The translations under genes were made by a program, and so were the position numbers. Positions 1-32,000 of a stretch of 32,000 nucleotides of DNA are shown here, one piece after another. Source of the stretch: Psychrobacter sp. DM4. GTDB taxonomy: Bacteria > Pseudomonadota > Gammaproteobacteria > Pseudomonadales > Moraxellaceae. The notes below the pieces were generated by a model. It had not been told where the DNA came from. It searched no databases and saw only the letters and a list, made by a program, of their open reading frames with translations. The first letter of the stretch is position 1. Each line of letters opens with the position of its first letter. The stretch lies in contig NZ_CP195536.1 of assembly GCF_051307035.1 (NCBI RefSeq), positions 180,001 to 212,000 of the forward strand, read 5' to 3'.

Positions 1-2153
1 TGCCTTATCGTCCGCGTCGCCGCTCACCAGCTGCCAAAGCTCGCGCTGCAGGTTTGGATACTGTAGCCCAAGCAGTATTGAACCAAGAGATTGCACCGAT
101 AGACGCGCTGGCTGACTATCAAGCGCCAGCAGTCATTACCGATGATAACGGTAATGAGATCGAAGTGGATTTTGAAGATACAGACAAACAGTTGGCAGGC
201 GTACAAGCCATTATCGTGGATGAATGGACGCAAGCGCTTGATCTACTCGATAATCTGCGTAGTGGCTTCGCTAAAACAGCGAGCATTGTATCGTCAGTAG
301 CGAGTGAAGAAAAACGTGAGGTCGGCGAGAAGTTCAAAGACTATTTTGAACATAGTGAGAGCCTAGCGCGCCTGCCTAATCATCGCCTCCTTGCCATGCT
401 ACGCGGTCGTCAAGAGAATGTCTTGGGACTCAAAATTGAGGGTGAAGATATGCCCTTTATCGAAAAAATAGTCAGTCACTTCAATATTGATAGCACAGCA
501 CCAGCCGCACGTCGTGATGTCCTAATCGAAGCGGCCACCAGTCTTTGGAGAGACAAATGGCGCCCGCATATCGAGCATCGCTTATTGACTGAAAAACGTC
601 TGAGCGCAGAAGCGGATGCTATCGATGTGTTTGCCAGTAATTTACAGCATCTCTTGATGTCAGCGCCGGCTGGACGCAAGGTTATTTTGGGCGTTGATCC
701 TGGTATTCGTCATGGTGTCAAGATGGCTGTTATCGATGCGCAAGGTCATGTCATGATAGGTGCTGATGATAAACCAGTTATCGCGACGGTTTATCCTTTT
801 GCTCCTGATAATAAAATGAGTGAAGCCAAAACCGTCATCGATGAACTATTAAGCACTTATAGCGTTGATCTGATCGCTATTGGCAATGGAACGGCAAGCC
901 GTGAAACCGATGCCATGATTAAAGAGATTTTGACGGCTAATACAGATCTTAAGGCAAAAGCGGTCATCGTCAACGAGTCAGGCGCTTCTGTGTATTCAGC
1001 AAGTGAGCTTGCTAGTGATGAATTGGCTGATCTAGATGTATCAGTACGTGGGGCGGTATCCATTGCGCGCCGCTTACAAGATCCACTCTCGGAGCTAGTT
1101 AAAGTAGATCCAAAAGCTATCGGCGTGGGTCAGTATCAGCACGACGTCAATCAGAACCAATTGGCTGATAGTCTGGACAAGGTTACACAAGATAGCGTGA
1201 ATGCGGTCGGTGTCGATGTCAATACCGCAAGTCCTGCGATACTTGCGCACATCGCAGGTCTGAACAGCAATGTGGCACAGCAGATAGTCACCTATCGCCG
1301 TGAGCACGGCGCGTTTGCCACTCGTGAAGCCCTAAAAGACGTACCACGTTTAGGGGTTAAAACTTTTGAGCAAGCCGCAGGTTTTTTACGCATTCATGAT
1401 GGCGACAATCCTCTGGATGCCACTGGCGTCCATCCAGAGAGTTATGAGCTAGTCAGTAGCTTGCTATCTCAAACGGATAACTCTTTGAGCGATATCATCG
1501 GTAATGATAGTGTCCTCAATACTATTGACACCGCAGCAATCGCTGCCAACGATGACAATATTAGTATAAAAGCAATATTGGATGAGCTAGCTAAACCTGC
1601 TCGCGACCCGCGTCCTGAATTTAAGACTGCCAACTTTCGTGACGATGTCAGTAGTATCAAAGACTTAACCGAAGGTATGACCCTCGAAGGTGTCGTTACC
1701 AACGTGACCGCTTTTGGTTGTTTTGTAGATGTTGGCGTACACCAAGATGGTTTGGTACATATCTCTCAGATGGCTAACGACTTCGTCGCTGACCCTATGA
1801 ACCGCGTAAAGCCTGGAGATATCATCTCCGTTCGCGTCATCTCTATCGATGAAAAACGTGGTCGCATCGGTTTTAGTATGAAGCCTGAGAGTGATAAATC
1901 TACGCGCGCAGCCGCTAAACCAGCATCAAGTCACACTGATGCTAACCATACTGGAGACAAACCGAGTCGTCCGCGCAGCAAGCGTCCATCGACAGCGGAC
2001 AAACGCTCCTCCACGCCGCGTCAAGATAGTGGCAAGCATAAAGGTAGCACTAATCGTCAGCAGGCGCAAAAGCCAAAAGCGGATACACCCGTTAAAGTAG
2101 GTACGCTTGGCGCACTATTAAAAGAAGCTGGTATAACAAAAAACAACAAGTAA
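1..2153 (+). CDS. tex: Tex transcription accessory protein (YhgF/Tex family), 5' end cut by the window edge
   Basis: The frame is open from nt 3 (PYRPRRRSPAAKARAAGLDT...), upstream of the tracked Met at 54, and matches the conserved Tex N-proximal segment. It has a YqgF/RuvC-like 'ILGVDPGIRHGVK' motif, a helix-hairpin-helix region, and a C-terminal S1 domain 'GVVTNVTAFGCFVDVGVHQDGLVHIS'. Confidence 0.92.
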   Translation, partial: PYRPRRRSPAAKARAAGLDTVAQAVLNQEIAPIDALADYQAPAVITDDNGNEIEVDFEDTDKQLAGVQAIIVDEWTQALDLLDNLRSGFAKTASIVSSVASEEKREVGEKFKDYFEHSESLARLPNHRLLAMLRGRQENVLGLKIEGEDMPFIEKIVSHFNIDSTAPAARRDVLIEAATSLWRDKWRPHIEHRLLTEKRLSAEADAIDVFASNLQHLLMSAPAGRKVILGVDPGIRHGVKMAVIDAQGHVMIGADDKPVIATVYPFAPDNKMSEAKTVIDELLSTYSVDLIAIGNGTASRETDAMIKEILTANTDLKAKAVIVNESGASVYSASELASDELADLDVSVRGAVSIARRLQDPLSELVKVDPKAIGVGQYQHDVNQNQLADSLDKVTQDSVNAVGVDVNTASPAILAHIAGLNSNVAQQIVTYRREHGAFATREALKDVPRLGVKTFEQAAGFLRIHDGDNPLDATGVHPESYELVSSLLSQTDNSLSDIIGNDSVLNTIDTAAIAANDDNISIKAILDELAKPARDPRPEFKTANFRDDVSSIKDLTEGMTLEGVVTNVTAFGCFVDVGVHQDGLVHISQMANDFVADPMNRVKPGDIISVRVISIDEKRGRIGFSMKPESDKSTRAAAKPASSHTDANHTGDKPSRPRSKRPSTADKRSSTPRQDSGKHKGSTNRQQAQKPKADTPVKVGTLGALLKEAGITKNNK

Positions 2154-2193
2154 TCGAAGTTGATTTTAAAGCTAGATGTATTTACTCAAAAAT

Positions 2194-2223
2194 AAAGGCA
2201 GCTCATGGCTGCCTTTATTTTTG
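2194..2223. terminator. Rho-independent terminator shared by convergent tex and the repeat-protein locus
   Basis: Stem aaaggcagc (2194-2202) pairs with gctgccttt (2208-2216) around a 5-nt loop. A T-run follows on the + strand and an A-run precedes it, giving a T-run on the - strand. Confidence 0.85.
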
Positions 2224-2232
2224 TATTTAAGT

Positions 2233-2442
2233 TTATCTTATAACAAATCGACGGTTCTCACTGAGTTCTACTTCACCAGGTTGAGTCGCAAGCAGTTCGC
2301 CATCTGGACCATGAATTTTTGACTATAATGTAATAGGTACTGCAACTAAACGTCTGTCAGCAGGAGTCACATTGCCAGTGTTATAGCCTTCCCCTAAGAT
2401 AAGCGGCTGATAATTTCCATTATAGCGATCTGTTTTTAATCT
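2233..2442 (-). pseudogene. Decayed third repeat module of the upstream secreted repeat protein, in frame but interrupted by TAG codons
   Basis: Reading on past the TAG stop at 2443-2445 in the same frame gives RLKTDRYNGNYQPLILGEGYNTGNVTPADRRLVAVPITL*SKIHGPDGELLATQPGEVELSENRRFVIR*. The second TAG is at 2323-2325 and the final TAA at 2233-2235. The core (2260-2376) matches about 24 of 39 residues of module 2. Confidence 0.6.
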
Positions 2443-2814
2443 CTATTGGTTAAAATCAATTTCACCGGGTTGAGTCGCTAATAACTCACCATCAGGACCT
2501 TGAATCTTTTGTTGTAAAGTATTTGGAGCAGATGTCATACGAGCATCAGCAGGTACGATGTTACCACGGTTTGCCATGCTGCTATGAGGCGCTTTCATCG
2601 TAGAATCTGTTGATAAGTTATTACGATTATAATCAATCTCACCTGGCTGGGTTGCTATTAGTTCACTATCGGGACCTTGAATTTTCTGTTGCAAAGTATT
2701 TGGTGCTGGAGTTGTTCTCATATCGGCAGGTACAATATTTCCTGTCGTTGCAAATGCTAAGCTAGGTACAACTAAAGCAGCACCTACTAATAAAGATAAT
2801 TTGGAGTTACTCAT
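2443..2814 (-). CDS. Secreted protein of unknown function with two 39-aa tandem modules
   Basis: Sec-type signal peptide MSNSKLSLLVGAALVVPSLAFA. Two modules of the form GNIVPAD.R.T.APNTLQQKIQGPD.EL.ATQPGEID.N (2626-2742 and 2449-2565) are 33/39 identical by hand count. I recognise no family. Confidence 0.6.
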   Translation of the reverse strand: MSNSKLSLLVGAALVVPSLAFATTGNIVPADMRTTPAPNTLQQKIQGPDSELIATQPGEIDYNRNNLSTDSTMKAPHSSMANRGNIVPADARMTSAPNTLQQKIQGPDGELLATQPGEIDFNQ

Positions 2815-2973
2815 AATATCATTCCTTTTTTAACTAATTTTCAAACAATTATTTTTACTTTTAATCCTGAAGTCATCTTTTTTTAGTGTTATTTAAAGCT
2901 CATTAATATTACTCAGCAGGAGCGTCTTCTTTGTTGTAGAGTATGGATAATCATTTGAAATTTATAAATGTCA

Positions 2974-3030
2974 GCTCGTTTTATAATTGTGTAGTTAGTT
3001 TGCGATTTTAACAACATTATACAAACGAGC
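2974..3030 (-). terminator. Possible terminator hairpin downstream of the 269-aa secreted protein gene
   Basis: The imperfect inverted repeat gctcgtttt-ataat (2974-2987) and attat-acaaacgagc (3016-3030) gives 8 + 6 bp with one bulge. The loop is large, and on the - strand a moderately U-rich tract follows. Confidence 0.3.
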
Positions 3031-3059
3031 CTGAAATTTAGCTCATTGAACGAATACGA

Positions 3060-3869
3060 TTATTCGTCCATGTCCATGTCATTCATATCAGCATCAATAT
3101 CAGGTACGCGAATGACCGGATACGTCTGATTGATTTCAGTATTTCTAATAGCTTCAGCGTCTGCTTTTCGACCGACATATACCAAGCGACCATCTGCACC
3201 TCGTACGGCAACTCTAGTACCCGTCGTGGTATTCATACGCTGGATCTGATCGCTAGGCGCTATGATGACTTCTTTGACTTGATACTGAGTAGGGCGAATA
3301 GTACGTTTGGTTTCAATAATGACCGCCTCCATACTACGCTCTTCTTGAATAGCCAATTGAGCTTTTGGTGCTTTTACTTCACTCACGACTGGCGTAGGAA
3401 AGTTGCTACCAAAATGATTATCGCACTGCTGCATAGTAACTCGTACAGGATTACCGTTTCTATCCATGTAGACATTGACAGGCATATCAGAAGCGAAAGG
3501 AACGTATTTGCCTACCAAGACACCTGATACCCCATAACGACCGTTTGATTGTCCGACGCCCATATCACAAGCGCCTGCTTCATAGTCACTGGTTCGCAAG
3601 TTGTCATTGCTGACAACGCTTTGTGGAATCATGACTTCAGATAGACTCATTTTTGCAACGCTAGTTTCCCCTGCGCGGCGCATAGGGTTTTGATACGTAT
3701 AGGGCGTATAAAATTTCGCTGAGCCCTCTTTTACTGCCATCACGCACTCATCGTAGCTGTCATAACCGACGTTACCATTACGATCCGATGTCATGCCAGC
3801 GTTGGCGCTAGTAGCGAACATGGCTAGACCTGAGGTAAGTATTGCAGCAGTTAGTATATTCAATCTCAT
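3060..3869 (-). CDS. Secreted protein of unknown function with an acidic C-terminus
   Basis: 269-aa ORF with signal peptide MRLNILTAAILTSGLAMFATSANA and an AAGGA Shine-Dalgarno upstream. It has three Cys residues and ends in DIDADMNDMDMDE. I recognise no motif. Confidence 0.65.
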   Translation of the reverse strand: MRLNILTAAILTSGLAMFATSANAGMTSDRNGNVGYDSYDECVMAVKEGSAKFYTPYTYQNPMRRAGETSVAKMSLSEVMIPQSVVSNDNLRTSDYEAGACDMGVGQSNGRYGVSGVLVGKYVPFASDMPVNVYMDRNGNPVRVTMQQCDNHFGSNFPTPVVSEVKAPKAQLAIQEERSMEAVIIETKRTIRPTQYQVKEVIIAPSDQIQRMNTTTGTRVAVRGADGRLVYVGRKADAEAIRNTEINQTYPVIRVPDIDADMNDMDMDE

Positions 3870-3999
3870 AATTATATCCTTTTAATAAGTAATAGTTTTG
3901 GCTGACGGCTTTTGTCCTCTAAAGTGTAGCGTGACCCTAAGCCTAAATCGTCCCTGATACTCGAAAATATCTACTTGTGAAATACTACTGAATGTCTAA

Positions 4000-4145
4000 A
4001 TGTAGAAAAATTTTTTATTTATGTAGAGACAGTCGTATAGCGTAGATACTGGTTATCAAAATTTATATTACCCAAATGACTACTTGAGCGCTGTGACAAT
4101 AGACTAAGAATATGTAGCATAATGTAGTGAATATGGAGTATGTAG
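4000..4145 (+). repeat. Array of same-orientation ATGTAG hexamers in an intergenic region
   Basis: Exact ATGTAG occurs at 4000-4005, 4021-4026, 4112-4117, 4122-4127 and 4140-4145, with the variant ATGGAG at 4133-4138. The spacings of 21, 10 and 11 bp are close to helical repeats. Confidence 0.6.
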
Positions 4146-4188
4146 CAATATCAGTTACCTAAAAGTCCTATTACTATTATTTACTGAC

Positions 4189-4220
4189 AAAAAAGCTGCA
4201 TCTCAATAATAAGATGCAGC
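4189..4220 (-). terminator. Rho-independent terminator of the saccharopine dehydrogenase-family gene
   Basis: Stem gctgcatct (4195-4203) pairs with agatgcagc (4212-4220). The A-run at 4189-4194 gives a U-run on the - strand. Confidence 0.8.
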
Positions 4221-4281
4221 GCATTTTGCTAATTTTTGGAATAAATAATAAATAAAATTAGATTTAACTAATTATCTACTT

Positions 4282-5586
4282 TTAATTATCAACAACTTCA
4301 AAGGTTAGACCAGCGTGATCTTGCAAACGAGTGATTAGATGCTCACCCATGGCAGAGGCAGGCGTCCAAAAACCCCCTTTAACACTGTCTCTTGAGATAT
4401 CTTGCACTAGGCATAAAGCCGATTGCGCCAGCATACGAGAAGTACTGCCATAGCCTGGATCTTTGTCACCTGTGACTTTGATACTGATATGATTATTCTT
4501 AGGCGTTCCACCAAAAAAGCGAATATCAAAAAAACCATTGTCTTGCTCAGACTTAGAAGGACCACTACCTGACTTCGGCAGCACATGTTTTGAGAGCAGT
4601 TCACGACTGGGTTTGAACATCATAGTAGTAGCAAAGCCTAATAAGCCTGCACTTAGAGCATAGCTTGTCACCTGACCTTTAATACCATCTTTCATCCACA
4701 TTGCTTCATCATACTTAAATTTGCGACCATACTCATAGCCTGATAACTGATTACTACGGTGTACGATGCGCGTGTTGATGCTTGCCATAACAAAAGGCGC
4801 AAGCCAGCGATTATGCTTATCATCGTACTCAGGCTTGCCGACATTGTCTTGGCGTACATTTGGCACATCATTGTCGTTATTGAGTAGGTACGGATTGGCT
4901 ACTTGTTTACGGCGTGACTTGTCTTGACCGACCTCCTCAAAGATAGTGGCCATTGAGGCGATAGTACCGCCAGATAACCCACCCTTGGCGGCCTTTACGC
5001 GCATATGAATCACATCGCAGGCTTCGTTGAACTGGTCTTCAGCTTGCTGCTGAGTAAAATACACTCCTAGATCTGAGGGAATAGAGTCAAAGCCGCACGA
5101 GTTAACGATACGAGCTCCGCTTTGTTTGGCGGCGTCTTCATATTTATCCATCATATCTCTGATAAAGATAGCTTCACCAGTGAGATCAACATAGTCTGTA
5201 CCATGAGTAGTACACGATCTGATCAAAGGCTCACCATACTTTAAGTAAGGTCCTACTGTTGAGATGATAACTTCGGTCTGCTTAGTCATATCATCTAGGC
5301 TTGCATCATCGTCACTATTGGCAATGATGATATCGACCTTTTGATCCGTGCCAGAGCCTCTAAGCTCAGACTGTAGCGTCTTTAGCTTCTCTTCATCGCG
5401 ACCGGCTATCGCCCAAGTTGCTTTGGCCGAATCCTTACTTTCTGATAAAAACTCTGATAAATAATGAGCAGTGATTTGCCCCACAAAGCTAGTAGCACCA
5501 TACAAGACAATCGCATATTTTCGCTTATCTTTATTAACGGTTTGCGCAGGGTTTGAGTTCGTTGATGCGTCTTTTTTAGTATCCAT
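4282..5586 (-). CDS. Saccharopine dehydrogenase-family NAD(P)-binding oxidoreductase (SCCPDH-like)
   Basis: 434 aa. It has an N-terminal Rossmann motif 'IVLYGATSFVGQ' and overall resembles saccharopine dehydrogenase-like / trans-acting enoyl reductase proteins. Confidence 0.78.
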   Translation of the reverse strand: MDTKKDASTNSNPAQTVNKDKRKYAIVLYGATSFVGQITAHYLSEFLSESKDSAKATWAIAGRDEEKLKTLQSELRGSGTDQKVDIIIANSDDDASLDDMTKQTEVIISTVGPYLKYGEPLIRSCTTHGTDYVDLTGEAIFIRDMMDKYEDAAKQSGARIVNSCGFDSIPSDLGVYFTQQQAEDQFNEACDVIHMRVKAAKGGLSGGTIASMATIFEEVGQDKSRRKQVANPYLLNNDNDVPNVRQDNVGKPEYDDKHNRWLAPFVMASINTRIVHRSNQLSGYEYGRKFKYDEAMWMKDGIKGQVTSYALSAGLLGFATTMMFKPSRELLSKHVLPKSGSGPSKSEQDNGFFDIRFFGGTPKNNHISIKVTGDKDPGYGSTSRMLAQSALCLVQDISRDSVKGGFWTPASAMGEHLITRLQDHAGLTFEVVDN

Positions 5587-5961
5587 AATATTTTCCTTAA
5601 TAGTATGTAATAAGTAGGAGAGAGTAATATCTTTTGAATCAAAGGCTATAGCAACTATAAATGCCTAACCGGTTGGAGATATAAGGCAGATTTTACGCCA
5701 ATGCAAATAGGTATGCTAGCTGGTATTTATATCTACAAACATAAGCACTCAGTGTCAGACAGTCTACAGCGTCAATGCACATATGATTACATAAGTTACA
5801 TAACTCAATCTTTGATTACTTAATTGAACAATGCTCATCAAACTAATTTAGTATTATTTGGCTTTGAAGAACGACATTAAAAATAATTAATTAAAGCTAA
5901 CATTACTCGATAATGACTTATCTAAACAATGATTTATTATTGGGCATTCAAGGAGGATTAT

Positions 5962-6117
5962 ATGTTTCGTTGGGCTATTATTTTTGCAGTTGTTGCACTA
6001 ATCGCAAGTTTGCTCGGATTTGGTGGCGTTGCTGGCTTGTCTGCTAATATCGCTTACATATTACTAGCAGTTGCTGTTATCTTATTCATCGTGGCTTTTG
6101 TTAGCCGTAAAATGTAG
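5962..6117 (+). CDS. DUF1328 (UPF0391/YtjA-like) small membrane protein
   Basis: [52 protein letters not shown] strong AAGGAGG Shine-Dalgarno at 5950-5956 supports the ATG at 5962 rather than the tracked start at 5929. Confidence 0.8.
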
Positions 6118-6150
6118 ATCGCTAAAAGATTTACTTTTGAGTAAGCCTAC

Positions 6151-6183
6151 AAAAAACCGTCTTTCATAGAAGACGGTTTTTTG
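6151..6183. terminator. Bidirectional rho-independent terminator
   Basis: Stem accgtctt (6156-6163) pairs with aagacggt (6170-6177), flanked by an A-run and a T-run. It lies between convergent genes. Confidence 0.85.
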
Positions 6184-6198
6184 GTTTGTAGATTCATA

Positions 6199-6492
6199 TC
6201 ATAGTCTGCTGGGCTGAATAATATGCTCCATACGTTTAGCCAAGCGAATATCACGACTCGTAATACCACCTGTATCCTCTGATGTTAAACGCACTTCCAC
6301 TATGTTGTACATGTTTCGCCATTGGGGATGATGCTCAAGCGCTTCTGCATAAAAAGCCGCTTGATTCATAAAACTCATAGCTTCTATAAAATCGTTGAAG
6401 TGGTAGGTTTTGGTGATGCTACTGCCATCACGCTGCCAGCCTGCCAACTCATCTAGCTGCATATCTACTTGCTTGTCAGATAAACTACTCAT
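6199..6492 (-). CDS. phhB: Pterin-4-alpha-carbinolamine dehydratase
   Basis: PCD family pattern 'LAGWQ...I.K.Y.F.DF..A..F.N..A..AE...HHP.W.N.YN.V...L.T'. I placed the start at the second Met (MSSLSDK), which has an AAGGA Shine-Dalgarno. Confidence 0.85.
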
Positions 6493-6539
6493 AATGATGT
6501 CCTTATTAATATATTGAACCAAGCTTTGTCTAAAAACAC

Positions 6540-6833
6540 CTAGACTAGATCTTGATACTCAGGATGTTTGTTTATGTATGATGAGACAAACGAGCACTGC
6601 GGTATTACCTTTTTGTCATGAGCGCGTGCATAGTCCAAAGCATGCTTGACTAAGGCTGAGCCAACACCGCGTCCGCCTAGAACTTCAGGGACGATAGTAT
6701 GGTCATAGACGAGCGTATCGCCGCGCTCTTGATAGCTGATATAACCGGTATTATTATCGATAGAGGTCTCAAAACGTTTGGCGTTTTGGTTGTGTGAGAT
6801 ATCTACCTGTTGTGTATTATCTGGATCACTCAT
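6540..6833 (-). CDS. Small GNAT-family N-acetyltransferase (YjdJ-like)
   Basis: 97 aa, with '[36 protein letters not shown]', typical of the single-domain GNAT-like YjdJ group. Confidence 0.78.
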
Positions 6834-6923
6834 ATTATTCTCCGTTTTTTAGGATATTTTATTTGTATGACTGAGACTAAACGACTTAGAGCAGGATAAA
6901 GGTTATATATTACAGAATAAAGA

Positions 6924-8261
6924 TTACTGGGCATAAAACAAGGCATTACGCATCACTGGTGGTAGATATTTAGTCAGACCGCGCGTGGTAGGCAAGGATT
7001 GTGCCGTTGCGCTCTCATCTAGCTTCAATGTGGCTTGCGCTTTTATGTGTAATTTTTTTTCATCAGCATTGGGTTTACTAAAGTGATGAATACGCTTGAT
7101 AACCTGTTTGAGCTGCTGCGCAAAGCTGCCAGTATTGTATGCCAGGCCGTACTTTTTGCATATGTCTTGTACTTGCGGCGCAATGCGCGTATAGCGGTTG
7201 GCTGGCATATCAGGAAAGATATGATGCTCGATCTGATGGGACAAATGACCGGTCAAAATATGAAACCACTTGCGACCTGTGATATTACTTGAACCCAGTA
7301 TCTGCCTGGCATACCAGTCGCCGCGGCTCTCATTGTCATCGAGATGGGTGTAGATATGTGCCTGCTCAGTAAAATGACCACAAAATATCACCGCCCAAGT
7401 CCAAACGTTACGTACGATGTTGGCAGTAACGTTACCACTAACTGTCATCATAGCACTGCGAGCACCAAATACTAGCCCTGCGAGCGCAGGGGTAGCGATA
7501 TAATCTTTGCCCACTTGGCGCTTTATCTTATTAAATAGAGCTTGAGACTTCGGCTTCATGATTTCGGCTAAGCGTGTATCGTTTGCATATTCATCAACGC
7601 TAATCTGTATGTCATGAAATGCTACCGCCCACTCAAACCCTAATGCCAAGATCATCGTACTCAACAAGTTGTTGCGATCGCTTGGCGTCCAAGGCTGCTC
7701 ATCGGTCACTCGGATAAGATGATACCCTACATCGTGGTCACGACCTACAATATTGGTAAAGGTATGATGCAAATAATTATGCGAATGCTGCCAGAGCGGC
7801 GCTGGACAGACAATGTCCCAATCGAACTTCTGACTATTCAAATGCGGATGCTGCATCCAGTCATATTGACCGTGCATAACATTGTGCCCAAGCTCCATAT
7901 TGTTTAGAATTTTACTAAAACTCAGTAAAGAGGTGCCCAGCAGCCAAAGACCCAGTTGCTTGTGACGCGACGAGGGATAAGCGGCGATGCCGAGCAGACC
8001 ACGTGCTAGGAGCTCGCTATAAACGACTGCGCTATAAATACGCTGGATGTAATGAGCGTCCTCTGCGCCAAGAGATGCCATCATGCTATTGTATAGGGCA
8101 TCTAACTCAGCAGCCATAGCCTCAGTTTGTGCTTTTGATAATGGCGCACCGCTCAAGGTAGGATAAGGCATATGTGCTGACGATAGATTATCTATGACAG
8201 GCGAGATAGATGTCGTAGGAAGCGCTGATCGAGCACTAAACATAGGAGATAATAAACGCAT
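6924..8261 (-). CDS. Membrane fatty-acid (acyl-CoA/lipid) desaturase, DesB-like
   Basis: Three histidine boxes are present: HNVMH, HSHNYLHH and HQIEHH. Hydrophobic segments are present, an AAGGA Shine-Dalgarno lies upstream, and the gene sits directly downstream of a ferredoxin-reductase gene. Confidence 0.85.
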   Translation of the reverse strand: MRLLSPMFSARSALPTTSISPVIDNLSSAHMPYPTLSGAPLSKAQTEAMAAELDALYNSMMASLGAEDAHYIQRIYSAVVYSELLARGLLGIAAYPSSRHKQLGLWLLGTSLLSFSKILNNMELGHNVMHGQYDWMQHPHLNSQKFDWDIVCPAPLWQHSHNYLHHTFTNIVGRDHDVGYHLIRVTDEQPWTPSDRNNLLSTMILALGFEWAVAFHDIQISVDEYANDTRLAEIMKPKSQALFNKIKRQVGKDYIATPALAGLVFGARSAMMTVSGNVTANIVRNVWTWAVIFCGHFTEQAHIYTHLDDNESRGDWYARQILGSSNITGRKWFHILTGHLSHQIEHHIFPDMPANRYTRIAPQVQDICKKYGLAYNTGSFAQQLKQVIKRIHHFSKPNADEKKLHIKAQATLKLDESATAQSLPTTRGLTKYLPPVMRNALFYAQ

Positions 8262-8354
8262 AAAAATTCCTTAGTTGAAGCAGTAACTATGGGCCAATAT
8301 ATGATAGATATATGAGACTTATGGTCGAAAACCTTAAGAGCTGTATATCGGATT

Positions 8355-8395
8355 CTTTGCATCTCAAAGTGCTTTCACTTTACATCTCAAAGTGC
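8355..8395 (-). promoter_or_regulatory. Duplicated 18-nt element with nested palindromes in the reductase-desaturase spacer
   Basis: ctttGcatctcaaagtgc (8355-8372) and ctttAcatctcaaagtgc (8378-8395) differ at one base and have a 23-bp period. The region contains CTTTG-N5-CAAAG, AAAGTG-N4-CACTTT and CACTTT-N7-AAAGTG arms. Confidence 0.5.
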
Positions 8396-8407
8396 CCTAC
8401 TTGTTGT

Positions 8408-9523
8408 CTAAATATCGAGTATGACATCCGTTAAAGGCACATTAATACAAGTTTGAATAGATTCAAAACCGTCGCTGCTGACAGCGCCCGTCTGAATGTT
8501 TTTGACCTGACCACTTATCTTTTGACAGCGACATAGATGACAGATACCTCGGCGACATCCATAAGTCAGGCGTATACCGGCCGCTTCAGCACTCGCGAGC
8601 AAAGTAGTATCACTAGGGAACTGTCGTTGTCGTCCTCGTAGATAAACGGTTCGCTCTACGATATCGGTCTCATTTCGAACTTCGTCGTAGCTAGGAGTAC
8701 TCGTACCAAATTGTTCTACAGTAATATTGTCGCGTAGCGAAGTGTCATACTCTGAGCCGATATCACTGGCTGCCTGATAAAGGCTTGATAATAACCCTTG
8801 CGAGCCACAAGCATATATTTGCGTTCGATTGAGTGGTAGTCCAAGTGCTAGCAGACTCTGAGCAGTTAAATGACGGCTGTTTGCAAGATAAGTACTGGCG
8901 TCTTCGGTTACAATAAGATGGTAACGAAACCTAGAATACCTCGAAGATAAAGATGACCAAATAGACGTCAATATAGGGCTGCGATTGTAATGAAGCAAAG
9001 TCACCACCTGTCCATTCTGTAGCGCTTGGGTTATCAGTCCTAGCATCGGCGTAATTCCGCTACCGCTAGCGATACATAATACCGGTGAAGTGTTATTCGG
9101 CGTCAGTACAAAACTGCCACTTGGTACACTGCATTCAAAAACATCACCGAGCTCTGCGTGCCAAGTTAGATGCTTAGATATCAGACCTTGAGTCTTGATG
9201 GCGATAGTAATAGTGTGCGGTGTTTGGCTCTCCCACCATAGACTCTGTTTGGATAACCCTACTAACGAATACTGGCGCTGGTGACGAATACCCTCTATCG
9301 GAATGATTACACTAACGTGCTGTCCACCCTGCCACTTATTTTTGGACTGCTGACGAAAAGCATAATTCGTCTCAAATTGAAAGGCAATAAAATCATCGTC
9401 CAGCATGTGTCTTGCCATCAAGCGCAATTTTGGTACAGTTAAGGACCAAAAAGGATGTATACGCGTACTCATAAAATCCATAAAGACGCGCTGGATAATC
9501 TCAGGCTGATAGCCAGTCGTCAT
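8408..9523 (-). CDS. Ferredoxin-NAD(P)H reductase with C-terminal 2Fe-2S domain (DesC-like partner of the desaturase)
   Basis: It has the flavin motif 'RQYSLV', the NAD(P) motif 'ASGSGITP', and a C-terminal plant-type ferredoxin Cys cluster 'CRRGICHLCRC'. Confidence 0.85.
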   Translation of the reverse strand: MTTGYQPEIIQRVFMDFMSTRIHPFWSLTVPKLRLMARHMLDDDFIAFQFETNYAFRQQSKNKWQGGQHVSVIIPIEGIRHQRQYSLVGLSKQSLWWESQTPHTITIAIKTQGLISKHLTWHAELGDVFECSVPSGSFVLTPNNTSPVLCIASGSGITPMLGLITQALQNGQVVTLLHYNRSPILTSIWSSLSSRYSRFRYHLIVTEDASTYLANSRHLTAQSLLALGLPLNRTQIYACGSQGLLSSLYQAASDIGSEYDTSLRDNITVEQFGTSTPSYDEVRNETDIVERTVYLRGRQRQFPSDTTLLASAEAAGIRLTYGCRRGICHLCRCQKISGQVKNIQTGAVSSDGFESIQTCINVPLTDVILDI

Positions 9524-9968
9524 ATATAGGTATCCTTTATACTGCGCTTTAATGTAATAAGTATTAGAGTTGACCCTGCATTGGCATCGACAAGATTATG
9601 ACTTTGTTAAGCAATATTAACATACTAGTCTGTATTGATTAATTCTATAGTTTATTTGATGCAAAATTTTGTAGGAGTTATAAAACGAAAATATATCGTT
9701 GTATCATTATGAATATAGCTCATCGATAGCTCATATAAATACTTATGCATAGCTTTTATACAAAAGGCTCAGTACAACCCCACAAAGCCAGCTACAAATA
9801 CTAAATACGACTGAACACACCAGAAAACAAGCTCTCAGGTTGCAGGGGCTAGAGTACAATGCGATAATGGTTGACAATTTATATCTCAATTCCAAAGCAG
9901 TTACCGTCGCCGTGATAATAATGATGCGCTTGGTGATTGCTATTTCTAGGTAGTCCATCGGAGTATCA

Positions 9969-11630
9969 ATGGCTCAATATATCTACACAATGAACAATGT
10001 GTCAAAACTTGTTCCGCCTAAGCGCGAGATTCTAAAAAATATCAATTTATCATTTTTCCCTGGCGCCAAAATTGGTGTACTCGGTATCAACGGTTCAGGT
10101 AAGTCAACCTTGCTACGCATCATGGCAGGCGTCGATACTGAGTTCAGTGGTGAAGCACGCGCGCAAACGGGCACCAAAATTGGCTATTTGCCGCAGGAAC
10201 CACAGCTTGATGACAGCAAAAACGTCCGTGGTAATGTCGAAGACGGTATGCGTGAGGCGTTAGATGCGCTATCACGTCTAGATGCGATTTATGCCGAATA
10301 CGCGGAACCCGATGCAGACTTTGATAAGCTTGCAGAAGAGCAAGGTAAGATGGAAGACATTATTCAAGCATGGGATGCGCATAACCTAAACACCCAACTT
10401 GAAAAAGCGGCTGATGCATTGCGTCTACCGCCATGGGATGCTGATGTTAGCAAACTGTCTGGTGGTGAAAAACGCCGTGTGGCGCTATGTCGTCTGCTAT
10501 TGTCGCGTCCTGATATGCTACTACTCGATGAGCCAACCAACCATTTGGACGCCGAATCAGTCGCATGGTTAGAGCAGTTCTTGCAGAACTACAGTGGTAC
10601 TATCGTTGCCATTACCCATGATCGATATTTCTTAGATAATGTTGCTCAGTGGATTTTGGAGCTGGACCGTGGCCATGGCTATCCGTACGAAGGCAACTAT
10701 ACTGAGTGGCTCGAGCAAAAGAACACTCGCCTTGAGCAGCAAAATAAGCAAGAAGAATCGTTTGCTAAAGCATTGAAAAAAGAGCTTGAGTGGATTCGTA
10801 AAAACCAAAAAGGTCAACAAACTAAGTCTAAATCTCGTGTACAGCGTTTTGAAGAATTAAACTCGACGGAATTTCAAAAGCGTAACGAGACTTCAGAGAT
10901 TTATATTCCGCCTGGCCCTCGTTTAGGTAATAAAGTCATCGAAGTCAACGACATCTCCAAGTCATTTGGCGATCGTCTGCTTTATGAAAACCTAAGCTTT
11001 AATGTGCCAGCAGGTGCTATCGTTGGTATCATCGGTCCAAATGGTGCGGGTAAAACTACGCTATTTAACATGATTACCGAACGTGATACGCCAGATACGG
11101 GTTCAGTGGATCTAGGCGAAAGCGTCAGCGTTGCCTATGTCGGTCAGGTACGCGACAACTTAGATGATAGCAAGACCGTTTGGGAAGAGATATCTGATGG
11201 CCTCGATATTATTACCGTTGGTGACTATACGACGCCAAGCCGCGCTTATATTGGCCGCTTTAACTTTAAAGGTTCAGACCAGCAAAAGCATGTCGGTCAA
11301 CTCTCAGGTGGTGAGCGTAACCGTCTGCAATTAGCGAAGACGCTAAAGCAGGGTGCGAACGTATTGCTCCTCGATGAACCTTCAAACGATTTGGATATCG
11401 AAACTCTGCGGGCGTTAGAGGATGCTGTTCAAGTGTTCCCAGGTACGGTTATGGTCGTCTCGCATGATCGCTGGTTCCTTGACCGTATTGCGACGCATAT
11501 TCTAGCCTTTGAAGAGGAAGGTCCAGTTTGGTTCGACGGCAACTACTCTGAGTTTGAGACCTATCGCAAAAAGACTATGGGTGATGATGCTACGCCTAAG
11601 CGTATGAAATACAAAAAGATTTCGACTTAG
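9969..11630 (+). CDS. ettA: Energy-dependent translational throttle protein EttA (ABC-F ATPase)
   Basis: N-terminus MAQYIYTMNNVSK..PPKREILKNI.LSFFPGAKIGVLG.NG.GKST. It has two ABC cassettes with Walker A, LSGGE signature and Walker B motifs, and at 553 aa matches the EttA length. Confidence 0.93.
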   Translation: MAQYIYTMNNVSKLVPPKREILKNINLSFFPGAKIGVLGINGSGKSTLLRIMAGVDTEFSGEARAQTGTKIGYLPQEPQLDDSKNVRGNVEDGMREALDALSRLDAIYAEYAEPDADFDKLAEEQGKMEDIIQAWDAHNLNTQLEKAADALRLPPWDADVSKLSGGEKRRVALCRLLLSRPDMLLLDEPTNHLDAESVAWLEQFLQNYSGTIVAITHDRYFLDNVAQWILELDRGHGYPYEGNYTEWLEQKNTRLEQQNKQEESFAKALKKELEWIRKNQKGQQTKSKSRVQRFEELNSTEFQKRNETSEIYIPPGPRLGNKVIEVNDISKSFGDRLLYENLSFNVPAGAIVGIIGPNGAGKTTLFNMITERDTPDTGSVDLGESVSVAYVGQVRDNLDDSKTVWEEISDGLDIITVGDYTTPSRAYIGRFNFKGSDQQKHVGQLSGGERNRLQLAKTLKQGANVLLLDEPSNDLDIETLRALEDAVQVFPGTVMVVSHDRWFLDRIATHILAFEEEGPVWFDGNYSEFETYRKKTMGDDATPKRMKYKKIST

Positions 11631-11656
11631 TACCGCGTTTTAGTCACCTTAGGCCG

Positions 11657-11690
11657 TAAAAAAGACCTCTAATAATTGGAGGTCTTTTTT
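11657..11690. terminator. Bidirectional rho-independent terminator between ettA and plsB
   Basis: aaaaaagacctc (11658-11669) pairs with gaggtctttttt (11679-11690). Confidence 0.88.
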
Positions 11691-11711
11691 ATGGCCTAAA
11701 TTTATATATAT

Positions 11712-14507
11712 TTAACGCTTACGCCCAAATTTGCGCTGTTTTTTATTGCTAATCTCTGTAATAGCATGCGCAATCTCATCGTCATCCAAATTTGCCACTT
11801 GCTGCAAGGTTTGCATGATATCGGTTCCTAATACGTACTTGGCGTGCTGAGCAATATCATTGATGCGCTGATCAAAGGTTAGGACTCCTGATTCTGCGTC
11901 TTTTTGAAGATAATTAAGACGTTTAAGGGCGGCGACAAAACTGGTGAACAGTGCACGATCAAAAAAGTCAGGAATATCATCTGCGTAGAGCACTGATAAG
12001 CGCTGACCGAGCAGATGGCACAGATCGACCACTTCATCTTCAGTCAAATTACCAGAGCCTTGCTGCGCGAGCAGGGCAAGCGTCATAAAATAACGCTCAA
12101 GGCTTTGTTCGACAGGCGTTGCTAACACTTGAAGCTGCTGATACCTACTACTATTGGCTTCAGGTACACTCAACTTACCATCGCTTAGCTCAACGATGAG
12201 TCCATGAGCGATCATGTTATCGATTTTTTTATTCAAAGTGTCTTTTAGACCATGTGCTGGATAGTACAAGAACAGCTCCGTTTGTAGGAACGGATACAAC
12301 TGCTCGACTATACCATCAAGGCGGCTGCGTTCAATGCGACCATTACGCGCAACAAGCGCGGCTAAGAACGACATCAAGATAAAGACATGCAAGATGTTAT
12401 TGCGAAAGTAGCTCAGTAGCGCCGCTTGTTTGCCCGCGACTTGTATAATATCACCTAAAATATGCGGTATACGCTCAATCAGTTTGAGCTTGATGCCGTA
12501 GTCGATGATTTGCTGCGGCGTCATAACGGTGACGATCGTATCGTCAGAGTAGGGCATGTTACTTGCGATATTGTGATAAAGCGCAATCTGCTCACGGCAG
12601 ATATCTTCATCAAGAGCTGCTTTTGGTGCTGATAGCAATACCAAGGAGAGCAAGGACACAGGGTTAACTACTGCCGCTTTATTGATGTGCTGCATGATCT
12701 TGATACCGATATTATCGACCATCGCACTGGTATTGTCATCAAGTGGTGTATCGGTGCGATCCGTAGGCAAACTATTGGCAGGCACATCGAACTTTTGCAT
12801 AAAGTCCTCAATGTGGAGCGGCGTACCAAAACTTAAATGCACTGATCCAAAGATACGCTCGATTTTGCGTCCGACTTTGAGCAGACCTATTAGCGACTCT
12901 GACTCTTTAGGTTTACCCTTAAGCTCGCCGATGTAGGTGACGCCCTCCATAATGCGCTCGTAACCAATATAGGTTGGAATAAATACTACAGGCTTATTAG
13001 TGCGGCGCAGCTGACTGTGAATCGTCATCGCTAGCATACCCATCTTGGGTGGTAGCAGACGCCCTGAACGGGAGCGCCCGCCTTCGATAAAGTATTCGAT
13101 AGGCGTATTACGAGTGATAAGCGTATGCATATACTCACGTAAAACGGCGGTATACAACGCATTACCACGAAAGCTACGACGAATATAAAAAGCAACAGCG
13201 CCGCGTAATAGCGATCCCAATATGGGGACATCTAGATTATCACCCGCCGCCACATAAGGAATGCTCAGACCGCGCTTATAGATGACATAGGAGAGTAATA
13301 AATAATCAACATGACTGCGATGACAAGGCACGTAGATGATTTCGTAATCCGTTGCTAGAGCCCGCACACGTTCAAAATGATGGACTTCCACACCGTCATA
13401 TAGCTGCGTCCACAACCAAGTCAAAAATTTATCAAAGATACGAATGACTTGATAAGAGTAATCGTTGACCATCTCATTAGCATAGTCCTTGGCCGTTGCT
13501 CGCGCCTCGCGAACACTAACGCCACTGGCTACAGCTTCAGTTTCTATCGCATGTTTGATAGCAGGGGAGTAGATGAGCTTATCGACTAGATTACGCCTAT
13601 CTGATAAATCCGGTCCAAGCATACTGGCACGCTGTTTATCGAGATAAATATTGAGCTGCTGCTGTAGTGAGCGTACTAGTTCACGATGACCATCACTCGC
13701 TGTCATGAGTTCATGAGACGGCGTATCGTTATTACTAGTGAATGTGCTTGTGTTAGAAGTATTGGCTTCAGAAGTGTGGATAATATCAGCTTCAGTCAAA
13801 GCTGTGATATCGACCGCTACTGCGGCCTCTACATTGATAGACATCGGCTCGTCCGCTATAAGCTCGTCAGGCAGACGCTTATAAATAGCTTGGCGCAAGT
13901 CCTGCGGCGCGTGGAACTGTACAAAAGTATCGCGGCCCATAACGCCAATGTTAAATAACTGTTTGGTGATCCCAGGATCTTCCCAGTTGTCCGTCATAAG
14001 CAGTTTGAACAGTGAATCTTCTTTTTCAGGAGCGCGTCCCCACAGTATAGAGACAGGGATGAGTCTAATCTTTAAATCAGGGTAGCGCAAAATAGCAGCA
14101 ATGAGCCGTGCTAGGCGCGGCGAGAGTTGATCGTCTTTTGCCTTTGGATGATGCAAAAATATAATACCAGCGTTCTCGTAGATGTCATGCGCGTGGTCAC
14201 TGACTTGAGCCAAAGCGGGCGGTAGACTGTGCTCCCCAGTCTGCAAGTCAATCAAGAGACTATTGGAGCGCGAATAATCTTGCAACACATAAAAGGTCAG
14301 GGTCTGATCGTCACCATCGAACTGCGGCACTTCACCTAAGAGCTTAGGCTTGACTGCGACATCGAGCGCTTGTCCCGATATCTTGCGATACAGCTGATTT
14401 AGAGGCGTATTGCCTTGAGGCTTGTCTATCGACTTAACCGTTTTGTTTGGAGCGTTATCCTTAACGGGCGCTCTAAAAAGGCGTTTTTTTATAAACTTAG
14501 GTATCAT
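11712..14507 (-). CDS. plsB: Glycerol-3-phosphate 1-O-acyltransferase PlsB
   Basis: It has the acyltransferase H(X)4D block 'PCHRSHVDYLLLSYV' and 'YFIEGGRSRSGRLL.PK.G'. It is collinear with PlsB over the full length but longer, at 931 aa. Confidence 0.93.
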   Translation of the reverse strand: MIPKFIKKRLFRAPVKDNAPNKTVKSIDKPQGNTPLNQLYRKISGQALDVAVKPKLLGEVPQFDGDDQTLTFYVLQDYSRSNSLLIDLQTGEHSLPPALAQVSDHAHDIYENAGIIFLHHPKAKDDQLSPRLARLIAAILRYPDLKIRLIPVSILWGRAPEKEDSLFKLLMTDNWEDPGITKQLFNIGVMGRDTFVQFHAPQDLRQAIYKRLPDELIADEPMSINVEAAVAVDITALTEADIIHTSEANTSNTSTFTSNNDTPSHELMTASDGHRELVRSLQQQLNIYLDKQRASMLGPDLSDRRNLVDKLIYSPAIKHAIETEAVASGVSVREARATAKDYANEMVNDYSYQVIRIFDKFLTWLWTQLYDGVEVHHFERVRALATDYEIIYVPCHRSHVDYLLLSYVIYKRGLSIPYVAAGDNLDVPILGSLLRGAVAFYIRRSFRGNALYTAVLREYMHTLITRNTPIEYFIEGGRSRSGRLLPPKMGMLAMTIHSQLRRTNKPVVFIPTYIGYERIMEGVTYIGELKGKPKESESLIGLLKVGRKIERIFGSVHLSFGTPLHIEDFMQKFDVPANSLPTDRTDTPLDDNTSAMVDNIGIKIMQHINKAAVVNPVSLLSLVLLSAPKAALDEDICREQIALYHNIASNMPYSDDTIVTVMTPQQIIDYGIKLKLIERIPHILGDIIQVAGKQAALLSYFRNNILHVFILMSFLAALVARNGRIERSRLDGIVEQLYPFLQTELFLYYPAHGLKDTLNKKIDNMIAHGLIVELSDGKLSVPEANSSRYQQLQVLATPVEQSLERYFMTLALLAQQGSGNLTEDEVVDLCHLLGQRLSVLYADDIPDFFDRALFTSFVAALKRLNYLQKDAESGVLTFDQRINDIAQHAKYVLGTDIMQTLQQVANLDDDEIAHAITEISNKKQRKFGRKR

Positions 14508-14700
14508 AATGAGTAGTCAAAAGTCGTAAAGTGTAATAGGCTTATGATGCCATAAAAGGACATAAAACGATATCTTCTGTGTTCATTCAGTATTAATATA
14601 ATATTAAGTGTTAGTAGTTTGAGCTCAAGATACGGCAACGTATTGTGACGCAAAACTGTCTTTTAGTCTTATCTATATCATAAGTTAGGTTCTGTCGCCT

Positions 14701-15171
14701 ATGACTCCAGCAATCGATACCGCCAAAAAACATCAGCTTGATTACCACATTCATGAATATACTCATAATAGTAGCGCTGTCTCCTATGGGTTGGAGGCTG
14801 CCCACAAGCTTGGCGTGGCAAGTGTACAAGTCTACAAAACCTTGGTGGTCATGGCAGAGACAGGTCTGCTTGCCGTAGCCGTACTGCCAGTGGACAAAAC
14901 CTTGAACTTCAAAAAAATGGCCAAAGCGATACGCCATAAAAAGGTGCAACTGGCTGATCCCAAACAAGTAGTACGTAGTACAGGATATGTATTGGGCGGC
15001 GTCAGTCCTTTGGGACAAAAGAAGCAATTAGTGACTATTATTGATAGTGCAGCCCTCAAGCAGACCAGCATCTATGTCAGTGCAGGTCGCCGTGGTCTTG
15101 AAATAGAATTATCTGCTCTACAATTAGCCGAGACGCTCAACGCCCGTTTTGAAGATATTGTGGATGGCTAA
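14701..15171 (+). CDS. ybaK: Cys-tRNA(Pro)/Cys-tRNA(Cys) deacylase YbaK
   Basis: 156 aa with YbaK/ProX-type motifs 'YKTLVV' and 'TGYVLGGVSPLGQKK'. Confidence 0.88.
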   Translation: MTPAIDTAKKHQLDYHIHEYTHNSSAVSYGLEAAHKLGVASVQVYKTLVVMAETGLLAVAVLPVDKTLNFKKMAKAIRHKKVQLADPKQVVRSTGYVLGGVSPLGQKKQLVTIIDSAALKQTSIYVSAGRRGLEIELSALQLAETLNARFEDIVDG

Positions 15172-15238
15172 TCTTTATGTTTTAATCTCTCAGTTTTCAA
15201 ACTACTAATTCGTTTTTTAGCAAAAAAGGATAACCTCT

Positions 15239-15616
15239 ATGCCGCATCTAACGATTCAAGCGACGCCCAATGTGACTATTTCGCATAAGGAGTCTCTGCT
15301 AAAAGCATTGAACCAAGCGCTGTGGGATAGTGGACATTTTGGCAAACCTACTGATATTAAAGCGCGAATACTACCGATAGAGACGTTCTTAATAGGTGTA
15401 AATGATGACGAGCAAGAAAATGGCTTTATTTATGTGCATCTAAAACTGATGTCAGGGCGTGATATGGTCGCGCGCAATCAGTTGTGTGAGCTGCTTATCA
15501 CAACGACTGAAGCGATACTAAAGGATGAGCAATCAGGTCGCGTCACTATACAAGTCTGTGCTGAGGTAGAAGAGATCAGTGCGGTCTATCATAAAAAGTT
15601 TTTTAGCGCACTCTAA
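15239..15616 (+). CDS. 5-carboxymethyl-2-hydroxymuconate isomerase-like (tautomerase superfamily) protein
   Basis: 125 aa starting MPH (Pro-1 after Met removal). Length and pattern are consistent with the CHMI family. The assignment is from memory only. Confidence 0.55.
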   Translation: MPHLTIQATPNVTISHKESLLKALNQALWDSGHFGKPTDIKARILPIETFLIGVNDDEQENGFIYVHLKLMSGRDMVARNQLCELLITTTEAILKDEQSGRVTIQVCAEVEEISAVYHKKFFSAL

Positions 15617-15640
15617 TAAATAGCTTACATTTTGAAAAGC

Positions 15641-15672
15641 AAAAAAAGCGCCTCAATTGAGGCGCTTTTTTG
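15641..15672. terminator. Bidirectional rho-independent terminator
   Basis: aaaaaaagcgcctc-aatt-gaggcgctttttt. The stem gcgcctc (15648-15654) pairs with gaggcgc (15659-15665). Confidence 0.88.
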
Positions 15673-15712
15673 TTGGCTCTAAAACTCTATTCGCTTTGAG
15701 ACTTGATTGAAT

Positions 15713-17533
15713 TTAATCTAAAAATGCAAAGCTATCGACAGGCATTGCCATCATGCTATCGCTTGGTGCGACCATGGCTTCTGCGTGACCTGAAGTACGT
15801 GGCAATAGCTTGTCAAAGTAAAATTCAGCCGTTTGGATTTTGGCTTCATAAAACTCTGGCGCTTCAACGCCGCCGTTCTCTAACTTGTCATAAGCGACTG
15901 CGGCCATACGTGCCCAATGGTAACCCATCATCACATAGCCTGAGTACATCAAAAAGTCCTCTGATGCGGCTGAAATGATTTCACGATCTTTACGTGCCAT
16001 TAGCATCAAGCGTACGGTTAGCGTATTCCACTCAGCACAAAGCTTAGTCAGTGCCCAAACGAATTTGCGCATATCTTTGTCTAGCGCATACTCACCGCAC
16101 CACTTCATAATGCTTGAGGTGTAATCACGAATAATTTTGCCTTTAGATTGCAAGATAACTTTACGACCTAGTAGATCGAGCGCTTGGATACCTGTGGTGC
16201 CCTCATACATCGTCGCGATACGAGCGTCACGAGCGATGAGTTCCATGCCCCACTCTTTGATATAACCGTGACCGCCATAGACTTGCTGACCGTGTTTGGC
16301 CGCCTCAATACCTAGCTCCGTTAAGAAGCCTTTGAGGATAGGCGTATAAAAACCTAACTTGTCATCCCACTTTTCAAACTCAGCGTCGTCATCATTGGCA
16401 ACGCCTTGAGCCATCTTGTCCGCATAGCGTGCTGAATGATAAATCATCGAGCGACCGCCTTCGGCAAAGGCTTTTTGGGTCAATAGCATACGACGTACGT
16501 CAGCGTGATGAATGATTGCATCCGCTACTTTTTCAGGATCTTTAGTACCTGATAGCGCGCGCATAGAACGGCGATCTTTGGCATAAGGAAGCGAGTTTTG
16601 GAACGCAAGCTCAGTGTGAGCCAAACCTTCGATACCAGTACCGATACGAGCGGTGTTCATAAAGGTGAACATGGCTTTTAGGCCGCGGTTAGGCTCACCG
16701 ATAAGATAAGCAGTCGCGTCATCAAAGTTTAGGACACAAGTCGCTGATGAGTTGATACCCATTTTGTGCTCGATAGAGCCGCAGCTAACCGTGTTACGCT
16801 CGCCGACTTCACCATCTGTATTTGGCAAGAATTTTGGCACAATAAACAGTGAGATACCGCGAGTACCGCTTGGCGCATCTGGCAGGCGCGCTAGGACGAT
16901 ATGGACGATGTTTTCAGTTAAGTCGTGCTCGCCACTTGAGATAAAGATTTTGGTGCCGCTAAGCTTGTAGCTACCATCGTCTTGCGGAATAGCTTTTGAT
17001 TTGACCTGACCCAAATCGGTACCACAATGGGGTTCAGTCAGACACATGGTACCTGCCCACGAGCCTTCGACCAATTTATGCAAATAGGTCTCTTTTTGCT
17101 CATCAGAACCGTACTGCATTATGGTGTTGATACAACCCGTTGATAGGCCTGGGTACATCGACCAAGGCCAATTAGCTGTACCGATGATCTCAGCTTTGAT
17201 CAGGTTGATAGACATCGGTAAGTTCATACCGCCGTAAGCTTCAGGATAAGAGATACCTTGCCAGCCGCCTTCTACAAACTGGTTGTATGCATCTTTGAAG
17301 CCCTTTGGCGTCGTTACCACACCGTTTTCAAAATGACAGCCTTCAGCATCAGCGGGCTGATACAGAGGTGATAGGACATTTTCGGCAAAGTCAGCCATGC
17401 CTTGTAGGATCATATCGACGGTTTCAGAATCTGCATTTTCACCATTGTCTAGATCTTTGTAATGCTTCTGAAAATCGAAAACATCGTTTATCAAGAATTT
17501 AATGTCACGTAAAGGTGCTTTGTAAGTCAACAT
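15713..17533 (-). CDS. Large acyl-CoA dehydrogenase (FadE-like, about 600-aa class)
   Basis: 606 aa with an N-terminal 'YKAPLRDIKFL' extension and ACAD middle and C-terminal domains ('LTEP.CGTDL', 'IYEGT.GIQ'). Confidence 0.9.
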   Translation of the reverse strand: MLTYKAPLRDIKFLINDVFDFQKHYKDLDNGENADSETVDMILQGMADFAENVLSPLYQPADAEGCHFENGVVTTPKGFKDAYNQFVEGGWQGISYPEAYGGMNLPMSINLIKAEIIGTANWPWSMYPGLSTGCINTIMQYGSDEQKETYLHKLVEGSWAGTMCLTEPHCGTDLGQVKSKAIPQDDGSYKLSGTKIFISSGEHDLTENIVHIVLARLPDAPSGTRGISLFIVPKFLPNTDGEVGERNTVSCGSIEHKMGINSSATCVLNFDDATAYLIGEPNRGLKAMFTFMNTARIGTGIEGLAHTELAFQNSLPYAKDRRSMRALSGTKDPEKVADAIIHHADVRRMLLTQKAFAEGGRSMIYHSARYADKMAQGVANDDDAEFEKWDDKLGFYTPILKGFLTELGIEAAKHGQQVYGGHGYIKEWGMELIARDARIATMYEGTTGIQALDLLGRKVILQSKGKIIRDYTSSIMKWCGEYALDKDMRKFVWALTKLCAEWNTLTVRLMLMARKDREIISAASEDFLMYSGYVMMGYHWARMAAVAYDKLENGGVEAPEFYEAKIQTAEFYFDKLLPRTSGHAEAMVAPSDSMMAMPVDSFAFLD

Positions 17534-18046
17534 AATTAAGTCTCTTTGGTGGATTCGCTCAAATCAGCTTGATAATAAAAGCTGCTATAAAAATGAGAGG
17601 CACTATTGTCTGATAGCGCTATGATATATAAAAGAATTCTGAAGTCATTTTTTGTAAACTAACGCGCAATAAATAAGCCGTAAAAATAGCTTATAAGTAG
17701 CCAGCTACAAGGGTGTTAGTACTGACTATGACGAATACTCAATAAAAACCAGTCACTGTTAAGCCATAATCTACATTCAAATGAGCTAAAACAGGAACTG
17801 TGATGACACCAGTATAAGTCTTATCTGACAACAAATATATAATACATAACTATAATTCATATCTCAGTAGATCACGTATTCATTTAAGTTATGGTAAATA
17901 ACCTATTGAACTGAAGTATAGTCTTTCTTACTCATCAAAGCCTGTGTTCAAAGTATCTTTTGAATTTTTGACCACAGCGTTTTATCGATAACTTATTGTC
18001 ATCTATCTTCACGTGTTATTCATCAGAGGTCGTTATTCAGTGCTAT

Positions 18047-18910
18047 TTATGACTTATTACCAAGGGCAAGTATAGCTTGTTCGACATTAATAGTGTGACC
18101 TGTCCAGCGCTCAAAGCTCAATGCTGCTTGATGAATAAGCATGCCATAACCCTCTGAGGTCTGAGCGCCGCGCGCCGCAAAATGCTCCAAAAACGGCAAC
18201 GCTCTTCCATACATCATATCGTAAGCATAGCGAGTCTGTAGATCAGTAGAGAGTGGTAAAGTGGCATCTGTAAGACCAATGGAGGTAGCATTGATGATGA
18301 TATCAAACGTACCGCGTAGATCGCTTGTGGCACAGATCTCTATGTCACAAGCACTGATCTTATCGCTGGCGGCACTCAGTTCAGTGGCGAGCGTTTGCGC
18401 TTTACTCACAGTACGATTGGCAACCGTCAGTTGCGTGATACCAGCCTCAATGAGCGGCAGTATCACCCCGCGAGCTGCGCCGCCAGCACCGATAATAGCC
18501 ACGCGCGCCCCTGTTAAGACCCAGCCCAGACTGCTGATATGAGTGACAAGTCCTCGACCATCTGTATTGTCACCGTATATAGCATCAACGATAGGCGCAC
18601 CGTTATCTAGCAGCGCTCGATTTAGCAGTAAAGTATTGACCGCACCTGCGATTTTGGCATGTTCTGACAAACCGCCATGCACCTGACAGTATGCATAGGC
18701 CATTTGTTTAAAAGGCACAGTAACATTAGCGCCCGCGCCGCCACCATGAAAAAAAGCTTCAATTACAGCGGTAAAGCTGCCCTCATCATCAGGACAATAT
18801 TGACGCTGATAGGAGATATCGAGGGAGACTTGAGTCGCGAACACCTGATGGATTTGTGGTGATTTGCTATGTACGATGGGGCTTCCAATGACGACAAAGT
18901 GCTGAGTCAT
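18047..18910 (-). CDS. aroE: Shikimate dehydrogenase AroE
   Basis: Motifs 'GSPIVHSKSPQIH', 'GANVTVPFK', 'AVNT' and 'GAGGAARG' are present. I placed the start at MTQHF (ATG 18908-18910) rather than the tracked upstream Met. Confidence 0.9.
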   Translation of the reverse strand: MTQHFVVIGSPIVHSKSPQIHQVFATQVSLDISYQRQYCPDDEGSFTAVIEAFFHGGGAGANVTVPFKQMAYAYCQVHGGLSEHAKIAGAVNTLLLNRALLDNGAPIVDAIYGDNTDGRGLVTHISSLGWVLTGARVAIIGAGGAARGVILPLIEAGITQLTVANRTVSKAQTLATELSAASDKISACDIEICATSDLRGTFDIIINATSIGLTDATLPLSTDLQTRYAYDMMYGRALPFLEHFAARGAQTSEGYGMLIHQAALSFERWTGHTINVEQAILALGNKS

Positions 18911-19321
18911 GCTAAAGTATCCTAAGCGTAAAAAGCTATGATAAGGGATAAACACATCATTAACAAATTTGTACCGACAGCGGTTATTACCTGTAACCTA
19001 AACGCTAGTCAACGCCATAGCAGTTAGGTAAACTGTGGTCACAAAGAACGATAGTCCTCTAGGCGAGGGCTACTATCAATAATGCTTAACTGATAGTGTC
19101 AAACTGATAGTGCTTGACGATTAAAAATCCCTAATGACCAAAAACTACTTGATGATTGGCGCAATTATTGCATTTACCTATCGTATTGATAATGTGATCG
19201 ATACTCTTAGACCGTCTATATTAATGTGCAAGTACTGCAATATAATTTTGAGCGTTATCATCCTAGACCTTATAACAATAAGCTTTGTCACGACAAGCTT
19301 CTAAGTGTGAGTAAACAACCC

Positions 19322-19966
19322 ATGTGGAACACCCCTTTACAGACTTTTATGGTCACTATAATGATGGCAGCTGGCCTCTCACTGAGCGCTTGCAATAGCT
19401 CTGAGCCAGAGGTGAGTGAGACCAATACCTTAGACAATAGCGAAGAACAGGTAGTTGCTGACGCTTCAGATTCTGCCAGTACTGACCTAGATGGCGCTGT
19501 GAGTGATCAAGGCACGCCTGTTGTTTACGAGGTGTCCACTTGGAACACTGATGCCGTTACTTCTTTAAAGATAAATGATCTAAAGGCGATTACTACCACT
19601 TTAGGCAGTGTGGTCACAACTGATGAGAATAGCTTGGACTACGCCAGTAATCCGGCGTCTAAATACCGCTTGATGGCTGCAGACCAGCCCTATTTGGATC
19701 TGATTGATTCGGATAAGTATCTGGAGCTTGGCTGGTACTATGCCAACCCAACAGACTCAGACGCCGAAAAAGAACTAAGCCTCAACCATGCCAAAAAATC
19801 CAATACAGTCATGCGCCAGCTGATGGGAGACGACGGCAGTAAGCTACTTGCCAATATATTAAGCGGTCAAATCATCAAAAACGAGACCATCGGTGGTCAA
19901 AAAGTTGAGCTGGCCAAATGCGAGTTTTATAGCTGTATGCTGATACTCAATAAGTCAGGCGCTTAA
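19322..19966 (+). CDS. Lipoprotein of unknown function
   Basis: The internal Met at 19322 gives MWNTPLQTFMVTIMMAAGLSLSAC with a lipobox (LSAC), followed by an acidic Ser/Asp-rich linker. The stop lies 18 nt before pabC. Confidence 0.6.
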   Translation: MWNTPLQTFMVTIMMAAGLSLSACNSSEPEVSETNTLDNSEEQVVADASDSASTDLDGAVSDQGTPVVYEVSTWNTDAVTSLKINDLKAITTTLGSVVTTDENSLDYASNPASKYRLMAADQPYLDLIDSDKYLELGWYYANPTDSDAEKELSLNHAKKSNTVMRQLMGDDGSKLLANILSGQIIKNETIGGQKVELAKCEFYSCMLILNKSGA

Positions 19967-19984
19967 ACTTGTGATAAATGAGCC

Positions 19985-20977
19985 ATGAATGTTCAGTCTA
20001 ACGCTTGGGTACGTCTTACGATTCAAGATGACGTAATAAGAACTGAGGACATAACGCCAGACAATCGCGGCATGGCTTATGGTGATGGGTTCTTTACCAC
20101 TATGGGCGTCATGGACGGCGCGATACTTTGGCAAAACTACCATGTCGCACGCTTGATATCGCATAGCGCGGCATTAGAGCTGAGCGTAAACGCGCAAACT
20201 CTGATAGTTGAGTTACAACCTTTCGCTCAGCGTCTTAACCAAGGTATTCTCAAACTTATCATTACTCGCACGCCGCAGCACATACGCGGTTATGGCTATA
20301 CGCCTGATAGCTTGGGGCAAACTTGCGCGATTTGGCTCAAATCATCCGCGCTACCGATTGCGCCTTTAGACTATCTATCACTGCTAGATGGGCGCGCTAT
20401 ATTTCAGCAGCCCGCTAAACGCGCTATCTGCTTATCCGCGCAACTTGCCTGCCTACCACCGCCACTCGCTGGACTCAAAACCCTCAATCGACTCGATAGT
20501 GTGCTGGCGAGTGGCGAGTTACAACGCCTGCAAGAGGGCTTGCAAGAACGTCTGCAAACACGCAAGCAAGCGCAAACCCCAAACGTCGATAACCAATGGG
20601 GTGAAGGGCTGGTACGTGATATGCGTGGTCAGTGGGTTGAGGGTACGATGAGCAATGTGTTCTATCAGCTCATAGATGCTGGCGATAAGGTAAAGATGAG
20701 CGGTGACCCAGTCGCAAATATAGCCTACTCGATAGATAACTTGACAAGCGGTCAATGGTATACGCCATCGATGATGCATTCAGGGGTTGCAGGAATTATG
20801 CGTCAAGTTATCATTGATGCCCTAGCTACGACGGGTAAGCCTGTCATCATCCGTCCGCTGCTAGATGAGGATTTGCCACAATTAAACCAGCTGTTCTTTT
20901 GCAATGCGGTACGCGGCGTTATGCCTGTGTCTGATTTGACGTTGTTAACGGGTGAGGTGGTGGCTTTATCTCTATAA
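19985..20977 (+). CDS. pabC: Aminodeoxychorismate lyase PabC (class IV aminotransferase fold)
   Basis: It has 'NRGMAYGDGFFTT' near the N-terminus and 'GIMRQ' plus 'FFCNAVRGVMPV' near the C-terminus. It occupies the classical position upstream of mltG-tmk. Confidence 0.8.
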   Translation: MNVQSNAWVRLTIQDDVIRTEDITPDNRGMAYGDGFFTTMGVMDGAILWQNYHVARLISHSAALELSVNAQTLIVELQPFAQRLNQGILKLIITRTPQHIRGYGYTPDSLGQTCAIWLKSSALPIAPLDYLSLLDGRAIFQQPAKRAICLSAQLACLPPPLAGLKTLNRLDSVLASGELQRLQEGLQERLQTRKQAQTPNVDNQWGEGLVRDMRGQWVEGTMSNVFYQLIDAGDKVKMSGDPVANIAYSIDNLTSGQWYTPSMMHSGVAGIMRQVIIDALATTGKPVIIRPLLDEDLPQLNQLFFCNAVRGVMPVSDLTLLTGEVVALSL

Positions 20978-20980
20978 ATC

Positions 20981-21172
20981 TTACTTCTTATCAAAAATAT
21001 TAAATTGGGTGTCTATTAAATCGTCGTAGTCCAGTTGGATATCTTCGTTTCTATACTTTTCTTGGGCCTCTAAAATCGCTGATGATTCCTCTTGAGCGAC
21101 TACTTCTATAATAGCGCTCATCGTCTCCACTATTTCTACCTCGTAAGTGTATAAGTCTTTTTTAATCGTCAT
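20981..21172 (-). CDS. Small acidic DpnD/PcfM-like protein
   Basis: MTIKKDLYTYEVEIVETMSAIIEVVAQEESSAILEAQEKYRNEDIQLDYDDLIDTQF fits my recollection of the DpnD/PcfM pattern (Y.VEI.E......V.A.....A......Y.NE.I.LD.DD). It lies downstream of the DpnI-like gene, as in the pneumococcal cassette. The ATG at 21172 has a GAGAG Shine-Dalgarno; the tracked start at 21196 is TTG. Confidence 0.5.
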   Translation of the reverse strand: MTIKKDLYTYEVEIVETMSAIIEVVAQEESSAILEAQEKYRNEDIQLDYDDLIDTQFNIFDKK

Positions 21173-21207
21173 TATTTCTCTCACTTTTGCTATCAATTTG
21201 TGCTAAT

Positions 21208-21308
21208 GATCCTAGCAAAAACCATTTGGAGAAGTGATCGCATAATGTAGAGAGATGATCGTCTTTTGTTAATCACGCTTGCGTCATGATGCTAATCGAT
21301 CAATGATC
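21208..21308. promoter_or_regulatory. Cluster of five GATC sites in the spacer between the DpnI-like and DpnD-like genes
   Basis: GATC occurs at 21208, 21236, 21257, 21298 and 21305. TGCTAAT(C)GATC is repeated at 21201-21211 and 21290-21301. I found no GATC by eye elsewhere in 20978-22312. Confidence 0.6.
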
Positions 21309-21372
21309 ACTTTCAACAAAATACGGTTAAAAGGACAGGGTCATGCGTTCAGTATATGAAAATGAAAAGCGT

Positions 21373-22137
21373 CTAGTATGATTTTTGATAATGTCCACGG
21401 CTTGAAAACTCGATGATGCCTTTATCACGCAAGATTTGTAGTTGCTGGCGAATTTTGGGATGGATGTGTTTGTTGTTGGGATGTTTAAGACTTAACTCAT
21501 TAGCAAACGCATAAACTTGTTGGAGGGTGAATCTGTCACCCAACCTATCAATACAGTGCCAGACGTCCAACGTCCAGCCGCGTGAGGTTATCGACTGCTC
21601 CCGCAAAAACAAGGTTTTTTGAAACTGCTCAGTGACATTTTTACGAGGTATAACTTGTCTATCTTTGACCAAAAACACTTTACCAGAGTCAGGGATTTTG
21701 CGCAAATCAATATTGCAACCAACCCAGCTAGCACGCTTTGCTGTTGGCGCTAAGGGCTTACGTTTAATAATCATGTCAGGAGTAAAAAATTGCTTGGGAA
21801 TAATTAAGAAGTTATTGACGGTAAATTGTGGCGAGTAAGTCAAAAAGAAAAAGCTTGGATTATCCTTACTGTTAATGCGCTCAATCATCGTGGTATAAGC
21901 GCCATCATTGACGATATTGCTCAATTTTGCCTTTTTACTTTTTAACTCATATTGCTCAGTACAATTTGTACAATAAAAATCAGCAACGGGCTTACCATTT
22001 GCAAATTCCGATAGCGGCTGGTTGTTACAGTTAGGGCAATAACTTTGCTTGGCGACCCAGTCTTCACTGAGCACTCTTATGATTTGGCTAGGTGATTTGT
22101 AGTTTTTGGCAAGACTTTGGTTAAAGTTTAGATTCAT
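21373..22137 (-). CDS. dpnC: DpnI-family methyl-directed type IIM restriction endonuclease (G(m6A)TC-specific family)
   Basis: It is collinear with my recollection of S. pneumoniae DpnI from residue 1: 'YKS.SQ..R.L.EDWV..QSYCPNC.N.PL..F.N..PVADFYC..C.E..ELKSKK', 'NDGAY.TM..R......P.FFFLTY', 'RKPLAPTA.RA.W.GCNIDL' and a C-terminal winged-helix 'IRQQLQILRDK.IIEF'. Its 254 aa matches the DpnI length. Confidence 0.85.
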   Translation of the reverse strand: MNLNFNQSLAKNYKSPSQIIRVLSEDWVAKQSYCPNCNNQPLSEFANGKPVADFYCTNCTEQYELKSKKAKLSNIVNDGAYTTMIERINSKDNPSFFFLTYSPQFTVNNFLIIPKQFFTPDMIIKRKPLAPTAKRASWVGCNIDLRKIPDSGKVFLVKDRQVIPRKNVTEQFQKTLFLREQSITSRGWTLDVWHCIDRLGDRFTLQQVYAFANELSLKHPNNKHIHPKIRQQLQILRDKGIIEFSSRGHYQKSY

Positions 22138-22255
22138 AGGAGGTTATCGTCGAAACGCTGAGAATGTCTTTATAGAAGTATAAATAAAATGATGACTAAT
22201 AGGCTATATATCTTGTCTTAAACGCCAAGTTAATCCACAAGCTAAGCAAATGCCA

Positions 22256-22284
22256 TTGAAAACCTGACGGTTCAGTGCTAAATT
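22256..22284 (+). promoter_or_regulatory. Candidate sigma70 promoter for mltG
   Basis: TTGAAA (22256-22261), a 17-nt spacer, then TAAATT (22279-22284), about 29 nt upstream of the mltG ATG. Confidence 0.35.
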
Positions 22285-22312
22285 CTAGCAAACATCTGCC
22301 TTTAGAGTTGCC

Positions 22313-23620
22313 ATGAGCACGCCGACACCCGAAACACCGCCTAATAAAGTCAACGACACTGATGAGACCTCATCTAACAATTCAAAAAATGACGTAGGCC
22401 ATGACACTAGCACTGATAATAAGCACATCGATGCGACCGCTAGCCAGCCATTGAGTACTGAAGTCGAGGACAAGGCACCAGCGACGGATATCTCTTTGGT
22501 CAGCGGTCAAACTAAACCCCGCAAGTACAAAAAAGATAACCCCTCGTTCTTTATGCAACGTGGCTACCAGATATTACTCGTCCTTGGACTCATAGCAGCG
22601 TTTTTGCTCGTGATAGTTTATCAGACCTTGTTTGGGCGCATCACTCAGCCCGCGCAAAAGGTCACCATTGAGCAGGGCGATACTTATTATGGCTTATTGC
22701 CGCAGTGGCAACAGCAGATTCCGCTGTTTTCAGCGACGATTGGCAAGCTGTATATCAAATCACAAGTTGACGCGCCCTTGCACGCAGGGATTTATCAGCT
22801 ACCTGACAACCCAACGATGGCAGAGGTGCTACAAGTACTAGAGCAAGGCGCAAAAGTGGCGATGGTCAAGGTACAAGTCATCGAAGGCAAAACCGCAAAC
22901 GATCTGTATCAGAATCTACGTGACAATCCAGGCATCAAAAAAGAAGTACTTATAGCAGACGCGGACAACCAGAGCATCGCTGCGGCGCTAGATTTGGTCG
23001 GTATCTTGCCAGACTCAGTAACGTCTAGTAATGATCCTATCGTCAGCTATAATCTAGAGGGTTGGTTCACCCCAGACACCTACTACTACGGCGAGGGCGC
23101 TACGGACACGCAAGTACTCACCGATCTGTATAAGCGCCAGCAACAGGCATTGACCAAAGCGTGGGAAAACCGCGCACCGGACTTGCCTTATGAGACGCCA
23201 TATCAAGCGCTGGTGATGGCCTCTATCATCGAAAAAGAAACCAGCGTGGCCGAGGAGCGTCCACTAGTTTCAGCGGTCTTTAACAACCGCTTGAAAAAAG
23301 GCATGCGCATGCAAACGGATCCGACCATTATCTATGGTATGGGTAGCCGCTATGATGGCAATATTCGCCGCGCTGACATCGATGAAAAGACAGGGTATAA
23401 CACTTATCAGATTGATGGTTTGCCGCCAACGCCTATCTCTTTGCCATCGCCTACCTCTATTGAGGCGACTTTGCATCCAGCGGATAGTGAAGCTCTATAC
23501 TTTGTAGCGACAGGAACGGGCGGGCACAAATTTACCAATAACTTGGCAGATCATAACCGCGCGGTACAAGAATACCTCAAAGTCATGCGTGAGAAAAAGT
23601 CACAGACGCCGCCAGAATAA
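22313..23620 (+). CDS. mltG: Endolytic murein transglycosylase MltG (YceG family) with a long polar N-terminal extension
   Basis: It has a single TM helix 'ILLVLGLIAAFLLVIVY' followed by a YceG domain ('LVMASIIEKET', 'VFNNRLKKGMRMQTDPT.IYG', 'YNTY...GLPP.PI..P'). Confidence 0.9.
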   Translation: MSTPTPETPPNKVNDTDETSSNNSKNDVGHDTSTDNKHIDATASQPLSTEVEDKAPATDISLVSGQTKPRKYKKDNPSFFMQRGYQILLVLGLIAAFLLVIVYQTLFGRITQPAQKVTIEQGDTYYGLLPQWQQQIPLFSATIGKLYIKSQVDAPLHAGIYQLPDNPTMAEVLQVLEQGAKVAMVKVQVIEGKTANDLYQNLRDNPGIKKEVLIADADNQSIAAALDLVGILPDSVTSSNDPIVSYNLEGWFTPDTYYYGEGATDTQVLTDLYKRQQQALTKAWENRAPDLPYETPYQALVMASIIEKETSVAEERPLVSAVFNNRLKKGMRMQTDPTIIYGMGSRYDGNIRRADIDEKTGYNTYQIDGLPPTPISLPSPTSIEATLHPADSEALYFVATGTGGHKFTNNLADHNRAVQEYLKVMREKKSQTPPE

Positions 23621-23626
23621 AGGCGT

Positions 23627-23659
23627 GCGCTTGCCAATGTTACTCTATCCGGCAAGCGC
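23627..23659 (+). other. GC-rich stem-loop between mltG and tmk
   Basis: Perfect 9-bp inverted repeat gcgcttgcc (23627-23635) and ggcaagcgc (23651-23659) with a 15-nt loop. No clear U-run follows. Confidence 0.4.
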
Positions 23660-23719
23660 CGCTTTGATGATGCGGTCAATTCTAAAGTTCGTCACTAATT
23701 TTGTAAATAAGGCTATTTT

Positions 23720-24391
23720 ATGCCAGCACTACCAAGCAGCTCTACGCAAACGGCGTCCAATAAGGGGCGCTTTATTAGTTTTGAGGGTACTGAAGGCGTC
23801 GGTAAGACAACGGCCATTGATAATCTTTGCAATCAACTACAAACAGCGGGTATTGATCATATTCGGACCCGTGAGCCAGGGGGTAGCCCATTCGCTGAGT
23901 GCCTGCGCACTATACTCCTCGACCCTATGACCAACATTAATGATGACACCGAGCTGTTACTACTATTCGCCGCGCGCTGCGACCATATAGAGCAAGTGAT
24001 TATGCCAGCGCTGGCACGCGGTACTTGGGTTATCTGCGATCGTTTTGTCGACTCGACGATGGCGTATCAAGGCTACGGCCGCACGTATGGTGAGCCGCTG
24101 GTACTCTCAAAAATAGAGCAGCTCACTGAGCAGTTTATTCCGTATTTACCAGATCTAACACTATGGCTTGATTTGCCGGTACTTGAGGGCATGGCTCGAG
24201 CAGGCAAGCGTAGCACCGCCGACCGTTTTGAGCAGCAGGCAACAGAGTTTTTTACCCGTGTGCACGAAGGGTTTACGGCTTTGGCTGCCGCGCATCCCGA
24301 GCGCATCTATCGCATAGAGGCCACTGGTAGCAGTGAAAAGGTTGGCGCGCGGGTATGGCAAGCTGTTGAGAATAAATTTGATATGGCTTAG
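23720..24391 (+). CDS. tmk: Thymidylate kinase
   Basis: It has the P-loop 'GRFISFEGTEGVGKTT', the 'DR' motif 'CDRFVDSTMAYQG', and a lid region. Confidence 0.93.
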   Translation: MPALPSSSTQTASNKGRFISFEGTEGVGKTTAIDNLCNQLQTAGIDHIRTREPGGSPFAECLRTILLDPMTNINDDTELLLLFAARCDHIEQVIMPALARGTWVICDRFVDSTMAYQGYGRTYGEPLVLSKIEQLTEQFIPYLPDLTLWLDLPVLEGMARAGKRSTADRFEQQATEFFTRVHEGFTALAAAHPERIYRIEATGSSEKVGARVWQAVENKFDMA

Positions 24392-24417
24392 CACATCAGC
24401 TCTCTAGTGTGCAAAAC

Positions 24418-24452
24418 AAAGCCCCAGCACTGATTGGGTGCTGGGGCTTTTT
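24418..24452. terminator. Bidirectional rho-independent terminator between tmk and the antiporter gene
   Basis: Stem gccccagcac (24421-24430) pairs with gtgctggggc (24438-24447). T-rich tracts follow on both strands. Confidence 0.88.
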
Positions 24453-24490
24453 AGCATATAGACAGTATCAATAAATGATAAATAGAGCTA

Positions 24491-26704
24491 TTATTTATCT
24501 GACTCATTACTTAAGTCATCATCGCTATCAGGTAGACGATTGGGATCTAAATCGCCGCTCTGTGTTCTTGGCGCAGTACCGCTACCATTAACATTAGTAC
24601 TATTTATCGTATTGTCTTTTACTAGCTTGGATGAATTGTCAGCCATGACGCCTTTTTCAGAACTGCTAGACGACTCTTTAATAGAGGGAGTCGCCTCTAT
24701 TGTTTTAGCCTCTACTAGATTTGGCTGTGCTGCTTTATCGGGAATAGCTACTTTGTCAGTGACAGCCGTATCTTCGATAACAGACTCAGTTGCGGTCTCA
24801 TCAGTCACATCGACGATCAGCTCTTTTTCTTTACGTTTTTCAGGTGCTTTATAGTCGGCTTCAAACTTGGCATCAGCATTAGCACGCGCTTGTATTTGCT
24901 TGGCGGTGACGTCGACTTCTTTTGGTTGTACCTCATCGTCGACGACTAGAGCAATCAGTTTGCGATCGCGTGCAACTACGCCGTCAAACTTGTCGGTAAT
25001 GACGCTCAGCTTACCTTCTTTGTCTATCGTATATAACGGCACGAACTGCTTATTATCCGCGCGGTACTGCTCAAAGCTATAGCTGTCAGTGATATTAGTA
25101 ATCTTGATACGTGCTTTTTTGGATATCATGCTAGCCAGCTTGGTATAAGTAACATCTTTGCCAAACAGCCACTGCGAGTGAAAGTTGGCCTGCTTGTCAT
25201 CACGCTCGCTTTTGACTTTTTCATCACTAAATTTGAGACGATAAAGTTTACGCTCGCCAAACTCATGACGATAGTGAATCTCTGATAGCGTATTCATCTC
25301 TTTATCCATACTCATGGCAAACAGATGACCAATACCGATAAGATCTAGATGATGGTCAGCATGGTCAGAGATCGGATTACCAAAGTAAGTACGTAGGCCA
25401 CTCATACGTGCTTTGGCAATAGTGGTGTAGTTGTTATGCGCGACGATAACATCGAAGCCTTGATCTTTTAAAGAGGTAGCAACGAGCAGCGCAACGGGGT
25501 TTGAGCCGACAACTAAGATGCCATTGGTCGCAGGTTCACGAACGCCAAGTAGATTGCCGACCAGTTTTGCCCCCAAGCCCTGAATCATGACCGTACCGAT
25601 AATAACCATAAATACTAGCGGCACTAGTAGCTCGACGCCTTGAATGTCATATTCTTGCAAACGAATAGCAAATAAGGATGAGATGGCGGCAGCGACGATA
25701 CCTCGCGGTCCGATCCAGCTGATCATCAGCTTCTCATTGGTCTTGAGATTGGAGCCGATAGACGACGCCCAAACCGATAAGGGACGCGCGATAAACATCA
25801 CGATAGCGAGTAGTACTAACCCTGCAAAACCAACGCTAAGCAAGCTTGCCAGCTCGACACGCGCCGCTAGAATGATGAACAGCACTGAGATGAGTAGAAC
25901 CGTCAGAGACTCGTTGAATTCTAAGATAGTATCGCGCGGGAATTTTGGCCAGTTGGCCAAGGCAACCCCAAGTACGGTAACGGTCAATAGACCAGACTCG
26001 TGTTCTAAGTGGTTGGATATCGAAAATAGCAATAGCACGTAGGCTAAGGTAAAGACGTTACGTAAAAATTCAGGCACCATGTGACGACGCATCAAAAACG
26101 CTAGGAACCAAGCCCCTGCCATACCAATAGCTGTTGCTAACACAACGATTTTGGCAAACAGCAAGATACTACTGGCTTCACCGCCTGAGATGATGTACTC
26201 ATAGACCAATACCACAGCGATCGCGCCAATGGGATCAATGATGATGCCTTCCCATTTCAAGATGTTGGAGATAGTCTTGTTGGGGCGTACGCTGCGCAGT
26301 AGCGGCATAATAACGGTCGGACCCGTCACACAAACCAGCGCCCCGAATAGTAGGGCGATTAAAGGATCAACATCGAATAGTAGATACGTTGAGAGTGCAA
26401 CGATAGCAATAGTGATGAGTACGCCGACGGAGACCAATAGCTGCACCACTGAGCCGTGTTGTTTGATCTCCTCGAATTCTAAAGTCAGTGACCCCTCAAA
26501 TAAAATGATGGCCACGCCTAATGAGATAAAAGGGAACATCAGCTCACCCAGTACCAAATCAGGGTCGAAGTAGCCCAGTACGGGGCCTACGATAATACCT
26601 ATCAATAATAAAAATAAAATGGACGGCTGCTTTAGATACCAAGCTAACCATTGGGCGGCGATGCCAAGCCCAACCACGCCAGATAATAATAGGGCGGTAT
26701 CCAT
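24491..26704 (-). CDS. CPA1-family cation:proton (Na+/H+) antiporter fused to an RCK/TrkA-N-like domain and an acidic disordered tail
   Basis: About 400 aa of polytopic Na+/H+ exchanger domain, then 'ILVVGSNPVALLVATSLKDQGFDVIVA' (Rossmann-like), then a low-complexity C-terminus. Confidence 0.85.
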   Translation of the reverse strand: MDTALLLSGVVGLGIAAQWLAWYLKQPSILFLLLIGIIVGPVLGYFDPDLVLGELMFPFISLGVAIILFEGSLTLEFEEIKQHGSVVQLLVSVGVLITIAIVALSTYLLFDVDPLIALLFGALVCVTGPTVIMPLLRSVRPNKTISNILKWEGIIIDPIGAIAVVLVYEYIISGGEASSILLFAKIVVLATAIGMAGAWFLAFLMRRHMVPEFLRNVFTLAYVLLLFSISNHLEHESGLLTVTVLGVALANWPKFPRDTILEFNESLTVLLISVLFIILAARVELASLLSVGFAGLVLLAIVMFIARPLSVWASSIGSNLKTNEKLMISWIGPRGIVAAAISSLFAIRLQEYDIQGVELLVPLVFMVIIGTVMIQGLGAKLVGNLLGVREPATNGILVVGSNPVALLVATSLKDQGFDVIVAHNNYTTIAKARMSGLRTYFGNPISDHADHHLDLIGIGHLFAMSMDKEMNTLSEIHYRHEFGERKLYRLKFSDEKVKSERDDKQANFHSQWLFGKDVTYTKLASMISKKARIKITNITDSYSFEQYRADNKQFVPLYTIDKEGKLSVITDKFDGVVARDRKLIALVVDDEVQPKEVDVTAKQIQARANADAKFEADYKAPEKRKEKELIVDVTDETATESVIEDTAVTDKVAIPDKAAQPNLVEAKTIEATPSIKESSSSSEKGVMADNSSKLVKDNTINSTNVNGSGTAPRTQSGDLDPNRLPDSDDDLSNESDK

Positions 26705-27137
26705 AAATTAATCCTTTTATAATCTTGTCCTATCACCAAACATTTGAGTGAGGTTGTAGACAGTCTCAAATGCTATATTTATAAAAACAAAAAATGCCTG
26801 TTACAACGAGTAGATACAAGCTGATACGGAAATAACAATAAAAAAAGTCAACAATAGTCAAAATAGAGACATAGCTTGGACTATCATTATCTTGCTGAGT
26901 CAATTATTGGGTTTGTTATCATATCATGATTTTATTTTTTTTATGTTGAGCGTCTTTTACGCGCTATTATCACTTGTCTGAAAAAACATGATATAAAGTA
27001 AAATACTACGCTAATGTCATAAGTTGCAGCCTACAGGCGCCTTTTAGACGGTAGCTTCAAAGCAGTAGCTGGCATAAACGTCAAACACAAAAAACGTTCT
27101 TATAACAAATACAAAACCCCTTTATCAGGAGCCTCTT

Positions 27138-28604
27138 ATGCCTATCATCACTCAGTCCTCTGTTACCCAAGCTTCTATCAAAATGCGCCGCAAACACTGG
27201 CTACCTCGTACCACCTTGGCGCTTGCGATGAGTATGACAGCACTTGTGGGTATAAATGTAGCAACGATATCGACGGCTAAGGCTGCCGTAACGACGGCCG
27301 ATTTCTCTGATCTGGTGCAACAAGTGACGCCAGGGGTGGCGCGCGTTAACGTTACCAAGACAGTCAGCGAGGCGGAATTGGCACAAGCGCAAACCGCCGA
27401 GCTACTGCGTCAGTTCTTTGGTGATCGCGTGCGCTTGCCAAACAGACCTGCGACCCCAGCGATAGAGCACGCTTATGGCACTGCCTTTTTTATTACCCCT
27501 GATGGCTATATGCTCACCAACCACCATGTGGTCGAAGGTGCTGACAAGATAACTGTGACTCTCAACGACCGTACCGAGCTGGATGCCACTTTGATCGGTA
27601 GTGATGAGCGCTCAGATGTGGCAGTTCTTAAAGTGACAGGCAAACAGTTTCCCGCACTGCCTATTGGCGACTCTAATACGATAAGGGTAGGCGAGCCGGT
27701 ACTTGCTATTGGTTCTCCTTTTGGTTTTGACTATTCAGCCTCTGCTGGTATCGTGAGCGCCAAATCTCGTAGCTTTTCGCGGGAGACGAGCGTACCGTTC
27801 ATTCAGACGGATGTAGCGTTGAATCCGGGCAACTCTGGGGGTCCACTGTTCAATCAGCGCGGCGAAGTAGTGGGTATCAACTCGCGCATATTTAGTGGTA
27901 CTGGCGGCTATATGGGATTATCGTTCTCGATACCGATGGATGCAGCTATGGATATTTATGAGCAGCTCAAAACGAGTGGTGAGGTGGCGCGCGCTTATTT
28001 GGGTATTTATCCGCAAGACATCGATCGCAATCTAGCAGAAGCTTATAATTTGTCTCGTCCACAAGGGGCGCTATTGACCCGTATATCACCTGATTCCCCA
28101 GCACAAAAAGCGGGACTCAAAACGGGCGATATCATCCTAAAATTTAATAACACCGATATTATGCGCGCCTCAGATCTGCTCAACATGATCAATCGCGCCA
28201 GTCCTAACGAGACTTTTCGCGCGCAAATACAGCGTGATGGCAAACCGCTGATGATCAATGGTATCTTTAGTTTAGCGCCAAGTGATATACAGGCGCAGGG
28301 TCGAGACGGACAGGATAATGAGGTGCGTCTAGGTCTGCGTTTACGTGATTTGACCCCAGATGAGCAAGCAGAACTAAAGACCAATGATAAAGCGGGCATT
28401 ATCGTAACTGCTATCGATCCTACAGGGCTTGCTGCTCGTTCAGGACTGATGGCAGGCGATATGGTCACTAATTTGCACCAAAAGCCTATTGCTAACGTCA
28501 CCGATTTTACCAGTGCGCTGTCCTCCCTGCCCAAAAGTGGCGTCGTTACTATCGAGGTGATACGCCAAGGTATTCCTGCCATAATAGGACTACGTATTGA
28601 GTAG
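27138..28604 (+). CDS. degP: Periplasmic serine endoprotease of the DegP/DegQ/MucD (HtrA, Do) family with two PDZ domains
   Basis: It has a signal peptide and catalytic triad contexts 'LTNHHVVEGA', 'DVAVLKV' and 'GNSGGPL', followed by two PDZ-like regions. An AGGAG Shine-Dalgarno lies 6 nt before the ATG at 27138. Confidence 0.9.
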   Translation: MPIITQSSVTQASIKMRRKHWLPRTTLALAMSMTALVGINVATISTAKAAVTTADFSDLVQQVTPGVARVNVTKTVSEAELAQAQTAELLRQFFGDRVRLPNRPATPAIEHAYGTAFFITPDGYMLTNHHVVEGADKITVTLNDRTELDATLIGSDERSDVAVLKVTGKQFPALPIGDSNTIRVGEPVLAIGSPFGFDYSASAGIVSAKSRSFSRETSVPFIQTDVALNPGNSGGPLFNQRGEVVGINSRIFSGTGGYMGLSFSIPMDAAMDIYEQLKTSGEVARAYLGIYPQDIDRNLAEAYNLSRPQGALLTRISPDSPAQKAGLKTGDIILKFNNTDIMRASDLLNMINRASPNETFRAQIQRDGKPLMINGIFSLAPSDIQAQGRDGQDNEVRLGLRLRDLTPDEQAELKTNDKAGIIVTAIDPTGLAARSGLMAGDMVTNLHQKPIANVTDFTSALSSLPKSGVVTIEVIRQGIPAIIGLRIE

Positions 28605-28611
28605 TGAATCC

Positions 28612-28628
28612 TGCCTTTGCTAAAGGCA
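28612..28628 (+). terminator. Weak hairpin after the protease gene
   Basis: tgccttt-gct-aaaggca forms a 7-bp stem, but no U-run follows. Confidence 0.25.
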
Positions 28629-28726
28629 ATTGAGAGATGGTAGGCAAATTAAAATATGCTACACTAGCGCTCATTTATTATGATAAATAATGATAGCAGT
28701 TTTAGCGTGCTGATGAACGTACCTAT

Positions 28727-28751
28727 AAGAGTACCGAGGAAGAGTACCGAG
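28727..28751 (+). repeat. Tandem 13-bp duplication upstream of dapA
   Basis: aagagtaccgag at 28727-28738 and again at 28740-28751, separated by a single g. Confidence 0.7.
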
Positions 28752-28889
28752 ACTAACAATTAAGACCCTTGTTTATCTCTGTCATTACTTAATAATTAGA
28801 CAAGGCACGCACGCTTAGCGCTTGTTTGCCACTATTAGAGCTTTAACAAAAGCCAAAATAAAGCCAATACACTATACAAAGGCGCAGTT

Positions 28890-29795
28890 ATGAGTACAGC
28901 ATACGACGATATGAAAACCCGACTACAAGGTTCAATGGTTGCCTTAGTCACACCTATGATGCCTGATGGTCAGGTAGATTATAAACGTCTGGCTACGCTT
29001 ATAGACTGGCAGATTGAGCAAGGCACGCACTGCTTGGTCGCAGTAGGCACAACGGGTGAGTCGGCTACTTTGTCTATGCAAGAGCATAGCGAGGTCATTC
29101 GTTATTTTGTTCGGCATGTTAAAGACCGCGTCCCTGTGATTGCTGGCACTGGTGCTAACAATACAATTGAAGCTATTAAGCTCACCCGCGATGCCAAAGA
29201 AGCTGGCGCGGACTGTGCGCTGCTTGTAGCACCTTATTACAATAAGCCGCCACAAGAAGGTCTATATCAGCACTATAAAGCTATCGCTGAAGCTGTTGAT
29301 ATGCCGCAAATGCTCTACAACGTGCCTGGACGTACTGTTGTTGATATCGCCCAAGAGACGATTGAGCGTTTGGCTGATATTGATAATATCGTTGCGATAA
29401 AAGATGCGACCGGATCGGTCGGTCGCGGTGAGCAGCTCATAAAAGCCGTTGGTTCACGTCTAGTCGTCTTATCAGGTGATGACGGTACCGCGCTTGATCT
29501 GATGCGTGTAGGTGCAAAAGGTAATATCTCAGTCACCGCAAACGTCGCACCAAAAGCGATGAGCGAAACGTTTAGCGCTGCACTGCGCGGCGACTTTGAG
29601 TCTGCGATGACAGCCCATGACGTGGTCAAACATTTGCACCGTGACCTGTTCATCGAGTCAAGTCCTATCCCTGCCAAATATGCACTATACAAAATGGGCA
29701 TGATAGATAAAGGCATTCGTTTGCCGCTAGTCTGGCTGGCGGATAAGCATCAGTCGACAATTGATAAAGCTTTGGTACAAGCCAATTTAGTGTAA
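28890..29795 (+). CDS. dapA: 4-hydroxy-tetrahydrodipicolinate synthase
   Basis: 'GSMVALVTPM', 'VAVGTTGESATLS' and 'YNVPGRT' are present, with the Schiff-base lysine context 'VAIKDATG'. Confidence 0.95.
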   Translation: MSTAYDDMKTRLQGSMVALVTPMMPDGQVDYKRLATLIDWQIEQGTHCLVAVGTTGESATLSMQEHSEVIRYFVRHVKDRVPVIAGTGANNTIEAIKLTRDAKEAGADCALLVAPYYNKPPQEGLYQHYKAIAEAVDMPQMLYNVPGRTVVDIAQETIERLADIDNIVAIKDATGSVGRGEQLIKAVGSRLVVLSGDDGTALDLMRVGAKGNISVTANVAPKAMSETFSAALRGDFESAMTAHDVVKHLHRDLFIESSPIPAKYALYKMGMIDKGIRLPLVWLADKHQSTIDKALVQANLV

Positions 29796-29922
29796 GCGCA
29801 ATATAAAAGCGTTTAAGCTGAATTTGACAATTACGTTTAACGATTATGCTTAGTATCAATCTTTAGTATTAACATTCAGCGTTTATGATTAACGCAACCG
29901 ACATTACAGCAGAGACACTATT

Positions 29923-30243
29923 ATGAAGACCTTATTTACACCTTCAAAATCTTTTGCAGCGCTATTAACCTTAGTGCTAGGTAGCACGGTAGTACTTAGC
30001 GGCTGTCAAACTGCTAAAGGCTGGTTGTCACAACGAGACAATGGTAGCTTAGAGTACCAAAACAGCCAAAAGCTAGCCCCATTAGAGCTACCAGCCGCGC
30101 AAAAGACTGCGGCGTTTATACCGCTATACCCGACTCCTAACGCTGGCGTGAACACCTTGACTTTAGAAAATGAGGCGGGTAAGCAGTATCTGCTACCCAA
30201 GCCTGAACGAGCCATTGCTGTCAGTTCTGATCCTACAAACTAA
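29923..30243 (+). CDS. Short lipoprotein in the bamC (nlpB) syntenic slot; candidate minimal BamC
   Basis: It has a lipobox 'VLSGC' and sits between dapA and purC as in E. coli dapA-bamC-purC. The mature N-terminus 'NGSLEYQNSQKLAPLELP' aligns with my recollection of E. coli BamC 'SGDEAYLEAAPLAELHAP' (G-x3-Y-x5-L-x2-L-x2-P). Confidence 0.45.
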   Translation: MKTLFTPSKSFAALLTLVLGSTVVLSGCQTAKGWLSQRDNGSLEYQNSQKLAPLELPAAQKTAAFIPLYPTPNAGVNTLTLENEAGKQYLLPKPERAIAVSSDPTN

Positions 30244-30361
30244 TCTTTTTTATACTGCTACGGCTTTTGAAGATAATGAGAGATTTATTATTATCCGCTA
30301 AATACTGATGGCAGCTGCGCGTTTTTATTACTTTAAGCTTGAACGAACAGGAAAATCTACT

Positions 30362-31075
30362 ATGCAAAAGCAACAACTGCTCTACAAAGGCAAAGCCAAA
30401 TCTGTATATGAGACTGATGATAGTGATCTGTTGATTCTACACTTTCGTGATGATACGTCAGCCTTTGATGGCGAGCGTATAGAGCAGTTGGCACGTAAGG
30501 GTGCTGTCAATAATCGCTTCAATGCTTTTATTATGCAAAAGCTTGATGAGGCAGGTATCGAGACTCATTTTAAAGAGCACTTATCGGATAATGAGGTGCT
30601 AGTCAAGCGCCTTGATATGATTCCTGTTGAGTGTGTGGTTCGTAACTTTGCCGCTGGTAGCTTGGTACGCCGTTTGGGTATTGAGGAGGGGCAGGCACTC
30701 AATCCACCAACTTATGAGCTGTTCTACAAAGATGATGCTTTAGGTGATCCAATGGTCAATGAGTCACTATCGGTTTCTCTTGGCTGGGCGACTGAGGCGC
30801 AACTGGCCGCAATGAAAGAGCTGACTTATCAAGTTAATGATGTGCTCAAAGGCTTGTTCGATGACGGCGACTTGATGCTCGTTGATTTTAAGTTAGAATT
30901 TGGTGTATTCCATGACCGTATCGTCTTAGGTGACGAGTTCTCGCCAGATGGCTGCCGAATTTGGGATAAGACGACCAAGAAAAAGCTCGATAAAGACCGT
31001 TTTCGCCAGTCGCTTGGTGATGTTATCGAAGGCTATGAAGAAGTGGCAAAGCGTATCGGTGTACCGTCACCCTAA
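30362..31075 (+). CDS. purC: Phosphoribosylaminoimidazole-succinocarboxamide (SAICAR) synthase
   Basis: [20 protein letters not shown].., 'RDD.SAFDG' and 'LVD.K.EFG' are present. I placed the start at the ATG at 30362, not the tracked upstream Met. Confidence 0.93.
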
Positions 31076-31091
31076 GCAATACGTAATTCCT

Positions 31092-31121
31092 AAAAAACTA
31101 AGCCTTAAGCTTGGTTTTTTT
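31092..31121 (+). terminator. Rho-independent terminator after purC
   Basis: aaaaaactaagc pairs with gcttggttttttt (one G-U pair) around the loop ctta, followed by a U-run. Confidence 0.75.
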
Positions 31122-31215
31122 ATGCAAAAAATTACTTAATAATCATTAAACGGACACGGTAGTATAAACATAACCTTTTTATAATAGAGCTCAAGTCGCC
31201 AATAAAGTGTTTATT

Positions 31216-31851
31216 ATGTCAGAATCAACCTCATCGACTGTCCTACCTTCATCATGGTTTACTCGTCCCACATGCGTTGTCGCTGCTGACTTAGTTGGCA
31301 AAGTACTGTGCCGCACTCTAATAGATAAGGATGGCGCGCAAAAAACCTTGCGTATGCGTATCTCAGAGACTGAAGGCTATATCGGAGAGAGCGACGGCTC
31401 GGTCGCAGCGCATTTAAAAAAAGGCAAGGGCGCCTCAAATATAATGTCTCAATCAGGGGGCGTCTTTTACGTGTACCTAACGTATGGCGTTCATCATATG
31501 CTCAATCTAGTTACAGGCGCTGCAGACTCTCCTGAATCGGTGCTGATTCGTGCAGGGTTCTTGAGTACAGACAGTGATCGGCTGGCTGACGAACAAACCC
31601 TGAGCACAGACAAACAGCTCACTCACCCCAAGCAGTTCGCAGGTCCTGGTAAGCTGACCAAACGCTTACAAATAGACAAATCCCTTTATGATAAGTCTAT
31701 ATCTCCTGAGTCAAAGGTTTGGATCGAAGATGATGGGTGCGCGCCGCCAGTATCGCTGCGCCCGCGTATCGGTATCGACTATGCTGGAGAGGCCAAGGAC
31801 TGGCTACTACGTTATGTCTGGACCGATCATCCTTCTTTATCTAAAAAGTAG
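31216..31851 (+). CDS. DNA-3-methyladenine (alkylpurine) glycosylase, AAG/Mpg family
   Basis: 'VVAADLVGKVL', 'ISETEGYIG..D...H' and 'GGVFYVYLTYGVHHMLNLV' match the PF02245-type pattern. I preferred the ATG at 31216 over the tracked GTG at 31207. Confidence 0.78.
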   Translation: MSESTSSTVLPSSWFTRPTCVVAADLVGKVLCRTLIDKDGAQKTLRMRISETEGYIGESDGSVAAHLKKGKGASNIMSQSGGVFYVYLTYGVHHMLNLVTGAADSPESVLIRAGFLSTDSDRLADEQTLSTDKQLTHPKQFAGPGKLTKRLQIDKSLYDKSISPESKVWIEDDGCAPPVSLRPRIGIDYAGEAKDWLLRYVWTDHPSLSKK

Positions 31852-31893
31852 CATCTATAAAATAGCTATAACACTATAAGCAGAGAAAACACT

Positions 31894-32000
31894 ATGTATA
31901 AGCTCACCGTTTTTGTTCCTAGAGCATCGTTGGATACTGTCAAAATCGCATTGTTCGCTGCAGGGGCTGGTCGTATCGGTAACTACGAGCAGTGCTGCTG
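31894..32000 (+). CDS. Nif3/YqfO C-terminal-domain-like small protein, 3' end beyond the window
   Basis: The frame from the ATG at 31894 stays open to the window edge: MYKLTVFVPRASLDTVKIALFAAGAGRIGNYEQCC. It resembles the ~100-aa 'MYKL.FYVP....E.VK.ALF.AGAGRIG.Y' proteins. It is absent from the ORF track because it has no stop in the window. Confidence 0.45.
   Translation, partial: MYKLTVFVPRASLDTVKIALFAAGAGRIGNYEQCC

What the first reader, a model, noticed from the sequence alone, without database searches (positions are those of the whole stretch)
20978..22312. Solitary DpnI/DpnD-type methyl-dependent restriction cassette splits the conserved pabC-mltG-tmk cluster
Two minus-strand genes sit exactly between pabC (stop 20977) and mltG (start 22313), which are normally adjacent. 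The 254-aa product is collinear from residue 1 with my recollection of pneumococcal DpnI, covering both the catalytic and winged-helix domains. A small DpnD/PcfM-like protein follows it, reproducing the dpnC-dpnD order of a Firmicute cassette in a gammaproteobacterial chromosome. There is no methyltransferase, and the segment is visibly AT-richer than its flanks (19/60 versus 34/60 G+C in sampled lines). A DpnI-type enzyme cuts only Dam-methylated GATC. The host must therefore lack Dam methylation, and the cassette would act as innate defence against Dam-modified phage or plasmid DNA. No recombinase or clear target-site duplication is visible, so the mobilisation route is unknown.
Basis: partly seen in the sequence, partly recalled or inferred. 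Interest (0 to 1): 0.7.

Follow-up and report, generated by a model that had tools for sequence, protein, structure and literature searches.

The report
Swappable methyl-GATC restriction cassette in Psychrobacter
Between two housekeeping genes, this Psychrobacter chromosome carries a DpnI-type enzyme that should cut only GATC-methylated DNA, and related species carry the opposite GATC-methylating restriction system or nothing at the same site, as already known in pneumococcus and Neisseria.

Summary
Window 20978-22246 holds two minus-strand genes between a pabC-like gene and mltG. One is a 254-aa orthologue of R.DpnI (E 1.5e-101 to the solved structure, 57% identity, all catalytic, zinc and methyl-pocket residues kept). 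The other is a 63-aa protein matching only the C-terminal DpnD/PcfM domain. The segment is AT-richer (38% vs 45% G+C) and has no methylase, recombinase or repeats.

The window is Psychrobacter sp. DM4, where both genes are already annotated.

It is not a recent Firmicute import. About 15 of 25 Psychrobacter species representatives carry the cassette at this junction. It is under purifying selection and its divergence tracks the flanks.

The site is a swap locus. Five species are empty and three carry a GATC-type system, one a full DpnII set. Only the flanks are homologous. Five metagenomic loci keep a truncated dpnA-like fossil beside the DpnI cassette.

Exchange is probably by homologous recombination, as in the pneumococcal dpn and Neisseria dam/drg loci.

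Absence of GATC methylation in the host is inferred, not tested.

New here: an invariant GATC-bearing element upstream of dpnD in GATC-depleted genomes, function unknown. The window's cassette has also lost a third gene.

The parts
19985..20977 (+). pabC-like gene (class IV aminotransferase). This is the left homologous flank. Both cassette types begin 0-6 bp after its stop codon.
   Evidence: PF01063 1e-28 and best NCBIfam hits to aminodeoxychorismate lyase models, below cut-off. Border mapping in 19 loci. Cross-type DNA homology ends here.
20981..21172 (-). dpnD-like gene, 63 aa, acidic (pI about 4.3). It carries only the DpnD/PcfM C-terminal domain. The ORF listing extends it to a TTG at 21196.
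   Evidence: PF14207 33.3 bits vs cut-off 25. 34% identity and E 2e-10 to the C-terminal ORF of a pneumococcal-type DpnD. Identical 63-aa product annotated by NCBI for strain DM4. dN/dS 0.05-0.5. AlphaFold model is beta-beta-alpha-beta, pLDDT 75.
21173..21342 (-). Conserved non-coding region upstream of dpnD (ancestrally a divergent promoter region). It holds 5 GATC sites at 21208, 21236, 21257, 21298 and 21305, and an imperfect inverted repeat TGCTA-N7-TAGCA at 21201-21217.
   Evidence: Densest GATC cluster in the window. Aligned across 13 species. Summed over cassettes, 32 GATC observed vs 4.2 expected. Promoter-like hexamers TTAACA-17-TACATT at 21272..21244. No Rfam hit and no significant RNA fold.
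21256..21269 (-). Invariant 14-nt core ACAAAAGACGATCA of the dpnD-upstream element.
   Evidence: Identical in 13 of 13 species cassettes and absent from empty and DpnII-type loci. The 19-mer version occurs in 42 metagenome contigs, of which 38 are this cassette and 4 are unrelated chance contexts.
21294..21308 (-). Block A, GATCATTGATCGATT, next to the start of the third gene. It is present only where that gene or its stump is present.
   Evidence: Alignment A1; coordinates. It is missing in L004, L008 and L016, which also lack the third gene.
21343..21381 (+). Stump of the third cassette gene (MRSVYENEKRLV*). About 455 bp has been deleted in this lineage. Its end overlaps the dpnI stop.
   Evidence: Translation. 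Matches the N-termini of the 158-210-aa family in L003, L006, L009, L010 and L015.
21373..22137 (-). dpnI: type IIM methyl-directed restriction endonuclease orthologue, 254 aa.
   Evidence: Residues E25, D53, E64, K66, C34/C37/C56/C59, L129, R135, W138, G140, R126, D78 and Q18 are conserved (residue roles from PMC3424567 and PMC4117772). dN/dS about 0.1. 0 GATC in the CDS.
22138..22246 (.). Cassette-specific region upstream of dpnI. It is poorly conserved between species and is the right end of the variable segment.
   Evidence: Alignment of 13 loci upstream of mltG.
22247..22312 (+). Conserved mltG promoter/leader (TTGAAA-17-TAAATT at 22256-22284). This is the right homologous flank, shared by DpnI-type, DpnII-type and empty sites.
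22313..23620 (+). mltG (YceG family endolytic transglycosylase), followed by tmk at 23720-24391.
   Evidence: PF02618 6e-77; TIGR00247 above cut-off; PF02223 for tmk.

Best explanation
Window 20978-22246 is the DpnI-type allele of a swappable restriction locus between pabC and mltG in the genus Psychrobacter.

dpnI encodes an orthologue of R.DpnI, with a zinc-bearing PD-(D/E)XK nuclease domain and a winged-helix domain. From the conserved residues, I infer that it cuts GATC only when the adenines are N6-methylated. It would therefore destroy phage, plasmid or transforming double-stranded DNA that comes from GATC-methylating hosts. Those hosts include Psychrobacter neighbours that carry the alternative DpnII/MboI-type cassette at the same site.

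The host's own GATC sites must be unmethylated. This is inferred, not tested.

The cassette has no mobility genes. It is gained, lost or replaced when DNA taken up from relatives recombines through the conserved flanks (the pabC 3' end and the mltG promoter). This is the mechanism described for the pneumococcal dpn locus and the Neisseria 'minimal mobile elements'.

The cassette is old in the genus and mostly inherited vertically. In this strain it has lost an internal opposite-strand gene.

dpnD is a small acidic protein of unknown role. It is expressed from its own conserved upstream region, which carries selected GATC sites.

Shown: gene identities, residue conservation, locus polymorphism, borders, the fossil, purifying selection and the conserved element. 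Inferred: enzymatic specificity, host methylation state, the transformation route and any role of dpnD or the element.
For: Identity. PF06044 and PF17726. 4esj 1.5e-101. PADLOC mREase_II 3e-117. 57% identity to pneumococcal DpnI, with all catalytic, zinc, methyl-cleft and winged-helix residues kept in the window and in 12 other species (roles from PMC3424567 and PMC4117772). dN/dS about 0.1.

Polymorphic locus. Of 25 Psychrobacter species loci, about 15 are DpnI-type, 5 are empty and 3 carry a 3-4 kb GATC-type R-M cassette. L007 has a DpnII-family endonuclease (9e-92), a D12 methylase whose best PDB match is DpnM (1e-46), a DpnA-like N6_N4 methylase and an HTH controller. L002 has a PADLOC REase_II.

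Borders. Both cassette types start 0-6 bp after the pabC stop, and about 66 bp before the mltG ATG are conserved in all three states. DNA homology between types is confined to the flanks.

Switching. The three states are scattered on a flank-gene tree, and DpnII-type L002 is sister to DpnI-type L003. Five metagenomic loci keep a 5'-truncated dpnA-like gene, lacking the DPPY motif, between pabC and dpnD.

Long residence. DpnI identity tracks flank identity (Spearman 0.55, against 0.60 between two flank genes). Synonymous sites are saturated.

No other vehicle. There are no true plasmid or phage carriers.

Precedents. PMC3573125, PMC3812788 and PMC4471560 (pneumococcus); PMC4269198 and PMC516771 (Neisseria drg/dam, low-GC cassette between conserved flanks). 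Natural transformation of a Psychrobacter isolate is reported in PMC3364145.
Against: No enzymatic or methylome data exist for this strain. I could not scan the rest of the DM4 genome for a GATC methylase.

The polymorphism is shown between species representatives, not within a species, so the rate and route of exchange are unknown.

The flank divergence pattern around the L002/L003 switch is ambiguous, because pabC evolves fast everywhere.

N48, a guanine contact in R.DpnI, is G in the window and in three of the other species cassettes.

The GATC specificity of the L002 and L019 systems is inferred from homology to the L007 methylases, not shown.

The low G+C of an anciently resident cassette is unexplained.
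Confidence: 0.75

Rival explanations
1. Recent horizontal import of a Firmicute DpnI cassette into one gammaproteobacterial strain by an unknown mobile vehicle (the reading implied by the first reader).
For: The cassette is AT-richer than its flanks. It is 57% identical to the pneumococcal enzyme. It sits between genes that are adjacent elsewhere.
Against: The cassette is at the same junction in about 15 of 25 species representatives and in 38 metagenomic contigs. Its divergence tracks the flanks and synonymous sites are saturated. The family is about 60% identical to the pneumococcal enzyme in Flavobacterium, Bacteroidales and Psychrobacter alike. The small gene lacks the DpnD_N domain and the architecture differs. 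There are no plasmid or phage carriers.
Confidence: 0.04
2. The DpnI homologue is kept mainly for a cellular or regulatory role rather than defence. This has been proposed for gonococcal Drg, whose loss changes gene expression, viability and biofilm.
For: Long vertical residence and strong purifying selection. A winged-helix domain could bind DNA. Drg phenotypes are reported in PMC4269198. Conserved GATC sites lie inside the cassette's own regulatory region.
Against: The gene is dispensable: there are empty sites, DpnII-type replacements and a disrupted copy in L013. All nuclease and methyl-pocket residues are retained. In an unmethylated host the winged-helix domain has no preferred sites.
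Confidence: 0.1
3. The cassette acts chiefly as an abortive-infection trigger. When a phage or plasmid expresses its own Dam-type methylase, the host chromosome becomes methylated and DpnI kills the cell, protecting its kin.
For: The mechanism follows directly from DpnI specificity (PMC3424567). Genus-wide GATC depletion suggests long-standing GATC-directed conflict. No methylase partner is present.
Against: No direct evidence. It is not exclusive of ordinary restriction of pre-methylated DNA. No Dam-encoding Psychrobacter phage was examined here.
Confidence: 0.12
4. The window's cassette is a decaying, non-functional relic.
For: Its third gene has been deleted to a 12-codon stump. Another species has a disrupted dpnI. 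No canonical Shine-Dalgarno sequence precedes dpnI (sequence).
Against: Both ORFs are intact with all key residues. The third gene has been lost independently in L004, L008 and L016, which keep intact dpnI and dpnD. The identical cassette recurs in four other assemblies. Purifying selection acts across the family.
Confidence: 0.05

Closest known systems
Streptococcus pneumoniae DpnI cassette (dpnC-dpnD) and its alternatives DpnII (dpnM-dpnA-dpnB) and DpnIII at one chromosomal locus
   Same: The endonuclease is an orthologue: 57% identity, both domains, all key residues. A DpnD/PcfM-domain gene lies downstream on the same strand. There is no methylase. The same chromosomal site holds either the methyl-dependent or the GATC-methylating system (DpnM-like, DpnA-like and DpnII-family genes) in different lineages. 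The flanks are homologous, the interiors unrelated, and there are no mobility genes (PMC3573125, PMC4471560).
   Different: The chromosomal site differs (pabC/mltG here; xanthine and galactose genes in pneumococcus). The polymorphism is shown here between species, not within one. DpnD is a single-domain 63-aa protein without DpnD_N. dpnI and dpnD are not an overlapping operon. They are separated by a conserved GATC-bearing region and, ancestrally, an opposite-strand gene of unknown function. The DpnII-type cassettes carry an HTH controller and vary in their endonuclease. Empty sites exist.
Neisseria drg ('dam-replacing gene', NmeBII/Drg) at the leuS/dam locus, a 'minimal mobile element'
   Same: A proteobacterial DpnI homologue with shown GmeATC specificity. 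It is a low-GC cassette between conserved flanks and alternates with a Dam methylase at one site. Truncated methylase remnants lie next to the endonuclease. The host is naturally transformable (PMC4269198, PMC516771; L034).
   Different: Only 48.8% identity to the window protein. The flanks differ. There is no dpnD and no GATC-bearing element. The Neisseria alternative is reported as a dam gene at the leuS locus, whereas the Psychrobacter alternative includes a restriction endonuclease.
MboI restriction-modification system of Moraxella bovis (two methylases plus a GATC endonuclease)
   Same: From my own knowledge, not tested here: MboI is a DpnII isoschizomer system from the same bacterial family (Moraxellaceae). 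The L007 cassette (D12 methylase, DpnII-family endonuclease and a second N6_N4 methylase) has that make-up.
   Different: This concerns the alternative allele, not the window's cassette. I made no sequence comparison with MboI itself.

Membership tests
R.DpnI family (type IIM methyl-directed endonuclease; PF06044 + PF17726) | N-terminal PD-(D/E)XK catalytic residues E25, D53, E64, K66 | tested here: met
   All four are present at the same positions in the window protein and in 12 other Psychrobacter copies. Residue roles from PMC3424567.
R.DpnI family (type IIM methyl-directed endonuclease; PF06044 + PF17726) | Zinc site formed by two CXXC motifs inside the catalytic domain | tested here: met
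   C34, C37, C56 and C59 are present (PMC3424567).
R.DpnI family (type IIM methyl-directed endonuclease; PF06044 + PF17726) | Methyl-binding cleft (L129, R135, W138, with G140) and base contacts (R126, D78, Q18, N48) | tested here: met
   All are conserved except N48, which is G in the window and in three of the other species cassettes; the rest keep N. Roles from PMC4117772.
R.DpnI family (type IIM methyl-directed endonuclease; PF06044 + PF17726) | C-terminal winged-helix domain that separately reads Gm6ATC (K229/R231 region) | tested here: met
   PF17726 3e-32 over residues 185-252. The motif KIRQQLQILRDK is conserved.
R.DpnI family (type IIM methyl-directed endonuclease; PF06044 + PF17726) | Cleaves GATC only when adenine-methylated | not testable with these tools
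   Needs purified protein tested on dam+ and dam- DNA.
Pneumococcal DpnD | C-terminal DpnD/PcfM domain (PF14207) | tested here: met
   33.3-33.6 bits vs cut-off 25. Pairwise E 2e-10 to a pneumococcal-type DpnD C-terminal ORF.
Pneumococcal DpnD | N-terminal DpnD_N domain (PF23117) | tested here: not met
   The pneumococcal-type locus L035 has PF23117 followed by PF14207. The Psychrobacter protein is 63 aa with the C-terminal domain only.
Pneumococcal DpnD | Directly follows dpnC in one overlapping transcription unit | tested here: not met
   In L035 the genes overlap. In the window 200 bp separate them, holding a conserved region and the stump of an opposite-strand gene. Most relatives have that gene intact.
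Alternative-cassette GATC restriction locus (pneumococcal dpn locus; Neisseria minimal mobile element) | One chromosomal site holds either a methyl-dependent DpnI-type or a GATC-methylating DpnII-type system in different lineages | tested here: met
   DpnI-type in about 15 species loci, DpnII-type in 3, empty in 5, all between pabC and mltG.
Alternative-cassette GATC restriction locus (pneumococcal dpn locus; Neisseria minimal mobile element) | Conserved homologous flanks, unrelated interiors, no recombinase or target duplication | tested here: met
   ORF and family scans.
Alternative-cassette GATC restriction locus (pneumococcal dpn locus; Neisseria minimal mobile element) | Evidence of actual replacement events | tested here: met
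   States are scattered on the flank tree, with L002 (type II) sister to L003 (type I). A truncated dpnA-like fossil lies beside the DpnI cassette in L042, L051, L053, L068 and L069.
Alternative-cassette GATC restriction locus (pneumococcal dpn locus; Neisseria minimal mobile element) | Polymorphism within one species, with exchange by natural transformation | not tested
   Only one genome per species was available. Transformation of a Psychrobacter isolate is reported in PMC3364145, but nothing is known for this strain.
Alternative-cassette GATC restriction locus (pneumococcal dpn locus; Neisseria minimal mobile element) | An active GATC methylase and DpnI never coexist | tested here: inconclusive
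   Within the roughly 490 kb of DpnI-bearing loci held, the only methylase homologues are the truncated dpnA-like remnants lacking DPPY. Whole genomes could not be scanned.
Integrase-mobilised genomic island | Recombinase gene, tRNA or att site, direct repeats at the borders | tested here: not met
   No tRNA. No recombinase family in any cassette ORF. The borders abut the pabC stop with no repeats.

The most novel reading that the evidence does not exclude
The invariant GATC-bearing region upstream of dpnD is a methylation sensor that couples expression of the small acidic DpnD protein to the methylation state of the cell.

It would fire in two situations: right after a DpnII-to-DpnI cassette swap, while the chromosome is still methylated, or when an invader brings a Dam methylase. 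DpnD would then modulate DpnI, for example by holding it in check until methylation is diluted.

This would give dpnD, listed as of unknown function in the pneumococcal literature (PMC4471560), a role. It would also explain how a cell could survive acquiring a nuclease aimed at its own methylated genome.
Probability: 0.12. Interest if true: 0.75.

Novelty: new member of a known kind. Interest (0 to 1): 0.45.

Why it matters
It adds a third, independent lineage, after pneumococcus and the pathogenic Neisseria, in which opposite GATC-directed restriction strategies alternate at one chromosomal site between conserved flanks. In the other two lineages natural transformation is established; for Psychrobacter it is reported for one isolate. 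This supports the idea that such complementary cassettes are a recurrent population-level defence: phage released from one host type is always sensitive in the other.

The Psychrobacter version brings extra handles. There is a genus-wide natural series of cassette states. There is a molecular fossil of a switch. And there is a strongly selected GATC-bearing element next to dpnD that makes the unknown function of DpnD experimentally approachable.

For this particular window the genes themselves are ordinary and already annotated.

Tried and rejected

Spacer as an RNA. No Rfam hit at E <= 1. Folding z-score was -1.2. No conserved small ORF spans the core (read from alignment A1).

Third gene and other unknown cassette ORFs. 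No Pfam, PADLOC or informative PHROG hit.

Plasmid or phage vehicle. tblastn found only two Neisseria gonorrhoeae chromosomes filed as plasmids, plus winged-helix-only fragments.

Recombination footprint around the L002/L003 switch. pabC is more diverged than its neighbours, but it is fast-evolving genus-wide, so this is inconclusive.

Homology between DpnD and the Flavobacterium partner family PF27350. hhalign probability 4% and no cross-family Pfam hit. Only a visual similarity of topology and C-terminal motif remains.

GATC cluster from the window alone. After correction for scanning, P is about 0.05. It became convincing only with the comparative data.

Absence of Dam in the host.

Literature. 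No paper in the library describes a Psychrobacter DpnI locus or a Psychrobacter GATC methylome.
Full report
**1. What is there**

The window carries two minus-strand ORFs between a pabC-like gene (stop 20977) and mltG (start 22313). One is 254 aa (21373-22137) and one is small (20981-21196 as listed).

The 254-aa protein matches both Pfam DpnI domains: PF06044 at 2e-80 and PF17726 at 3e-32. It also matches the PADLOC model for type II methyl-directed restriction enzymes at 3e-117. It aligns end to end with the solved R.DpnI structure 4esj at E 1.5e-101, with 57% identity.

The published functional residues are all present at the same positions in the window protein and in 12 other Psychrobacter copies (roles from PMC3424567 and PMC4117772):
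- catalytic E25, D53, E64, K66
- the four zinc cysteines of two CXXC motifs
- the methyl cleft L129, R135, W138, G140
- base contacts R126, D78, Q18
- the winged-helix K/R pair

The only change is N48 to G.

The small ORF passes the DpnD-PcfM gathering cut-off (33.3 bits vs 25). Its real start is the ATG at 21172, giving 63 aa. This is the product NCBI annotates as 'DpnD/PcfM family protein [Psychrobacter sp. DM4]'.

The segment has 38.4% G+C, against 44.6% for the window and 49-52% for the neighbouring genes. All other large ORFs in the window are housekeeping genes, and none is a methyltransferase. No tRNA, terminator-like site, recombinase or border repeat was found.

**2. Origin and prior annotation**

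The DpnI protein is 100% identical to a protein of Psychrobacter sp. DM4, annotated 'DpnI domain-containing protein'. The Psychrobacter arcticus 273-4 copy is named 'putative type II restriction endonuclease DpnI' in public records. The genes themselves are therefore already known. No paper in the searchable library discusses the locus.

**3. The junction is a polymorphic swap site across the genus**

I fetched the mltG neighbourhood from one genome per Psychrobacter species and located the flank and cassette genes by tblastn.
- About 15 of 25 loci carry dpnI between pabC and mltG.
- Five loci are empty, with a gap of 197-286 bp.
- Three loci (L002, L007, L019) have a 3-4 kb insert instead.

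The L007 insert contains a DpnII-family endonuclease (PF04556, 9e-92) and a D12 adenine methylase whose best solved relative is pneumococcal DpnM (1e-46). It also has a DpnA-like N6_N4 methylase, an HTH controller and two unknown ORFs.

L019 and L002 share the dpnA-like/small-ORF/HTH module and a D12 methylase, but carry different candidate endonucleases.

Both cassette types begin 0-6 bp after the pabC stop codon. The last ~66 bp before the mltG ATG, including a TTGAAA-17-TAAATT promoter-like site, are conserved in all three states. The variable segment in the window is therefore 20978 to about 22246. DNA homology between cassette types is confined to those flanks.

**4. Age and dynamics**

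dpnI is under purifying selection, with dN/dS about 0.1 in unsaturated pairs. Synonymous sites are saturated between the window and every relative, with pS about 0.75.

Pairwise DpnI identity tracks flank-gene identity about as well as two flank genes track each other (Spearman 0.55 vs 0.60). The cassette is AT-poor relative to its locus in all 13 intact copies measured. Low G+C is therefore not a sign of recent arrival here.

On a neighbour-joining tree of MltG+Tmk, the DpnI state spans the whole sampled genus. The DpnII-type loci sit at three separate places, and L002 is sister to DpnI-type L003. Empty sites sit at three further places.

Five metagenomic loci have a 5'-truncated dpnA-like gene between pabC and dpnD, where dpnA sits in the DpnII-type cassettes. 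It covers residues 45-274 at about 90% identity and lacks the FADPPYF motif. I read this as the scar of a DpnII-to-DpnI replacement.

No real plasmid or phage carries a full-length DpnI relative.

Taken together, the data fit replacement by homologous recombination through the flanks after DNA uptake. This is the mechanism known for the pneumococcal dpn locus (PMC3573125, PMC4471560) and the Neisseria leuS/dam/drg 'minimal mobile element' (PMC4269198). Natural transformation of a Psychrobacter isolate has been reported (PMC3364145). The route itself is inferred.

**5. How this cassette differs from the archetype**

A pneumococcal-type locus (L035) has dpnC overlapped by a DpnD made of DpnD_N (PF23117) followed by DpnD-PcfM (PF14207). 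The Psychrobacter protein is the C-terminal domain alone.

In most Psychrobacter cassettes an opposite-strand gene of 158-210 aa with no family match lies between dpnD and dpnI. It is duplicated in L006 and L010, and replaced by an unrelated ORF in L001.

The window retains only its first 12 codons (21343-21381, MRSVYENEKRLV*). L004, L008 and L016 have lost the gene as well. The same trimmed cassette as in the window recurs in four other assemblies.

Other lineages have a solitary DpnI (L036) or a different small partner (PF27350 in L037). One database protein is a DpnI-PF27350 fusion.

**6. An unexpected conserved element**

The 176-bp spacer listed between the two window genes holds five GATC sites within about 100 bp. 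This is the densest cluster in the 32 kb, and neither coding sequence has any.

Comparison shows this is not chance. A 14-nt core, ACAAAAGACGATCA (window 21256-21269, minus strand), is identical in all 13 species cassettes, even though synonymous sites are saturated.

A second block, GATCATTGATCGATT (21294-21308), accompanies the third gene's start. GATC spacings of 41 and 7 bp recur. The window and L001 carry a 21-bp duplication that adds a site.

Summed over cassettes, the 160 bp upstream of dpnD has 32 GATC against 4.2 expected from each locus's own background. The dpnI and dpnD coding sequences have 6 against 27.8. Lineages are not independent, so these ratios are descriptive only. The genus background is itself GATC-depleted, with observed/expected of 0.15-0.72 in all locus classes.

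The core is retained in cassettes that lost the third gene and block A, so it goes with dpnD. An exact 19-mer version occurs in 42 metagenome contigs. Of these, 38 are this same arrangement and 4 are unrelated chance contexts.

The element is absent from the pneumococcal-type and Neisseria loci. It has no Rfam match and no significant RNA fold. A promoter-like TTAACA-17-TACATT overlaps the core in the window.

Its function is unknown. The possibilities are a promoter or operator that happens to contain GATC, a methylation-sensitive dpnD promoter, or a site for the DpnI winged-helix domain.

**7. Mechanism and confidence**

I consider it very likely (about 0.95) that the gene is a true R.DpnI orthologue. 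It is likely (about 0.8) that the enzyme is active and specific for methylated GATC, and that the host's GATC sites are unmethylated. The last point rests on three things:
- the logic of the enzyme
- the mutually exclusive cassette states
- the general absence of orphan Dam from this bacterial family, which is my own background knowledge

It was not tested.

Exchange by flank recombination is probable (about 0.65). The roles of dpnD, the third gene and the GATC element are open.

**8. Novelty and score**

The genes are annotated, and the phenomenon (complementary GATC cassettes at one site) is textbook for pneumococcus and documented for Neisseria. This is therefore a new member of a known kind.

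The genus-wide state series, the switch fossil and the selected GATC-bearing element are, as far as the held literature shows, undescribed. They give moderate interest.

Noticed in passing
L003:6589-7083, L009:2747-3241, L015:6471-6965, L017:6552-7130, L025:6423-7055; window stump 21343-21381: A third cassette gene of 158-210 aa on the opposite strand, between dpnD and dpnI. It has no Pfam, PADLOC or PHROG match. It was lost in L004, L008 and L016 and cut to a 12-codon stump in the window.
   Followed up: partly
L006:5920-7109 and L010:5881-7070; L001:6524-7018: The slot between dpnD and dpnI is itself variable. L006 and L010 have two tandem copies of the third gene. L001 has an unrelated 164-aa ORF with a weak hit to phrog_874.
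   Followed up: no
L042, L051 (8163-8876), L053, L068, L069: A 5'-truncated dpnA-like methylase gene without the DPPY motif lies between pabC and dpnD in DpnI-type metagenomic loci. It is about 90% identical to the L007 gene and has no internal stop in 4 of 5 copies.
   Followed up: yes
L013:7069-7836: dpnI of Psychrobacter frigidicola is split into 181-aa and 61-aa ORFs, so it is probably a pseudogene.
   Followed up: no
L021:2665-8000: In P. phenylpyruvicus, about 5.3 kb lies between dpnI and mltG. It includes a 1030-aa YjbH/GfcC-type exopolysaccharide protein, so the hot spot accepts other cargo. That cassette lacks the invariant core.
   Followed up: no
window 1-32000 and loci L001-L025: GATC is depleted genus-wide (observed/expected 0.15-0.72; 0.61 in the window), whatever the locus state. 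In the window CCGG (0.41) and GGCC (0.49) are depleted even more, which hints at other restriction pressures.
   Followed up: partly
L002:4327-7918, L007:4125-7843, L019:4790-7813: The three DpnII-type cassettes share a dpnA-like gene, an ~82-aa ORF and an HTH module, but differ in endonuclease. L007 has a DpnII-family enzyme. L019 has a 225-aa protein matching only phrog_15364. L002 has a 447-aa DUF6996/6997/7226 protein (PADLOC REase_II). dpnA-like is frameshifted in L002.
   Followed up: partly
L037:4765-4968; protein P0170: In Flavobacterium, dpnI is followed by a 67-aa PF27350 gene, and one database protein fuses DpnI to that domain. It looks similar to DpnD in topology and in its C-terminal motif (…IDxxFNI…), but no significant homology was found.
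   Followed up: partly
L034:4853-6182 (Neisseria gonorrhoeae record filed as a plasmid): drg is followed by fragments of a dpnA-like methylase. Two 2.17-Mb gonococcal chromosomes are catalogued as plasmids in the plasmid collection.
   Followed up: no
plasmid hits H3-H6 (Lactiplantibacillus plantarum): A DpnI_C-like winged-helix segment (42% identity over 66 residues) occurs in plasmid genes annotated as sigma-70 family sigma factors.
   Followed up: no
window 21236-21260 and L001: A 21-bp tandem duplication inside the dpnD-upstream element adds one GATC site in the window and in its closest relative only.
   Followed up: no
window 14128-14141: A one-mismatch copy of the 14-nt core (GCAAAAGACGATCA) lies inside the glycerol-3-phosphate acyltransferase gene. 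It is probably chance: 2 of 100 shuffles gave two matches.
   Followed up: no
window 19985-20977 and 22313-23620: The pabC-like protein (330 aa) matches aminodeoxychorismate lyase models only in two pieces and below cut-off, which suggests an internal insertion. MltG has an ~85-115-residue low-complexity N-terminal extension before the YceG domain.
   Followed up: no
window 19226-19966: A conserved 246-aa ORF upstream of pabC has no Pfam match. It is present in all Psychrobacter loci at 45-82% identity.
   Followed up: no
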